Part shown: positions 1-64,000 of the stretch, one piece after another
Position numbering within the stretch: the first letter of the stretch is position 1
Layout of the letters: every line of letters begins with the position of its first letter
Assembly: GCA_947625655.1 (NCBI GenBank)
Contig: CANQPD010000003.1
Coordinates: 54,259 to 118,258 of the forward strand
Direction of reading: 5' to 3'
Origin: an uncultured Dysosmobacter sp.
GTDB taxonomy: Bacteria > Bacillota > Clostridia > Oscillospirales > Oscillospiraceae
DNA length: 64,000 nt
Translations under genes and position numbers: made by a program
The notes under the pieces: generated by a model
Databases searched by the model: none
Told to the model about the DNA's origin: nothing
What the model saw: the letters and a program-made list of their open reading frames with translations, nothing else

Positions 1-1039
1 TGGTGATGTCCCAGGCCTCGTCCCAGTCCATGCCCGCCTCGTCGATGAAAATGCGCATCAGCTCGGGCACCACCAGGGCGGGATGGGTGTCGTTGATCTG
101 GATAACGTTCTTCTCGTGGAAGTTCTTCAACGTGCCGTAGGTGTCCAGGTGCTTGGTGGCAATGGACTGGACCGTGGCGGACACGAAGAAATACTGCTGC
201 TTCAACCGCAGGGACTTGCCCTCGTAGTGGTTGTCCTCGGGGTAGAGGATCTTGGCGATGGTCCCCGCCATGGCCTCCTCCTCGGCGGCCTTCAGATACT
301 CGCCCCGGGAGAACAGGGACATGTCCACCGGCTTGGTGGAGCGGGCGTCCCACAGCCGCAGGGTGTTGACATGGTCGGTGTCATAGCCGGCCACCACCAT
401 GTCGCAGGGGACGGCCAGGACCTTGGTGGCGTTTTCATTGACGATATGCAGATGGCCGTCGTCCCAAAATTCCCGGAGGGTGCCGCCGAAGTAGACCTCC
501 TGGGCCTCCTCGGGCTTGGGCAGCAGCCAGGCGGAGCCCAGGCCCTTCCAGTCGTCGGGCAGCTCCACCTGCTGGCCCTCCACGATCTTCTGCTTGAAAA
601 TACCCAGCTCATAGCAGATGGAGTAGCCGGTGGCGGGGATCTCCAGCGTGGTCATGGAGTCCAGATAGCAGGCGGCCAGACGGCCCAGGCCGCCGTTGCC
701 CAGGCCCGCGTCGGGCTCGATCTCAAAAATGTCCGCCGCCTTGAAGCCCAGGTGCTCCAGGGCCTCCTTCAGCTGGGGCAGGACCTCCAGGTTGTAGGCG
801 TTTTTCATCAGGCTGCGGCCCATCAGGAATTCCAGGGACAGGTAGTGGACCTGTTTTTTGTGGTTCCGGCGGGTCTGCTTGTTGGTCTCCACGCCGCGGA
901 TGGCCATGACGTCCCGGAGGACCAGGGCGCTGGCTTTCATCATCTTCTGGTCGGTGGCCTCCTCAGGCGTCTTGCCGAAATTCAGCATCAGCTTGGCGGT
1001 GAGGGCTTCTTCCAGTGTTTTTGTGGTATATGGTATCAT
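1..1039 (-). CDS. glgP: glycogen/maltodextrin phosphorylase (GT35), N-terminal ~346 codons; the rest lies beyond the window start
   Basis: Not in the ORF track because it is open at the window edge. Hand translation of the minus strand from ATG 1039..1037 gives MIPYTTKTLEEALTAKLMLNFGK...EFLMGRSLMKNAYNL...EPDAGLGNGGLGRLAACYLDSMTTL...INDTHPALVVPELMR, the GT35 signature. An AAGGAAG SD lies upstream. It is the last gene of the glgBCDAP order. Confidence 0.85.
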   Translation of the reverse strand, partial: MIPYTTKTLEEALTAKLMLNFGKTPEEATDQKMMKASALVLRDVMAIRGVETNKQTRRNHKKQVHYLSLEFLMGRSLMKNAYNLEVLPQLKEALEHLGFKAADIFEIEPDAGLGNGGLGRLAACYLDSMTTLEIPATGYSICYELGIFKQKIVEGQQVELPDDWKGLGSAWLLPKPEEAQEVYFGGTLREFWDDGHLHIVNENATKVLAVPCDMVVAGYDTDHVNTLRLWDARSTKPVDMSLFSRGEYLKAAEEEAMAGTIAKILYPEDNHYEGKSLRLKQQYFFVSATVQSIATKHLDTYGTLKNFHEKNVIQINDTHPALVVPELMRIFIDEAGMDWDEAWDIT

Positions 1040-1048
1040 GGATCTTCC

Positions 1049-2878
1049 TTACTCTGCCGCGTCTTTTTTCGCCTTTGCGGCAGGCCCTTTCTTTGCGGAT
1101 TTTTCTTCTTTTTTGGCGGTCTTTTTTGCAGCCGCCCTGCCGGCGGTCTTTTTCGCCGCGGTTTTCTTTGCGGCGGCCTTCTTCGCCGGTTTCTTCACGG
1201 GTTTCTCAGCGGGCGCCGGCTCTTCGGCGGCGGGCGCTTCCTCCACGGGCTCTTCAGCGGCAGGCGCTTCGGGAGCGGGCGCTTCCTCCACGGGCACTTC
1301 GGCGGCAGGCTCTTCAGTGGCAGGCACTTCGGCGGCAGGCGTTTCCTCCACAGCCGCCGGGGCTTCTGCGGGCACGGCGGGCGCTTCCTGGATAACAGGC
1401 TCCTCCTGGACGGCGGGTTCCTCCGCCTCCGGGGTGTGCCAGACCTGGCCGGTGATGTTGGCGTAGATCCGCAGATAGTCCCTGGCGCTGCGGGCCCAGC
1501 TGAAATCGCACTCCATGGCCCGCTTGCGCAGACGGCCGAAGGCGTCGGGATAATCCTTGTACAGATACACGGCCTCCCGGATGACATACAGCATGTCGCC
1601 GCTGGCGTAGTTGGCGAAGGTGAAGCCGTTGCCGGCGTCCCGCCAGGCCTCGTAGGGCTGGACGGTATCCTTCAGCCCGCCGGTCTCCCGGACGATGGGC
1701 ACCGTGCCGTAGCGCATGGCGATCATCTGGCTGAGGCCGCAGGGCTCGCTCTTGGAGGGCATCAGGAACAGGTCCGCACCGGAGTAGATGGCCATGGACA
1801 GCTCCTCGTTATAGTCCAGGCGCACGGCCATGCGGCCCTGATACTGCTGGGCGGCCCAGTGGAAGAACTCCTCATACTTCTGGTCGCCCTTGCCCAGGAT
1901 CACCAGCTGCATCGGAAGCTCCATCATATCATGAAGCACTTCACAAATCAAGTCCAAACCCTTGTGGGAGACCAGGCGGCTGACGATGGCCACAATGGGC
2001 ACATGGGGCTCCTCCCGCAGGCCCATCAGCCGCTGCAAAGCCGCCTTGTCGGCGTCCTTGCCGGACATGTCCGCGGCGGAGTAGTGGGTGCCGATGCGGG
2101 GGTCCGTCTCGGGGTTGTACAGCTTCATGTCGATGCCGTTGAGCACGCCGGAGAGCTTATACTCGCACTGGCGCATGATGTTCTCCAGCCGGTGGGCGAA
2201 ATAGGCCATCTTCAGCTCGTTGGCATAGGTGGGGGACACGGCGTTGACGGCGTCGGCGCACAAAATGGCGCCCTTCAGCAGGTTCACGTCGCCGTCCATC
2301 ATAATGGTGCCGTCGGCGGCCCAGCCGTAATCCAGTCCGAACAGGTCGCCCAGGGTCTCCTTGCCGTAGCGGCCCTGGTATTCGATGTTGTGGATGGTCA
2401 GCGCGGTCCTGATGGAGCGGTAGCGATCCTCCCGCACGCCGTCGTCCTTCAGGTAAATGGGCACCAGGGCGGTCTGCCAGTCGTTGCAGTGGATGACCTC
2501 CGGCCAGAACTTCAGATGGGACAGCATCCGCACGACGGCCCGGGAGAAAAAGCCGAACCGCTCGCCGTCGTCCATATAGCCGTACAGGTCCGGGCGGTTG
2601 AAATACTGCTCATTGTCCAGGAAGTACCAGGTCACGCCGTTCTTTTCCAGGGAGAACAGGCCGCAGTAGCTGTGCCGCCACGCCAGATCCACATAGTCAT
2701 AGCACTCAAAGGTCAGCTGGTCGCCGAAGCGCTCCCGGACCCGCTGGTACAGCGGCAGGATGACCGCTACTTCCGCGCCCTCCGCCGCCAGGGCCTCCGG
2801 CAGGGAGCCGGCCACGTCCGCCAGGCCGCCGGTTTTGCAGAACGGCACCGCCTCGCTGGTTGCATACAAGATTTTCAT
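1049..2878 (-). CDS. glgA: glycogen synthase (GT5) with a ~130-aa low-complexity C-terminal extension
   Basis: 609-aa ORF: MKILYATSEAVPFCKTGGLADV..., ...PSKSEPCGLSQMIAMRYGTVPIVRETGGLKDTV. The canonical enzyme ends near ...YANITGQ and is followed by a PEA-rich acidic stretch, then a KKAAAKK basic tail. Confidence 0.9.
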   Translation of the reverse strand: MKILYATSEAVPFCKTGGLADVAGSLPEALAAEGAEVAVILPLYQRVRERFGDQLTFECYDYVDLAWRHSYCGLFSLEKNGVTWYFLDNEQYFNRPDLYGYMDDGERFGFFSRAVVRMLSHLKFWPEVIHCNDWQTALVPIYLKDDGVREDRYRSIRTALTIHNIEYQGRYGKETLGDLFGLDYGWAADGTIMMDGDVNLLKGAILCADAVNAVSPTYANELKMAYFAHRLENIMRQCEYKLSGVLNGIDMKLYNPETDPRIGTHYSAADMSGKDADKAALQRLMGLREEPHVPIVAIVSRLVSHKGLDLICEVLHDMMELPMQLVILGKGDQKYEEFFHWAAQQYQGRMAVRLDYNEELSMAIYSGADLFLMPSKSEPCGLSQMIAMRYGTVPIVRETGGLKDTVQPYEAWRDAGNGFTFANYASGDMLYVIREAVYLYKDYPDAFGRLRKRAMECDFSWARSARDYLRIYANITGQVWHTPEAEEPAVQEEPVIQEAPAVPAEAPAAVEETPAAEVPATEEPAAEVPVEEAPAPEAPAAEEPVEEAPAAEEPAPAEKPVKKPAKKAAAKKTAAKKTAGRAAAKKTAKKEEKSAKKGPAAKAKKDAAE

Positions 2879-3042
2879 AACATAAAACCCCTTTCATTCG
2901 TTGAGGGAGCTTTCCCACTTCTTTTCTCTTCTTCCATGCTTCAAAAGAAAAACCGCATGGGGAGCAGGCCCCCCGCGGGCCGCCCTGCGGGGCGGCCTCT
3001 TTTACAGATTGCAAGGGGGAGCAGGCTCCCCCTTGCAAAATA

Positions 3043-4155
3043 TCAGACTTTGCTGCCCTTGGCCAGGACGATGGGATAGGTCGCGTGGCCCATCAGCGTC
3101 CGGTCAGGCAGGACCTCCACGTCCTTGTCCGCGATGATATACGCCAGCTGGGCATTGCTGCGGACGATATCTTCCTTGAAAAGGACGCTGTTGCGCACCA
3201 CCGCGCCGGCTTCCACCACCACGCCGGGGAACAGGACGGAGTTTTCCACCGTGCCCTCGATGCGGCAGCCCTCGGCCACCAGGGAGTTGACGCAGCGGCC
3301 CTCAGGCCCCACATAGGTGGAGGACTTGTCCGCGCCCTTGGCCCGGATGGGGCGCTCCGGTGTGAACAGGTCCGCCTGGATGGCGGGGTCCAGCAGCTGC
3401 ATGCTGCGGTCGTAATACTCCTGGACGGAGCGGATCTGGGCGGCGAAGCCGCTCCAGATATAGCTGCGCAGATACAGGGAGTCCTTCTTGGCCTGCAGCA
3501 CGTCCCGCCGCCAGCTGAACTGGTCCTTGCCGGAGCACTCGTCCACCAGCTCCTTCAGCAGCTGGGTGGAGAGGATGTAGACCTCCAGCCCCCGGTAGCC
3601 CCGGGGCTGATGGAGACGGAACAGGACCTCCGTGATCCGGCCCTCGCCGTTCTTCTCGAAATATGTGCCGTCGTCGGTGGCAAAGCTGTCGTTGCCGCAG
3701 ACCACGGTGATGTCCGCGCCGGACTTGACGTGGCTTTCGTAGATATCCGCCAGGGGCAGGTTCACCACCAAGTCGCCGTCCATCAGCGCCACATAGTCCT
3801 GCCGGATGGTGTCCAGATAAGTGCGGACGCCCGCCAGGGCCTCGATCTTGCCCCGGAAGGGCATGACGCCCCAGTCCTGCTGATAATTAAAGGGAGGCAG
3901 GATGCGCAGGCCGCCGCGCTTGCGGCTCAGATCCCAGGCCTTGCCGGTGCCCAGGTGATCCAGCATGCTCTGATAGCGGCCGTGGAGCACGATGCCCACG
4001 TCCGTGGCGCCGGCGTTCACCAGGTTGGACAGGGCAAAGTCCACGCACCGATAGCGGCCGCCGAAGGGGATGGAGGAAGCGGAGCGGATCTCGCCCAGCT
4101 CCCGCAGGTCGTTGCGCTTTTCATAAGCGAAGATGATACCGTGCAGCCCGTTCAT
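3043..4155 (-). CDS. glgD: glucose-1-phosphate adenylyltransferase, GlgD subunit
   Basis: 370 aa: [49 protein letters not shown]. 4-nt overlaps with glgC. This is the Firmicutes glgCD pair. Confidence 0.85.
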
Positions 4156-5360
4156 TTGGACACCTCCTCACCATTGCCGGCCAGCATCACGCCGGGCCGG
4201 ACCTCTCTGCCCTCTTCCACCGTGCAGTGGGGGGCCAAAACCGTCAGTCCCCAGCTTCCGTCGGCCACGCTTTCCGGTGTGCCGCCGATGTGGCAGTTTT
4301 TGCCGATGCGGCATCCCTCGCCCAGGATGGCGTACTCCACCACCGCGCCGGGCTCCACCACGGTGCCGGGCAGCAGCACGGAATAGCTGATCCGGGCGCC
4401 CTCGGCCACCTTTACATTGGGGGCCAGGACGGAATTTTCCACCACGCCGTCCAGCACGCTGCCGCGGTTGAAGGCGCTGTGGGTCACATGGGACTGACCG
4501 CCCAAAAAGGCGGGAGGCGCGTTGACGGACCGGGCGTAGATGGGCCAGGACTCGTCCGCCAGGTCCAGGCCGGACTCGGGAGACAGCATATCCATGTTGG
4601 CGTCCCACAGGGACTCCAGGGTGCCCACGTCCTTCCAGTAGCCGGCAAAGCGGTAGGCGGCCATCCGCTCGCCGTTATTCAGCATGGCGGGGATGACGTT
4701 TTTGCCGAAGTCGTTCTCGGAGCTGGGGTCCGCCTCGTCCTCCGTCAGATACCGCCGCAGGGCCTTCCAGGAGAACACGTAGATGCCCATGGAGGCCAGA
4801 TTGCTCTTGGGCTCCTTGGGCTTTTCGGCGAATTCGGTGATCATGTCGTTTTCGTCCACGCTCATGATGCCGAAGCGGGGGGCCTCCGCCCAGGGCACCT
4901 CCATGACGGAGATGGTGCAGGCGGCGCCCGCCTCCTTGTGGCGCTCCACCATCTTGGAGTAGTCCATTTTATAGATGTGGTCGCCGGAGAGGATGACCAC
5001 ATATTCGGGATCATACAGGTCGATGAAGCCGATGTTCTGATAGATGGCGTTGGCGGTGCCCTTGTACCAGGTGCCGCCCTTGCTGCCCTGATAGGGCGGC
5101 AGGATGTGGACGCCGCCGGTGGAGCCGTCCAGGTCCCAGGGCTGGCCGCTGCCGATGTAGCTGTTCAGCTCCAGGGGGCGGTACTGGGTCAGCACGCCCA
5201 CGGTGTCGATGCCGGAATTGGTGCAGTTGGACAGGGGGAAGTCAATGATGCGGTATTTGCCGCCAAAGGGGACGGCGGGCTTCGCCATATCGCTGGTAAG
5301 GACATACAGGCGGCTTCCCTGGCCGCCTGCCAGCAGCATGGCGATACACTCTTTTTTCAT
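4152..5360 (-). CDS. glgC: glucose-1-phosphate adenylyltransferase
   Basis: 402 aa: [44 protein letters not shown]. Left-handed beta-helix C-terminus. Confidence 0.9.
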
Positions 5361-7279
5361 AATTTCTCCTGCTCCTTTGCCTGTTTTTTCGTCCTGGGTC
5401 TGGGGAATGTGCCCTCTCCCCGCAGGAATACCGCGCCAAAGGCCGGAATCCGGATGGCGGCGGAGTGCTCCTTTCCGTGGGAGGGGACCGCCTCCACCTT
5501 CACCGGAGCAGTGTCGCCAAATCCGTCTCCGCCGTAGGCGGGATCGTCGGTATTGAACACGGGGGTATACTGCCGGTGGGCGGGAACGCCCATCCGATAG
5601 TTTTCATAGGTGTTGGGCGAGAAGTTCACCGCGCACAGCAGGTCGCGGCCCTTCTTGTCCTTGCGCAGGAACACCACCACGTTGTTGTGGTTGTCGTCAG
5701 GCACCAGCCACTCAAAGCCCTCCCAGCTGAAATCGATCTCCCACAGGGCCGGGTTTTTCCGGTAAAAGGCGTTAGCCTCCTTGAAGAAGCGGTGGATCTG
5801 CCGGTTCTCCTCCTTTTCCAGCAGATACCAGTCCAGCTGCCCGTCGGAGTCCCACTCATGCCACTGGCCCAGCTCCGCGCCCATGAACAGCAGCTTCTTG
5901 CCGGGATGGGCCAGCAGATACGCGTAAAAGCCCCGGGTGCAGCGCAGCTGGTTGGTGTAATCGCCGGGCATCTTGCCCACCACGGAGCCCTTCATGTGGA
6001 CCACCTCGTCGTGGGAGATGGGGAGCACAAAGTTCTCCGAAAAGGCATACATCATGGAGAAGGTGATGTCCTTATGGTGATCCTGGCGGAACCAGGGGTC
6101 CATTTTCAGGTAGTGGCACATGTCGTTCATCCAGCCCATGTTCCACTTCAGATTGAAGCCCAGGCCGCCCACATCGGCGGGCCTGGTCACCAGGGGCCAT
6201 GCCGTGGACTCCTCCGCGATCATCAGCACGCCGGGATCCACGCCGAAGGCCATGGCGTTCAGCTCCCGCAGGAAGTCGATGGCCTCCAGATTCTCGTGCC
6301 CGCCGTATTTGTTGGGCGTCCAGGGGCCGCCCTGGCGGCCGTAGTCCAGATACAGCATGGACGCCACCGCATCCACCCGGAGGCCGTCGATGTGGTATTC
6401 CTCCAGCCAGAAGCGGGCGGAGGAGAACAGGAAGCTCTTGACCTCCGGCCGGCCGTAGTCAAAGACCCGGGTGCCCCAGCCGGCGTGCTCCCATTTGTTG
6501 GGGTCGCTGTACTCATAGCAGCAGGTGCCGTCAAACTGGTAGAGGCCCTGCTCGTCCTTGCAGAAGTGGGCGGGCACCCAGTCCAGCAGGACGGTGATGC
6601 CGTTTTTGTGCATGTGGTTGACGAACCACATGAAATCCTTGGGGGTGCCGAACCGGGAGGTGGGGGCGAAATACCCGGTGCACTGATAGCCCCAGGAGTC
6701 GTCCAGCGGATGCTCCGTCACCGGCAGCAGCTCGATGGCGGTGTAGCCCATCTCCTTGACATAGGCCGCCAGTTCCCTGCCGAGGTCCCGGTAATCGATG
6801 AAGTCTCCGTTGTCCCGCTTGCGCCAGGAGCCCAGGTGCACCTCGTAGATATTCAGGGGGGAGTCGTAGACCTGGTGCCTGCGCTTGCGCTCCCGGAAAG
6901 CGGCGTCCGTCCACCGGAAGCCGCTGATGTCATACAGCTTGCTGGCGGTGGCGGGGCGGGTCTCGGTATGGAATCCATAGGGATCCGCTTTCATATGTAC
7001 CTGTCCGTCCGCGCCGCAGACCGCGTACTTATAGGACGTGTACTGCTCCAGGCCGGGAATGAACCCCTCCCAGATCTCGCCCCTGCGGGCGAGGCGGTTG
7101 GCGCCCTGGTCCCAGCTGTTGAAGTCGCCCACCACGGACACCCTTTTGGCGTTGGGGGCCCAGACCCGGAATTTCCAGCCCTTCCGCCCCTTCTCTTCCG
7201 CCGGATGCGCGCCGAACCAGCGCCAGCCGTCGCTCAGCGTACCGGCATGGAACTGCTCGGCCTGTTGGTTTTTTGCCAT
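5357..7279 (-). CDS. glgB: 1,4-alpha-glucan branching enzyme (GH13)
   Basis: 640 aa. GH13 motifs: [45 protein letters not shown]. Confidence 0.9.
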
Positions 7280-7668
7280 ATGAAGCTCCTCTCCCCGACG
7301 GCCCCCGCCCTGCGGGAACCGCGGGTCTTTCGTTGGTTTTCCTCGCTTGATCCTCTTTTCACTTTGGTCGTTTTTCTGATGCCATATGTGGTATTATTAT
7401 ACTTCTTCCGAAAAATACCGTCAAGAATACTCCTGTCGAAAAAGTTGACTGTTTTTGGTGTATTTAAACAATTTGTTTGCTAATATCACGATATTTTTTG
7501 TCCACCTTTGGCATAGTGCGCAAACATTTTACCAAAATCTTCTGTTTTCTTTGCAGGCAGCCCTTTTCAGCCCTCTTTCGTTTCCACATTGTCCGTATTG
7601 ATTTTGCCCGCGGCGTTTGCTAGAATAAGCAGGGTTTTGCAGACTGTCTGTTTTTGGGAGGTTTTCCG

Positions 7669-8487
7669 ATGTCCCCGTTTTCTTTTCTCACCGGTCTTAC
7701 CGTGGATGGTTTTCCCCTCTGGGTCGTGCTGCTGATCTGCTGCGGCGTGTTTCTGGCGGCCTTTATGGACGCCATTGCCGGCGGCGGCGGCATCATCTCC
7801 GTGCCCACCTACCTGATCGCCTTCTCCGGCCTTCCCACCTACTATGCCCTGGGCACCAACAAGCTCTCCTCCGGCATCGGCACCGTGTTCTCCACCGCCC
7901 GCTTCATTAAAAACGGCTATGTCCACTGGAAGCTCTTCGCGCCGTCCGTCGCCCTGGCCCTGCTTGGGTCCATGGGCGGCACCTGGCTGCAGCACCACAC
8001 GCCGGACGCCGTTTTGAAATACCTGCTGCTGGTGGTGCTGCCCATTGTGGCGTTTGTCACCCTGCGCACCCGCAGCTGGCCCGACGAGCCCGGCGACATC
8101 GATCCCCGGAAACAGGCCCTCATCGTCTGGGCGGCCGCCCTTGTCATCGGCGCCTACGACGGATACTACGGCCCCGGCACCGGCACGTTTTTGATGATCA
8201 TTTTCATCCGCCTGGCCAAGCTGGACACCCGCCACGCCGCCGGCGGCGTCAAGGTCATCAACCTGGCCTCCAACATCGGCAGCCTGTTCACCGCCCTGAC
8301 CGCCGGATATGTATACATTGGCGTGGGGCTGATTTCCGCCGTGGCCTCCATTGCCGGGCATTATATCGGCGCGGGGCTGGCCATCAAAAACGGCAGTAAG
8401 ATCGTCCGGCCCGCCGTCATCCTGGTCCTGATCCTGCTGACCGTCAAGGTGGGCAGCGAGCTGCTGTTCCCTGAATTCTGGAGCTGA
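7669..8487 (+). CDS. TSUP (TauE/SafE) family membrane exporter
   Basis: Polytopic ORF with AFMDAIAGGGGIISVPTYL and GAYDGYYGPGTGTF repeats. ATG 7669 is preferred over the track start 7654 (TTG) because GGAGG lies 7 nt upstream. Confidence 0.8.
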   Translation: MSPFSFLTGLTVDGFPLWVVLLICCGVFLAAFMDAIAGGGGIISVPTYLIAFSGLPTYYALGTNKLSSGIGTVFSTARFIKNGYVHWKLFAPSVALALLGSMGGTWLQHHTPDAVLKYLLLVVLPIVAFVTLRTRSWPDEPGDIDPRKQALIVWAAALVIGAYDGYYGPGTGTFLMIIFIRLAKLDTRHAAGGVKVINLASNIGSLFTALTAGYVYIGVGLISAVASIAGHYIGAGLAIKNGSKIVRPAVILVLILLTVKVGSELLFPEFWS

Positions 8488-8497
8488 GGTGGTTCCC

Positions 8498-9202
8498 GTG
8501 AAAAAATCCATCGGCATTCTGGGCGGCATGGGGCCGCTGGCCACGGCGGACCTGTTCCGCAAGATCGTCCTCCTCACCGACGCGGAGCGCGACAACGACC
8601 ACATCCGCATCTACATCGACGACAACGCCTCCATCCCCGACCGCACCGCCGCCATTTTGTCCGGCGGAGCGGACCCGCTGCCCGCCATGACAGACTCCCT
8701 GCGGAAGCTGGAGGCCTGCGGCGCGGACTGCATCATCATGCCCTGCAACACCGCCCACTACTTCCTGCCCCGGCTCCAGGCGCTGACCGAAGTTCCCTTC
8801 CTCAGCATGCTGGAGGCCGCCGCCAGGGCCTGCCGCGCCCGGTTTCCCGGCAGGACCGCCGCCGTGCTGGCAACAAAGGGCACCCTGGCCGCGGGACTGT
8901 ATCAGAGGGCTCTTGAGGCGGAGTCCGTCCCCTTTCTGATCCCGGCCCCCGCCGAACAGGACGCCCTGATGCGGGTCATTTACGAAGGCGTCAAGGCCGG
9001 CAGGCCGCCGGAGACCTACCGGGCGGACATGATCTCCGTTCTGGAACGCCTGGCCGCCCAGGGCGCCGGCTGTTTCATCCTCGGCTGCACGGAGCTGCCC
9101 CTGGCGGCCCAGGCCCTGGCGCTGGACGTCCCCCTTGTGGACCCTACCGCGGAGCTGGCAAAGGCCGCCATCCGCTTCTGCGGCTACCGTGTAAACGAGT
9201 GA
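8498..9202 (+). CDS. aspartate racemase (Asp/Glu racemase superfamily)
   Basis: KKSIGILGGMGPLATADLFRKIV, ...IIMPCNTAHYF..., ...FILGCTELPL (two catalytic Cys motifs). GTG 8498 follows a GAGGTGG SD. Confidence 0.8.
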   Translation: MKKSIGILGGMGPLATADLFRKIVLLTDAERDNDHIRIYIDDNASIPDRTAAILSGGADPLPAMTDSLRKLEACGADCIIMPCNTAHYFLPRLQALTEVPFLSMLEAAARACRARFPGRTAAVLATKGTLAAGLYQRALEAESVPFLIPAPAEQDALMRVIYEGVKAGRPPETYRADMISVLERLAAQGAGCFILGCTELPLAAQALALDVPLVDPTAELAKAAIRFCGYRVNE

Positions 9203-9208
9203 CCGCGG

Positions 9209-9500
9209 CTGCGCCCCCGGTTCAGCAAAGTGCTGAATCGGGGGTTCAGGCTGTTGAAAAAGTCCAACGGACTTTTTCAACAGCCTGAACAATGCCTCGC
9301 TTTTTGGCCTGCTCCGCAGTCCGAAAAGCTCCCGCTTCGCGGGGCAACGGGCTGCTGCCGCAGCCCGTTTGCAGGCATTCGATTCAACACGAAGGGGCTC
9401 CCGCCCCCTCGTACTCCCCCTGCGAATCGGAACGCTTTTTCTCCAAACAGGGGTTTTCGACAAACTGCGCCCCCGGTTCAGCAAAGTGCTGAATCGGGGG
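9209..9500. repeat. 220-bp non-coding insert (9245-9464) flanked by a perfect 36-bp direct duplication of the racemase terminator hairpin (9209-9244, 9465-9500)
   Basis: CTGCGCCCCCGGTTCAGCAAAGTGCTGAATCGGGGG occurs twice. Only the second copy is followed by a T-tract. The insert starts with the hairpin TTCAGGCTGTTGAAAAAGTCC-AACG-GGACTTTTTCAACAGCCTGAA. An inverted homolog sits at 39938-40162. Confidence 0.85.
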
Positions 9501-9548
9501 CTTTTGTTTACACTTTCTTTACAAATTTCCCCGTTTTTTCTATTTAGC

Positions 9549-9577
9549 TTTACAATTCTTTTGCACTTTGGTATAAT
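9549..9577 (+). promoter_or_regulatory. sigma-A type promoter for the symporter gene
   Basis: TTTACA, 17 nt, TGG-TATAAT (extended -10), ~95 nt upstream of ATG 9671. Confidence 0.55.
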
Positions 9578-9670
9578 ATGGCTAATTTGAAGTATGTTGT
9601 TTTGTCGAAAATATGAAATGACTTATTTCAAGGAGAAAGCGAGAGAAAATTTTGTGTATGAGGTGAGTGT

Positions 9671-10891
9671 ATGAAGAAAAAAGTAAGCCTTCCCATGCAG
9701 ATCCTGATTGCCCTTGTTCTGGGCATTGTTGTGGGCCTGATCTGCTACTTCGCCGGCCTGGAAGACCTGACCACCAACTATCTCAAGCCCTTCGGCGACA
9801 TCTTCGTCAACCTGCTGAAGTTCATCGTGGTGCCCGTGGTCCTCTTCTCCATGATCGACGGCATCCTGTCCATGAACGACCTGAAGAAGGTGGGCTCCGT
9901 GGGCGTCAAGACCGTGGTCTACTTTATGGTGACCACCGCCATTGCCTGCGTCATCGGCCTGGTGTTCGCCAACATCTTCAACGGCGCCGGCCTGTTCCCC
10001 GTGCTGGATACCGCGGGCGCTGAGTATGAGGCCAAAGAGTTCGGCGGCTTCATGTCCACCCTGGTCTCCATCTTCCCCACCAACATGTGGCAGTCCTTCT
10101 CCAACGCCAACATGCTGCAGGTCATCGTCATCGCCCTGTTCTTCGGCGGCTCCATCCTGGCCGCCGGCGAGAAGGCCAATCTGTGCCGGGACATCGTCTC
10201 CTCTTTCTACTCCGTGATCGAGAAGCTGATGAGCTTCGTCATCGCCCTCAGCCCCATCGGCGTGTTCACCTACATGGCGTGGGTCGTCGCCACCCAGGGC
10301 GCCGCCATTCTGGGCTCCCTGGCGCTGGTCCTCCTGTGCGCCTATCTGGGCTATATCGTCCACGCCGTGGCTGTGTACTCCTTCTCCGCCAAGGCCTTTG
10401 CCGGCATGAGCCCCCTGAAGTTCTTCAAGGGCGCCTTCGCCGCCATGATCTTCGCCTTTACCTCCACCTCCTCCGCGGCGACCCTGCCGGTCTCCAAGGA
10501 GTGCGCCGCTGAGCTGGGCGCCGAGGACGACATCGCCGCCTTCGTCCTGCCCCTGGGCTCCACCATCAACATGGACGGCACCGCCATTTACCAGTGCGTG
10601 GCCACCGTGTTCCTGGCCTCCTGCGCGGGCATCCATCTGACCATCGGGCAGATGGTGATTGTGGTGGTCACCGCCACCCTGGCCTCCATCGGCACCGCGG
10701 GCGTCTCCGGCGCCGGCATGATCATGCTGGCCATGGTGCTGGAGGCTCTGGGCATCCCCGTGGCCTACATCGGCCTGATCGTGGCCGTGGACCGTCTGTT
10801 CGACATGGGCCGCACCTGCCTGAACGTCACCGGCGACATCGCCTGCTCCATCTGCGTCACCAAGTGGGAGGGCAAGAAGGCCAAGAAGTAA
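9671..10891 (+). CDS. dicarboxylate/amino acid:cation symporter (DAACS, GltP/GltT-like)
   Basis: 406 aa: MQILIALVLGIVVG..., ...FTSTSSAATLPVS..., ...NMDGTAIYQ..., ...DRLFDMGRTCLNVTGD. Confidence 0.85.
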   Translation: MKKKVSLPMQILIALVLGIVVGLICYFAGLEDLTTNYLKPFGDIFVNLLKFIVVPVVLFSMIDGILSMNDLKKVGSVGVKTVVYFMVTTAIACVIGLVFANIFNGAGLFPVLDTAGAEYEAKEFGGFMSTLVSIFPTNMWQSFSNANMLQVIVIALFFGGSILAAGEKANLCRDIVSSFYSVIEKLMSFVIALSPIGVFTYMAWVVATQGAAILGSLALVLLCAYLGYIVHAVAVYSFSAKAFAGMSPLKFFKGAFAAMIFAFTSTSSAATLPVSKECAAELGAEDDIAAFVLPLGSTINMDGTAIYQCVATVFLASCAGIHLTIGQMVIVVVTATLASIGTAGVSGAGMIMLAMVLEALGIPVAYIGLIVAVDRLFDMGRTCLNVTGDIACSICVTKWEGKKAKK

Positions 10892-10962
10892 TTTCCCGCT
10901 TTTTAAAAGAGCGGCCACCGTTTGCCTCCCCTTAACAGGGGTAACTTCATAGGTGTCCGGAA

Positions 10963-11007
10963 CCCCCGGCAGATATTGCTTCGGCAGTATCTGCCGGGGG
11001 CTTTTCT
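10963..11007 (+). terminator. rho-independent terminator of the symporter gene
   Basis: CCCCCGGCAGATA...TATCTGCCGGGGG stem followed by CTTTTCT. Confidence 0.7.
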
Positions 11008-11009
11008 GT

Positions 11010-11445
11010 CTATGCCGATTCCGCCATGCTCCGTGCCTCATCCGGTGTTACACCCATATACCCGATGTCGTTGTAGTGGATCTCCACCGTCTGCCGGGCG
11101 TGCTTGCTCCACTTCACGTCCCTTTCGTGGACCACGATCTTTCGGATGAACAGCCGCGGCGGCTCCGGGGGCGGCTCCCGGATGTCAGTGTACCGTTTTG
11201 CCAGGGCGATGAAGTGGTCCGTGCCGCGCACTTTTTCCCGCGTGGCCCGAATGGTTGCCTCTCCTGCCGGGATCTTTTCCTGAATCCGGGCCATCTCCCC
11301 CATGCAGCCGGCAGAAAGGGCCTGGAACCGCTCCGCCGCGACGCGGCCCGGCACGCTGTCCCCGTACAGCCGCCTGAAAATGGCGTCCAGCTCCCCGGCC
11401 CGCTTGTTCAGGGCGGCCGATTCCTTCTCATACCCCGGAGGTCCC
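11010..11445 (-). pseudogene. C-terminal remnant of a large serine recombinase (DUF4368-like tail)
   Basis: The tail of ORF 11010..11573 reads ...LNKRAGELDAIFRRLYGDSVPGRVAAERFQALSAGCMGEMARIQEKI...FIRKIVVHERDVKWSKHARQTVEIHYNDIGY. This resembles the C-terminal domain of clostridial large serine recombinases. No resolvase catalytic domain lies upstream. Confidence 0.5.
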
Positions 11446-11647
11446 GCTGTATCTCCGCCTAAGCGCCGCCCGGGCCGCGGGCAGGCGAACGGGGCGGCTG
11501 TGCCCGGCGGGCGCGTCATGCCTGACACCGGATCCTGCCGCCCCATTTCTTGATGCGTGCCAGCGCATGGCAAATATGTTCCGAGGCCGCAGAAAAACGG
11601 GAGCCCGCGTCGATCCGTATGGTATAGAGCTTCCGATCAGAGGGCCG

Positions 11648-12769
11648 TTAGATAGAGCTCAAAAATTCACGGATATAGGGAATGGCCGCGCCGATGGCAA
11701 CAACGTCCGCCTCCTGGACGCCCAGCCGCAGGAAATTTTCACGCTCCGGGAAGGCGGTGCGCAGCTGGATCAGAGAGAAGAGCATGGCCAGATCGTCTTC
11801 TGTCAAAAAGGGGGCAATATGACCGCCCAAAATGATGATACTGTCAATGGCCATATGGATATTATTCAGCGCCAGAGCCAGCCATCCCAAATACTCCACC
11901 CAGCGTGCGCCGTGGGCAGGGCTGCCCTGACGGAGCCCGGAGAAGAAGCTTTCCAGTGTTTCTCCTTTCCGTAATAGCGCGCCCGCCGAACAGTAGCACT
12001 CCATACAGCCGTGCTTGCCGCAGTAGCACTGGAGCCCGCCCTCCATCAAGGTCATGTGCTCAAAGGTGCCGGTGCGCCCGGTGCGTCCGCTTTGCAGCTG
12101 CCCGCCGGCAATGACCGCGCCGCCCAGATGCCGTCCAAGGGAGAGGTAGATGGCGTTGGTCAGAGCCGGGTCCCGCCACAGCTCCAGGTGGGCGGCGCAC
12201 TCGGAGTCGTGAACAAAACGGCAGGGATAGGCCAGACGTTTTTCCAACGCGTCGATGGTCAGGCCGGTACAGTCCAGAATTTTTCCGTAAATCATTTCCC
12301 GGCCATTCTCGGACACCAGGCCCTGCATGCCAAGGCCCACGCCCAAAACCCGCTCCGGCGTAATGCCGCAATCCTGCAGCAGCAGCCGCACCAGCTGTGC
12401 CAGCGCGTCAAAATAGCTGTCCTCCTGTGCAAATGCCAGGGGGACCGTCTTTTTTTTCACCACAGTGCCGTACAGGTCCAGGACCACGGCTGTAGCCTGG
12501 TCGGACAGGGCCTCCACGCCCACCGCCGCGCGGGCGTCCGCCCTCGGGCAGTAGGCGGCAGCCTTCCGGCCAATGCTGGAGGCCAGCTGTCCCCGCTTTT
12601 CGATCAGGCCCTCGTCGGCCAGGGCGGTCAGGTGCTGGGTCACGGTGGGCAGGCTCATTTGCAGGGCCGTGGCGATCTGCTGCTTGGAGATGCGCTTTTC
12701 CCGGTAGATCAGCCGATATATGTCCGCGTAGTTTTTCCTGCGGATATCTGTCAGCGAAAACTTTTCCAT
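11648..12769 (-). CDS. ROK family transcriptional regulator
   Basis: 373 aa. N-terminal wHTH: ISKQQIATALQMSLPTVTQHLTALADEGLI. ROK sugar-kinase fold with CYCGKHGCMECYCS zinc motif. Confidence 0.85.
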   Translation of the reverse strand: MEKFSLTDIRRKNYADIYRLIYREKRISKQQIATALQMSLPTVTQHLTALADEGLIEKRGQLASSIGRKAAAYCPRADARAAVGVEALSDQATAVVLDLYGTVVKKKTVPLAFAQEDSYFDALAQLVRLLLQDCGITPERVLGVGLGMQGLVSENGREMIYGKILDCTGLTIDALEKRLAYPCRFVHDSECAAHLELWRDPALTNAIYLSLGRHLGGAVIAGGQLQSGRTGRTGTFEHMTLMEGGLQCYCGKHGCMECYCSAGALLRKGETLESFFSGLRQGSPAHGARWVEYLGWLALALNNIHMAIDSIIILGGHIAPFLTEDDLAMLFSLIQLRTAFPERENFLRLGVQEADVVAIGAAIPYIREFLSSI

Positions 12770-12962
12770 GGGGACCGTCCTTTCAAAAGCTTATTTTATA
12801 AAATGATTATAGTACATTTGCTGAAAAAGCACAACCCATTTTTGCATGATTTGCACAGATTCTCGCCGTTCTATTGTGGAAATAGCTAAAAAAATGAAGC
12901 AAAAGTTATTACAATTCGTGTATTGCGCAAAAATAGATGGGGCGCTATTATATAAATACATT

Positions 12963-12981
12963 ATATAAAATCATTTTATAT
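12963..12981. promoter_or_regulatory. 19-bp perfect palindrome in the ROK/SDR divergent intergenic region (candidate operator)
   Basis: ATATAAAATCATTTTATAT. A related half-site, TATAAAATGATTAT, lies at ~12796-12809. Confidence 0.4.
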
Positions 12982-13016
12982 AAATGGTTTTATAATTTCG
13001 AAAGGGAGCATGGATC

Positions 13017-13793
13017 ATGGGAATTATTGAAAAGATGAGACTGGACGGAAAGAAGGGCTTTGTAACCGGCGCCGCAAGGGGGATTGGAAAGTGCACCGCC
13101 ACCGCGTTTGCAGAGGCCGGCGCAGATTTGGCCATTGTTGACCTCGACCTCGAGACCGCCCAGAAGACCGCGCAGGAAATTGCTCAGGCCACCGGGCGTA
13201 AGGTGATCGCCCTGAAGTGTGATGTGACGGACGAGGCCCAGGTACAGGCCATGGTGGACGAGGTGGTCAGGCAGCTGGGCGGATTGAACTTCTGCCACGC
13301 CAACGCGGGCATCTGCATCAACGCCCCCGCGGACGAGATGACCTATGCCCAGTGGAAGAAGAACATCGATGTCAATCTGAACAGCGTATTCCTCACCGAT
13401 ACCATTGCGGGCAGATACATGCTGGCCCACGGCGGCGGCTCCATCATCAATACCGCCTCCATGTCGGCCCACATCGTCAATGTGCCCCAGCCCCAGTGCG
13501 CCTATAACGCCTCCAAGGCCGGCGTGATCCAGCTGACCAAGTCCCTGGCCGTGGAGTGGGCCAAGCGGGGTGTGCGGGTCAACAGCATCAGCCCGGGCTA
13601 TATCGGAACCGACCTGACTCTGTCCTCCGAGTTTCTCAAGCCCCTGATTGAGCAGTGGAATGCCATGGCCCCCATGGGCCGCCTGGGCAAGCCCGAGGAG
13701 CTGGAGTCCATCTGTGTGTATCTGGCCGGCGATACTTCCACGTTTACCACCGGCGCGGACTTTGGCCTGGACGGCGCGTTCACCTGCTTCTAA
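13017..13793 (+). CDS. SDR family oxidoreductase (sugar/polyol dehydrogenase-like)
   Basis: 258 aa: GKKGFVTGAARGIGKC (TGxxxGxG), ...YNASKAG (YxxxK). Confidence 0.85.
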   Translation: MGIIEKMRLDGKKGFVTGAARGIGKCTATAFAEAGADLAIVDLDLETAQKTAQEIAQATGRKVIALKCDVTDEAQVQAMVDEVVRQLGGLNFCHANAGICINAPADEMTYAQWKKNIDVNLNSVFLTDTIAGRYMLAHGGGSIINTASMSAHIVNVPQPQCAYNASKAGVIQLTKSLAVEWAKRGVRVNSISPGYIGTDLTLSSEFLKPLIEQWNAMAPMGRLGKPEELESICVYLAGDTSTFTTGADFGLDGAFTCF

Positions 13794-13820
13794 GCGGGCA
13801 AGGCGGAAAGGATACGACGT

Positions 13821-15347
13821 ATGGAATACTTACTCGGTACCGACATCGGGACCTCCGGCACCAAAACGATCCTCACCGACTGCAAGGGCAACGTCATCGC
13901 CCAGGACCTGCAGGAGACCGATGTGCTTACTCCCCGTCCCCTCTGGGCGGAGCAGTGGCCCGACGTGTGGCTGGAGGCGGCCAAGGCCTCGATCCGCAAT
14001 ACCGTGGCCAAATCCGGTGTGGACAAAATGGACATCAAGGCCATTGCCATCAGCGGTCTGTACGGCGGCTCCGGCATTCCCCTGGACGCCGGCATGAAGC
14101 CGGTGCGCCCCTGCATGATCTGGATGGACCGCCGGGCCCAGCAGGAGAGCGACTGGGTGCTGGAGACCATCGGAGAGGAGAAACTGCAGCGGATTACCCA
14201 CAACGGCGCCGACCCCTACTATGGCTACACCAAAATGCTGTGGATGAAGAACAACGAGCCGGAGAACTGGGCCAGGACAAAGCTGTTCCTGCCCCCCAAC
14301 GACTATGTGATCTACAAGCTGACCGGGCAGATCGCCATTGACTACTCCTCCGCCGGCAACATCGGCGGCATCTTCGACATGAACACCCGTACCTGGTCTC
14401 AGGAACTGCTGGGCGCCATGGGGATCCCGGCTGAGATGATGCCCCGGCGGCTGGTGGAGTCCACCGATGTGGTGGGCGGGCTGACCGCCCAGGCGGCGGC
14501 GGAGCTGGGCCTGTGGGCTGGGATGCCTGTGGTGGCCGGCGGCATCGACTGCGGCGCGGCCAACATCGGCCTGGGCGTGTTCGAGCCCGGCGTGTACGCC
14601 GCCGCCATCGGCACCTCCATGTGCGCGGCCCTGATCTCCGACAAGCCGGTGCAGGGCAAGGGGCTGATCGTGTGGCCCTACCTGTACCGGGCCAAGGAGC
14701 TGTCCTACTACTTCGCCGGCGGCGCCACCGCCGGAGCCATTGTCAAGTGGTTCCGCAACACCCTGTGTCAGATGGAATACCAGGCCGAGCAGGCGGGCGG
14801 CCCCAACGCCTACGATGTGCTCAACGAGCAGGCGGCCAAGCTCCCGGCGGGCAGCGAGGGGCTGATCGTACTGCCCTACTTCATGGGGGAGCGCAGCCCC
14901 ATCTGGGACTCTGACGCCAAGGGCACCATCGTGGGCCTGTCCCTGGCCCACACCAAGGCCCACCTGTACCGCGCCTTTTTAGAGGCCGTGGCCTACTCCC
15001 TCCGGGACGCCATGAACGCCACCGGAGAGGACCTGGGCAAGTCCATCCTGCTGGCGGGCGGGGTGACCAAATCCAAGCTGTGGCGGCAGATTTTCGCGGA
15101 CGTCACCGGTTATCCCGTGGTCTGCCCCAAAAATGATGTGGAGGCCAATATGGGCGACGTGATGCTGGCGGGCATCGGCGTGGGCCTGCTGACCTATGAC
15201 GAGGTCAAGACCTGGCAGGTGCTGGATCAGCCCATCCTCCCCGATCCGGAGCGCCATGCCCAGTATGACCACTGCTTTGCCGTGTACAAGTCTATTTACA
15301 GCCACCTGAAGGATGATATGAAGTCCATGAGCGCGCTGAGGCTGTGA
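13821..15347 (+). CDS. FGGY family carbohydrate kinase (xylulokinase-like)
   Basis: 508 aa: MEYLLGTDIGTSGTKTIL..., ...PYFMGERSPIWD..., ...LLAGGVTKSKLWRQIFADV. Confidence 0.85.
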   Translation: MEYLLGTDIGTSGTKTILTDCKGNVIAQDLQETDVLTPRPLWAEQWPDVWLEAAKASIRNTVAKSGVDKMDIKAIAISGLYGGSGIPLDAGMKPVRPCMIWMDRRAQQESDWVLETIGEEKLQRITHNGADPYYGYTKMLWMKNNEPENWARTKLFLPPNDYVIYKLTGQIAIDYSSAGNIGGIFDMNTRTWSQELLGAMGIPAEMMPRRLVESTDVVGGLTAQAAAELGLWAGMPVVAGGIDCGAANIGLGVFEPGVYAAAIGTSMCAALISDKPVQGKGLIVWPYLYRAKELSYYFAGGATAGAIVKWFRNTLCQMEYQAEQAGGPNAYDVLNEQAAKLPAGSEGLIVLPYFMGERSPIWDSDAKGTIVGLSLAHTKAHLYRAFLEAVAYSLRDAMNATGEDLGKSILLAGGVTKSKLWRQIFADVTGYPVVCPKNDVEANMGDVMLAGIGVGLLTYDEVKTWQVLDQPILPDPERHAQYDHCFAVYKSIYSHLKDDMKSMSALRL

Positions 15348-15369
15348 TGGAAAGGGGAGAGGAAACGAT

Positions 15370-16221
15370 ATGAGTAAATGGGGAAAGCGGATTGGCTACG
15401 GCATCGGCGACCTGGGCTGCAACCTGGTGTTCAGCACCATGTCCTCCTACCTGCTGATCTTCTATACCGATGTATTCGGCATCGCCGCCGCCGCGGCCGG
15501 CACTATGATGCTGGTCACCAAGCTGGTGGACGCCATCACGGACACGATTATGGGCGTAATTGTGGACAAGACCCATACCAAATGGGGACAGGGACGCCCT
15601 TACTTTGCCATCGGCGCGGTGCCCTTCGCCGTGCTTACGGTGCTGACCTTTATTGTCCCCGACCTGAGCGAGAGCGGCAAGCTGATTTGGGCCTACGTCA
15701 CCTACTGCCTGCTGTGCACCGCCTATACCGTGGTCAATATCCCCCTGAACACCATTGTCCCCCGCCTGTCCTCCGACCCCCACGAACGCAACATCCTGGT
15801 GAGCACCCGCATGGTCTGTGCCCTGCTGGGCACCGCCATCGTCATGTCCATCACCACCCCCTTTGTCAAATTTGTCAGCGGGATCGTTGATCCCGGCCTG
15901 GCCGACCCCTTCAAAAGCCCGAAGGCCTGGGTGATTGTTATGGGCATCTACGGCGTGGCGGCCATGCTGATTTTCTTCCTCACCTTTGCCTGCACGGAGG
16001 AGGTCGTTCCTCCGTCCGTGCAAAATGAGGATACCTCGCTGAAAGAGAACCTCAAGGCCTTGACCGGTCAGGCCTGGCTGGTGATGATCTTCAACTTCCT
16101 GTACTTCGCTTTGTATGTGGTGCGCTCTACCACGGTGATCTATTTCTTTAAGTACAATCTGGGCCGCGAGGATCTGGCCACGCTGGTGGGCTTCCTGGGG
16201 ATTCTGTCCGGCCTGCCCATA
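15370..16221 (+). pseudogene. GPH (glycoside-pentoside-hexuronide):cation symporter, 3'-truncated after ~284 codons
   Basis: MSKWGKRIGYGIGDLGCNLVFSTMSSYLLIFYTDVFGI...MGVIVDKTHTKWGQGRPY is typical GPH. After ...GFLGILSGLPI the ORF continues only as the antisense of the ABC fragment. Confidence 0.7.
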
Positions 16222-16845
16222 CTCCACGGCCTCGCCGCTCATCTTTTCGATCTCCTGCTGGTAGCGGTGGAAGAAGCCCGCGTTTTTCCCGCCCATCATG
16301 CTCATCATGCACCCCAAGGCCAGCACCATGGTCAGCAGGCACAAAAGGCCCATCCGCCAGTCGAACACGAACAGCAGCACAATGGCCGCCGCCGGAGTCA
16401 CCACCGCCGCTGTCAGCTCTGGCAGCTTGTGAGCCAGCAGGTCCTCGGTGAGGGCGGCGTTGTCGTCAATGATCTTCCGCAGCCGCCCGGACTGGTCGCC
16501 GCTGAAAAAGCCCAGAGGCAGTTCCAAAACATGAGCAACCCCCGCGTGGCGCATATTCCGGGCGGTGCGGAAGGCGGCCACATGGGTACACATCAGCGCC
16601 GCGAAGTAAACGGCGATATTTCCCACGGCGAACCACACCGCCATCCAGCCCCAGCGGGTCAGCGCCTGGGCGGGCGGAACAGCCGGATAACCGGACAGGG
16701 CCTCCCGGGCCACCAGCCAGACGCAGACATAGGGGACGAGCCCCAGCACGGCGGCGATACCGGATAAGGTACAGCCCAGTACCGTCAGCCGCCTGTGGCG
16801 CCCGGCATAGCCCAGGAGCCGTGACAAATTGGACTTCTTCTTCAA
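16222..16845 (-). pseudogene. ABC exporter (fused TMD-NBD type), only the N-terminal ~205 codons are present
   Basis: MKKKSNLSRLLGYAGRHRRLTVLGCTLSGIAAVLGLVPY...RLRKIIDDNAALTEDLLAHKLPE...QQEIEKMSGEAVEY, then sense is lost. No NBD. The ORF runs on as the antisense of the GPH gene. Confidence 0.7.
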
Positions 16846-16904
16846 AACAGATACCTCCTTTATTTAGTTAGCTATAACTAACTTACAGTCAAAATGAAAA
16901 GGGG

Positions 16905-17516
16905 TCACACCCCTATCATTTCGTGCCATCCGGCCAGATAAAACCGCTGGAGCTGGGCCACATACCGTTTCGCCTGCTCATAGGGCATATCGTGGACCAC
17001 GATCTCAAAGATCCCGTTGAACATTCCACTGGCGATAATATGGGCCAGCGCCCGGTCCATCTCCGGGATGTCGTGTCCCTGCCGCCGCAGCACCTCTATA
17101 AACTGATAGGTGGCGTCCACCTCGATCTCCACCATGTTATGGATGAACTGTTGGTAACTGGTGCCCTGGGCGCAGCAGATCAGCAGCTTAAAGGCATCGT
17201 AATGCTGATAAATGTAGTCCAGCATCCACATGGTGCAGTCCGCCGACTCTTTGCCCACATGGGCGGGCTGTTCCGTCTCGGGCAGCTCCGCGAACTGCGT
17301 CTGGGACTGCATAAACCGCCCCATAACGGCCGCGGCGTGGGGTTCCACCAGGGCGGCAAACAGAGCCTCTTTGCTGGAAAAGTAACCATAGAAAGCACCG
17401 GTGGTGACACCGGCATTCTTCACGATCTGCCGCAGCGAGGCCCCCTGAAAGCCCTTGTCCAGAAATTCAGAAAAAGCCGCTTGGTGAATTTTTTCCAGCG
17501 TGGATTGATCGTCCAT
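16905..17516 (-). CDS. TetR/AcrR family transcriptional regulator
   Basis: MDDQSTLEKIHQAAFSEFLDKGFQGASLRQIVKNAGVTTGAFYGYFSSKEALF. GAGGAA SD before ATG 17516. The 450-aa track ORF over-extends across tRNA-Gly. Confidence 0.85.
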   Translation of the reverse strand: MDDQSTLEKIHQAAFSEFLDKGFQGASLRQIVKNAGVTTGAFYGYFSSKEALFAALVEPHAAAVMGRFMQSQTQFAELPETEQPAHVGKESADCTMWMLDYIYQHYDAFKLLICCAQGTSYQQFIHNMVEIEVDATYQFIEVLRRQGHDIPEMDRALAHIIASGMFNGIFEIVVHDMPYEQAKRYVAQLQRFYLAGWHEMIGV

Positions 17517-17530
17517 GGAGATTTTCCTCG

Positions 17531-17554
17531 TAACAGTGTTATATAACAGTGTTA
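17531..17554. promoter_or_regulatory. tandem 11-bp palindromes, candidate TetR operator
   Basis: TAACAGTGTTA-TA-TAACAGTGTTA lies 15 nt upstream of the TetR start, between a TTGACA/-10 region and the SD. Confidence 0.55.
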
Positions 17555-17948
17555 TAATGGTAAAAGCACATAGCAATGTCAATAGTTTTTTGACAATACC
17601 ATGCGTTTTCCGCCGGATGAGTTCTTCTGACGCCTCATATGGAATATCAAGCATATCTGAAAAGCCCACCAAGACCGGCTTGAACAGCTGGGCGGGAAAC
17701 AGCTTGCGGCAGCCGCCCTTTGCCGGCCGGTGAGCGCGGTTCTGCCTGGGGATGCCGGGGCTGCCGGAGCTGGCAGAACGGCGGGGATGAGATACATAAA
17801 TCGGACGGAGCCCCTGCCGCGAGGATCCGTCCGCGGTCTGAACGGGACAGCGAAAGAAAAATGTCCGCCGGTTCCAGCAAATCCTCCTCATATCCGGTTC
17901 GCCGGAAATCCCCCCCGCGGGAAAAACAAAAAAATCCGCGAAAGAGGC

Positions 17949-17977
17949 TTGACAGGAGGGAAAACCTTTGTTAAAAT
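17949..17977 (+). promoter_or_regulatory. promoter of tRNA-Gly
   Basis: TTGACA, 17 nt, TAAAAT. The -10 ends 14 nt before the tRNA 5' end. Confidence 0.65.
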
Positions 17978-17990
17978 ACACCTTGTTCTC

Positions 17991-18066
17991 GCGGGCATAG
18001 CTCATCTGGTAGAGCGCCACCTTGCCAAGGTGGAGGTAGCGAGTTCGAGCCTCGTTGCCCGCTCCA
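17991..18066 (+). tRNA. tRNA-Gly (GCC)
   Basis: Hand-folded cloverleaf: GCGGGCA acceptor, anticodon loop TTGCCAA, GGTTCGAGCC-type T-arm, encoded CCA. Confidence 0.9.
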
Positions 18067-18070
18067 AAAA

Positions 18071-18105
18071 ACAGGACATCCAGCTTTGGATGTCCTGTTT
18101 CTTTT
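18071..18105 (+). terminator. terminator after tRNA-Gly
   Basis: ACAGGACATCC-AGCTT-GGATGTCCTGT followed by TTCTTTTG. Confidence 0.75.
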
Positions 18106-18210
18106 GTCAGAAGCAGCAGAACTTGCTGCCTCCACCTGTGCGCGAAGCGCTTTTCAATCCGAGGTGAGGCAGGGTTCCCGCGAATGGCCGCAGGCCGTTC
18201 GCGGGGTGCC

Positions 18211-18246
18211 GGGAAGCGGGCGCATCCCAGGATGCGCCCGCTTCCC
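18211..18246. other. 16-bp perfect stem-loop abutting the stop of the racemase-like gene (possible terminator, no U-tract)
   Basis: GGGAAGCGGGCGCATC-CCAG-GATGCGCCCGCTTCCC. Confidence 0.4.
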
Positions 18247-18906
18247 TCATGCCTCATTCAATTTCCGCACCATTTCCTCCGCCGGGTCGATCAGCGGCAG
18301 GCTTGTCCGCGCCGCCAGCGCTTCCTTAAAATAAGGAAAGTGGGTGCATCCCAGCACCAGGGCCTCCATGCCGCAGCGGCGGAACCACTCCGCCAGCTCC
18401 GGCAGATGATGGCGCTCCACCAGCTCCTCCGGCGGCACCCCCGCCTCAATGGACTCCACCGCCGGCAGCATGGCCGCTCCCAGCAGGTCCAGCGCCGGAT
18501 TGGCGGAAAGCAGCGTCCGCTCAATGCCCGCCAGCCCCTGGGCGTTGGCGGCGATGAGCCCCAGCCGCCGGTAACGGGGGGCCAGGGCGCGGTACACGTC
18601 CAGCGGCGTCACGATGTGAAGCCCCGTCGCCGCCGCCAGCGGACCGAAGTCCACCGAGGAGGACAGGGAATTGCAGTATACGAATGCCTTCCGGCAGCCC
18701 TGGGCCATGGCCTGGCGCAAAACGCCCAGCACCGCCGCCTCCTTCTCCTCCCGGGAGGAGATTTGAAAGGCGGTCTGCCGCCGGGGGTCCGAAGCCAGCG
18801 GGAAAGCAAGGCCGCCGAGCCTCGCCGCCGTCAGGCAGTCCACCCCCATCCGGGTATCCACCGGCGTGCCCGCCAGGACAGCGATCAGTTCCTCACCCGT
18901 AACCAT
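18247..18906 (-). CDS. Asp/Glu/hydantoin racemase superfamily protein
   Basis: MVTGEELIAVLAGTPVDTRMG..., ...FVYCNSLSS..., ...LVLGCTHFPYF (two Cys motifs). The start at 18906 lies 4 nt after the upstream stop. The track ORF over-extends. Confidence 0.65.
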   Translation of the reverse strand: MVTGEELIAVLAGTPVDTRMGVDCLTAARLGGLAFPLASDPRRQTAFQISSREEKEAAVLGVLRQAMAQGCRKAFVYCNSLSSSVDFGPLAAATGLHIVTPLDVYRALAPRYRRLGLIAANAQGLAGIERTLLSANPALDLLGAAMLPAVESIEAGVPPEELVERHHLPELAEWFRRCGMEALVLGCTHFPYFKEALAARTSLPLIDPAEEMVRKLNEA

Positions 18907-18910
18907 CACC

Positions 18911-19795
18911 TCAATCCAGCTTTCTACGGAAGTTGCCGTACACCCGCACGCCCTCCTGCACGGTGAAAAACGCGTGGGGGTCAATGGAGTGGACCGCGTG
19001 GAGCAGCTCCTCGATCTCATACTTGGACAGGCTGACACACAGCACGTGGACGCCCTTGCCGGTGTACGCGCCGGTGCCGTTCCAGTAGGTGACGCCCCGG
19101 CCCAGCTTCTCCATGATGAACCGGCCCAGCATGTGCTCGTCCTCATGGGTGAAGATCAGGGCCATGACGTTGACGTTCTGCTGGTGCATCCGGTCCAGCA
19201 CCATGGAGGTAAAGAAGTTGTAGATCACGGAGTAAATGGCCACCTCGGGGCTGAACAGGATCAGGCAGGCGGTGTAGAGGAACACGTTGAAGGTCAGGGA
19301 GAACCTCCCCACGGTAAAGCTGCTGCCCCGCTTGCTCAGGCACAGGCCGATGACGTCCAGCCCGCCGCTGCTGCACCCGCAGGTCAGCACAATGCCGCTG
19401 CCCACGCCGGTGAGGATGCCGCCCAGCAGGCAGGCCGTCAGGTAATCGTCCACAATGGGCGCTGTGGGAATGGGAATGATGCTGTAAAACAGGGAGTAGG
19501 CGGTGGTGCAGATGATGGTTTTGACCACCAGCGCCCTGCCCAGATTCTTATAGGCAAACAGCAGAATGGGGATATTGACCAGAAAGTAGAGGATGCCGGC
19601 CACGTCATAGGCGCCGAAATCGACACCCGCATAAGTTTGCAGCAGGGTGCGGATCAGCTGGCAGACGCCCATGGTGCCGCCGGTATACAGGCTCAGCGGC
19701 ACGATGAACAGGTTCAGCGCGGCGGCGGCGATGAGCTCGCCCGCCACGGCGGCCACCAGACGCAGCCAGCGGTTGTGCAGCGTGTTGTAAAGCAT
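18911..19795 (-). CDS. YitT family membrane protein (DUF2179 C-terminal domain)
   Basis: MLYNTLHNRWLRLVAAVAGELIAAAALNLFIVP..., ...GRGVTYWNGTGAYTGKGVHVLCVSLSKYEIEELLHAVHSIDPHAFFTV. GGAGGG SD before ATG 19795. Confidence 0.8.
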   Translation of the reverse strand: MLYNTLHNRWLRLVAAVAGELIAAAALNLFIVPLSLYTGGTMGVCQLIRTLLQTYAGVDFGAYDVAGILYFLVNIPILLFAYKNLGRALVVKTIICTTAYSLFYSIIPIPTAPIVDDYLTACLLGGILTGVGSGIVLTCGCSSGGLDVIGLCLSKRGSSFTVGRFSLTFNVFLYTACLILFSPEVAIYSVIYNFFTSMVLDRMHQQNVNVMALIFTHEDEHMLGRFIMEKLGRGVTYWNGTGAYTGKGVHVLCVSLSKYEIEELLHAVHSIDPHAFFTVQEGVRVYGNFRRKLD

Positions 19796-19876
19796 GATAT
19801 CCCTCCTGTCGGTTAGGGTTAGGATGCCCCTCCGCTTTTGATTATACGGGCTTTCGCCCAAAACCACAAGAGGAAT

Positions 19877-20194
19877 TTACAGCGAATACCGCAGATACCG
19901 CCGCAGCCGCTCCATGGCCCGCCGCAGGGTCCTGCTGACGGTGGAGGGGTTGACCCCCAGCTCCCTGGCGATCTCAGCCGGACGCATGTTTTGATCAAAG
20001 CGCATGTCCACCATCCGGCGCTGGCAGGGCGTCAGTTCCCGTTCCCTGGCCATGCGGAGGTTCCTGCGCAGCCGGGCCAGCTGCTCCGCGTTGTCCCCGG
20101 AATTTTCCCGGAGCCACACGGTCATATCGCCGATCCACTCACTGCTGCGGGTATCAAAGGGCGTATTTCCCATGTTTGTGATAACTCCTGTCAT
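19877..20194 (-). CDS. small sigma-70 region-4-like HTH protein (start uncertain)
   Basis: ...RERELTPCQRRMVDMRFDQNMRPAEIARELGVNPSTVSRTLRRAMERLRRYL. This architecture is common in regulatory modules of clostridial integrated elements. Confidence 0.6.
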   Translation of the reverse strand: MTGVITNMGNTPFDTRSSEWIGDMTVWLRENSGDNAEQLARLRRNLRMARERELTPCQRRMVDMRFDQNMRPAEIARELGVNPSTVSRTLRRAMERLRRYLRYSL

Positions 20195-20387
20195 AGTAGT
20201 GGGCGGTCAGTGCCGCCAGATCCCGCTGCTCCCGCCAGAGGGGGAGCAGGGCGTTGATGCGCAGCCGCAGCAGCCGGGCCGCCTCAGCGTCCGCCTGCTC
20301 CCGCTCCGCCGCGCGCAGATCAACGATGCGGCCGCGGATGGCCGCCGCGCTGTCCGCGTATTGGACGGACATTTCCAAAAGCGTCAT
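20154..20387 (-). CDS. hypothetical small helical protein
   Basis: 77-aa ORF that overlaps both neighbours, suggesting translational coupling. No recognisable domain. Confidence 0.4.
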   Translation of the reverse strand: MTLLEMSVQYADSAAAIRGRIVDLRAAEREQADAEAARLLRLRINALLPLWREQRDLAALTAHYYDRSYHKHGKYAL

Positions 20388-20575
20388 GGTTCCACTTCCC
20401 TTCCCCGGGTCTCACGGCAGGGGGCCAGCTCCTGCCGGGCGAATGCCGGCAGACACGCCGCGCAGACGCGGCTGCCGTTGCAGGCCCAGTATTCCTCTCC
20501 CATGGTGATCTCCTGGCCGCAGAGGGTGCAGCGCAGGGTGGTTTGCCGCCGGACGCGGCGGTTTCGATGCTGCAA
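20384..20575 (-). CDS. hypothetical CxxC...CxxC zinc-ribbon protein (TTG start)
   Basis: ...RCTLCGQEITMGEEYWACNGSRVCAACLPAF. AGGAGG lies 8 nt before TTG 20575. The track ORF 20384..20836 over-extends through two tRNAs. Confidence 0.4.
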   Translation of the reverse strand: MQHRNRRVRRQTTLRCTLCGQEITMGEEYWACNGSRVCAACLPAFARQELAPCRETRGREVEP

Positions 20576-20619
20576 GCGATCATCCTCCTTTAAAAATAAT
20601 AAAAAACAAAAAAATCTTG

Positions 20620-20648
20620 TTGACAAAATGAAAGGCATCTGGTAATAT
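20620..20648 (+). promoter_or_regulatory. promoter of the tRNA-Thr/tRNA-Tyr pair with an A-rich UP-like tract
   Basis: AATAAAAAACAAAAAAATC then TTGACA, 17 nt, TAATAT. Confidence 0.65.
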
Positions 20649-20667
20649 AAATCCTGCTGTTGGAACT

Positions 20668-20743
20668 GCTGGTGTAGCTCAGCTGGTAGAGCAGCTGATT
20701 TGTAATCAGCAGGTCGGGGGTTCGAATCCGTCCACCAGCTCCA
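20668..20743 (+). tRNA. tRNA-Thr (TGT)
   Basis: GCTGGTG acceptor, anticodon loop TTTGTAA, TTCGAAT T-loop (one G-G mismatch in the T-stem), encoded CCA. Confidence 0.85.
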
Positions 20744-20753
20744 AATTTCATAT

Positions 20754-20838
20754 GGGGGAATTCCAGAGCGGTCAAATGGGGCAGACTGTAAATCTGTTGT
20801 CACTGACTTCGGTGGTTCGAATCCACCTTCCCCCACCA
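20754..20838 (+). tRNA. tRNA-Tyr (GTA), class II with long variable arm
   Basis: GGGGGAA acceptor, loop CTGTAAA, 13-nt variable arm, GGTGG-TTCGAAT-CCACC, encoded CCA. Confidence 0.9.
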
Positions 20839-21081
20839 GTTCAGAAAAAGCCCTGAGGCGATGAGAAAAGCCTCAGGGCTTTTCTCATGCGCCGGGCGTG
20901 CTTTTTCTTCACTTCCAACCGCGATTCGCTCCGCTGGATTCGCGGTTGGATAGAGAGGCCCGGAATGGACACCGGCGCGAAGCGCATCAAATCAAAAGTT
21001 CGACGCCCGCCGCAGCGGGTGTGCAGGACGCACCCGCCGCAGGCGGCACTTGGCGGCCTGCAATCCACCTTCCCCCACCAG
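20820..21081. repeat. 222-bp insert (20840-21061) flanked by a perfect 20-bp direct repeat of the tRNA-Tyr 3' end
   Basis: AATCCACCTTCCCCCACCAG occurs at 20820-20839 and 21062-21081. The displaced copy is followed by the hairpin GATCATCCAGTC-TTTC-GACTGGATGATTTTT, probably the original tRNA terminator. Confidence 0.8.
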
Positions 21082-21154
21082 ATCATCCAGTCTTTCGACT
21101 GGATGATTTTTATCGCGCAAAGGAAGCAAAATTATTGTTAAAGTGAACCAAAAA

Positions 21155-21268
21155 AACAAGAAGCTTGTTAACAAAGCAGATAATAGCACATCTGTTCGAT
21201 ATTGTCAAGCAGTTTTAACAAGAAACTTGTTTAAAAATATTGACACCACCATTCACATGAGGTAAGAT
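21155..21268 (+). promoter_or_regulatory. promoter (TTGACA, 17 nt, TAAGAT at 21240-21268) preceded by two AACAAG-N3-CTTGTT palindromes (21155-21169, 21217-21231)
   Basis: Read directly. The second palindrome ends 8 nt before the -35. Candidate autoregulatory operators of the downstream XRE-S24 repressor. Confidence 0.5.
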
Positions 21269-21297
21269 GGAAAAAACAGCTTAGGAGGGACAACTCG

Positions 21298-22050
21298 ATG
21301 AGCTTTGGGAAGCGGGTGCAGGCGCGCCGGGAATCACTGGGGATTTCCCAGGCGGCCCTGGCAAAATTGCTGGGGGTATCCCAGTCGACCATCGGCAACT
21401 ATGAGGCGGACATCAGTTTCCCCAAGGAGGAGATCCTGCTCCGCCTGTTTGACTGCCTGGAGACGGACCCCAACGCCCTGTTCCGGGACAGTTTCCGCTC
21501 CGGCGGCCAGGTCCTGACCCACAGCGAGCGGCAGCTGCTGGAGCGCTACCGGGGCCTTTCCCCCAAGGGGCGGGAGACGGTGCGATCCGTGGTGGAGGCG
21601 CTTTGCGATTACCGGGACGACCTGGAGTCCGGCAGAACAGAGCAGGAGCCCCGGATGATCCCCCTGTACCGCAGCCCTGCGGCGGCGGGCTACGCGGCGC
21701 CGGTGTTTGGGGAGGATTTCGATTACATCCCCGTTACGGACGATGTGCCCCAGGCGGCGGAATTTGCCGTCCGCATCCAGGGGGACTCCATGGCCCCCTA
21801 CATCGCCGACGGCTCGGTGGCCTATGTGAACCGGGACCCGCTGAAGGCGGGGGATGTGGGCGTTTTCTGCGTGGACGGCGACATTTTCTGCAAGCAGTAT
21901 TACAAGGACCCGGCGGGGATCGTGTACCTCTTCTCCCTGAACCGGGCCAGAGCCGACGCGGATCTGGTGTTCCCCCCCGCCAGCGGCCGGGCGCTGGCCT
22001 GCTTCGGCCGGGTCATTATCCACGCGCTGCCTCTGCCGGGAAAGGCGTAA
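21298..22050 (+). CDS. XRE-HTH / S24 (LexA-like) peptidase repressor, phage CI type
   Basis: 250 aa. N-terminal RRESLGISQAALAKLLGVSQSTIGNYE. C-terminal ...VRIQGDSMAPYIADGSVAYVNRD...DIFCKQYY (Ser-Lys dyad context). Confidence 0.85.
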   Translation: MSFGKRVQARRESLGISQAALAKLLGVSQSTIGNYEADISFPKEEILLRLFDCLETDPNALFRDSFRSGGQVLTHSERQLLERYRGLSPKGRETVRSVVEALCDYRDDLESGRTEQEPRMIPLYRSPAAAGYAAPVFGEDFDYIPVTDDVPQAAEFAVRIQGDSMAPYIADGSVAYVNRDPLKAGDVGVFCVDGDIFCKQYYKDPAGIVYLFSLNRARADADLVFPPASGRALACFGRVIIHALPLPGKA

Positions 22051-22110
22051 AAAGAGCCCTGCCGCAAAACCGGTTGGTTTTGCGGCAGGGTTTTTCAGTG
22101 TGCGGACGGT

Positions 22111-22845
22111 TCAGACGATAAAGCCGCCATCGGCGGTCAGCACCTGCCCGGTCAAAAAAGCGGCCTTCTCCGAGGCGAAAAACGCCACGGCGTGGGCAAT
22201 GTCCTCCGGCGTGCCCAGGCGGCCCAGGGGGGTCTCCTCCACCAGCATGGCGCGGGTCTCCGGGCCCAGAACCCGGACCATGTCCGTCTCGATGCAGCCC
22301 GGGGCCACACAGTTCACCCGGATGCCGGAGGGGGCCAGCTCCAGGGCCAGGGAGCGGGTCAGGCCCACGACGGCCGCCTTGGAGCAGGCGTAGGCCACCT
22401 CGCAGCTGGCGCCCCGCAGGCCCCAGATGGAGGAGATGTTGACGATACAGCCACTCTTTTCAGAGAGCATGTGGGGCAGGACGGCCTGGATGGCGTTCCG
22501 GGCGCCGGTGAGGTTCACCGCCAGGATGCGGTCCCAGGCCGCGTCGTCGGTGTCCTGAAACAGGCCCTGGCGGGAGATGCCCGCGTTGTTCACCAGCAGC
22601 CCAATGGGGCCCAGCTCCGCCGCGGCGGCCCGCGCCATGGCCTCCACCGCCTGCCGGTCCGCCACGTCCGCCCGAATGGCGACAGCCTCCCGCCCCTGGG
22701 CACGGAGCCGGCGGACCAGTTCCTCCGCCTCCGCCTGATGCTCCAGATAGTTGACGCAGACCGGCCAGCCCTCCGCGGAAAGTTCCGCCGCGATGGCCCG
22801 CCCGATCCCTCTGGATGCGCCGGTGACCAGTGCCGCGTGTTTCAT
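22111..22845 (-). CDS. SDR oxidoreductase, 3-oxoacyl-ACP reductase (FabG)-like
   Basis: MKHAALVTGASRGIGRAIA..., ...NNAG..., ...YACSKAAV. ATG 22845 is preferred over the longer track ORF. Confidence 0.85.
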   Translation of the reverse strand: MKHAALVTGASRGIGRAIAAELSAEGWPVCVNYLEHQAEAEELVRRLRAQGREAVAIRADVADRQAVEAMARAAAAELGPIGLLVNNAGISRQGLFQDTDDAAWDRILAVNLTGARNAIQAVLPHMLSEKSGCIVNISSIWGLRGASCEVAYACSKAAVVGLTRSLALELAPSGIRVNCVAPGCIETDMVRVLGPETRAMLVEETPLGRLGTPEDIAHAVAFFASEKAAFLTGQVLTADGGFIV

Positions 22846-22910
22846 GTCCAGCCCCCCTTTGTTCATTGTGGGCAGTATAACAAAAAAAACAAAAAAGTGC
22901 AAGAAAAGTG

Positions 22911-22939
22911 TTGACAAAACCGCGGGGGTCGTGTATTCT
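22911..22939 (+). promoter_or_regulatory. promoter of tRNA-Val with an A-rich upstream tract
   Basis: CAAAAAAAACAAAAAAGTG...TTGACA, 17 nt, TATTCT. Same layout as the Thr/Tyr promoter. Confidence 0.5.
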
Positions 22940-22955
22940 ATATTCGTTCCGCTTC

Positions 22956-23032
22956 GGACGATTAGCTCAGCTGGCTAGAGCACCTGCTTGACGTGCAGGG
23001 GGTCACAGGTTCGAGTCCTGTATCGTCCACCA
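22956..23032 (+). tRNA. tRNA-Val (GAC)
   Basis: GGACGAT acceptor, loop TTGACGT, ACAGG-TTCGAGT-CCTGT, encoded CCA. Confidence 0.9.
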
Positions 23033-23115
23033 GCGCAATGCCCTGGGGCCGTAAGGCTCCAGGGCTTTTGCTTTGTTTCCAACTTTTCCGATTTGTTAGT
23101 AACGTGTTAGTAACG

Positions 23116-24186
23116 TCAACCCTCGACCGCTTTGACAAGGGTGTCAACATCAATATGTGTGTAGACATTTGCGGTGGTGGAGTAATCTGCGTGGCCCAGG
23201 ATTTTTTGCAGCACCTCCGGGGCCATGCCCTCTTTGACGGCCCTAGACGTATAAGTGTGCCGCGTGGAATGTGGGCTCTTGCGCGGGATGCTCAGGCGAT
23301 CCAGCAGCGGATAGTAATCCCGCTTGCGATAATTTGCTGGCACCTTGTCTCCAACATAGCCGGACAAGAGCAGCGGGCCGTCCGCGTGTCTGGCAAAATA
23401 GGCAAAATGCTCCCGCCCCTCTGGCCGGATGGGGATGACGCGGTTTCGGCCCGCCTCCGTCTTAGAGCCTCCAATGACATAAGTCTCGTGATAATCTTCC
23501 AGCCGCATGGAAAACAGCTCCCCGATCCGCATACCTGTAGATAATAGCATCAACACGATGCGGGCGGCCTCCGATCCGTCAGCTTCGATTCTCTCAATTT
23601 CTTCGTCCGTAAAAATTTCCTTTTCCTTTTTTACGCTTTCCGGCAGCCGGACAAATTTGCCGAAGTTTGTCGTACATATTTCCTCCCGGATCGCCCATTG
23701 GGCCATTTGGGTAAGGAGCTGCTTGTACTTGGACACGGTGGAGTGGGACTTGCTCATATGCCGGTCAACGATTGCCTGGAAGTCCGGGGTGCGCAGATCC
23801 CGGAACTTTTTATCGTGGAGAGGCGCAAACACGTCAAAGGCCCGGTTATAGGATTCCACGCCTTTTACGCCGATTTCCTTGTAGTGCTCCTCTTTCCACG
23901 CCTCAAATACGTCCGCAAAGGTCATGTTGTACCGCTCCGACAAAGGCTTGCCGGAAAGGCGCTCTAAAGCCTCTACAGCGTCCGTCTTACGCTCGTAGTA
24001 CCCAATGACCACTTTGCCCTTTGCGGCGACCCAGGGGCGTTTCCTGCGGCCCTGGAGCTTGTATATCGTCCCTGTCCCGTTTGGCCGCTTCAACGCCTTG
24101 CGCTTTTCCGCAGCTTGGTTTGTGCCGCAGAACAGGCAAAACTTGCTCCCGTCCGGGATTTCTTTTTTGCATTTTCGGCATTGCAT
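23116..24186 (-). CDS. int: tyrosine-type site-specific integrase with N-terminal zinc-ribbon
   Basis: MQCRKCKKEIPDGSKFCLFCG..., SAM-like core-binding region, catalytic ...TGMRIGEL..., ...HSTRHTYTS..., ...LGHADYSTTANVYTH. GGAGGG SD before ATG 24186. Confidence 0.85.
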   Translation of the reverse strand: MQCRKCKKEIPDGSKFCLFCGTNQAAEKRKALKRPNGTGTIYKLQGRRKRPWVAAKGKVVIGYYERKTDAVEALERLSGKPLSERYNMTFADVFEAWKEEHYKEIGVKGVESYNRAFDVFAPLHDKKFRDLRTPDFQAIVDRHMSKSHSTVSKYKQLLTQMAQWAIREEICTTNFGKFVRLPESVKKEKEIFTDEEIERIEADGSEAARIVLMLLSTGMRIGELFSMRLEDYHETYVIGGSKTEAGRNRVIPIRPEGREHFAYFARHADGPLLLSGYVGDKVPANYRKRDYYPLLDRLSIPRKSPHSTRHTYTSRAVKEGMAPEVLQKILGHADYSTTANVYTHIDVDTLVKAVEG

Positions 24187-24385
24187 CTTGATTTTCCCTC
24201 CGATCTCGTATAAGATGGAGGAGTGATATGGACAGCCCAGACCTATCACCCCTATCGCCGCCCCTGGTGTGTCAGCGCCGGGGGCGGTCTTTTTCACAAA
24301 ATAATTGCCAAGAAACTTGTTAAAATGCCCATTGACTAGCAAGAATTTCGGGTATATAGTAAGTTTACAGAATCGAACAAACGTT

Positions 24386-24862
24386 TTATGCTCTGAACAA
24401 CCCGTAATTTGGATTGGTCAGATCGAAGTGCAGAAGATAGGCCAGGAACGCGATCACAACAAGAGCGGTTATCCCCAGCAGACAATAAATGATTGGCCTC
24501 CGGCGTCGGACTTCTTCTTGGGCCGCCTTGATTGCCTCATCCTTCAGGCTGATAATATTTGCCTGATTGGAAATATCTTTTTTGTAGTCTCGGCATTTTT
24601 GCTCCAGCTCTAAAATTCGGGCATCCTTTTCCGCAGATTCCTTTGGCGTTTCTTCATTATTTATCCCAAAGTATCTATCCAGAGACACGCCAAGAGCCGC
24701 ACAGATCGGGCCAACAGTATATACTGACGGTGCTTTTGATGCGGTGGAAAAATAGGTGTTTACCGTATTTACAGACATGTCCGCCTTGTCGGCGATTGTT
24801 TGATTTGTGTAATTTAGGATATTCTTTCGATCCTTGCACAAATCTTTTATTAAAACTTCCAT
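24386..24862 (-). CDS. HTH-like regulator with coiled-coil and C-terminal TM anchor
   Basis: 158 aa. LNYTNQTIADKADMSVNTVNTYFS (HTH-like), charged helical middle, PIIYCLLGITALVVIAFLAYLL near the C-terminus. Confidence 0.55.
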   Translation of the reverse strand: MEVLIKDLCKDRKNILNYTNQTIADKADMSVNTVNTYFSTASKAPSVYTVGPICAALGVSLDRYFGINNEETPKESAEKDARILELEQKCRDYKKDISNQANIISLKDEAIKAAQEEVRRRRPIIYCLLGITALVVIAFLAYLLHFDLTNPNYGLFRA

Positions 24863-25078
24863 TCGGGGGTCTCCTTTTGCAAATTGTGAGGTTAGACATT
24901 AAAGTTGCAAGGTTTCGTTTGCCGAAACAACCAGCCTTCGCGCAATTTTAACGGGATCAAATATAGACGCTGCGAACCTCAATCTGCTAGGATAAGCCCA
25001 TAGCAGATCGGTGGTTAAGGTTCTGTCTGCTATAAGGCCCCGTCACCTGTCGCATAGGCGGCGGGGCCATCTTTTTAA

Positions 25079-25951
25079 TTAAAGAGCTGCCGGGTCAAAA
25101 TCCATGGATACGACTGGCGGGTTGGATTCAAAAGTAAGCCATTCGGATACTTCAAATTCAACAACCGATGTCTCGCTGTCCAGAACATACGCAGCTTGAA
25201 TATCAATGGTAGTTCCGGGGCGAACGTCCTTCATAGAAGCGTCGGAATCATATACATCAGAATCCAAAATCATGGCAGTTTCTAATTCGACGCCATCCTG
25301 GAATGCCTGACTGTACATGGAAGTCATCGCGTTTGTTGTATCATCACTGTTGTTTGTCCAAGCGTATGTGATAATGATTGCCGGGTTTCCTTCGTAGTCC
25401 TGTGCTAATTTCGCGCCTTTTATTTCGACTTCATAATCGCCAATATCCCCGGAACCTTCCATAATTTCACGTTCCGGATCCGCTGTTTTTTCTGCGTATC
25501 CCCATTCCGCTTTTTCAAAATTCATGTCCTGCGTTTCTCCAAACGAAGTCACAGAACAAGAGATTTTCCCATCCTGATATGTAAAATCTTTTGTGGCATC
25601 GGTTGAAGCGAGCAATGCGGAATTGTTTCTGTCAGAATCAGCATTAGATGTCCATGTGTATGGTTCATCTGCCGTTGTGGGAGCATCAAAACTTCCGGCC
25701 CAATACAGGGCGACCATATCTTCGGACGGAATCACCCAGTATACTTCAATGGATTCTCCATCAATATAGGCGCCCATGCAAGTCCCGTCATCGGACTCAT
25801 CACTTTTCCATTCGCCGGACAAATCAGGCGCTGCGGGGATTTCTTTTTCAGTAGTATTCTGCGGTTGCTGCGGATCACTGGAATTTCCGCCACAAGCAGC
25901 CAAAGAAAAACAGAGGAAAACGCACACCGCAAGAGCAAAAATCTTTTTCAT
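25079..25951 (-). CDS. lipoprotein, DUF5067/DUF4352-like C-terminal domain
   Basis: MKKIFALAVCVFLCFSLAACGGNSS (lipobox LAAC). C-terminal ...YEGNPAIIITYAWTNNSDDTTNAMTSMYSQAFQDGVELE resembles the immunoglobulin-like DUF5067 fold. This is a family call from memory. Confidence 0.65.
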   Translation of the reverse strand: MKKIFALAVCVFLCFSLAACGGNSSDPQQPQNTTEKEIPAAPDLSGEWKSDESDDGTCMGAYIDGESIEVYWVIPSEDMVALYWAGSFDAPTTADEPYTWTSNADSDRNNSALLASTDATKDFTYQDGKISCSVTSFGETQDMNFEKAEWGYAEKTADPEREIMEGSGDIGDYEVEIKGAKLAQDYEGNPAIIITYAWTNNSDDTTNAMTSMYSQAFQDGVELETAMILDSDVYDSDASMKDVRPGTTIDIQAAYVLDSETSVVEFEVSEWLTFESNPPVVSMDFDPAAL

Positions 25952-26085
25952 AATCTTCCTTCTCTCTATAAAATCCCGCCCTCGGCGGATTGGATAACAA
26001 TATTAACATAAAGGAGAGCGCAGCATGACGCCGAACGAAGCAAGGAAATTGATTTCCAAATTAACATACGAAGAAAAGCGCGCCC

Positions 26086-26442
26086 TCAACGAGCTGCTAA
26101 AAGCCCTTGAACAAACGCGTCAACCTGCTGAAGTTCTTCCGGCGTCAATTTGCAAAGACGCATAATCAATTCAGAATCGAGTAATTGCTCATCGCTTTTT
26201 GCGATGAGCTTTTCTCTTATATCCGTTTCTCCTTTTAGCCATTCAACGGAAACATTGTACTTGTCGGATATTTCGTGCAATTTCCCGTGATAAGAGGCAC
26301 TACTTCCATTTATCCACATAGAGACAATATCGCCGCTGTCATATCCGAGACTCATGGCAAAGTTTTTCTTTGCCCCACGCACAAACTTTCCATCGTCTTT
26401 TTTGGGGAGCAATGAAAGAATTCTTTCTAGCGTTATGTCCAT
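26086..26442 (-). CDS. phage CI-repressor-N-terminal-like HTH protein
   Basis: MDITLERILSLLPKKDDGKFVRGAKKNFAMSLGYDSGDIVSMWINGSSASYHGKLHEISDKYNVSVEWLKGE. GAGGA lies 7 nt before ATG 26442. Confidence 0.55.
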   Translation of the reverse strand: MDITLERILSLLPKKDDGKFVRGAKKNFAMSLGYDSGDIVSMWINGSSASYHGKLHEISDKYNVSVEWLKGETDIREKLIAKSDEQLLDSELIMRLCKLTPEELQQVDAFVQGLLAAR

Positions 26443-26670
26443 AAAACCATCCTCATTTTGTGCAAACATACAAAACCGAATAAATTCAGGAAAATGGCTT
26501 TACAAACCGAATTTCATGAGTTATCATATGAACATACCCAAGTTACGGGTATAAAAATTTGACCCCTCATAGAGCGGTTTTCAATATTTCCTGGCAGTTG
26601 TATTGTATCACCGCTTTTATGAGGATGTCAATATGAAAACTCATATTTTTAAGGTTTTGGTGGTAAAAAA

Positions 26671-26880
26671 GTGAAGGTTAAGAAAAACACGGATTCGGTC
26701 GAGCGCATGCTAAAAAAACAACCCCCATCAATAATTATTGATGGGGTAGAAATCCCAAGTTACCAATGCATGTGGGAAAAATTCTGTGAGGTTGAAATCA
26801 AACTTTCGAGGCAGAGAAAAGCAATCATGATATTAGGGGCAGCGATCACGCTGGTTGCATTAAAGCTACTATTGAGGTGA
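26671..26880 (+). CDS. hypothetical small tail-anchored membrane protein (GTG start)
   Basis: 69 aa with C-terminal AIMILGAAITLVALKLLL. Overlaps the convergent ORF by 35 nt. Confidence 0.3.
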   Translation: MKVKKNTDSVERMLKKQPPSIIIDGVEIPSYQCMWEKFCEVEIKLSRQRKAIMILGAAITLVALKLLLR

Positions 26881-27223
26881 CCAGGGAAACTGTGGAAATG
26901 ATAAGGGCGATGAAGTCCGGCCATTTGTCGGCGATGTAATCAAGCCATTCTTTCCTCCTGAAATACTTCCAATGCAGCCCTTTATGCGAAAGGCGAAAAC
27001 TAACGGGCCTGCCTTTTACGATTTGGTATTCCAAATATCAATTTGATTCCAGAAAGTGAACAGCGGCGCGAGTGTCTTCAATTCGATATCCAAGCATTTT
27101 TGAAAAATCTTCAATTGTGCTATCCCCCATGCTTTCCCATGCAGCATCAAAAACGCAGATATAGCCTGTTCCTTTTTTGAATTTGATAAGACTGTTAAGC
27201 AATTTCTTTGCATCCCTATCCAT
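26846..27223 (-). pseudogene. hypothetical tail-anchored protein interrupted by a single in-frame TGA (27038-27040)
   Basis: ORFs 27038..27223 and 26846..27034 are in the same frame: ...VHFLESN-TGA-Y-LEYQIVKGRP.... The distal part ends in the TM segment FIALIISTVSLVTSIVAL. Confidence 0.4.
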
Positions 27224-27322
27224 TATACGCTCTCCTTTATAGAAACCCCATTAAAATCCATTGAATTAATTATTTTAGCGCAAAATCAATTATTTGTAAA
27301 CCGTTAGGAGGTGAATTAACGA

Positions 27323-27508
27323 TTGAGTATCCGTAAGTTCCGAGAGCGAAAAGGTTGGCGTCAGGAAGATTTAGCAAAGAAAATCGGCGTCGACCAAGGG
27401 GCTGTCAGCAAATGGGAATGTGGCGTTACAACGCCTTATGAAAAACATGCAAAAAAGATGGCGAGAATGTTCGGTTGCACCGTGGACGAGCTTCTGAAGG
27501 AAGAATGA
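27323..27508 (+). CDS. XRE family HTH protein (TTG start)
   Basis: IRKFRERKGWRQEDLAKKIGVDQGAVSKWECG...MARMFGCTVDELL. AGGAGGTG SD upstream. Confidence 0.7.
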   Translation: MSIRKFRERKGWRQEDLAKKIGVDQGAVSKWECGVTTPYEKHAKKMARMFGCTVDELLKEE

Positions 27509-27529
27509 AGCGAACTGTCAAGAGATATT

Positions 27530-27739
27530 TTGGGAGGTGAGCACATGGAAAAGAGACATATTGTCGGCGCTGGGAAAGGAGCCATTTTAGATGTAGATGG
27601 AGGACAGGTATTTGCAGCATGGTGGGTGATGGAACAGATGGCGGCGCAAACGGCAAGTATTGACCGGGCGAATCGGATTGCTGCCATTGCTTTGGTGGTT
27701 TCTGTTTTCTCAGTCATTCTATCAGCAATACTTTTATAA
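27530..27739 (+). CDS. hypothetical small tail-anchored membrane protein
   Basis: 69 aa with C-terminal IAAIALVVSVFSVILSAILL. The start may be the internal ATG 27545. Confidence 0.35.
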   Translation: MGGEHMEKRHIVGAGKGAILDVDGGQVFAAWWVMEQMAAQTASIDRANRIAAIALVVSVFSVILSAILL

Positions 27740-27759
27740 TTTTTGAATTTGGTTTCGGC

Positions 27760-28161
27760 TTAGTTGGAGACGAAAAGAAATGATGAAATTTTTGAAGGAA
27801 TACTGGCCAGCCATTGTAGTATCTGTGGCAGCCTCGGCAGTATGTAATTGGTTATTACAGTGGTTACAAACGCTGTAATGATGGGTATCCATAGCATTTT
27901 CCGCAATTCAGAAGAGCAATAAATCAAATAATCTCTCCCACGGTCGGAAATAACGTAAGTTCCAGTATGTTCCCCCATATATCCCGGCTTGTGAATGATA
28001 ATTTCTTCTACCATATTAAATCGAATTAGGCGTGAATCGGGCGGAAGTGATCTGGCTTTATTCTTCATCCGTTTGAGGTTTAATCGCTCAAGAAAAGTAA
28101 GTCTAACACCCGAAAAATCCATTTCATCAACCCCTATTCTAAATTCAAATAAAGATACCAT
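27760..28161 (-). CDS. hypothetical protein with C-terminal TM segment
   Basis: 133 aa. LWIPIITAFVTTVITNYIL lies near the C-terminus. No recognisable domain. Confidence 0.45.
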   Translation of the reverse strand: MVSLFEFRIGVDEMDFSGVRLTFLERLNLKRMKNKARSLPPDSRLIRFNMVEEIIIHKPGYMGEHTGTYVISDRGRDYLIYCSSELRKMLWIPIITAFVTTVITNYILPRLPQILQWLASIPSKISSFLFVSN

Positions 28162-28217
28162 ATTCCTCCATAGCAGTCAAATAAAGCGAACCATTTTTAT
28201 TAAAAGGAGGTGACAAC

Positions 28218-28415
28218 TTGTTTTACGACACCCTGAAAGAGATTTGCGAAAAGAAGCACACCAGCCCCTCCGCCGTATGCGTGGCGCTCGGTATGAGCAA
28301 GTCCAACGTCACAGAGTGGGTGCGTGGCAGAAACCCGAATATGGATACCGTCCTTAAGATTGCAAAGCATCTTTCGATCAATCCGGCAAAGCTGTTCCCG
28401 AAGGAGGACAAATAA
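28218..28415 (+). CDS. XRE family HTH protein
   Basis: MFYDTLKEICEKKHTSPSAVCVALGMSKSNVTEWVRGRNPNMDTVLKIAKHLSINPAKLF. AAAGGAGG SD upstream. Confidence 0.7.
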   Translation: MFYDTLKEICEKKHTSPSAVCVALGMSKSNVTEWVRGRNPNMDTVLKIAKHLSINPAKLFPKEDK

Positions 28416-28580
28416 ATGGTTGAGACGTTAACCGCCCAGGAAGCAACAGAACGGCTTCGGGCCGAGGGAATCCGCATGTCTCGTGACACACTGATGGATG
28501 GCCTGCGGCAGGGGAAATTTCCCTTTGGCGATTGCATTGATCGCAGCGGAGATAAAGCCCCCTGGTGCTATCGTCTATGA
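28416..28580 (+). CDS. excisionase-like small HTH protein, possibly frameshifted in a C5 run
   Basis: MVETLTAQEATERLRAEGIRMSRDTLMDGLRQGKFPFG.... The ATG abuts the upstream stop, with an AAGGAGGA SD. See the finding on the C-run at 28558-28562. Confidence 0.45.
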   Translation: MVETLTAQEATERLRAEGIRMSRDTLMDGLRQGKFPFGDCIDRSGDKAPWCYRL

Positions 28581-28738
28581 TGCTTTTGTCCTGGACAACA
28601 AGGTCAAGGCGATCTACTACCAGGCCCAGCCTACCAGCACCGACGCCGACGAGGACGCTGACAAGGAGACTACCTGACACCAATAGGGGCGTGTGGGCAA
28701 CAGCTCATGCGCCCCGACGCTTATTATAAGGAGACGAT

Positions 28739-29002
28739 ATGAAGCAAGTTGACCGCCTCTTGATCGAGGCGAAGAAAATTGCGGGCTATACCGGGCCGCA
28801 GCTCACCCTTGCTATGATCGAGCAAGACGGCATTTCCTGGACCGCTAAGGCCCATCTGTGGGACCGGATACCCGGCCACCCGGCTACGGTGGAGACCACC
28901 ACCCACGCCACGCAGGACGCCGCTGTGGAGCATATCCGCGCTTTGGCGGAGAAGTACCCCAACAGCCGGGATGTGACGATCATCGTGGACGACGTGGGGT
29001 GA
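28739..29002 (+). CDS. hypothetical protein
   Basis: 87-aa ORF with host-like GC and an AAGGAGA SD. No recognised domain. Confidence 0.45.
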   Translation: MKQVDRLLIEAKKIAGYTGPQLTLAMIEQDGISWTAKAHLWDRIPGHPATVETTTHATQDAAVEHIRALAEKYPNSRDVTIIVDDVG

Positions 29003-29006
29003 TGAT

Positions 29007-29228
29007 ATGGCGGCACGAAAGCGGCTGAAGCTATCTACCTCCAGAGAAGTCCGGCGGGCTGTGAACAGGATCGCAAATATGCTGTTGAATGGCGAGATCG
29101 ATGCCAAGACCGCCAACGCCATTCTATACGGCTGCAATGTCACGCTGGGCGCTATTCGAATTGACGAACAACAGACCAAACTGGACGAGTTGGAGAAGAT
29201 CGTGGAAGAACTGAAAACGGCGCAGTAA
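29007..29228 (+). CDS. hypothetical helical protein
   Basis: 73-aa ORF starting 4 nt after the previous stop. No recognised domain. Confidence 0.45.
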   Translation: MAARKRLKLSTSREVRRAVNRIANMLLNGEIDAKTANAILYGCNVTLGAIRIDEQQTKLDELEKIVEELKTAQ

Positions 29229-29777
29229 GAGGACTGACCCTGCGACAGCGCTGGTGACAGTTTATAGAGTGGTGAGAAGGGCGCCCTGAAACGGAACGCC
29301 CCTTGCAACTCTGGCTGAATTGTGGTATATAATAAACAAAAGCCGGTCGCTGTCCACAACCCCTTCTTTGAAGGGCGAGATGGTGTGTCGGCTTTTTTCT
29401 TGGTCGTTGTTTGGTCGTTATTTTTGTGAAAAGCGGTGTGCGGGGATAGCCGCCGATGAAAGATGAAACGCCGCAAATGCAGTTATATCAATGGATACGC
29501 CGATTTGTGAAACGACATGAAAAACGAAACTTTCTTTTCGAGTCCTGTATCGTCCACCAGCTAAATCCCTTAGAGCCGCAAGGCTTTAAGGGATTTTTCT
29601 TTTGCTTTTTTCGGGGTTTTCCTTGTTTTTTCCCTTATTGCCCTGGAAAAGCCAACCCAGATCATGGTTAAAGCCGCAGTTGGCGGGCAAAACGCGCCAA
29701 AGCGGCGGGGCCCAATACGGTGATCCCGATTTGCGGCTTCCGGAATCAGGCTGATCTCCGGCCCGGGGGGGCGCCGC

Positions 29778-29806
29778 GCATAGTTTTTCCGGCGGCGGAA
29801 ACACTA
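29778..29806 (+). promoter_or_regulatory. candidate forespore (sigma-F/G type) promoter of spoVAC
   Basis: GCATA, 14 nt, GGAAACACTA, 30 nt before the ATG. Resembles the B. subtilis sigma-F/G consensus recalled from memory. Spacing is one shorter than I recall. Confidence 0.35.
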
Positions 29807-29835
29807 GGAAAAACTTCCGGGAGGAGCGGATACGC

Positions 29836-30279
29836 ATGGATATGTCACCTAAGGAATACCAGAACTATGTACAGCAGCACGCGAAAAAATCCCCCATCGT
29901 CAAGGATACGGCCCTGGCCTTTCTCATCGGCGGGCTGATCTGCGTGGTGGGGCAGGCAGTCCAGAACGGCTGGGCCGCCGCGGGGCTGAATCAGGAGGAC
30001 GCGGGCACCGCCACCTCCTGCACCCTGGTGTTCCTGTCAGCGCTGCTGACGGGGCTGAACCTGTACAATAAGATCGCCCGGTTCGGCGGCGCGGGGACGC
30101 TGGTGCCCATCACCGGCTTTGCCAACGCCGTGGTGTCCCCCGCCATCGACTTCAAAAGCGAGGGCATCATCACCGGCATGGCAGCCAAGATGTTCCTGGT
30201 GGCGGGGCCGGTCATCGTGTTCGGCACCCTGGCCAGCGTGGTTTACGGCATCATTCTCAAGCTGTTCGGCCTGGCGTGA
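29836..30279 (+). CDS. spoVAC: stage V sporulation protein AC
   Basis: 147 aa: MSPKEYQNYVQQHAKKSPIVKDTALAFLIGGLICVVGQ...FGGAGTLVPITGFANAVVSPAIDFKSEG. Confidence 0.9.
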   Translation: MDMSPKEYQNYVQQHAKKSPIVKDTALAFLIGGLICVVGQAVQNGWAAAGLNQEDAGTATSCTLVFLSALLTGLNLYNKIARFGGAGTLVPITGFANAVVSPAIDFKSEGIITGMAAKMFLVAGPVIVFGTLASVVYGIILKLFGLA

Positions 30280-30285
30280 ACGACA

Positions 30286-30315
30286 GGGGGACGCACTTGC
30301 GTCCCCCTGATTTTT
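30286..30315 (+). terminator. terminator after spoVAC (shared with the convergent gene)
   Basis: GGGGGACGC-ACTT-GCGTCCCCC followed by TGATTTTTA. Confidence 0.7.
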
Positions 30316-30985
30316 ATACCAGGGGAAACCAGCTGATGCCCAGGTTGGAAAATCGCAGATCGCTCACAACAGGGATGCTCACGGTCCTGTTTCCACCGGA
30401 GACAGAGACCGTCACGGAATAGACATCCGACTGGTCCAGCGCCACCGTTCCGGAGCAGAGACCGTCGACGCAGGGTACTTCCGCCGTGGCGGAGCCTCCC
30501 TCCTGATCGGTAAATATGACCCGATAGGTATAATGTTCCGATGCAACACTGGGCGTGAAATAAAAGCCCAGTTTGCTGCCGCCCATGCTTGAAAAACCAT
30601 AACCAAAAACGGTCAGATCCTCCGCCGGGACAATGCTGCGCCGGCTCCCATTCCACCACATGCCGCCCGCCGCCATGCACACCGCCAGCAGGACGCACAG
30701 CGCCAGCCAGGCCCGGCGGGCCTTTCCCCCACGCGCGGCCCTGAGCACAGCTGGCGGGTCTGCGGTATCCGCCGCCGCGGGAGCCGGAGGCTCCCGGCCG
30801 CACAGCGTGTCCAGGGACATGTCCAGCGCGTCCGCCAGGGCCACCAGCTTTTGAAGATCCGGCGCGGCGTCTCCCGTCTCCCACTTGCTGACCGCCTGAC
30901 GGGACACCCCGACCCTGGCAGCCAGGTCCTCCTGGCTCCAGCCCCGGGCCTTTCGCGCCCGGGGCAGCTCCTCTCGAAATTCCAT
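30314..30985 (-). CDS. membrane-anchored XRE-HTH regulator with extracytoplasmic C-terminal domain
   Basis: MEFREELPRARKARGWSQEDLAARVGVSRQAVSKWETG..., TM segment AWLALCVLLAVCMAAGGMWW, then a ~110-aa beta-rich tail. GAGGTGG SD before ATG 30985. Confidence 0.75.
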   Translation of the reverse strand: MEFREELPRARKARGWSQEDLAARVGVSRQAVSKWETGDAAPDLQKLVALADALDMSLDTLCGREPPAPAAADTADPPAVLRAARGGKARRAWLALCVLLAVCMAAGGMWWNGSRRSIVPAEDLTVFGYGFSSMGGSKLGFYFTPSVASEHYTYRVIFTDQEGGSATAEVPCVDGLCSGTVALDQSDVYSVTVSVSGGNRTVSIPVVSDLRFSNLGISWFPLV

Positions 30986-31386
30986 AGGACCACCTCTTTT
31001 CTGCCTCCATGATATCAGTTCGGCCGGTTGCGCGCAACCGGCCGGGGCTGGAATTTCCGCAACCAGCCGTTGCGGCGGCCGCCGTGCCGGCCATCCCGGA
31101 GGGGGCGGCGGAAAATGGGGCACTTTTTCAAAATTACAGGGTTGACATAACGGCGTGGAAAACTCTGTGGAAAATGTGAAAAACCCTTTGCTCCAAGCTG
31201 TTTGAACAGGTGGCTTTTTGGTTATGGAAAACATTACGCAACAACATTTCTCCGAAAAAGCGGCTTTTGCAGCGGGAAAAGGCGGGAAAACCGGGCCCTC
31301 CTCTGGGAACGCTTGAACTTGCGGATTTCTTGTGATACAATACTAAATGCTGATTTTCAGGCAGATTCTGCCTTTTCGGAGGATAT

Positions 31387-33381
31387 ATGGCAACGAAAAA
31401 ACAAGATTACGGCAACGAGAGCATCTCGTCCCTGAAGGGCGCGGACCGGGTCCGCAAACGGCCCGGGGTCATCTTCGGCTCCGACGGCCTGGACGGCTGT
31501 GAGCACGCGGTGTTCGAGATCCTCTCCAACTCCATTGACGAGGCCCGGGAGGGCCACGGCAAGGTCATCACCGTCACCCGGTTTGCCGACCGCTCCATCC
31601 AGGTGGAGGACATGGGCCGGGGCTGCCCCGTGGACTGGAACGAGAAGGAGCAGCGCTACAACTGGGAGCTGGTGTACTGCGAGCTGTACGCCGGCGGCAA
31701 GTACGACAACCTCTCCGGCGACAACTATGAGTACTCCCTGGGCCTCAACGGCCTGGGCGCCTGCGCCACCCAGTACGCCTCCCGGTACATGGACGTCACC
31801 GTCTGGCGGGACGGACAGGAGTACGCCCTCCACTTTGAGCGGGGCGAGATCGTGGGGGAGCTGCAAAAGGCCCCCCTGCCCAAAAACCAGGCCCGAAAGA
31901 CCGGCACCCGCACCCGGTGGCTGCCGGATCTGGACGTGTTCACCGACATCGCCATCCCGGCGGAGTATTTCGCCGACGTGATGAAACGCCAGGCGGTGGT
32001 GAACGCGGGCATCACCTTCCGCCTCCGCGACGAGGTGGAGCCCGGGAAGTTTGAGGAGACGGAATTCCTGTACGAAAACGGCATCGCCGACTATGTGGCC
32101 GAGCTGGCCGGCGAGGGCAGCCTGACCTCCCCCGTCTTCTGGCAGGCGGAGAAGAAGGGCCGGGACCGGGCGGACAAGCCGGAGTACAAGGTGAAGCTCA
32201 GTGTGGCCTGCTGCTTTTCCAACAAGGTCAACGTCATCGAGCACTACCACAACTCCAGCTGGCTGGAGCACGGCGGCAGCCCGGAGAAGGCCACGAAATC
32301 CGCCTTTGTCTCCGCCATCGACAAATATCTGCGGGAGCAGGGGAAGTACCAGAAAAACGAGAGCAAGATCACCTGGGCGGACATTGAGGACTGCATCGTG
32401 CTGGTCTCCAACAACTTCTCCACCCAGACCAGCTATGAGAATCAGACGAAGAAGGCCATCACCAACAAGTTCGTCCAGGAGGCCATGGCGGAATTCCTGC
32501 GCTCCAACCTGGAGGTCTACTTCATTGAGAACCACTTCGACGCGGAGAAGATCGCCGAGCAGGTGCTCATCAACAAACGATCCCGGGAATCCGCCGAAAA
32601 GGCCCGGCTGAACATCAAGAAGAAGCTCTCCGGCAATATCGACATTGCCAACCGGGTCCAGAAGTTTGTGGACTGCCGGACGAAGGACGTCTCCCGCCGG
32701 GAGATCTACATCGTGGAGGGCGACTCCGCCCTGGGCAGCGTCAAGCTGGCCCGGGACTCCGAGTACCAGGGCATCATGCCCGTCCGGGGCAAGATTTTGA
32801 ACTGCCTGAAAGCGGACTACGCCCGGATCTTCAAAAGCGAGATCATCACGGACCTCATCAAGGTCCTGGGCTGCGGCGTGGAGGTGCAGAACAAGCACGT
32901 CAAGGACATGGCGGCCTTCGACCTGGGGAACCTCCGGTGGAACAAGGTGGTCATCTGCACCGACGGCGACGTGGACGGCTTCCAGATCCGGACGCTGATT
33001 TTGACCATGCTGTACCGGCTGACGCCGACCTTGATCCGCGAAGGGTACGTCTATATCGCGGAGACGCCGCTCTTTGAGATCAACTGCGGGGAGAAGACCT
33101 GGTTCGCCTATTCCGACAAGGAAAAGAACGACATCCTCAAGGACCTGGAGGGCAAAAAGGTCAAGGTGGACCGCTCCAAGGGCCTGGGTGAAAACGACCC
33201 GGACATGATGTGGCTGACCACCATGAACCCCGAGACCCGGCGGCTGATCCGGGTGATGCCCGAGGACGTGGAGCGCACGGCGGAGATCTTCGACCTGCTG
33301 CTGGGCGACAACCTGCAGGGGCGGAAGGACCATATCGCGGAGAACGGGTATAAGTATCTGGAGATGGCGGATATTTCGTAG
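31387..33381 (+). CDS. parE: type IIA topoisomerase subunit B (topoisomerase IV ParE-like)
   Basis: 664 aa: VRKRPGVIFGS, GHKL ATPase motifs, Toprim EIYIVEGDSALGS, ...ICTDGDVDGFQIRTL. Confidence 0.85.
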   Translation: MATKKQDYGNESISSLKGADRVRKRPGVIFGSDGLDGCEHAVFEILSNSIDEAREGHGKVITVTRFADRSIQVEDMGRGCPVDWNEKEQRYNWELVYCELYAGGKYDNLSGDNYEYSLGLNGLGACATQYASRYMDVTVWRDGQEYALHFERGEIVGELQKAPLPKNQARKTGTRTRWLPDLDVFTDIAIPAEYFADVMKRQAVVNAGITFRLRDEVEPGKFEETEFLYENGIADYVAELAGEGSLTSPVFWQAEKKGRDRADKPEYKVKLSVACCFSNKVNVIEHYHNSSWLEHGGSPEKATKSAFVSAIDKYLREQGKYQKNESKITWADIEDCIVLVSNNFSTQTSYENQTKKAITNKFVQEAMAEFLRSNLEVYFIENHFDAEKIAEQVLINKRSRESAEKARLNIKKKLSGNIDIANRVQKFVDCRTKDVSRREIYIVEGDSALGSVKLARDSEYQGIMPVRGKILNCLKADYARIFKSEIITDLIKVLGCGVEVQNKHVKDMAAFDLGNLRWNKVVICTDGDVDGFQIRTLILTMLYRLTPTLIREGYVYIAETPLFEINCGEKTWFAYSDKEKNDILKDLEGKKVKVDRSKGLGENDPDMMWLTTMNPETRRLIRVMPEDVERTAEIFDLLLGDNLQGRKDHIAENGYKYLEMADIS

Positions 33382-33556
33382 GACTTACAACATCCCACCG
33401 GCCTGATGCGATATGGTCCTGCGACCGAGCGCAGCGAGGGAAGCCGCGCGAAAGCGCGTTATCAAATCAGCCGCTCGACTGTTTTGCGGAGCAAAACCGG
33501 CGAGCCATATCGCGGAGAACGGGTATAAGTATCTGGAGATGGCGGACATCTCGTAA
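33330..33556. repeat. 123-bp insert (33382-33504) flanked by a 52-bp direct duplication of the parE 3' end (33330-33381, 33505-33556; 3 mismatches)
   Basis: CCATATCGCGGAGAACGGGTATAAGTATCTGGAGATGGCGGA(T/C)AT(T/C)TCGTA(G/A). Both copies encode HIAENGYKYLEMADIS-stop. Confidence 0.85.
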
Positions 33557-33597
33557 TTCCGGCGCCTGCGGGCGTAAGAAATAAGGAGGACACCGCA

Positions 33598-35376
33598 ATG
33601 AAACGACTGGCTTCCCTGGCGCTTTCCCTGATGATGCTCCTGACGTTGACAGTCCCCATCGCCCATGCGGCGGAGGCGTCGCCCACACCGCCGTCGTGGG
33701 TCAAGGAGACGGAATACGTGCTTTTTGACGGCGACCCGGTCTACCAGGCGGAAAAGTGGCAGCAGATCCAGGCATTCCGCGCGGACGCGGCGGCAGGGCA
33801 TCCGGAGCCGCAGAGCGGAGAGGCCCTGGCGTCCCAATGGTCGGTTTGGACGGAGCCGGGAGCCAGCGGCATGAGATCCAGAAAAGATTTTTCCGTGGGC
33901 GAGTGGTTTGAGCGGGGGCTGGCGGCGATGCAGTATGCCGCGAATTCCGACACAGGCCGTAAGGCTTCAACGGCCGACACCTGCTTTACCCAGGCCTGCT
34001 CCGCCATGAAAACAGCGGGGGCGGATATCACGGACCCGGACTATCAGACCGTATTGATCTGGCGCATCCGGGCGGCGCTTCTCCGCTGGGCGCCCACGGG
34101 ATCTGAAAAGCCCTACACGTCCTATCTGAGCGCTGTCAATTCCTTTATTGAATTGCGGAGGATCCGTTCCATCAAGCTCGCGGAGGTGCTGGACAGCCCT
34201 GTTATGGATGCTCTGTCCGAGACTGCCCGGAATCGGATCACCAAGGATATCAATGAGATCTCCGCCCGGGTGAATATCAGCATCGACGGCACGCAATTAC
34301 GGGTGGACTACGTGATCGCGGACGGCCGGGAGGCCTCCCGGGATGTGGACCCGGTCATTGTCAACGGCCGCACCATGGTCCCCATCCGCATGATCGCGGA
34401 GGCTTTGGGCGCGGATGTGGAATGGGTCTCTTCCTTCCAGGGCGCCCGCCTGACGCGGGCGGGAGTGCAGATCGACCTGCCCATCGGGAAAACCACCGGC
34501 TATAAAAATGGAGAGCCTTTTCAAATGGAAGTGGCCCCCTATGTAAAGGATGGCAGGACCATGGTGCCTGCCCGCTATGTGGCGGAGTTCTTCGGGCAGC
34601 ATGTGGAATTCAACAGCGAGACACGCACTGTGGAGATCACGGAGGAGGAGACCGCTGTCGGCGGCAGCAACCTGGGAGACTGGATCCTGCCCATGGGAGC
34701 TATGCTGAACAAGCTCAACGGCCAGAGGAACCCCACCATTCTGGGCGGCTGTTCCAGAGCGGGCTGGAGCCAGCAGAACGCCAAGGACTATGCAAGGGGC
34801 ATCCTCAACGGTGACAGTTGGAATATCCAAAGCCGGGAGGATCTGATCGAGACCGTGTGCCGCATGACGTTTTACGGCCATAATGTCAGCTTCCTGTATG
34901 ACGTGGCCCTTATCAACAGCATGTCCGCGGCGGAGTACCAGCAACTGCTGAAAAACGCCCAGGGCATGGACGCCTATATGTTCCCCTATACGAAACAGCT
35001 CGGCGCCAAGTGGGGCGACCGGGGCATCCTCTGCTGGGATCTGTTCCGCATGAGCAATCTGGTCCAGTGGGGCTATCTGGCGGGCTACCTCACATATCCC
35101 GAGGCTCTGGCTCTGCTGGAGCCGGCGGCCACTCTGCTCCATGACAACTTCAAGAGCTGGGACGAGGCCTATGAAAACTATCTGGACGGCTATAACTGGT
35201 GGGCCAGAAACAACGTGCTGAACAAGGATGTATGGACGACCACCCGCGGAACAATCTATCAAAGCATGAAGGCGGATGAGAGCGTGGCGCCGATCTTTGA
35301 CAACAGCCTGTTCAAGACCGCTGTCAAGGGCGTTCCCGGTGTGACCGCGGAGCAGCTTCTATCCTCTATTCAGTAG
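33598..35376 (+). CDS. secreted protein with copper-amine-oxidase-N-terminal-like (stalk) domain and DUF1266-like C-terminal domain
   Basis: Signal peptide MKRLASLALSLMMLLTLTVPIAHA. ...VNGRTMVPIRMIAEALGADVEW...DGRTMVPARYVAEFFG repeats. C-terminal W/Y-rich region ...CWDLFRMSNLVQWGYLAGYL. Domain names are from memory. Confidence 0.7.
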   Translation: MKRLASLALSLMMLLTLTVPIAHAAEASPTPPSWVKETEYVLFDGDPVYQAEKWQQIQAFRADAAAGHPEPQSGEALASQWSVWTEPGASGMRSRKDFSVGEWFERGLAAMQYAANSDTGRKASTADTCFTQACSAMKTAGADITDPDYQTVLIWRIRAALLRWAPTGSEKPYTSYLSAVNSFIELRRIRSIKLAEVLDSPVMDALSETARNRITKDINEISARVNISIDGTQLRVDYVIADGREASRDVDPVIVNGRTMVPIRMIAEALGADVEWVSSFQGARLTRAGVQIDLPIGKTTGYKNGEPFQMEVAPYVKDGRTMVPARYVAEFFGQHVEFNSETRTVEITEEETAVGGSNLGDWILPMGAMLNKLNGQRNPTILGGCSRAGWSQQNAKDYARGILNGDSWNIQSREDLIETVCRMTFYGHNVSFLYDVALINSMSAAEYQQLLKNAQGMDAYMFPYTKQLGAKWGDRGILCWDLFRMSNLVQWGYLAGYLTYPEALALLEPAATLLHDNFKSWDEAYENYLDGYNWWARNNVLNKDVWTTTRGTIYQSMKADESVAPIFDNSLFKTAVKGVPGVTAEQLLSSIQ

Positions 35377-35427
35377 CTTCCCCGCCGCGGCACGCGGCAA
35401 CTTTAAGCAAAGGAACAACGAAACGAC

Positions 35428-37674
35428 ATGCCAAAGAAAAAGCAGCCGGACGAGAACCGGCCCAAAGTCAATAATCCCAACGTCATGGGCCTTCGCGCGG
35501 CGGTGGTGGAGCAGCCCATCACCGACACTTTGGAGACCAACTACATGCCCTACGCCATGAGCGTCATCGTCTCCCGGGCCATTCCGGAGATCGACGGCTT
35601 CAAGCCCTCCCACCGCAAGCTCCTGTACACCATGTACAAGATGGGGCTGCTCACGGGGGCGCGGACCAAGTCCGCCAACATCGTGGGCCAGACCATGCGC
35701 CTGAACCCCCACGGCGACGCCGCCATCTACGACACCATGGTGCGCCTCTCCCGGGGCTACGGCGCGCTGCTGACGCCCTTTGTGGACTCCAAGGGCAACT
35801 TCGGCAAGTGCTACTCCCGGGACATGTCCTGGGCCGCCCCCCGGTACACCGAGGCCAAGCTGACGGCCATCTGCAGTGAGCTGTTCCGGGACATCGACAG
35901 CGACACCGTGGACTTCGTGGACAACTACGACAACACCATGAAGGAGCCGGCCCTGCTGCCCACCACCTTCCCCAATATCCTGGTGTCCGCCAACAGCGGC
36001 ATCGCCGTGGGCATGGCCTCCCAGTTCTGCGGCTTCAATTTGAAGGAGGTCTGCGACACCACCGTCGCATACCTGAAAAATCCCGACTGCGACCTGACGG
36101 AGACCCTGCTGGCGCCGGACTTCCCCACCGGCGGCGAGCTGATCTGCGACCCCAACGCCCTCCGGGAGATCTACGAGACCGGCCGGGGCAGCGTGCGGGT
36201 GCGGGCCAAATACCGCTATGTCAAAGAGGAAAACCTCATCGAGATCTATGAGATCCCCTACTCCACCACCGTGGAGGCGATTTTGGACAAGGTGGCCGAG
36301 CTCATCAAGGCGGGCAAGGCCAAGGAGATCGCCGACATGCGGGACGAGACGGACCTTTCGGGCCTGAAGCTGGCCATCGACTTAAAGCGGGGCACGGACC
36401 CGGACAAGCTGATGGCGAAGCTCTTCAAGCAGACGCCCCTGGAGGATGCCTTCTCCTGCAACTTCAACGTGCTGATCGCGGGAATGCCCCAGGTGCTGGG
36501 GGTCCGGCGCATTCTGGAGGAGTGGACCGCCTGGCGGACGGAGTCCGTCCGGCGGCGGGTGTACTTCGTGCTGAAAAAGAAGAAGGACAAGCTGCACCTC
36601 TTAAAGGGCCTCAAGCGTATCCTGCTGGACATCGACAAGGCCATCCGCATCATCCGGGAGACGGAGGAGGAGGCCGAGGTCATCCCCAACCTGATGATCG
36701 GCTTTGGCATTGACCAGATCCAGGCGGAATATGTGGCGGAGATCAAGCTGCGGAACATCAACAAGGAGTACATCCTCAAGCGCACCCGGGAGACCGACGC
36801 CCTGCGGGACGAGATCGACGACCTGGAGGACACCGTGAACAGCCCCCAGCGGCTGAAGAAGATCATCGTGGACGAGCTGAACGAGGCGGCGAAAAAGTAC
36901 GGCGAGCCCCGCCGCACCAGCATCGTCTACGGCCATGAGATCCAGGCCTATGTGGAGGAGGAGCAGGCGGAGGAGTACCCGGTGACGGTCTTCCTCTCCC
37001 GGGAGGGCTACTTCAAGAAGATCACCCCCGCCTCCCTGCGGATGAGCGGCGAGCAGAAGTTCAAGGAGGGCGACGGCCTGCGCCAGAGCTTTGAGACCAC
37101 CTCCAACGCGGAGATCATGTTCTTCACTGACAGGTGCCAGGTGTACAAGACCCGCCTGGGCGAGTTTGACGACACCAAGGCCAGCGTCCTGGGCGACTAT
37201 CTGCCGGCGAAGCTGGGCATGGACGCCGGGGAGAACGTCATCTACGCCGTTCTGCCGGGAGTGGACTACGCCGGTGCCCTGCTGTTCTTCTTTGAAAACG
37301 GCAAGGCGGCCCGGGTGGACCTGACCGCCTACAAGACCACCTCCAACCGCCGCAAGCTCACCGGCGCGTACTCCGACAAGGCGCCCCTTGCCTGCATCCG
37401 CCGCGTCGACGGCGACTGCGAGCTGGCGGTGTACTCCACGGAGCCCCGGTGCCTGATCTTCCACACCGCCCTGCTTGCCCCCAAGACCACCCGCACCACC
37501 CAGGGCGTGGCGGTGATGAACCTGAAGCCCAAATACCGTCTGGACACGGTGAAGGCATTGGAGGAGACCTCTATCGCAAACCAGAGCCGCTACCGGGTCC
37601 GGGCCGTCCCCGCCGCCGGCGCGCTGCTGCGGCAGGAGGATTCCGAGGAAAAGCAGATGAAGCTGCTGGATTGA
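35428..37674 (+). CDS. parC: type IIA topoisomerase subunit A (topoisomerase IV ParC-like)
   Basis: 748 aa: ...YMPYAMSVIVSRAIPEIDGFKPSHRKLLYTMY..., ...HPHGDAAIYDTMVRLS..., beta-pinwheel C-terminal domain. Confidence 0.85.
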   Translation: MPKKKQPDENRPKVNNPNVMGLRAAVVEQPITDTLETNYMPYAMSVIVSRAIPEIDGFKPSHRKLLYTMYKMGLLTGARTKSANIVGQTMRLNPHGDAAIYDTMVRLSRGYGALLTPFVDSKGNFGKCYSRDMSWAAPRYTEAKLTAICSELFRDIDSDTVDFVDNYDNTMKEPALLPTTFPNILVSANSGIAVGMASQFCGFNLKEVCDTTVAYLKNPDCDLTETLLAPDFPTGGELICDPNALREIYETGRGSVRVRAKYRYVKEENLIEIYEIPYSTTVEAILDKVAELIKAGKAKEIADMRDETDLSGLKLAIDLKRGTDPDKLMAKLFKQTPLEDAFSCNFNVLIAGMPQVLGVRRILEEWTAWRTESVRRRVYFVLKKKKDKLHLLKGLKRILLDIDKAIRIIRETEEEAEVIPNLMIGFGIDQIQAEYVAEIKLRNINKEYILKRTRETDALRDEIDDLEDTVNSPQRLKKIIVDELNEAAKKYGEPRRTSIVYGHEIQAYVEEEQAEEYPVTVFLSREGYFKKITPASLRMSGEQKFKEGDGLRQSFETTSNAEIMFFTDRCQVYKTRLGEFDDTKASVLGDYLPAKLGMDAGENVIYAVLPGVDYAGALLFFFENGKAARVDLTAYKTTSNRRKLTGAYSDKAPLACIRRVDGDCELAVYSTEPRCLIFHTALLAPKTTRTTQGVAVMNLKPKYRLDTVKALEETSIANQSRYRVRAVPAAGALLRQEDSEEKQMKLLD

Positions 37675-37677
37675 TGT

Positions 37678-38532
37678 ATGAAGAGATTTTTGAAGAGCTA
37701 CAGCATCATCACGCTGGGCTCCCTGGTTTTCGCCCTGGCCTTTGACTGGTTTTACGCGCCCAATCAGGTGGCCATGGGCGGGGTCACCGGCATCGCCCAG
37801 GTCATCAACGCGCTGGTTCCCCAGCTCTCCGTGGGCCTTTTGACCATCGTCATCAACATTCCCCTGTTCTTCGCCGGATGGAGGCTGATCGGGGCCCATC
37901 TGCTGCTGTCCTCCCTGTTCTCCATGGCGGTCAGCTCCCTGGCCATCGACCTCATCGCCGCCTTTTGGGCGTTTGCGCCCATGGACCCCATGCTGGCCTG
38001 TCTGTGCGGCAGCGCCATGATGGGGGCGGGCTTCGGCCTGGTGTTCTCCCAGGGGGCCACCACCGGCGGTACGGATATCGTGGCCAGGCTGCTGAAGCTG
38101 AAGCTCCCCTGGCTGCCCATGGGGAAACTGCTGCTGGTGCCGGACGGCGTTGTCTTGGCGCTGGCGGCCCTGACCTTTGGCCGGATTGACGCGGCGCTGT
38201 ACGGCGCGGTGGGGCTGTTCGTCTCCACCCGGGTGATGGACGCGGTGCTGTACGGCCCCAACACCGCCAAGGTGGCCTACATCATCTCCGACAGCTGGGA
38301 GGAGATCTCCGCCGCGCTGCTGGGCCAGGACCGAGGGGTTACGATCCTCCAGGGGCAGGGGGCCTACACCCATCACGAAAAGCAGGTGCTGCTGATCGCG
38401 TTCCGGCAAAAGGAGATCGTGCAGATCAAGCGGATCGTCCACGAAGCGGACCCCCGGGCGTTTTTCATCGTCTGCAACGCCCACGAGGTGCTGGGAGAGG
38501 GCTTTGTGGAATATCAAAAGGAGGAAATTTGA
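37678..38532 (+). CDS. YitT family membrane protein (DUF2179)
   Basis: 284 aa: FALAFDWFYAPNQVAMGGVTGIAQ..., ...GVTILQGQGAYTHHEKQVLLIAFRQKEIVQIKRIVHEADPRAFFIV. Confidence 0.8.
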   Translation: MKRFLKSYSIITLGSLVFALAFDWFYAPNQVAMGGVTGIAQVINALVPQLSVGLLTIVINIPLFFAGWRLIGAHLLLSSLFSMAVSSLAIDLIAAFWAFAPMDPMLACLCGSAMMGAGFGLVFSQGATTGGTDIVARLLKLKLPWLPMGKLLLVPDGVVLALAALTFGRIDAALYGAVGLFVSTRVMDAVLYGPNTAKVAYIISDSWEEISAALLGQDRGVTILQGQGAYTHHEKQVLLIAFRQKEIVQIKRIVHEADPRAFFIVCNAHEVLGEGFVEYQKEEI

Positions 38533-38533
38533 A

Positions 38534-39130
38534 ATGACGGATTTTTCAACTGTTCAGAAAAACCTGACCGCCCGGGGCTTTGCCGTCAGGATTTTTGCCA
38601 CCGGCGCCCAGGCCGCCGCTTACCTGGACAGCGTCATCGACGGCAAAAGCGTCGGCTTCGGCGGCTCCGCCACGCTGGACGCCCTGGGCCTGTATGAGGC
38701 CCTGGGAAAGCACAACACCGTCATCTGGCACTGGAAGCAGGAGGCGGGCCCCGCCCGGAGGGCCGCCATGCAGACGGATATCTACCTCTCCTCCGCCAAC
38801 GCCCTGGCGGAGACCGGCGAGATCGTCAACATCGACGGCGCCGGCAACCGGGTGGCCGCCACGCTGTTCGGCCATGAGAAGGTGTATTTCGTCATCGGCC
38901 GCAACAAGCTGGCCGCCACATACGACGAGGCCGTCCGGCGGGCCCGGAACGTGGCCGCGCCCCAGCGGGCCAGGCAATTGGGCAAAAAGACCCCCTGCGC
39001 CGTCAAGCTGGACCGCTGCTATGACTGCAAGAGCCCGGAGCGTGTCTGCCGGGCGCTGGTAACACTGTGGGGGCCCATGATGGGCATGGAGACAGAAGTT
39101 TTGCTGGTGGACGAGGATCTGGGGCTGTAA
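38534..39130 (+). CDS. LUD-domain (LutC/YkgG-like) lactate-utilisation family protein
   Basis: MTDFSTVQKNLTARGFAVRIFATGAQAAAYL...LSSANALAETGEIVNIDGAGNRVAA...VIGRNKL. Confidence 0.7.
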   Translation: MTDFSTVQKNLTARGFAVRIFATGAQAAAYLDSVIDGKSVGFGGSATLDALGLYEALGKHNTVIWHWKQEAGPARRAAMQTDIYLSSANALAETGEIVNIDGAGNRVAATLFGHEKVYFVIGRNKLAATYDEAVRRARNVAAPQRARQLGKKTPCAVKLDRCYDCKSPERVCRALVTLWGPMMGMETEVLLVDEDLGL

Positions 39131-39158
39131 GGCAAACATTGGAGAGGAGGCGCCGCCT

Positions 39159-39905
39159 GTGCGCAGATGCTGGATACTGCTGCTGTCGTGCCTGTGGCTG
39201 CTGACAGGCTGCGCTTCCCTGCTGGAGCGGGAATACAGCACCGCTGAGCCCCACAGCAGCAAATTCTGGGAGGGCGAGTCCGCCGGCACGCTGCGGGCGG
39301 AGAATCAGCAGGACATCGTCAACGACCTCCTGCTGCTCATTGGCCAGCACACGGAGACCGCCACGCTGCGGCTCTATAATTTCCAGGACGATCTGACGGT
39401 GACGGGCACCCTGGAGCAGGCGGCGGCGGAGGTCCAGCAGGAGACGCCCATGGGCGCTTACGCGGTATCGTACATCACCTCCTCCAGCCAGGCCCAGCGG
39501 GGCTATTACGAGGCGGAGCTCCAAATCGGCTACCGCCGGACGGCGGAGCAGATCCAGGCGGTGGTAAACGCCACCAGCACGGAGGCGCTGTACAGCCTGC
39601 TGGAGTCCGCCCTGGAAAACGGCCGGTCCGAGCTGGCGGTGCGCATCGGCTATTGGGGCCAGGACGACCCGGACAAGGTGGCCGCCGCCGTGGCCCAGCT
39701 CCGGGAGGAGCTGGGGCTGACGGACACGCCGGAGTGGGTGGTGAATTACTATCCGGAAAACAGCTCCGTGGGCCTGATCGAATTTTTGCTGGATCCCCCC
39801 GCCCAGGAGGAACCGGACGCCGGCGGGACGGCGGACGCGCCGGAGGAAACACCCGCTCTGCCGGAGGAGGAACCGGCGGAGCCGGAAGCGGGCTTGACGC
39901 CATAA
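39159..39905 (+). CDS. lipoprotein, function unknown (GTG start), acidic PE-rich tail
   Basis: MRRCWILLLSCLWLLTGCAS lipobox. No recognised domain. Confidence 0.6.
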   Translation: MRRCWILLLSCLWLLTGCASLLEREYSTAEPHSSKFWEGESAGTLRAENQQDIVNDLLLLIGQHTETATLRLYNFQDDLTVTGTLEQAAAEVQQETPMGAYAVSYITSSSQAQRGYYEAELQIGYRRTAEQIQAVVNATSTEALYSLLESALENGRSELAVRIGYWGQDDPDKVAAAVAQLREELGLTDTPEWVVNYYPENSSVGLIEFLLDPPAQEEPDAGGTADAPEETPALPEEEPAEPEAGLTP

Positions 39906-39908
39906 AAT

Positions 39909-40191
39909 CAGGGGGCCATCGAAGGGATGGCCCCCTGTTCCGCTTGCCAAAAAAACTCTGTTTGGAGAAAAAGCGTTCCGATTCGCAGGGGGAGTACGAG
40001 GGGGCGGGGCCCCCTCGTGTTGAATCGAATGCCTGCAAAAAGCCTGCGGCAGCAGGCGTTTGCGCCGCATCGCGGCTGCTTTTTGGGCTGCGAAGCAGGC
40101 AAAAAAGCGAGGCATTGTTCAGGCTGTCAAAAAAGTCCAGTGGACTTTTTCGACAGCCTGAACAGGGGGCCATCGAAGGGATGGCCCCCTG
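39909..40191. repeat. 225-bp insert (39938-40162) flanked by a perfect 29-bp direct duplication of a palindromic terminator hairpin; inverted homolog of the 9245-9464 insert
   Basis: CAGGGGGCCATCGAAGGGATGGCCCCCTG occurs at 39909-39937 and 40163-40191. By eye, the reverse complement of the insert aligns with 9245-9464 along its whole length at roughly 80% identity. Confidence 0.85.
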
Positions 40192-40197
40192 ATTCAT

Positions 40198-40815
40198 TCA
40201 GCGCGTGAAATCAAGCCTTACCAGTTTCTTTCCGTTGGGCAATCCCGCCTCCTCCCGCAGGATCTGCCGGTATCCGATGGCGTCCATCGCCTGGGACAGC
40301 GCATGCTCCTCCATCTGGTGATGGACCTCTTCCAGGCGGTCAAACACATGGAGATACGGTGAGTCGGAGACGAAGCCCTCATCCGTGTTGATCTGGATGG
40401 CGCAGGACACATATTTCGGCTCCACCGCCAGGACCGCCTTTTGAAAATGCCCATACCCGATATACTCGATCAGGAGGTTTGCGATCAGCAGCTCCGCGTG
40501 GGGCAGCCGCTCCGTCTCCCGCGTCAGGTCCGCGCAGACCGTCTCCAAAACGCCTTTCAGGGCGGGATACCGGCCTGCGTACGTTTGCAGATAGGTCTCG
40601 TTGATGTCCACGCCGTAGACCTTGCGGAAGCCCTGACCGCCGATATGCTCCAGGCCGTTTCCCCCGGCGACCCCCAAGATCATGACGGAAGCGGCGGGGC
40701 AGGCGGAAAACTGCTCCTTCATCATCCGGTTCATCGCCTGAAGCTGCGATACGCTGTCCAGCCCCATGTGCGCCTCGTAGTCGTCCAGGCCGATCTCCTT
40801 CCACGGATTTTCCAT
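40198..40815 (-). CDS. class I SAM-dependent methyltransferase
   Basis: 205 aa: ...VMILGVAGGNGLEHI (motif I)..., ...VYGVDINE.... Confidence 0.75.
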   Translation of the reverse strand: MENPWKEIGLDDYEAHMGLDSVSQLQAMNRMMKEQFSACPAASVMILGVAGGNGLEHIGGQGFRKVYGVDINETYLQTYAGRYPALKGVLETVCADLTRETERLPHAELLIANLLIEYIGYGHFQKAVLAVEPKYVSCAIQINTDEGFVSDSPYLHVFDRLEEVHHQMEEHALSQAMDAIGYRQILREEAGLPNGKKLVRLDFTR

Positions 40816-40968
40816 ATGGCCGCCCCCTTATGATAAGTGATGCTCTATCCTACCACGGGGCGTTTTCCGGCGCAAGTGGGGAAAATGCGGGCCGCCCATA
40901 TGTGTTCTTGCAAACGGCGGCAAAACGCGGTACACTGTTGCATATCCTGTTTGGGAGGAACCCACGCC

Positions 40969-42180
40969 ATGAAGACCACCCGCAAGCCCCTGGGGCTTTA
41001 CATCCATATCCCCTTCTGCAAACAGAAGTGCGCCTACTGCGATTTCTACTCTCTCTCCGGCAGGGAGAGCCGCATGGACGACTATACGGACGCCCTCTGC
41101 GCCCACCTGCTGGAGACCGCCCCCTTTGCTGCGGGACACACGGTGGACACCGTATACTTCGGCGGCGGGACCCCCAGCTATCTGGGGGAAAAGCGGCTGG
41201 CCAGGATCTTGAAGGCCGTCTTTAAAAAATACCATGTGGCCAAGGACGCGGAGATCACCCTGGAGGCCAACCCGGACTCCGCCGGGGACTGGAAGGTGCT
41301 GAAGACCCTGCGCAGGGCGGGGATCAACCGCCTGTCCCTGGGGATGCAGTCCGCCTGCGACGCGGAGCTTCGTGAGATCGGCCGGATCCACACCATGGAT
41401 CAGGTCCGCGCCGCCGTGGAGGCCGCCCGGAGGGCCGGGATCGACAATTTGTCCCTGGACCTGATCTACGGCCTGCCCCACCAGACCATGGAGCGGTGGC
41501 AGCAGAATCTTGCCGCCGCGGTGGACCTGGCGCCGGAGCACCTGAGCTGCTACGGCCTGAAAGTTGAAGAGGGCACCCCTCTCTTCGCCCGGCGGGAGGC
41601 CGCCGGACTGCCGGGGGACGAGGAGCAGGCGGACATGTACCTGTACACCGTGGACTATCTCAGCCGCCACGGCTACCGCCAATATGAGATCTCCAACTTT
41701 GCCCGGACGGGCCGGGAGTCCCGTCACAATTTGAAATACTGGCTGCTGGAGGAATACGCCGGCTTCGGCCCCGGCGCCCATTCGGACTTCGGGGATGTGC
41801 GCTACGCCTATGAAAGGGATCTGGAGGGCTACATCCGGGGCATAAAGGACCACGCCCCCATGCTGTCGGAGAGCGAGCGCATCCCGCCGCTCAGCCGGGA
41901 TACGGAGTGGGTCATGCTGGGGCTGCGGACCGTCCGGGGATTGGATCCCCGGGAGTTTGAGACCCGCTTCCGCCGCCGCTTTGCCTGCTTCCTGCCCTTT
42001 CTGGAGCGGTGCCGGCAGGCGGGCTACGCCGTGCTGGAGGAGGGCCGCTGGCATCTGACGCCCCGGGGCTTTTTGGTCTCCAACCAGATCATCGGCGGGA
42101 TGCTGGACGCCCTGGCGGAGGACAAGCGCCGCCGGGCCGAGGCCGCCGCAAGGGGCGACTTCCGGATAACCCCAGCGTGA
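40969..42180 (+). CDS. hemW: radical SAM heme chaperone HemW (oxygen-independent coproporphyrinogen oxidase-like)
   Basis: MKTTRKPLGLYIHIPFCKQKCAYCDFYS (CxxxCxxC)..., ...YFGGGTPS..., HemN_C-like tail. GGGAGGA SD before ATG 40969. Confidence 0.85.
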   Translation: MKTTRKPLGLYIHIPFCKQKCAYCDFYSLSGRESRMDDYTDALCAHLLETAPFAAGHTVDTVYFGGGTPSYLGEKRLARILKAVFKKYHVAKDAEITLEANPDSAGDWKVLKTLRRAGINRLSLGMQSACDAELREIGRIHTMDQVRAAVEAARRAGIDNLSLDLIYGLPHQTMERWQQNLAAAVDLAPEHLSCYGLKVEEGTPLFARREAAGLPGDEEQADMYLYTVDYLSRHGYRQYEISNFARTGRESRHNLKYWLLEEYAGFGPGAHSDFGDVRYAYERDLEGYIRGIKDHAPMLSESERIPPLSRDTEWVMLGLRTVRGLDPREFETRFRRRFACFLPFLERCRQAGYAVLEEGRWHLTPRGFLVSNQIIGGMLDALAEDKRRRAEAAARGDFRITPA

Positions 42181-42284
42181 AACCGAGATAAAAGTGAAGA
42201 GATAAGAGATAAAAAATATCCCCTGTCGTTATCTCTTATCTTTTATCTCTTATCTCTTATCTTAATTTGCAGTTGGGTGATACT

Positions 42285-43319
42285 ATGCACGTCTATTCCA
42301 CGGGCCAATGGGTCCTGCTGTTTTTCTTCTACTGTCTCTGCGGCTGGGTGTGGGAGTCCTGCTACGTCTCCGCCCGCCAGCGCCGCTGGGTCAACCGGGG
42401 CTTCCTGCAGGGGCCGCTGCTGCCCATCTACGGCTCCGGGGCCATCATCATCCTGTTCGCCACGCTGCCGGTGGCGGGGAGCCTGCCGCTGATCTGGCTG
42501 TTCGGCATGATCGCCGCCACGGCGCTGGAATATGTGGTGGGCGCCGCCATGGAAAAGATTTTTAAAGTCCGCTACTGGGACTACTCCAGCCAGAAATTCA
42601 ACCTGAACGGCCACATCTGCCTGACCAGCTCCATCGCCTGGGGCTTCTTCTCCATCCTGCTGGTGCGGTGCATCCACCCGCCCATCGGGCGGCTGCTGGC
42701 GGATGTGCCCGCCTGGCTGGTGGATCCCCTGGCCCTGGTGCTGACCGCCGCCTTTACGGTGGATGTGGTGCGCTCCGTCCAGGCCGCCCTGGATCTGCGG
42801 GAGACGCTTGCCCGGCTCACCGAGGAGAACGAGGATCTGCGCCGTCTCGCCAAGCGGGCCGAGGTGGCCGCCGCCTTTGCCGAGGACGACCTCCGCCGCT
42901 TCCGGGAGCGGACGGAGGTGGAGAAGCTGGTGTGGCAGCTGCGGCTGGAAGAGGGCGCGGATCAGCTGCGGGACGCCCAGGCCGCCCGGAAGCAGCGCCG
43001 CCTGGAGGCGCTGGAGGACTCCCTCCACCGCCGCACCAACGCCAAGCTGGAGGTGCTGCACACCATCTCCGACGCGCTGGAGACCTGCCGGGACCATCTT
43101 GCGGAGATCCCCGACATGACCGCCGAGATGCTGGAGGAGCGCCGCGCCGATTTGAACGAGGCCATCGAAAAGGTCCGGGAGCGGGAAGCCGCTGTCCGCG
43201 CCCGCAGCGCCAAGACCTATCAGAAGTCCCTGCGCATTTTGCAGGGCAACCCCTCCGCCATGGCGAAGGGCTTCGAGGAGGCTATGGACGCCCTGCGGAA
43301 GCTGGGGGAGCGGAAATAA
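42285..43319 (+). CDS. polytopic membrane protein (putative ABC-transporter type IV / CmpB-like family) with long C-terminal coiled-coil
   Basis: ...FFFYCLCGWVWESCYVS...GFLQGPLLPIYGSGA..., ...YWDYSSQKFNLNGHICL.... The family call is from memory. Confidence 0.55.
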   Translation: MHVYSTGQWVLLFFFYCLCGWVWESCYVSARQRRWVNRGFLQGPLLPIYGSGAIIILFATLPVAGSLPLIWLFGMIAATALEYVVGAAMEKIFKVRYWDYSSQKFNLNGHICLTSSIAWGFFSILLVRCIHPPIGRLLADVPAWLVDPLALVLTAAFTVDVVRSVQAALDLRETLARLTEENEDLRRLAKRAEVAAAFAEDDLRRFRERTEVEKLVWQLRLEEGADQLRDAQAARKQRRLEALEDSLHRRTNAKLEVLHTISDALETCRDHLAEIPDMTAEMLEERRADLNEAIEKVREREAAVRARSAKTYQKSLRILQGNPSAMAKGFEEAMDALRKLGERK

Positions 43320-43354
43320 GTGTGAAAAAAGAGACGCCTTGCGGCGTCTCTTTT

Positions 43355-43849
43355 TCACGCGAGCCCAACGGCGGCCATCAGCTCCTGGCGGAGGGCGCCG
43401 CCCCGCTCATCGCCCCAGTAGTCCAGGCAGACCACGTCGCCCTGTCCGTTGGGGCCGGGGCGGGTGTCGTCCCAAAAGTGTTCAAATTCGTTGTTGAAGT
43501 GGAAATAGTCCCCTTCCGGTCCCGCCAGACTGAACCGCACGCCGTCGCTGTGCCTGTACCCCTCCAAAACGATCTCCTTCAGGGCGGTGCTGCCGAAAAC
43601 GGCGCTCCAGTGCAGGTGGTAGCTGTGCCGGTCCAGCACGGCGCGTAGTTCCTCCATCTCCGGCGTTTCCGGCTGGGCGGCCATTACAACTTTCGTGCCG
43701 GACCACTCCATGCAGAATTTCAAGGGGGCGGATGTATCCACCAGCTCCGTCAAAGGCCGGGGCCGCAGGATGTGGATGGGCGTTCCCACCACGATCACCA
43801 CAATGGCCGCCAGCACCGTCCAAAACAGGATATCCTTGAGTTTTTTCAT
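43355..43849 (-). CDS. hypothetical N-terminally anchored protein
   Basis: 164 aa: MKKLKDILFWTVLAAIVVIVVG TM, then a soluble domain. No recognised family. Confidence 0.5.
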   Translation of the reverse strand: MKKLKDILFWTVLAAIVVIVVGTPIHILRPRPLTELVDTSAPLKFCMEWSGTKVVMAAQPETPEMEELRAVLDRHSYHLHWSAVFGSTALKEIVLEGYRHSDGVRFSLAGPEGDYFHFNNEFEHFWDDTRPGPNGQGDVVCLDYWGDERGGALRQELMAAVGLA

Positions 43850-43856
43850 TTTCCTG

Positions 43857-44729
43857 TCAGACTCCTTTCAAATCAAAGTCCGGCGTGTACTCCTCCTTTG
43901 CCGAGGTCCGCTCCTGGGTGTAGCCGTCCACGACGCCGCAGTTCTCCATGTACTGAACAGCCGCCCGGTACTCCGCCTTCGTCACATGGCGGCTGAGGTT
44001 CCCCTGGGCCCCCGGCTGGGGGGTGTACTGGCTCATGAGGGAGAACAGCACGTCGCCGGGGCGGAAGGTCTCCGCCACCCAGTCGATCACCCGCCGGGTG
44101 TTCTCCAGCTCCCCCGGCAGGAGCAGGTGCCGGATCAGGACGCCCCGCTTCAGCAGCCCGTCCTCCATGCGGTAGGGCCCGGTCTGGCGGAACATCTCCA
44201 AAATGGCGGCGCTGGCCCATTCAAAATAGTCCTCCGCCGCCGAGTATTTCTTCGCCGGCCCCGGCAGGGCGTATTTCAGGTCGGGCAGGTAGACCTGCAC
44301 CTTCCCCTCCAGCAGCCCCAGGGTGTCCGGCTTCTCATACCCGCCGCAGTTCCACACCACCGGCACCGGCCAGGGCTCGTCTCCCAGGGCCTCCAGGATT
44401 GCCGGGGTGAAGTGGGTGGGGGTCACCAGATCCAGGCAGGCCGCCCCCCGGGCGATCAATTCTTCAAAGATCTCCCGCAGGCGGGCGGCGGCAATAGGTC
44501 TGCCGAAGCCCTCCTGGGAGATGACGCCGTTCTGGCAGAAGCGGCACCGCAGATTGCAGCCGGAGAAAAACACCGTCCCGGCCCCGTGGTCTCCCACAAG
44601 GCACGGCTCCTCCCACTGGTGGAGCATCGCCTTCGCCACCACCGGGGCGGCGGGCATCCGGCACACGCCGCCCGCCTTCTCCGCCGTCCGTTCCGCCCCG
44701 CAGCCGCGGGGGCACAGGTTACAGATCAT
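43857..44729 (-). CDS. radical SAM protein, PflX/pyruvate-formate-lyase-activase-like
   Basis: 290 aa: ...FFSGCNLRCRFCQN (CxxxCxxC), N-terminal CNLCPRGC cluster. Confidence 0.8.
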   Translation of the reverse strand: MICNLCPRGCGAERTAEKAGGVCRMPAAPVVAKAMLHQWEEPCLVGDHGAGTVFFSGCNLRCRFCQNGVISQEGFGRPIAAARLREIFEELIARGAACLDLVTPTHFTPAILEALGDEPWPVPVVWNCGGYEKPDTLGLLEGKVQVYLPDLKYALPGPAKKYSAAEDYFEWASAAILEMFRQTGPYRMEDGLLKRGVLIRHLLLPGELENTRRVIDWVAETFRPGDVLFSLMSQYTPQPGAQGNLSRHVTKAEYRAAVQYMENCGVVDGYTQERTSAKEEYTPDFDLKGV

Positions 44730-45313
44730 CGCTTCTCCACATCAAAGTCCGGGCCCAGGTCGCCGGCCATCCAGTGGCGGCGGCACAGGCCGATGTACTG
44801 GTCGTTGGCCCCGAGAACCACCTGCTCGCCCTCCTTCAGCACCTTGCCGCTGCGGTCAAACCGGGCGTTGAACAGGGCCTTTCTGCCGCACCAGCAGATG
44901 GTCTTGACCTCCTCCAGCTTGTCTGCCAGGACCAGCAGGGCCTCGCTGCCGGGGAACAGGTCCCCCTTGAAGTCCGCCCGCAGGCCGTAGCAGATCACGG
45001 GGATCTCCAGCACGTCCACCAGGTAGACCAGATACAGCACCTCGTCCTTGGTCAAAAACTGGGCCTCGTCCACGATGATGCAGGCGTTTTGCTGCAGCTC
45101 CATGACGGTGAGCTTTTGCAGCTCGTCAAAATAGATGCAGGGATAGGACAGGCCGATACGGGAGGCCACCATGTGGTCGCCGTCCCGGGTGTCCAGCCGG
45201 GGCTTCACCAGCAGCGTCTGCTGGCCCCGCTCCTCATAGTTGAACCGCACCATCAGGGCGTTGGCTGTCTTGCTGGAGCCCATGGCTCCGTATTTGAAAT
45301 AGAGCTGTGCCAT
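44726..45313 (-). CDS. tdk: thymidine kinase
   Basis: MAQLYFKYGAMGSSKTANAL (P-loop)..., ...IVDEAQFL..., ...CWCGRKALFNAR...CRRH zinc motif. Confidence 0.9.
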   Translation of the reverse strand: MAQLYFKYGAMGSSKTANALMVRFNYEERGQQTLLVKPRLDTRDGDHMVASRIGLSYPCIYFDELQKLTVMELQQNACIIVDEAQFLTKDEVLYLVYLVDVLEIPVICYGLRADFKGDLFPGSEALLVLADKLEEVKTICWCGRKALFNARFDRSGKVLKEGEQVVLGANDQYIGLCRRHWMAGDLGPDFDVEKR

Positions 45314-45347
45314 TATATGTCGTTCTCCTTGTTCTCCTTGGTTGATT

Positions 45348-45809
45348 TCACAATGGAGCGCCTGGCTCCTCCGGCTGCTTTTCAGGCTCCCCGCCGGAAG
45401 GGAGCTCCGGGCTCTCCAGCACCAGCCGGCGGCAGCCGGCGCAGTGCCAGGCAGTCTGATAGCTGGGCAGCCCTCCCTCGTTGTCCACCTGGAAGGCCCC
45501 CTCCACCATGGAGACGCTGACCCATTTGGCCCAGCCATTCGGGCGGCCCGGCGCCCACCAGATGCCCCGGCCACCCATGAGATAGCCCGTCTCCATCTCC
45601 TTCCCGCACCAGGGGCATGGGATGGGCGGCGGAACGCTCTCCGCTTTTTTCTGCTTCCGGGCCTCGTTCCAATCCCGCAGCTCCTCCAGAAGACCCGGAG
45701 CCAGCTCCCCGGTCTCCCCGGCTTCCGCGGTCTCCTCCGGGGGACGCCGCCGTTTTTCGGGGTCAATATCCCACGGGTCCTCTCCCTTTTTCCAGAAGGG
45801 CATGGTCAT
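45348..45809 (-). CDS. hypothetical CxxC...CxxC protein
   Basis: ...IPCPWCGKEMETGYLMGGRGIWW...WHCAGCRRLVL. The start is either ATG 45809 or 45803. Confidence 0.5.
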   Translation of the reverse strand: MTMPFWKKGEDPWDIDPEKRRRPPEETAEAGETGELAPGLLEELRDWNEARKQKKAESVPPPIPCPWCGKEMETGYLMGGRGIWWAPGRPNGWAKWVSVSMVEGAFQVDNEGGLPSYQTAWHCAGCRRLVLESPELPSGGEPEKQPEEPGAPL

Positions 45810-46006
45810 TCCTCCTCCCTGTCTCCGCCCCGGATGTGGCCCCGGAAGGTGTCTCCCGTCCGCCGGGGCAAAAAGGAGATGGGCTCCGGGGTCTTTTTGC
45901 CGTGGTAATAGCACCACAGCCACTTGAGGCACCAGATGAACTTCCGCAGAAGCAGCAAAAGCAGGATCAGCAGCGCCAGCCGCAGCAGATTCAGCACTCG
46001 TTCCAT
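45806..46006 (-). CDS. possible 66-aa membrane peptide overlapping the mutY stop and the next start
   Basis: MERVLNLLRLALLILLLLLLRKFIWCLKWLW.... ATGA-type overlap with the downstream gene. Support is positional only. Confidence 0.3.
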   Translation of the reverse strand: MERVLNLLRLALLILLLLLLRKFIWCLKWLWCYYHGKKTPEPISFLPRRTGDTFRGHIRGGDREEE

Positions 46007-47103
46007 GTCTGCTCTCCCATCCGCTCCCGGGCCTCCGCGCAGTACCGGGCGAAGGCCGAGGGCACGGCGTGGGTCTCCAGACCGTCCAAATCCACCCACG
46101 CCCATTCCGCCGGGCCGTCCCCGGTGACCTCCAGGGTGTAGCCTGTCATGTGCCACTCCACATGGGTGAAGATGTGCTTGGCCGCCAGCTTGTTTCTCCA
46201 CGCCTTGGGCTCCAGCCCCCAGGCCGCCACTTGCGCCGGGGCGGTCTCCTCGGTCAAAACGCCCTCCACATTGGGGAACTCCCACAGCCCCGCCAGCAGG
46301 CCTGTCTTCGGCCGCTTCCGCAGGGCGGTTTTACCGTCCCGCAGCAGGAGGAACACGGTCCTCTCCTCCACCCGGCGGGCCCTTTTCGCCGCCTTTACCG
46401 GCAGGACCTCCGCCGTGCCCCGGAGGCGGCCCAGGCAGAAGTCCGCCGCCGGACAGAACAAACACTTCGGCGGGCCGTTGGGTGCGCAGACCGTGGCCCC
46501 TAGCTCCATGGCGGCCTGGTTGAAGACGCGGACGTCCTCCGCCCGCTCCGGCATGATGGCCTGCACCCACGCCCGGACGGCCTTCTTCGTTTTGGGATCC
46601 AGGATGTCGTCATGGCAGTCGGTGATGCGGGCCACCACCCGCAGCACATTGCCGTCCACCGCCGCCTCCCGCCGGCCAAAGGCGGCCGAGGCGATGGCGC
46701 TGGCGGTGTAGTCCCCGATCCCCGGCAGGGCCAGCAGCCCCTCATAGGTATCCGGGAAGCCGCCCCGCTCCGCCACGATCTTCGCCGCCTTTTGGAGGTT
46801 CCGGGCCCGGCTGTAATAGCCCAGGCCCTCCCACAGCTTCATCAGCCGCTCCGTGGGGGCGGCGGCCAGGTCCTCCACCGTGGGGAAGGCATCCAGAAAG
46901 CGGGCATAATAGCCCAGGACCGCCGCCACCCGGGTCTGCTGGAGCATGATCTCCGACACCCAGACGCGGTACGGGTCCTGGGTCCGCCGCCAGGGCAGGT
47001 CCCTGGCGTTCTCCCGATACCAGGCCAACAGCGGCCCCGGCAGGCGGGAGAGCACATTTTCAGTTGTCAGCTCTTGTTGTTTCATGCTATTATCATACCA
47101 CAC
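45991..47103 (-). CDS. mutY: A/G-specific adenine DNA glycosylase
   Basis: ...LLAWYRENARDLPWRRTQDPYRVWVSEIMLQQTRV..., ...GLGYYSRARNL..., ...LPGIGDYTASAI..., 4Fe-4S cluster CxxxxxxCxxCxxxxxC, NUDIX-like C-terminal domain. The start is GTG 47103 or ATG 47085. Confidence 0.85.
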   Translation of the reverse strand: MWYDNSMKQQELTTENVLSRLPGPLLAWYRENARDLPWRRTQDPYRVWVSEIMLQQTRVAAVLGYYARFLDAFPTVEDLAAAPTERLMKLWEGLGYYSRARNLQKAAKIVAERGGFPDTYEGLLALPGIGDYTASAIASAAFGRREAAVDGNVLRVVARITDCHDDILDPKTKKAVRAWVQAIMPERAEDVRVFNQAAMELGATVCAPNGPPKCLFCPAADFCLGRLRGTAEVLPVKAAKRARRVEERTVFLLLRDGKTALRKRPKTGLLAGLWEFPNVEGVLTEETAPAQVAAWGLEPKAWRNKLAAKHIFTHVEWHMTGYTLEVTGDGPAEWAWVDLDGLETHAVPSAFARYCAEARERMGEQTWNEC

Positions 47104-47149
47104 GGCGGGGCCTCTTCCCAGCCCCCGCGAAATTTTTTTGAGAAAAGGC

Positions 47150-47180
47150 TTGACCTTCCCCCTGCTGGAAGGTATACGAT
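47150..47180 (+). promoter_or_regulatory. MerR-type promoter: TTGACC, 19-nt spacer containing the inverted repeat ACCTTCC-N7-GGAAGGT, then TACGAT
   Basis: Read directly. A 19-nt spacer with a dyad inside it is the established hallmark of MerR-family-controlled promoters. Confidence 0.55.
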
Positions 47181-47204
47181 AACTCCAGAAACGAGGTGAG
47201 CCCC

Positions 47205-47855
47205 ATGAAGATCAACGAGGTGGAGGCCCTGGTGGGCATCACGAAAAAGAACATCCGCTTCTATGAGGCCGAGGGCCTGCTGGCCCCCCGGCGGAACAGC
47301 GAAAACGGCTACCGGGACTACGGCGAGGCGGAGGTGGAGACCCTGCGGCGGATCAAGCTGCTGCGGAAGCTGGGCGTGCCGCTGGAGGAGATCCGCAGGA
47401 TGCAGAGCGGGACCCACACCGTGGGGGACGGCATGCGCCGCCACCTCATCACCCTGGAGCGGGACCGGGAGAACCTGGAGCAGTCCATCCGCCTGTGCGG
47501 CGAGCTGACCGGCTGCTGGGAGCGGCTGGGCGATCTGGACGCCGGGGCCATCCTGGCGGAGATGGAGGCCATGGAGCACTCCGGCGCGGCCTTCCCGGAC
47601 AAGCAGCGTCAGGACATCCGGATCCGGTATGTGGCCCCGGTGGTCATCACGCTGCTGACAGTGGCGCTGATGGCGGCCCTGGCGGCTCTTATTATCTGGG
47701 GCAGCCTGCTGGATCCCATGGAGGCGCCGCCCCTCGTTTTGCTGCTGGTGCTGGCCGCCCTGCCCCTGCTGGTGGCCGGCGGCGTGCTGCTGGCCCTGTT
47801 CCAGCGGATCCGGGAGATCGGGAAAGGAGAGATCGATGATGCGCGGCAATTCTGA
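47205..47855 (+). CDS. MerR family regulator fused to a 2-TM C-terminal module
   Basis: MKINEVEALVGITKKNIRFYEAEGLLAPRRNSENGYRDYGEAEVETLRRIKLLRKLG. Two TM segments, then the tail LALFQRIREIGKGEIDDARQF. Confidence 0.8.
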   Translation: MKINEVEALVGITKKNIRFYEAEGLLAPRRNSENGYRDYGEAEVETLRRIKLLRKLGVPLEEIRRMQSGTHTVGDGMRRHLITLERDRENLEQSIRLCGELTGCWERLGDLDAGAILAEMEAMEHSGAAFPDKQRQDIRIRYVAPVVITLLTVALMAALAALIIWGSLLDPMEAPPLVLLLVLAALPLLVAGGVLLALFQRIREIGKGEIDDARQF

Positions 47856-48096
47856 GAAACGGAAAAAGCGGGCCGCCCCGCTGGCCTGCGCCGCCCTGGC
47901 GGCGGCGTTTCTGGGGCTGCTCCTGGCGGCGCTGCTGCTGTTGCTGCCGGAGGCGGGCGGAGACGCGTCCGTCCTGATCATCCTGGCGCTGTACGCCGTG
48001 GTGGTGCTGGCCATGATCGGCGGCGTGCTGCTGGCCCTGGGCCAGCGGCTGCGGGAGATCGAAGGAGGCGAGGAAGAGGATGCCCGAAAGTATTGA
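47836..48096 (+). CDS. 2-TM protein paralogous to the MerR C-terminal module
   Basis: 86 aa: basic N-terminus, two TM segments, tail LALGQRLREIEGGEEEDARKY. Its start lies inside the MerR tail codons. Confidence 0.55.
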   Translation: MMRGNSEKRKKRAAPLACAALAAAFLGLLLAALLLLLPEAGGDASVLIILALYAVVVLAMIGGVLLALGQRLREIEGGEEEDARKY

Positions 48097-48343
48097 GGCC
48101 CGCCGCGCCCGGCGGAAGCGGGAGGCGGTGCGGGGCGTGGTGCTGTTCGGATTGCTGCAGCTGGCCTGCGCCGTGTGCTTTGCCTCGCTGTGCTTCATTC
48201 CGGGGCTGCCGGGGTGGGCCGTTGTGCTGTTCGCGGTGCTGGCGCTTCTCTGCGCGGCGCCGCTGGCGTTTTCCCTGGTGACTTTAAAACAGAGATTTCG
48301 TGAAATTGAAGGAGGAGAATTAGATGCTGCTGCTGAATATTGA
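48080..48343 (+). CDS. 2-TM protein, third copy of the module
   Basis: 87 aa: basic N-terminus, two TM segments, tail LVTLKQRFREIEGGELDAAAEY. Confidence 0.55.
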   Translation: MPESIEARRARRKREAVRGVVLFGLLQLACAVCFASLCFIPGLPGWAVVLFAVLALLCAAPLAFSLVTLKQRFREIEGGELDAAAEY

Positions 48344-48635
48344 CTACATTCCCGGAAAGGAACTGGAGGCCCTGGGCATCGTAAAGGGCACGGTGGTCCA
48401 GTCCAAAAACTTCGGCAAGGACTTTATGGCCGGCATGAAGACCCTGGTGGGCGGCGAGATCACCGGCTACACCGAGATGCTGAACGAGGCCCGCCAGATC
48501 GCCACCAAGCGGATGGTGGACGAGGCCGCCGCCCTGGGGGCCGACGCCGTCATCAACATCCGTTACGGCTCCTCTGCCGTGATGCAGGGCGCCGCAGAGG
48601 TCATCGCCTACGGCACGGCGGTGAAATTCCGGTGA
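48324..48635 (+). CDS. YbjQ (UPF0145) family heavy-metal-binding-domain protein
   Basis: 103 aa: ...GIVKGTVVQSKNFGKDFMAGMKTLVGGEITGYTEMLNEARQIA...GADAVINIRY. Confidence 0.85.
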   Translation: MLLLNIDYIPGKELEALGIVKGTVVQSKNFGKDFMAGMKTLVGGEITGYTEMLNEARQIATKRMVDEAAALGADAVINIRYGSSAVMQGAAEVIAYGTAVKFR

Positions 48636-49348
48636 TGCGCGTCACATTCCTGGATCACAGCGGCTTTCTCATTGAGCTGCCGTCTGTGACGCTGCTGTTC
48701 GACTGGTGGAAGGGGGAACTCCCGGCCCTGCGGCCGGGGGTCCCCCTGCTGGTCTTTGCCAGCCATCACCACGAGGATCACTTCAAGCCGGAGATTTTCG
48801 CCCTGGACGACGGCGCCCGGGAGGTGCGCTTCCTGCTGGGAAAGGACATCCGGCTGTCGCCCCGGAACCGGGCGCGGTGGGGCGTCTCCGGCGAGACCGC
48901 CGCAAGGTGCTTGACGCTGGGCGGCAACGAGACGGCGTCCCCCCTGCCGGGGGTGACGGTGGAGGCCCTGCCCTCCACCGACGAGGGCGCGGCCTTTCTG
49001 GTGACGGCGGAGGGGCGGGCTGTCTTCCACGCAGGAGATCTGAACTGGTGGCACTGGGAGGGGGAGGACAAGGCCTGGAACCGGAACATGGAGGTCAATT
49101 TCAAGCGGTACACGGAGCCTCTCCGGGGGCGGCGCATGGACCTTGCCATGCTGCCCCTGGACCCCCGGCTGGGGGAGCCGGGCTTCTGGGGTCCCCGGTA
49201 CTTTTTGGAGCTGGCGGACATCGAACGCTTCCTCCCCATGCACCAGTGGGGCGATTTCGGCTTTACAGAAAAGTTTTTGGCCCAATACCCCCAGTTTACC
49301 CCCCAGACTGTGCCCGTGACAGGCCGGGGGCAGTCCTTTGACTTTTGA
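48635..49348 (+). CDS. MBL-fold metallo-hydrolase
   Basis: ...VFASHHHEDHF (HxHxDH)..., ...FHAGDL.... The ATG overlaps the ybjQ-family TGA (TGATG). Confidence 0.75.
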   Translation: MRVTFLDHSGFLIELPSVTLLFDWWKGELPALRPGVPLLVFASHHHEDHFKPEIFALDDGAREVRFLLGKDIRLSPRNRARWGVSGETAARCLTLGGNETASPLPGVTVEALPSTDEGAAFLVTAEGRAVFHAGDLNWWHWEGEDKAWNRNMEVNFKRYTEPLRGRRMDLAMLPLDPRLGEPGFWGPRYFLELADIERFLPMHQWGDFGFTEKFLAQYPQFTPQTVPVTGRGQSFDF

Positions 49349-49367
49349 ACACCGAAGGAGAGAGAAC

Positions 49368-49667
49368 ATGCAGATCGACGGCAACGAGCTGGCCATCCGG
49401 CAGAACGACCTGGACCGGGCGGGCCGCCACGAGGAGGCCATGGCCATCAAGCGGGAATTTTTGAAGCAGGTCCGGGAGAGCGGCGACCACTGCCCCTGCC
49501 AGGAGGCCTGCCCCCACCACGGCAACTGCTTTGAGTGCGTGACGCTGCACCGGGGCCACCGGGACCACCTGCCCATGTGCCTGTGGGACATGGTGAACGA
49601 GCGGCTTTACAAGCTGTCCCTGATGACGGAGGGGACCCTGCGCACCTACGAGGACGAGCACGCCTGA
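49368..49667 (+). CDS. small Cys/His-rich protein
   Basis: ...SGDHCPCQEACPHHGNCFECVTLHRGHRDHLPMC.... GAAGGAG lies 7 nt before ATG 49368. Confidence 0.55.
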   Translation: MQIDGNELAIRQNDLDRAGRHEEAMAIKREFLKQVRESGDHCPCQEACPHHGNCFECVTLHRGHRDHLPMCLWDMVNERLYKLSLMTEGTLRTYEDEHA

Positions 49668-49708
49668 GCAGGCGAGAGCGCGGATGCACCGGCATCCGCG
49701 CTCTTTCC

Positions 49709-51097
49709 TTATCCCAGCACCACGCCGATGACCAGAAACGCCATGGTCAGCAGCAGGAAATACAAAATCAGCTTCCAGACATATTTGACCCAGCGGTCAT
49801 AGGGCACATGGCCCAGGGCCAGGGCGCCCATCACCACCGCCGCCGTGGGGGTGATGATGTTCACCAGGCCCGAGGCGGACTGGAAGGCCGTCACCACCAG
49901 GTCGCCGCCCACCCCCGCGAACTGCCCCAGGGGCGCCATGATGGGCACCGACAGCGTGGCAAGGCCGGAGGAGGACGGGATCAGGATGGTCAGGGGCAGA
50001 TAGATGAGATACACCAGCAGCACGAAGCTGACGGGTCCCGCGCCGGACAGCGCCTCCTCGCCCCAGTGAAGCACGGTGTCGGTGATCTGGCCGTCGTTCA
50101 TCAGCACGGTGATGCCCCGGCTGATGCCGATGATGAACGCCACGCCCAGCAGGTCCGCGCAGCCCGCCACGAAGGTTTCGGCGATCTCGTCCTCCCGCTG
50201 GCCGTCGATGAGGCCGATGACGACGCCGCCCACCAGGAACAGGGCGGACAGCTCCGGGAACCACCAGCCCAGGGCCGGCAGCGGCAGGCCCATCTCGTCA
50301 AAGGGGATGACGGCGTAGATCATGATGAGGAAGGTCAGGGTGAACAGCGCCAGGATGACCTTGCGCTTGGGGGTGAAGGGCACGGCCTCGTCCATGGTGA
50401 CCTGGAGCCTGCCCGCGCCCACACCCACCACGGATTTGGAGGGGTTTTTCTTCACCTTGGCGGCGTAGGCCATCACGAACCAGATGGCGGCGCTCTCAAA
50501 CACCACCCACTGGATGACGCGGAGCAAAATGCCCTCCCCCAGGGACACGCCGGCAAAGCCCGCCGCGATGCCCGTTGCAAAGGGATTCACCGTGGAGCTG
50601 ATGACGCCGGCGCCGGCCCCCAGCAGGATCACGGAGATGCCCACCACCGCGTCATACCCCGCCGCCAGGAACACGGGGATCAGCAGCGGATAGAAGGCCA
50701 TGGTCTCCTCCCACATGCCGTAGGTGGTGCCGCCCAGGCCGAACAGCAGCATCAGGATGGGGATGAGCCATTTCTCCTGGCCGTCCAGCAGGCGGATGGT
50801 GTCGCTGACGCCGGCGTCCACCGCGCCGGTCTTCATCACCACCCCCAAAAAGCCGCCCACCATCAGGATGAACACGCAGACATCCACGGCGTCATAAAAG
50901 CCGGAAAAGGCGGCCTTCAGCACGTCGCCCACTCCCTGGGGGTTGGGCGCCACTTCATGATACGTCCCCGCCGCCGGCACGCCGTCCACGTATTCATAGG
51001 CTCCCGCCGGGATGATCCAGGTGGCAACGGCCACCAGGATGATGAGCAGGAACAATATCGTGTACGCCGTGGGCATGCGGAACTTGGGTTTTTCCAA
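49709..51097 (-). CDS. YfcC/DcuC-type anion permease, likely arginine/ornithine antiporter of the ADI pathway
   Basis: 462 aa, polytopic: ...MPTAYTILFLLIILVAVATWIIPAG..., ...GGTTYGMWEETMAFYPLLIP.... Lies immediately downstream of arcB. Confidence 0.75.
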   Translation of the reverse strand: MEKPKFRMPTAYTILFLLIILVAVATWIIPAGAYEYVDGVPAAGTYHEVAPNPQGVGDVLKAAFSGFYDAVDVCVFILMVGGFLGVVMKTGAVDAGVSDTIRLLDGQEKWLIPILMLLFGLGGTTYGMWEETMAFYPLLIPVFLAAGYDAVVGISVILLGAGAGVISSTVNPFATGIAAGFAGVSLGEGILLRVIQWVVFESAAIWFVMAYAAKVKKNPSKSVVGVGAGRLQVTMDEAVPFTPKRKVILALFTLTFLIMIYAVIPFDEMGLPLPALGWWFPELSALFLVGGVVIGLIDGQREDEIAETFVAGCADLLGVAFIIGISRGITVLMNDGQITDTVLHWGEEALSGAGPVSFVLLVYLIYLPLTILIPSSSGLATLSVPIMAPLGQFAGVGGDLVVTAFQSASGLVNIITPTAAVVMGALALGHVPYDRWVKYVWKLILYFLLLTMAFLVIGVVLG

Positions 51098-51115
51098 AGG
51101 GAACGCCCCCTTTTC

Positions 51116-52114
51116 TCACTTGCCGATGGTGGCCACCATGACGGCCTTGATGGAGTGCATGCGGTTCTCCGCCTCGTCGAAGACCACGGAGTGCTTGCCC
51201 CGGAACACCTCGTCGGTGACCTCCCGGATGTCCACGCCCTTGTCCTGCCACTCTTTTGCCAGCTTCGTCTCAAAGTCGTGGAAGGAGGGCAGGCAGTGCA
51301 TATACAGCACGTTGGGGTTGCCGGTGGCCTCCAGCACCTCCTCCGTCACCCGGTAGGGGGAGAGGAGCTTGGCCCGGTCGGGGATCAGGGCCTCCTCGCC
51401 CATGGAGGCCCAGATGTCGCCGTAGATGACGTCGGCGTCCTTGACGTCCTTCATGCTGTCGGTGATCTCGATGAGGCCGCCGTTCTCCCGGGCGGTGGCG
51501 AAGGTGGACTTGACGATCTCCGGGTCCATCTGCTTGGCCAGCTCCGCGGGGCCGATGCCCACAAAGTGCATGCCCATCTTGGCCGCGCCGATCATCCAGG
51601 CGTAGCACATGTTGTTCCGCACGTCGCCGGGGAACACCACCTTCACCTGGTTCAGCGGCTTGTTGACGTGCTCTTCAATGGTCATCATGTCCGCCAGGAT
51701 CTGGGTGGGGTGGTCGGCGTCGGTCAGGCCGTTCCACACGGGGACGCCGGCGTACTTCGCCAGGTCCTCCACCGCCTTTTGCTCATAGCCTCGGTACTCG
51801 ATGCCGTCGAAGAAGCGGCCCAGCACCTTGGCGGAGTCCTCCAGGGACTCCTTTTTGCCCATCTGGGAGCTGTTCGCGTCCAGATAGGTGACGCTGGCCC
51901 CCTCCTGGGTGGCCGCCACCTCGAAGGAGCAGCGGGTGCGGGTGGAGGTCTTTTCAAACAGCAGCACGATGTGCTTGCCCTTCATGGTGGGATCGCAGAT
52001 GCCCGCCCGGCGCTTGGCCTTCAGGTCGTGGCCCAGGTCCAGCAGGTAACGGATCTCCGCGGGGGTAAAGTCTGCCAGAGTCAGGAAGCTCCGGCCTTTC
52101 AGATTGACTGCCAT
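51116..52114 (-). CDS. arcB: ornithine carbamoyltransferase
   Basis: 332 aa: ...FEKTSTRTRCSFE..., ...HPTQILAD..., ...HCLPSF.... Confidence 0.9.
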   Translation of the reverse strand: MAVNLKGRSFLTLADFTPAEIRYLLDLGHDLKAKRRAGICDPTMKGKHIVLLFEKTSTRTRCSFEVAATQEGASVTYLDANSSQMGKKESLEDSAKVLGRFFDGIEYRGYEQKAVEDLAKYAGVPVWNGLTDADHPTQILADMMTIEEHVNKPLNQVKVVFPGDVRNNMCYAWMIGAAKMGMHFVGIGPAELAKQMDPEIVKSTFATARENGGLIEITDSMKDVKDADVIYGDIWASMGEEALIPDRAKLLSPYRVTEEVLEATGNPNVLYMHCLPSFHDFETKLAKEWQDKGVDIREVTDEVFRGKHSVVFDEAENRMHSIKAVMVATIGK

Positions 52115-53046
52115 AGTTCAGGTCTCCTTTTCAATATGATGACATATCTTCTTTCCCCTTGTTGGGGGGGAACGGGGGGATGCACCCCCCATTCTCTTTT
52201 TGAGATATCAAAAAGAGAATGGGCCGTGCACGGTCCAAGAGAAAAACCGCTTTGCAGCCAGAAATTTCCCCTGTTCGGGGAAATTTGGCCTGTGCGCGGG
52301 AGGCCGTGCGGATCGGGCTTGGCATAAACTTGCAAGGCTTCATCCGGCTGCGCTATACGCCGGCATTCGGTAGGGCGTTCAAGCCGCAATTTGGGACGCT
52401 AGGTGCAGGCCTGTGGGTGCTTGTCGCAAGGGCTTCTGCACCTAGCCCCGCTGCCGCTGCGCTGGCTTATTATCCTGCGTCGGCACCGTAGGGCGGGACG
52501 ACCCCGGCCCGCCCTGCGGCAAATCCTCCGCCAACTTTCTTGTTTACAAAAAACCTCGTAGGGGCGGATAATATCCGCCCGGTTTCCGCAAGCGCCTACG
52601 TCTCGGGCGGATACTATCCGCCCCTACAACATCTCTGCATCATATTTCCCACGGGGTGCATAGCGAAGCGGAATGCACGGGTGGGATGATTCGGCCCTTG
52701 CGTCGCCCTCCCACAAATCCGCCCCCAACGTCCCAATTGCGGCGGCAGGCCGATGTGGGCAGAGCGGCCCTTGCCTATGCCGCATCTGGGGCGTGGAGGG
52801 GTGATTCGGGGTGCTCATCGCAAGGGCTTGCGCCTCTGGCCCCGCTGACGCTGCGCTGGCAATTCACACATGGTACAGGGCGGATGTAGGCATCCGCCCC
52901 CACAAAGTTGGAGGACTTCCGTAGGGCGGGGCGCCCCCTTGTGCCCCGAATGGGGTACGCCCGCCGTGCTTTTGCGGACCGCCCTGTTTCAGCAAATGCC
53001 TGCGTTCAGGCCGATGCCCTGTATCTCGAATGGGATGCCAGGGACT
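52115..53046. repeat. ~0.93 kb non-coding field of GC-rich REP-like palindromic units between arcA and arcB
   Basis: Units include GCACCCCCCATT-hairpin-GGGCCGTGCACGGTC, GTAGGGGCGGATAATATCCGCCC / GGGCGGATACTATCCGCCCCTAC, CGTAGGGCGGG...CCCGCCC and CATCCGGCTGCGCT...GTTCAAGCCGCA. Several recur at 54300-55460. Confidence 0.8.
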
Positions 53047-54270
53047 TTACGGGTCCTCCCGCCACAGCGGCATCGACATGCACCGGGGGCCGCCCCGGCC
53101 CCGGCTCAGCTCCGCGCTGGGGATGGTGTGGATGCGGATGCCCGCCTCCTCCAGGGAGCGGTTGGTGACGTAGTTCCGGGAGTACACCACCACTTCCCCC
53201 GGGCCGATGGCCAGGGTGTTGCTGCCGTCGCTCCACTGCTCCCGGGCTGCGTCGATCTCGCTGCCCTGGCCGCAGGGGATCAGGGTCACACGGTCCAGGT
53301 TCAGGTGCTCCTTCAAAATGTCCTCCAGCCGCCCGTCCTCCTGGCGGATCTTCATTTTCCGGTTCTCGTCCAGCTCCATGACAAACACCGTCATGCTGGA
53401 GAGGATGTTGGGGTGGACGGTGAACTTGTCCCGGTCCACCATGGTGAACACCGTGTCCAGGTGCATGAAGGAGCGGGTCTTGGGGATGTTGAAGGCCAGG
53501 ACCTTTTTGAAGCTCCCGTCATAGGAGAGCACCGCCTCCGCCAGGGTGTCGATGGACTCCTCCCTCGTCCGCTGGGAGATGCCCACCGCCAGCACCTGGG
53601 GGCTGAGGACCAGGATGTCGCCGCCCTCCAGGGAGGAGGTCTCCCCCCGGTCATACCAGCGGGGAGCGTGCATATACGCCGGGTTGTGCTCAAAGATGAA
53701 CTTGCCGAACAGCGTCTCCCGGTTGCGGGTGGCGGTGTGCATCTTGTGGATGGACACGCCGGTGCCGATGGTGGCAAAGGGGTCCCGGGTGAAATACAGG
53801 TTGGGCATGGGGTCCACGGCGAAGGGATAGCCGTCCTCCGCCGCCGAGAGGTAGTCCCCCAGCCTGCCGCTCCGGGCGCGGAGCTGGTCCTTGCGGACAC
53901 CGGCCATCATGGCGGCCACCATCTCCTTGTCCGGCATTTTCCCCAGGTACTCCTCCAGCAGCCCCCGGGTGCGGTCGTCCTTCACGCCGGACTCGTCCAG
54001 GAACTGGCGAATCAGATCCTGGCGTACCTCGCTGCTGGTCAGGGAATTGACCACCAGGTCCGTCAGGTACACCACCTCCACCCCCTGGCTGCGCAGGCAG
54101 TCGGCAAAGGCATCGTGTTCCCGCTGGGCCTCCCGCAGATAGGGGATGTCGTCAAACAGCAGCCGCTCCAGATATTCGGGCATCAGGTTTTCCAGCTCCT
54201 CGCCGGGGCGGTGCAGCATGACTTTTTTCAGCCGCCCGATCTCGGAGGTATTATGGATTCCGGTTTCCAA
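53047..54270 (-). CDS. arcA: arginine deiminase
   Basis: 407 aa: ...[21 protein letters not shown]..., ...FTRDP..., C-terminal ...[10 protein letters not shown] (catalytic Cys). Confidence 0.9.
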
Positions 54271-55464
54271 AACAGGCTCACTCCTTTTTCAGGGTCAGAA
54301 TTGTTGCGTTCGTTCTGGAATAGGGTTTCTGGATTTTGATTTTTCATGCGTGGAAATGTAAATTTTTATAGGAGGGACGGAGAGCCGCCCTGGCGGGCGG
54401 GGGATAAAGGATCACGCAGACTTGCGTGGGAGATGCACCCCCCCATTTTCTTTGGTCTTGCCAAAGAAAACGGGCCGTGCACGGTCATCTCCGCGCTAAG
54501 AGCCGCCGCTTTGCGGCGGTTGCGCTCCGAAACGCTCCGCTGCGGCTCCATGAAAAGAAAAACGCTTTTCGTCCAAACTTGACCCTTTATGGGTCAAGTT
54601 TGGGGATGCGAAGGCTGTTGGCGGCGACCGGATAGAACTTGGAAGGTCTCATCCGGCTGCGCTGGACGTTGGTAATTGTCTGGCGTTCAAGCCGCATTTG
54701 TCCCGTGGGTGCGGATCTGCGGAATATCAACGCAAGGGCTTTCGCACCCCACCCGTGTGTTCCGCTTCGCTACACACTGCGTGGGCGGTTATCCCGCGCT
54801 GCGCCATGCGGCGGGGCGGGGTCGGCCCGCCCTGCGGATTTTGGCATTTTAGGGGCCTGCCGAAGGCAGAAAAGGGAGCGGCAGCGGAAGTAGGCGCAGA
54901 AGCCCATGCAGGTTTTGCCCGGTTTTGTACCGCGCCGGTTCGCGTGGCGGAAAGGGGACGACGATTGCCATGCATCCTTCCCGCGCCCAACGCGGAAACC
55001 TGTAAATTTCCTCAAACATATCTTTCCAAGTCCGCATCCCCAAACTTGCGTCCCATGGCACATGGGATGCAAGTTTGGACGAAAAGCGTTTTTCTTTTCA
55101 TGGAGCCGCAGCGGAGCGTTTCGGAGCGCAACCGCCGCAAAGCGGCGGCTCTTAGCGCGGAGATGACCGTGCACGGCCCGTTTTCTTTTCGGCGCAACCG
55201 AAAAGAAAATGGGGGGAACAGGTGAAGCGCCGCCAGTGGCGGAGAAAGCGAGCCTGTTTCGAGGAAGCGGCACGATTGGCGGCCCCGACAGGGGCCGCCA
55301 ATCGTATTGCCGCGACGGTGGAGCATCCCCCGTATGCCTGCCAGGCATACATCCCCCCTCCGCAAGGGCAAAAAAAGAACAGGCCGAAGCCTGTTCCTCT
55401 TCCGCGCCCCTGCGCCGGCGCAAATCCGCAGGAAAAAAGGAGAGGCTCGCGCCTCTCCTTTTCA
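54271..55464. repeat. ~1.2 kb non-coding repeat field upstream of arcA; contains a 118-bp perfect inverted repeat (54463-54580 / 55071-55188)
   Basis: The arms were compared base by base in reverse complement. They extend imperfectly to ~54437 and ~55214. The same unit types occur at 52115-53046. Confidence 0.85.
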
Positions 55465-56167
55465 TCAGCTGTTTTTGCCCAGATATGCTTCCTTGACCTT
55501 TTCGTCGGCCAGCAGCTCCGCACCGGTGCCGGACATGGTGATGTTGCCCGTCTCCAGCACATAGGCCAGGTCCGCGATCTTCAGGGCCATGTTGGCGTTC
55601 TGCTCGATCAGCAGCACCGTCACCCCCTGGCGGTTGATCTCCTGGATGATCTTGAAGATATCCTGCACCACCAGGGGCGCAAGGCCCAGGGACGGCTCGT
55701 CCAGCATCATCAGCTTGGGACGGCTCATCAGCGCCCGGCCCACGGCCAGCATCTGCTGCTCGCCGCCGGACAGCGTGCCCGCCAGCTGCCAGCTGCGCTC
55801 CTCCAGCCGGGGGAACAGCTGGTAGACCCACTGGATGTCCTTGGCGATGCCCTCCTTATCCTTGCGGAGGTATGCGCCGATCCGCAGGTTTTCCAGCACC
55901 GTCATGTCCGGGAACACCCGCCGCCCCTCGGGGCTCATGGCGATGCCGCTGGTGACGATCTTGTCGATGGACTTGCCCAAAAGCTCCTCCCCGTTCCACT
56001 GGATGGAGCCGGAGGACGCCTTCACAAGGCCGGTGATGGTCCGCAGGGTGGTGGACTTGCCGGCGCCGTTGGCGCCGATCAGGGTGACGATCTTGCCGTC
56101 GGGCACCTCCAGGGAGATGCCCCGGAGGGCCTGGATGCCGCCGTATGCCACGTGGAGATTTTCGATT

Positions 56168-56175
<8 letters not shown>
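55465..56175 (-). CDS. livF: branched-chain amino acid ABC transporter ATP-binding protein
   Basis: 236 aa: GANGAGKSTTL, LSGGEQQML, LMMLDEPS. Confidence 0.9.
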
Positions 56176-57162
<987 letters not shown>

Positions 57163-57166
<4 letters not shown>

Positions 57167-58290
57167 TGTTTCGCCTCCTTCCCGTGCTTTCCGGTCAGCT
57201 TCCTGCCCCACTTGGCCAGGGTGCCGAAGATGCCGTTCCAGGAGAATTCGCTGGTGCCCATCAGGCCCCGGTTATAGAACAGGACAATGACCATCAGCAA
57301 AACAGAGAAGATGACCATGCGCAGTCCGGAGCGGAAGATGGGGATGCTGACCCCGGCGATGCTCAGGGGGTTGTCGCACCAGCGCAGCCACTCCTTGCCG
57401 GCGGTGTAGACGAAGGCGCCGATCACCGTGCCGGTGACGGAGCCCAGGCCGCCCAGCACCACGATGAGCAGCAGCTCATAGGTCAGGGCGATCTTGAACT
57501 GGTTGGGGTCGATGGCGGTGAGGTGGCTGGCCAGCAGACCGCCGCCGATGGCGGCGAAGAACGCGCCGATGGCGAAGGACATCTGCTTGTGCTTGGCCAG
57601 GTTGATGCCCATGGCCTCGGCGGCGATCTCGTTGTCCCGGATGGCCTTGAAGGCCCGGCCGTAGGAGGAGTTGATGAGCATCACGATGATGGCGATGCAG
57701 ATGGCCACCAGCCCCAGGCACAGCCACAAGCCGCTGCCGGGGAGCCCCAGGCTCTCCCACATGGAGGAGAAGGAGGGCACGTTTTTCAGTCCCAGGGAGC
57801 CGTTGGTGAAGGGGGCCAGCTCGTTGTTGGACAGGACTACCCGGATGATCTCGGAAAAGCCCAGGGTGGCGATGGCCAGGTAGTCGCTCTTCAGCCGCAG
57901 CACCGGCGCGCCGATGAGCAGGGCCAGTCCCGCGGCCACCAGGCCGCCCAGGATCAGGGCCACCAGGAAGGGCAGGCGGATGTTTTCCAGCACAGGGTTG
58001 ATGGGCACCACATAATAGATGCCCGCCCGGCCCGCCGGGTCGGTGGTGAGCATGGCCACCACATAGGCGCCGATGGCCATAAAGCCCGCCTGGCCCAGGG
58101 AGAACAGGCCGGTGAAGCCGTTGACCAGGTTCATGGACACGCCCACCAGGGCGTAAATGGCGCTGAGTTTGATGATGTTGGTCACGTAGGTGCTGCCGAT
58201 GATCTTCAGGTCCAGCAGGGTGATGACCACCGCCGCCGCGGCCACCAGGGCGACAGTCAGGCCTACGTTTGCCTTTTTACTCAATTTCAT
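57163..58290 (-). CDS. livM: branched-chain amino acid ABC transporter permease
   Basis: 375 aa, polytopic LivM-type: ...GFTGLFSLGQAGFMAIGAY.... Confidence 0.85.
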
Positions 58291-58297
58291 AAACGTA

Positions 58298-59191
58298 TCA
58301 CACCTTATCTGTCATTTTTTCGCCCATCAGGCCGGTGGGCCGCACCAGGAGCATCAGGATCAGCAGCACGAAGGTAAACGCGTCGCTGTAGCCGCTGAGG
58401 GAGGGGAACAGGGCCACCAGGAAGGTCTCCACCGCGCCGATGATGAACCCGCCGATGCAGGCGCCGGGGATGGAGCCGATGCCGCCCAGCACCGCCGCCA
58501 CGAAGCACTTCAGTCCCGGCATCATGCCGCTGTAGGGATAGACCATGGGGCGGGGCGAGAAGTAGAGGATGGCGCCCACCGCCGCCAGGGCAGACCCGAT
58601 GGCAAAGGTGAAGGAGATGACCCGGTTGATCTTGATGCCCATGAGCTGGGCGGTCTCAAAGTCCTTGGAGGCGGCCCGCATGGCCATGCCCATCTTGGTC
58701 TTGTTCACCAGGAACATCAGCGCGATGACCAGAACGATGGTGACGATGGGGGTGATGATGGTCACCGACTGGAGATTCACCGAGCCCCACACCAGGGGGA
58801 TCTGCAAAAAGGAGATGGCGGGAAAGGCCTTGGGAAGGCCGGTGAAGAGGTAGGTGGCAAAGTTCTCCAAAAAGAAGGAGACGCCGATGGCGGAGATCAT
58901 GATGGACATGCGGGGGGCGGTGCGCAGGGGCTTGTAGGCCAGCTTTTCAATGACCACGCCCAGCAGCACCGTCAGCAAAATCACCGCCGGGATGGCCACG
59001 AACCAGGGCAGCATGAAGTTGGTCATGGCGAAGATGGTGAAGTAGCCCGCCATCATGAAGATGTCGCCGTGGGCGAAGTTGATCAGGCGCAGGATGCCGT
59101 ACACCATGGTATAGCCAATGGCGATCAGGGCATAGGCGCTGCCGATGGAGATGCTGGTGGCACAGCTTTGGAAAAAGGTTGTCAGGTCCAT
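58298..59191 (-). CDS. livH: branched-chain amino acid ABC transporter permease
   Basis: ...GSAYALIAIGYTMVYGILRLINFAHGDIFMMAGY.... ATG 59191 is preferred over the track start. Confidence 0.85.
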   Translation of the reverse strand: MDLTTFFQSCATSISIGSAYALIAIGYTMVYGILRLINFAHGDIFMMAGYFTIFAMTNFMLPWFVAIPAVILLTVLLGVVIEKLAYKPLRTAPRMSIMISAIGVSFFLENFATYLFTGLPKAFPAISFLQIPLVWGSVNLQSVTIITPIVTIVLVIALMFLVNKTKMGMAMRAASKDFETAQLMGIKINRVISFTFAIGSALAAVGAILYFSPRPMVYPYSGMMPGLKCFVAAVLGGIGSIPGACIGGFIIGAVETFLVALFPSLSGYSDAFTFVLLILMLLVRPTGLMGEKMTDKV

Positions 59192-59370
59192 TGGGGGGAA
59201 TCGCCTCCAGTATTTCAAAATTCCGGAATGGGAGAGATGTTCCCAGCCAAGTCAAAAACGGAGCAATGTGCATTGGCGGCGCTTTTGACCAGGCTGGAGA
59301 CATGCCTGGGAAAAACAGCAGTCGGGCAGGAGACTTGCGCCCCCTGCCCGGTGCTGTATCGGGGTCGGAA

Positions 59371-60549
59371 TTACTGTACGTCGGACACGGTGACAGTGTC
59401 GGCGTAGGTCAGCCTGCCGTCCTTGACCACCTTCAGCACGGCGGAGTCCTTGGACACGTCGCCGTTCTCGTCAAAGGCGATGGGGCCGGTGACGCCGGTG
59501 AAGCTGACGTCCTTCAGGGCATCCCGCACGGCGGCGCCCTCGGTGGAGCCGGCGGCCTCGATGGCCTGGATGGCGGTCATGTAGGCGTCGTAGCCCAGAG
59601 CGGTGACCACGTTGATGGTGTCGGTGTTGAACGCGGTCTTGTAGCCGCTGACGAAGTCGGCAACATCCTCGCCGCTGTCGTCAAAGAAGGTGGAGGCGAT
59701 GATGCCCTCGGCGCAGCCGGCGGAGCCCTTCTCGGCGGTCTGGACCATCTCGGCGTTGTCCCAGGTGTCGGGGCCCATGAACACCGCGTCCAGGCCCAGG
59801 CTCTTGGCCTGCTGCAGGATCACGGGAGCGGCGGTGATGGAGCAGGGCGCGAACACGCACTGGGCGCCGGAGGTCTTGATGTTCTGCAGCAGGGCGCTGT
59901 AGTCGGAGTTGTTGGCGGGGAAGCTCTGGCTGGAGACGATCTCGCCGCCGAAGTCGGCGAAGTAGCCCTCGAAGAACTGGCCCAGGCCGATGGAGTAGTC
60001 GTCGCCCACCTGGGTCAGCACGGCGGCCTTGTCATAGCCCTGCTGGATGGCATAGTAGGCCAGGACCTTGGCCTGGAAGGAGTCCAGGAAGCAGACGCGG
60101 AAGTAGAAGTCGTTGCCCAGAGTGACCTGGGGGTTGGTGCAGGAGCAGCCGATGGCGGGGATCTCAGCGTCCTTGAACACGGAGCCGGCCGCGATGGACA
60201 CGGCGGAGCCGTAGGAGCCCAGGATGATGGAGCAGCCCTCGTTCACCAGATAGCTGGCGGCGTTGGCGGCCTCGGACTTGTCGGACTTGTTGTCGGAGAT
60301 CACCAGCTCCACCTGGTATTCCTCGCCGCCGATGCTGACGGTGGGCCGGACCTGGTTGGCGTACTTGATGCCGTCCACTTCCAGCTGGCCGCCGCCGCCG
60401 TTTTCGCCGGTGGTGGGCTCGAACACGCCGATCTTGACGACCTTGTCGCCGGAGGCGCCGCCCTGGCCGGAATCGGAACTATTGCCGCCGCAGGCCGCCA
60501 GGCTCAGGGCCATGACCAGCGCCAGCACAAATGCTGTCAGTTTCTTCAT
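59371..60549 (-). CDS. amino acid ABC transporter substrate-binding lipoprotein (LivJ/K type)
   Basis: MKKLTAFVLALVMALSLAACGG lipobox. Periplasmic-binding-protein type I fold: ...KIGVFEPTTGENGGGG.... Confidence 0.85.
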   Translation of the reverse strand: MKKLTAFVLALVMALSLAACGGNSSDSGQGGASGDKVVKIGVFEPTTGENGGGGQLEVDGIKYANQVRPTVSIGGEEYQVELVISDNKSDKSEAANAASYLVNEGCSIILGSYGSAVSIAAGSVFKDAEIPAIGCSCTNPQVTLGNDFYFRVCFLDSFQAKVLAYYAIQQGYDKAAVLTQVGDDYSIGLGQFFEGYFADFGGEIVSSQSFPANNSDYSALLQNIKTSGAQCVFAPCSITAAPVILQQAKSLGLDAVFMGPDTWDNAEMVQTAEKGSAGCAEGIIASTFFDDSGEDVADFVSGYKTAFNTDTINVVTALGYDAYMTAIQAIEAAGSTEGAAVRDALKDVSFTGVTGPIAFDENGDVSKDSAVLKVVKDGRLTYADTVTVSDVQ

Positions 60550-60834
60550 TCTTTTCATCCTCCATTTCAGTGGGACAGACGTTTGTCCCCATATGGATAA
60601 TATTTTATGTGTTTTTCCCCCCCTTTGCAAGGTAAATAATTCACAGAAAGATTTCCCCGTTTTTCCCATTCTCAAAAGCTGTCCCTACATTTTCCCCCGA
60701 TCCTGTCCCCTTCTCGCGGACAGTTGCCCAAAGCCGCCGCTTTTTGTGGGACATTTGTCTTTCATTTGCGGACAATCGTTTTGGTGATTCTGCCGAATCG
60801 ACTCTGGGACAACTGCTGATTTTCCGCCTGTTTT

Positions 60835-60867
60835 GCAAAAAAGAGGACGGCCAAGGCCGTCCTCTTT
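60835..60867 (-). terminator. rho-independent terminator of ftsH
   Basis: On the minus strand: AAGAGGACGGCC-TT-GGCCGTCCTCTT followed by TTTTGC. Confidence 0.8.
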
Positions 60868-60876
60868 CCGCTTTTC

Positions 60877-62733
60877 TCATTCGGCGGACGGCCCGCCGCC
60901 GTCCACGATGGCCAGGAAGGCCTCCCGGTCCATGGTCTCATGCTCCAGCAGATACTTGGCCACAGCGTCCAGCTGCGCCCGGCGGCCCTGGAGGATCTCC
61001 CGGCAGCGCCGGCAGGCATCCCCCACCACCGCCTTGATCTCCTCGTCGATCTGGGCCGCCACCGCCTCGGAATAGCCCCGGCTCTGGCCCATGGTGCGGC
61101 CGATGAACACCTCGTCATGGCCGGTGTCAAAGGCCACCGTGCCCAGCTTTTCGCTCATGCCGTAAGCCGCCACCATCTTGCGGGCGATGGCGGTGGCCCG
61201 CTGGATATCGTTGCTGGCGCCGGTGGAGATGTCCCCCAGGCACAGCTGCTCCGCCACCCGGCCCCCCAGCAGCGCCACGATCTGGTCCTCCATGTAGCGC
61301 TTGGAGAGATAGGAGCGGTCCTCCTCCGGCAGGGAGATGGTCATGCCGCCGGCCCCGCCCCGGGGGACAATGGTGATCTGGCTCACCGGGTCCTGGTCCG
61401 GCAGGGCGTGCATCACCACGGCGTGGCCCGCCTCGTGCCAGGCGGTCAGCTCCCGCTCGTGCTGGGGGATGACCCGGCTCCGCTTCTCCGGTCCGGCGAT
61501 GACCTTGATCTCCGCCTCCCGCAGGTCCTCCATGGTGATGAACTGCCGGTCCTTCCGGGCCGCCAGCAGGGCGCCCTCGTTCACAAGGTTCTCCAGGTCC
61601 GCGCCGGTGAATCCGGCGGTGCCCTGGGCCAGCTTCCGCAGATCCACGTCCTCCGCCAGGGGCTTGCCCTTGGCGTGGACCTTCAGGATCTCCTCACGGC
61701 CCTTGATGTCCGGCAGGCCCACATAGATCTGCCGGTCGAACCGGCCGGGCCGCAGCAGGGCGGGGTCCAGCACATCTGCCCGGTTGGTGGCGGCCAGGAC
61801 CACCACGCCCTCGTTGGCGGCAAAGCCGTCCATCTCCACCAGCAGCTGGTTGAGGGTCTGCTCCCGCTCATCGTGGCCGCCGCCCACGCCGGTGCCGCGC
61901 TGGCGGCCCACGGCGTCGATCTCGTCGATGAACACGATGGCGGGGGAGGTCTTCTTCGCCTGATCGAACAGGTCCCGGACGCGGCTGGCGCCCACGCCCA
62001 CATACAGCTCCACGAAATCGGAGCCGGAGATGGACAAAAAACCCACCCCGGCCTCGCCGGCCACCGCTTTGGCCAGCAGCGTCTTGCCGGTGCCCGGGGG
62101 GCCCACCAGCAGCACGCCCTTGGGGATGCGGGCGCCCAGGGAGATGAAGCGCTTGGGGTCCTTCAGAAACTCCACGATCTCCTGGAGCTCCTCCTTCTCC
62201 TCGTCCGCGCCGGCCACGTCCTCAAAGGTGACCTTCTTGTCCTTGTCCGACAGGACGCGGGTCCGGGCGGAGCCGAATTTCGCCATGCGGTCGGCCCCCA
62301 TGCCGCCGCCCTGGGCACGGAAGACGAAGAAATAGAACATCACGCCCATCACCAGGGCGGTCAAAAGCCAGGGCAGGATCAGCTCCAGCCAGTTGGTGGT
62401 CTCCGGCTCCGGGTAGTCGTAGGCCTTGATGACCCCCTTGGCATACTGATCCTGGACCAGCTGGTTCATGTCGTCGTAAAACAGCTGGAAGTCATACAGC
62501 CGGTAGCGGACGGTCCTGCTGCCGTCCAGTTCCTCCCGCAGGGTCATGGTCAGGGTGTGGCTGTCGTCGATGGAGAAGGCCTCCACCTTCTCCTGCAGAA
62601 ACAGCTGGCGGACCTGGGAGTACTCCAGCTGGGGCGTCTGGCTGTTGGCCTGCCACAGCCAGCTCATGCACAGGAAGATCACCAGGGCCAGGAAAATAAA
62701 GCTGAAATTGGACACACGGTTATTTTTTGTCAA
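60877..62733 (-). CDS. ftsH: ATP-dependent zinc metalloprotease FtsH
   Basis: 618 aa: [13 protein letters not shown], second-region-of-homology [24 protein letters not shown] zinc site. Confidence 0.95.
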
Positions 62734-62766
62734 AAAGGTCCCTCCTTTGGGAAAATCGCCATGAGA

Positions 62767-63072
62767 TCAGTTGGCCGCGTAGACCTCCGGCTTCAGGACG
62801 CCGATGTAGGGGACGTTGCGGTACTGCTGGCAGTAGTCTAACCCGCAGCCCGTTCCCGCCGGGCAGGCCCGGCGGGAGCCCTTTGATCGGTTTTGAACGG
62901 TCCGGAGTGAATCCGGCCCGTTCCGAGGTTTTGCTCCGCAAAACGCTCGTACGCCGTGACCGGCGGCGGCGCTCTGCGCCGCCCGTGGTGTGCTCCGGCC
63001 TTACTGGGCCGCGTATACCTCCGGCTTCAGGACGCCGATGTAGGGCACGTTGCGGTACTGCTGGCAGTAGTC
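62767..63072. repeat. 162-bp insert (62839-63000) flanked by a 72-bp direct duplication of the hpt 3' end (63001-63072 functional; 62767-62838 displaced; ~6 mismatches)
   Basis: Both copies encode [22 protein letters not shown](Q/N)-stop on the minus strand. Internal differences are synonymous (GTG/GTC, GTA/GTC). Confidence 0.85.
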
Positions 63073-63555
63073 CAGGCCGTAGCCCACCACGAACTCGTCG
63101 GGGACCACGAAGCCCGCCAGATCGGGGGTGATGGCCTTGGTGCGGCGGGAGGGCTTATCCAGCAGCGTCACGATGGTGATGGACGCGGCGCCCTTGGTCA
63201 GGAAATACTGCTTTAAAAAGGCCAGGGTGTTGCCGGAGTCCAGAATGTCCTCCACAATGATCAGGTGGCGGCCGGTGATGTCCTGCTGGATGTCGTGGTT
63301 GATCTTCACCCGGCCAGAGGACACCGTGGCGTTTTCATAGGAGCTGACGGCGATGAACTCCACGTCGCTCTTCACCTGGCAGGCGCGCACCAGATCCGCC
63401 ATGAACACGAAGGAGCCCTTCAAAACGCTGAGGAACAGAGGGTTCTTCCCCTCAAATTTCTCATACAGCTCCTCGCCCATCTCCGCGATGCGGGCCTTCA
63501 GCTCCTCCTCCGTCACCAAAACCTTCAGGATATCCTTTTCCATCTCGCTTCTCAT
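63001..63555 (-). CDS. hpt: hypoxanthine phosphoribosyltransferase
   Basis: 184 aa: ...HLIIVEDILDSGNTL (PRPP motif)..., ...VVGYGLDY.... GAGGAG SD before ATG 63555. Confidence 0.9.
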   Translation of the reverse strand: MRSEMEKDILKVLVTEEELKARIAEMGEELYEKFEGKNPLFLSVLKGSFVFMADLVRACQVKSDVEFIAVSSYENATVSSGRVKINHDIQQDITGRHLIIVEDILDSGNTLAFLKQYFLTKGAASITIVTLLDKPSRRTKAITPDLAGFVVPDEFVVGYGLDYCQQYRNVPYIGVLKPEVYAAQ

Positions 63556-64000
63556 GTGTCGCTCTCCTCTGTTTCTTGATAAAATGTCACAAACACCGCC
63601 GTTCCGTCCTCTTGCGGTGTAAATTCCACATCCATGCCGATCTTCGGCACCGCCGCGGGCCTCCCGTCCGCCCGCAGCACCGGCAGGCCGTCCCGCCGCC
63701 AGGGCCGGACGCCCCGGTCGGCGCACAGCCGCTTCAGGGTCCGGCTCCCCCGGGCGCCCGGAAGGGTCATCCGGTCGCCGGGCCGCCAGGCGGAGACGGA
63801 CAGTTCCGCCGCTTCCGGCAGGGACAGCCGGTGGCTCTCCCCCCTCCCCGGCGCCGCCGCCAGGGTCACGGTCCAGTCTCCGAAGCGCACCGTCTCTCCC
63901 CGTGCGATGGGGACCGGCTCCGCCGGCGGGGACTGGCGAAAAATCACCAGGTCCTCCCCTTCGCACCAGACCATCAGGCGGCAGGACAGCCGCGCCTCCA
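63552..64000 (-). CDS. tilS: tRNA(Ile)-lysidine synthetase, C-terminal domain (5' part beyond the window end)
   Basis: ...RPGDRMTLPGARGSRTLKRLCADRGVRPWRRDGLPVL... matches the TilS C-terminal domain. The tilS-hpt-ftsH order is conserved. Confidence 0.75.
   Translation of the reverse strand, partial: EARLSCRLMVWCEGEDLVIFRQSPPAEPVPIARGETVRFGDWTVTLAAAPGRGESHRLSLPEAAELSVSAWRPGDRMTLPGARGSRTLKRLCADRGVRPWRRDGLPVLRADGRPAAVPKIGMDVEFTPQEDGTAVFVTFYQETEESDT

Follow-up and report, generated by a model that had tools for sequence, protein, structure and literature searches.

A MerR-type regulator with a predicted membrane anchor, encoded with paralogs of that anchor and a YbjQ protein in an overlapping operon of gut Oscillospiraceae and Lachnospiraceae

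A conserved four-gene core was found in the genome of an uncultured Dysosmobacter sp., in which a MerR-type regulator ending in a predicted two-transmembrane (TM) hairpin and a short tail (MerR-2TM) is followed by two small proteins resembling this anchor (modules A and B) and by a YbjQ/UPF0145 protein. Among 83 loci taken from different species of Oscillospiraceae and Lachnospiraceae, 68 show the order MerR-2TM, A, B, YbjQ; this arrangement recurs across 80 species-level genomes, and a genome scan based on a narrow A-type alignment located the system in 263 species genomes. This recurrence, the 679 protein clusters (at 50% identity) recovered with a profile built from the three modules, and the presence of a single match to the operator dyad within the window (the whole 64,000-nt stretch that was analysed) place the arrangement far beyond chance. 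A CueR-type DNA-binding domain is encoded behind its own 19-nt-spacer promoter, and we propose an autoregulated operon of a membrane-tethered one-component regulator that would be assembled with its paralogs and YbjQ, a reading to which we give an even chance.

All the elements that a preliminary description had listed for this region were found at their positions on the forward strand, with two start codons revised. The promoter (47150–47180) consists of a -35 element TTGACC (47150–47155), a 19-nt spacer and a -10 element TACGAT (47175–47180), and the operator dyad ACCTTCC-N7-GGAAGGT, read from the sequence, lies at 47153–47173, so that an over-long spacer holds the dyad as in MerR-type promoters. 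Of 75 related loci, 71 keep the layout (TTGACy, 19 nt with the dyad, TAnnnT) at a distance of about 52 nt from the downstream MerR start, which bears out the earlier assignment to this promoter type. Compared with the CueR box of the Escherichia coli copA promoter (CTTGACCTTCCCCTTGCTGGAAGGT), the dyad of the window (CTTGACCTTCCCCCTGCTGGAAGGT) differs by one internal base. An operator of the CueR type might equally be recognised by another, soluble CueR-like protein.

The regulator gene (47205–47855) encodes 216 amino acids and matches Pfam MerR_1 (E 7.6e-21, 74.4 bits against a cut-off of 21.6) and Pfam MerR (43.3 bits against 28.2). Its parts are a CueR-like winged helix-turn-helix (residues 1–70), a predicted dimerisation helix (73–102), a linker helix (113–125), TM1 (approximately 143–169), a short outer loop, TM2 (approximately 175–199) and the tail (200–216); the protein thus combines a DNA-binding domain with at least one predicted TM segment in one polypeptide, as transmembrane regulators (TTRs) do. 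The AlphaFold2 monomer model (pLDDT 87) shows the winged helix-turn-helix, a 30-residue helix and a TM hairpin of two long hydrophobic helices (133–169 and 177–208), the second of which runs on into the tail. The putative dimerisation helix, the counterpart of which forms an antiparallel coiled-coil dimer in MerR regulators, is modelled at pLDDT above 90 and superposes on CadR and CueR. Relatives in the PDB include CueR, BrlR, TipA and MerR, the best solved relative being CueR by sequence and CadR, CueR, MerR and PbrR by fold, while the 7043 homologous clusters are all named just 'MerR family'. The hairpin and tail stand in place of the usual MerR effector domain, and no known ligand domain was detected in the C-terminal part with Pfam, NCBIfam-type models or the AlphaFold2 model.

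The regulator shares with CueR, ZntR, CadR and MerR the winged helix-turn-helix followed by a long, here predicted, dimerisation helix, and with CueR-type regulators the 19-nt-spacer promoter with a dyad, and it is probably likewise an activator acting by DNA distortion. It could be imagined as a cytoplasmic metal or thiol sensor that is merely membrane-anchored, in which Met77, His80 and Cys98 at the dimer interface detect an electrophile or a soft metal (for example Cu(I), Ag(I), Zn(II) or Cd(II)), with YbjQ, the zinc hydrolase and the Cys/His-rich protein forming a metal-stress response. We regard this as unlikely, albeit with several observations in its favor: both the helix-turn-helix and the operator belong to the CueR type, every structural neighbour is a metal-sensing MerR protein, 132 homologs invariably share Cys98, His80 and Asp75 and almost always Met77 (which would align with Ser77 of CueR should the 1:1 alignment of residues 1–68 continue), a cysteine occupies position 76 in the two most divergent homologs, and Pfam describes YbjQ_1 as putative heavy-metal-binding. 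However, the two-cysteine metal loop that follows the dimerisation helix in E. coli CueR (Cys112/Cys120) is absent, being replaced by the linker helix, two TM helices and an acidic tail; the dimerisation helix is shorter, and the score on the CueR equivalog model TIGR02044 (52.9 bits over residues 1–68 only) stays below the cut-off of 147.4. Cys98, the sole invariant cysteine (the second one of the window, Cys105, is not conserved), lies within the dimerisation helix at what appears to be a heptad core position of the coiled coil, and may be conserved for structural reasons. Moreover, Cys, His and Met are absent from the tails, the genes presumably under the regulator's control do not encode metal exporters, none of the 83 loci contains a gene for a metal transporter or chaperone, the literature on YbjQ, UPF0145 and PF01906 contains no demonstration that YbjQ binds metal, and the hydrolase and Cys-rich genes lie outside the conserved core.

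Module A (47839–48096, 85 amino acids) and module B (48080–48343, 87 amino acids) repeat the anchor of the regulator. The C-terminus of MerR-2TM and the two small proteins are mutually similar (BLASTP E 1e-10, 3e-4 and 8e-7), the lowest value being that of module A against the regulator, and module A, in which a basic N-terminus precedes two TM helices and the tail, reaches 100 bits on the family HMM. The first small gene had been placed at 47836 (86 amino acids); the conserved start is the second ATG, at 47839, in agreement with independent gene calls, and an exact look-up of the 86-residue form returned no match because gene callers take the second ATG. The modules of MerR-2TM, A and B fall into separate orthologous groups and have therefore each been kept; class A comprises 80 loci, and A and B extend across two families. 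Outside the overlaps the genes are under purifying selection, with dN/dS values of 0.34–0.37 for the A and B classes. The paralogs are only 15–22% identical to the hairpin of the regulator outside the tail. A and B are anciently diverged paralogs of the regulator's hairpin plus tail; the repetition noticed in the preliminary description reflects true paralogy, and the prospect that the small reading frames would lack conservation in relatives did not materialise.

With their small size, two TM helices and charged C-terminus, the modules also resemble class II holins, and an origin as holin-like or other phage- or defence-derived membrane-lesion proteins placed under MerR control could be suggested by sub-threshold matches to Pfam Phage_holin_3_6 (19.5 bits against a cut-off of 28.4) and by the double ATG of module A in the window. 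We hold this to be very improbable, given that a search of 2.9 million viral contigs yielded no relative, PHROG and PADLOC gave no match for the modules, the neighbourhoods lack lysin and phage genes, the chromosomal position beside housekeeping genes is stable in many species and most relatives lack the double ATG; the absence of viral relatives and of PHROG matches largely refutes a phage origin. A role in anti-phage defence was also rejected, the sole PADLOC match being a generic helix-turn-helix on the MerR domain. In addition, module B has a borderline match to Pfam Rv2743c (28.5 bits against a cut-off of 27.7, profile positions 18–81 of 237 only), which is shared at E below 0.01 by 7 of 16 B-type proteins, while the NCBIfam Rv2743c model gives 29.1 against 80. 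The match concerns the N-terminal two-TM region of a component of the mycobacterial Psp system (ClgR, PspA, PspM/Rv2743c, Rv2742c), in which one autoregulated operon combines the genes of a regulator, an oligomeric soluble protein and a small protein with two TM segments, a general logic similar to that proposed here. Nonetheless, the match is limited to the hairpin, PspA is missing here, the regulator and soluble partner are unrelated, and the similarity may reflect composition only.

The three modules end in a common tail with the consensus L-x-QR-x-(R/K)-EI-x-x-GE-x-(D/E)-x-A-x-x-(Y/F), given by QRIREIGKGEIDDARQF in MerR-2TM (47802–47852), QRLREIEGGEEEDARKY in module A and QRFREIEGGELDAAAEY in module B. 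The claim that these tails also carry the Shine-Dalgarno (SD) sequence and ATG of the next gene holds in the window and in relatives: the tail of MerR-2TM contains the SD GGAG (47826–47829) and the ATGs at 47836 and 47839, and the last 20 nt of module B also encode the N-terminus of YbjQ (MLLLNI). Successive overlaps in the window measure 20 or 17 nt (for the two ATGs), 17 nt and 20 nt, followed by a TGATG junction between YbjQ and the hydrolase gene and by a 19-nt gap. The overlap reported earlier as 16–20 nt is thus real, its length being exactly 17 or 20 nt including the stop codon, and in 213 of 233 junctions the downstream gene begins 17 or 20 nt ahead of the stop of its upstream neighbour. 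In the MerR tails of relatives, counted without regard to kinship, GGA is used in 60 of 62 cases and the Asp codon that forms the ATG is GAT in 68 of 68, whereas the neighbouring Asp is encoded by GAC in 53 of 63 relatives. At the junction of B with YbjQ the nucleotides are near-invariant in relatives (GGA GGA, then GAT GCT GCT GCT CAA TAT TGA).

This near-invariance, together with the SD and ATG inside the tails, might suggest that tail similarity is nothing but a nucleotide-level initiation cassette copied with each duplication, the small reading frames not being functional proteins. The probability of this account is close to nil. The GGA and GAT codons that create the SD and ATG are enriched only where a gene overlaps, while non-overlapping tails keep the peptide EIDGGEEEEAxxY with GGC GGC and Glu codons, and hence neither SD nor ATG. 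Besides, the QR..EI motif and the final Tyr or Phe lie outside the SD and ATG and are near-invariant across the 679 clusters, and conservation of the A and B classes holds at the protein level (dN/dS about 0.35). The cassette-only reading was rejected on the evidence of the non-overlapping tails and can already be considered refuted by these comparisons. Because non-overlapping tails keep the peptide and lose the SD and ATG codons, the tail is primarily a protein motif, on which a start signal is superimposed at the level of codons.

Coupling of translation by an SD located within the preceding gene is nothing out of the ordinary, and the operon proteins are probably made in step through the conserved start signals in the tails. 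As in other coupled overlapping genes (ATGA or TGATG junctions, or longer ones with an internal SD), the downstream start and its SD lie within the upstream coding sequence, a layout expected to give proportional synthesis. In contrast to such genes, the overlap is long, fixed and placed inside a conserved peptide motif, it has been propagated three times through module duplication, and it shapes both the tail (DAAAQY in module B) and the next N-terminus (MLLLNI in YbjQ). The dual constraint that had been called unusual is present, with the non-overlapping tails as a control; the coupling itself is commonplace, and the unusual feature is that gene duplication has iterated it. In four loci a PilZ gene on the other strand splits the operon between A and B, so strict coupling of all four genes is not essential.

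The YbjQ protein (48324–48635, 103 amino acids, starting 20 nt inside module B) matches Pfam YbjQ_1 over profile positions 1–102 of 103 (E 3.4e-37, 127.6 bits against a cut-off of 23), and its relatives in the PDB (1y2i, 1vr4 and 2gtc) each contain five chains per entry. The literature on YbjQ, UPF0145 and PF01906 offers nothing functional. YbjQ lies behind a module in every complete locus, and the minimal forms, in which MerR-2TM overlaps YbjQ directly (L067, L078) or a module and YbjQ occur without MerR (L054, L058), indicate that a module is always paired with YbjQ. The hairpin-tail module and YbjQ are the invariant pair of the system.

The syntenic six-gene operon proposed earlier was sustained for the four core genes, whereas the last two genes are lineage-specific additions outside the core. 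The metallo-beta-lactamase-fold (MBL) hydrolase gene (48635–49348, also given from 48632; 237 amino acids), present in 22–35 of 83 loci (about a quarter to 40%), matches Pfam Lactamase_B_3 (E 3.8e-7, 30.6 bits against a cut-off of 24), and its translation contains HHHEDH, so that domain and HxHxDH motif are both found. The gene for the Cys/His-rich protein (49368–49667, the start having been given as 49369; 99 amino acids, CPCQEACPHHGNCFEC...H..H..H...C) occurs in nine related loci. No family was assigned to this protein in any library searched (Pfam, NCBIfam-type, PADLOC, PHROG); it has 221 homologs at 73–90% identity, other genera included, and its predicted structure has pLDDT below 50 around the Cys cluster. 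NCBI names some of these homologs 'LPS biosynthesis protein'. The gene is probably co-transcribed with the operon; downstream, folding revealed a terminator-like hairpin (49674–49712) with a 14-bp stem followed by UUUCCUU (-32.9 kcal/mol, z -6.2), common to the operon and a convergent DcuC gene. No comparable hairpin was found inside the operon, and no Rfam match at E below 0.1 in the region.

YhfC genes lie in or beside the operon in 21 of 85 loci, some of them with a separate operator copy; four loci have YhfC between operator and MerR. Clustering of the neighbouring genes was contaminated by shadow ORFs, the DNA being rich in GC, and gave no widely conserved neighbours beyond MBL and YhfC. 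The linkage to YhfC, an intramembrane metalloprotease gene sharing the operator, is pertinent to a further explanation, a feedback by proteolysis protection or titration resembling ToxR/ToxS and TcpP/TcpH, in which A and B compete with or shield MerR-2TM from a common partner (a YhfC-type intramembrane protease or YbjQ) and the amount of free or uncleaved regulator sets the output. The paralogs share precisely the hairpin and tail that a partner would recognise, and coupling fixes the ratio of regulator to paralogs. On the other hand, three quarters of the loci, like the window itself, lack YhfC, L067 and L078 have no stand-alone paralog, no cleavage site or degron is known, and the low identity of the paralogs to the regulator hairpin outside the tail does not favor competition. 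We therefore consider this feedback rather improbable.

In the autoregulated operon that we favor, a MerR dimer would bind the dyad and activate transcription by the usual MerR untwisting of DNA, and translational coupling would yield the four proteins in step. They would form one membrane complex with the three hairpins packed together, the shared acidic tail with its terminal aromatic residue serving as a docking peptide whose most plausible partner is YbjQ. The activity of the regulator would depend on the state of this complex, which could shift with membrane perturbation, an ion or cleavage by the YhfC protease. Since next to nothing of the hairpin is exposed outside, sensing of the signal must take place in the membrane or cytoplasm. 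In a bolder and doubtful version the regulator belongs, as a stoichiometric subunit, to the very membrane complex under its control, with the identical tails of the three hairpins docked on a YbjQ pentamer and transcription reporting the assembly or conformation of the complex in the membrane.

The predicted membrane tethering of a DNA-binding domain within one polypeptide, the probable co-transcription with small membrane partners and a possible link to an intramembrane protease are also features of ToxR/ToxS, TcpP/TcpH, VtrA/VtrC, CadC and BcrR. However, the DNA-binding domain here is of the MerR type rather than the OmpR or XRE type, the almost loopless hairpin offers no external domain for sensing, the partners are themselves paralogous to the anchor of the regulator, and a soluble YbjQ is always co-encoded. 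No publication or family model describing the system was found in Pfam, NCBIfam-type models or the literature on membrane-anchored MerR and YbjQ proteins, in line with the earlier impression of an undescribed system. Nevertheless, a census of transmembrane regulators recorded 386 MerR and 350 MerR_1 domain counts among 50,302 regulators, none of them described (PMC10269533), and the general category of membrane-anchored MerR regulators is therefore not new.

Overall, the system is common in gut Oscillospiraceae and Lachnospiraceae and is represented by thousands of metagenome clusters annotated as 'MerR family' and hypothetical proteins. It shows in a clean, natural setting how a short sequence can be constrained twice, as peptide motif and as translation start, with non-overlapping relatives as an internal control, and it offers a tractable case of a putative MerR activator tied to the membrane and working without a ligand-binding domain. 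Moreover, it links YbjQ/UPF0145, a structurally known and functionally blank family, to a specific candidate membrane partner. If the regulator is indeed a subunit of the complex it controls, this would constitute a new mode of MerR sensing without a ligand pocket and the first functional handle on the widespread YbjQ/UPF0145 family.

All six open reading frames of the MerR-headed operon proposed in the preliminary description were found on the + strand, at the places it had assigned them. MerR-2TM, a MerR domain fused to a two-helix membrane hairpin and tail (47205-47855; 216 aa; MerR_1 domain, E 7.6e-21), is followed by its small two-TM paralogs, module A (47836/47839-48096) and module B (48080-48343; 87 aa), a YbjQ_1 protein (48324-48635; 103 aa; E 3.4e-37), a Lactamase_B_3 protein of the metallo-beta-lactamase (MBL) fold with an HHHEDH motif (48635-49348; 237 aa) and a Cys/His-rich protein (49368-49667; 99 aa). 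The successive junctions are overlaps of 20 or 17, 17 and 20 nt, a TGATG and a 19-nt gap. For identical contigs, gene calls made independently yield proteins of 216, 85, 87, 103, 237 and 99 aa. The length of 85 aa places the start of module A at the second ATG, 47839, which is also the position kept for the first small gene in relatives; its proposed start at 47836 is not retained. Downstream of the last gene lies a terminator-like hairpin (14-bp stem, then UUUCCUU; -32.9 kcal/mol, z -6.2), and no structure comparable to it was found within the operon. The divergent gene on the - strand (45991-47103), separated from the MerR start by 100 nt, encodes a MutY-type adenine glycosylase (HhH-GPD, NUDIX_4) and is probably unrelated to the operon, since more distant relatives have another neighbour there.

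The conservation of this arrangement was assessed by scanning one genome per species and marking the modules, MerR domain, YbjQ, MBL and Cys-rich protein by HMM. A relative was found in 263 genomes and 80 loci were kept, from Oscillospiraceae (Oscillibacter, Dysosmobacter, Faecousia, Pelethomonas) and Lachnospiraceae (Tyzzerella, Acetatifactor, Faecalimonas, Choladousia). The full set of MerR-2TM, A, B and YbjQ, sometimes accompanied by further genes, occurs in 68/83 loci, while MerR-2TM with one module and YbjQ accounts for four, MerR-2TM overlapping YbjQ directly for two (L067, L078) and a module plus YbjQ without MerR for another two (L054, L058); in the remaining seven the contig end cuts the locus, or the MerR domain and hairpin lie in separate reading frames. 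Direct search places an MBL gene after YbjQ in 22 loci and clustering in about 35; the Cys-rich gene is present in nine. Of the six genes first described, four therefore form a conserved core, with MBL and the Cys-rich protein outside it, and the pair that is invariant across these architectures is the hairpin-tail module and YbjQ, for which we found no functional account in the literature searched. The Cys/His-rich gene looks independent and only adjacent in the window: it has 221 close homologues (73-90% identity) in several Clostridia genera, some named 'LPS biosynthesis protein' by NCBI. The protein matches no family model and is poorly modelled by AlphaFold2 in the region of the Cys cluster.

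The last ~80 residues of MerR-2TM and the two small proteins align mutually (pairwise BLASTP 1e-10, 3e-4 and 8e-7), bearing out the proposed paralogy. In each module a basic stretch precedes two hydrophobic helices, and these are followed by the tail (QRIREIGKGEIDDARQF, QRLREIEGGEEEDARKY, QRFREIEGGELDAAAEY). Their profile matches 679 clusters (E ≤ 1e-3) among 1.84 billion representative proteins, mostly stand-alone proteins of 80-90 aa and some MerR fusions of ~215 aa, with the near-invariant tail L-x-QR-(L/I/F)-(R/K)-E-I-x-x-G-E-x-(D/E)-x-A-x-x-Y-stop. As Pfam, NCBIfam, PHROG and PADLOC hold no model for it, the hairpin-tail module is a large protein family without annotation. For the MerR fusion itself, the homologues fall into at least 7043 clusters at 90% identity; they come from Oscillibacter, Dysosmobacter, Faecousia and Lachnospiraceae, and every cluster is named just 'MerR family transcriptional regulator'. 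Moreover, the nearest relative in another genome belongs to the same class (MerR-2TM, A or B) for 220/228 modules, paralogs within one genome share just 15-22% identity outside the tail, and the median dN/dS of the central, non-overlapping parts is 0.44, 0.37 and 0.34. The small frames are hence real genes of which each copy is retained, and the three modules are ancient and distinct. The match of module B to Rv2743c/PspM is borderline and confined to the hairpin, and a holin-like function of the small two-TM proteins was rejected. Several long 'fusion' proteins (P0152-P0158 and P0121) carry an M-type C-terminus on N-termini of unrelated kinds, and seem to be chimeras of assembly or gene calling, not genuine architectures.

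The tails had been credited with a double role, as a protein motif and as carrier of the Shine-Dalgarno (SD) sequence and ATG of the next gene, and across the loci the next gene does start inside the tail at 213/233 junctions. The next start precedes the upstream stop by 17 or 20 nt at 69/76 junctions from MerR-2TM to a module and 70/76 between modules, and the overlap into YbjQ is always 20 nt where of this type (74/81). In overlapping tails, the Gly preceding GE is encoded by GGA (60/62, 73/73 and 74/74) and the Asp that forms the ATG by GAT (68/68 and 73/73), which makes up 31% of background Asp codons, whereas the neighbouring Asp is GAC in 53/63. GGA accounts for 67% of tail Gly codons in overlapping tails compared with 23% in non-overlapping tails and 18% in the background of the same genes, and an out-of-frame ATG falls within the last seven codons of 208/208 overlapping and 2/12 non-overlapping tails. 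By Fisher test, overlapping tails differ from the background with p = 4e-84 and from non-overlapping tails with p = 4e-5, kinship among loci being ignored in both cases.

Non-overlapping tails provide the natural control for the alternative that the motif is a pure initiation cassette. In four loci the operon is split between A and B, by an opposite-strand PilZ-domain gene in L003 (5942-6679, - strand) and L004 and by an insert of ~870-970 nt in L080 and L082, and there the tail of A lacks the GGA/GAT codons and retains the peptide, for instance EIDGGEEEEASRY in L003, L080 and L082, encoded by GAC GGC GGC GAG GAG. The cassette explanation is therefore rejected and the peptide motif is primary, the SD/ATG signals being a codon-level overlay maintained only where a gene overlaps. 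This overlay shapes the proteins too: the same DNA encodes the B tail DAAAQY-stop (GAT GCT GCT GCT CAA TAT TGA) and the YbjQ N-terminus MLLLNI, and the M-(Q/R/P)-(K/N) with which A and B start is probably imposed by the DA(K/R)(K/Q)Y tails. Translational coupling as such is commonplace; what is unusual is to see it repeated three times within a functional peptide motif, in a family whose relatives act as natural controls. Gaps of 85-640 nt separate MerR-2TM from module A in L051, L063, L065 and L074, and no second operator was found in them. The MerR-2TM start codon is ATG in the window and GTG or TTG in most relatives, which suggests that the regulator is weakly translated there compared with the coupled downstream genes.

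The promoter, as read from the sequence (-35 TTGACC, 47150-47155; -10 TACGAT, 47175-47180), has a 19-nt spacer and encloses the perfect dyad ACCTTCC-N7-GGAAGGT, the single such site in the 64-kb window. The MerR-type layout initially recognised recurs as TTGACy-19-TAnnnT in 71/75 loci, where the MerR gene starts about 52 nt further downstream. A degenerate second dyad (e.g., AGCCTCCACCGAGGGGAAGGC; 2-3 mismatches) lies about 335 nt upstream of the MerR start, at the same place in L017, L021, L030, L044, L053, L066, L070, L075 and L079 of the Oscillibacter clade, and is probably inside the neighbouring gene. The operator sequence CTTGACCTTCCCCCTGCTGGAAGGT is one base away from the E. coli copA promoter, which was found upstream of copA in 5417/5426 genomes. 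Besides, among solved structures the copper regulator CueR is the closest to MerR-2TM in sequence (residues 1-68), and the AlphaFold2 model (pLDDT 87), with CadR, CueR, MerR and PbrR as fold neighbours, comprises a winged HTH, helices 73-102 and 113-125, TM1 (133-169), a 7-residue loop and TM2 (177-208) running into the tail, with a less certain end. An alternative reading is a metal or thiol sensor acting through Met77, His80 and Cys98: His80 and Cys98 are invariant among homologues, as are Asp75, Thr72, Trp165 and Pro175-Pro176, and Met77 is nearly so. Cys98 occupies, by our reading, a core heptad position, so its conservation may be structural. MerR-2TM lacks the CueR metal loop and scores under the CueR model cut-off. 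A census of 50,302 transmembrane regulators (PMC10269533) already includes MerR-domain proteins with TM segments, with domain counts of 386 for MerR and 350 for MerR_1; no individual one is described there or elsewhere in the literature searched.

A second alternative is a protection or titration circuit involving the YhfC intramembrane metalloprotease (PF10086, E 1e-39 to 1e-47), whose gene lies on the same strand in 21/85 loci, immediately before MerR or directly behind YbjQ (L046:3474-4235, L063:4451-5209 and 19 others). Several YhfC genes have their own operator copy, that of L065 being identical to the one before MerR, and in the four loci without an operator before MerR, YhfC stands between operator and MerR as the first gene behind the operator. 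The window contains no YhfC gene.

Overall, the operon most likely encodes a membrane-tethered, autoregulated MerR activator that is co-produced with YbjQ and with two small proteins paralogous to its own anchor. The hairpin leaves hardly any loop outside the membrane, so the signal would be sensed within the membrane or the cytoplasm, or via partners. The hairpins may assemble into one complex. The tail that they share is acidic and ends in an aromatic residue; it would dock a common partner, for which YbjQ is the most plausible candidate, since its gene accompanies the system throughout, including where MerR-2TM stands alone.
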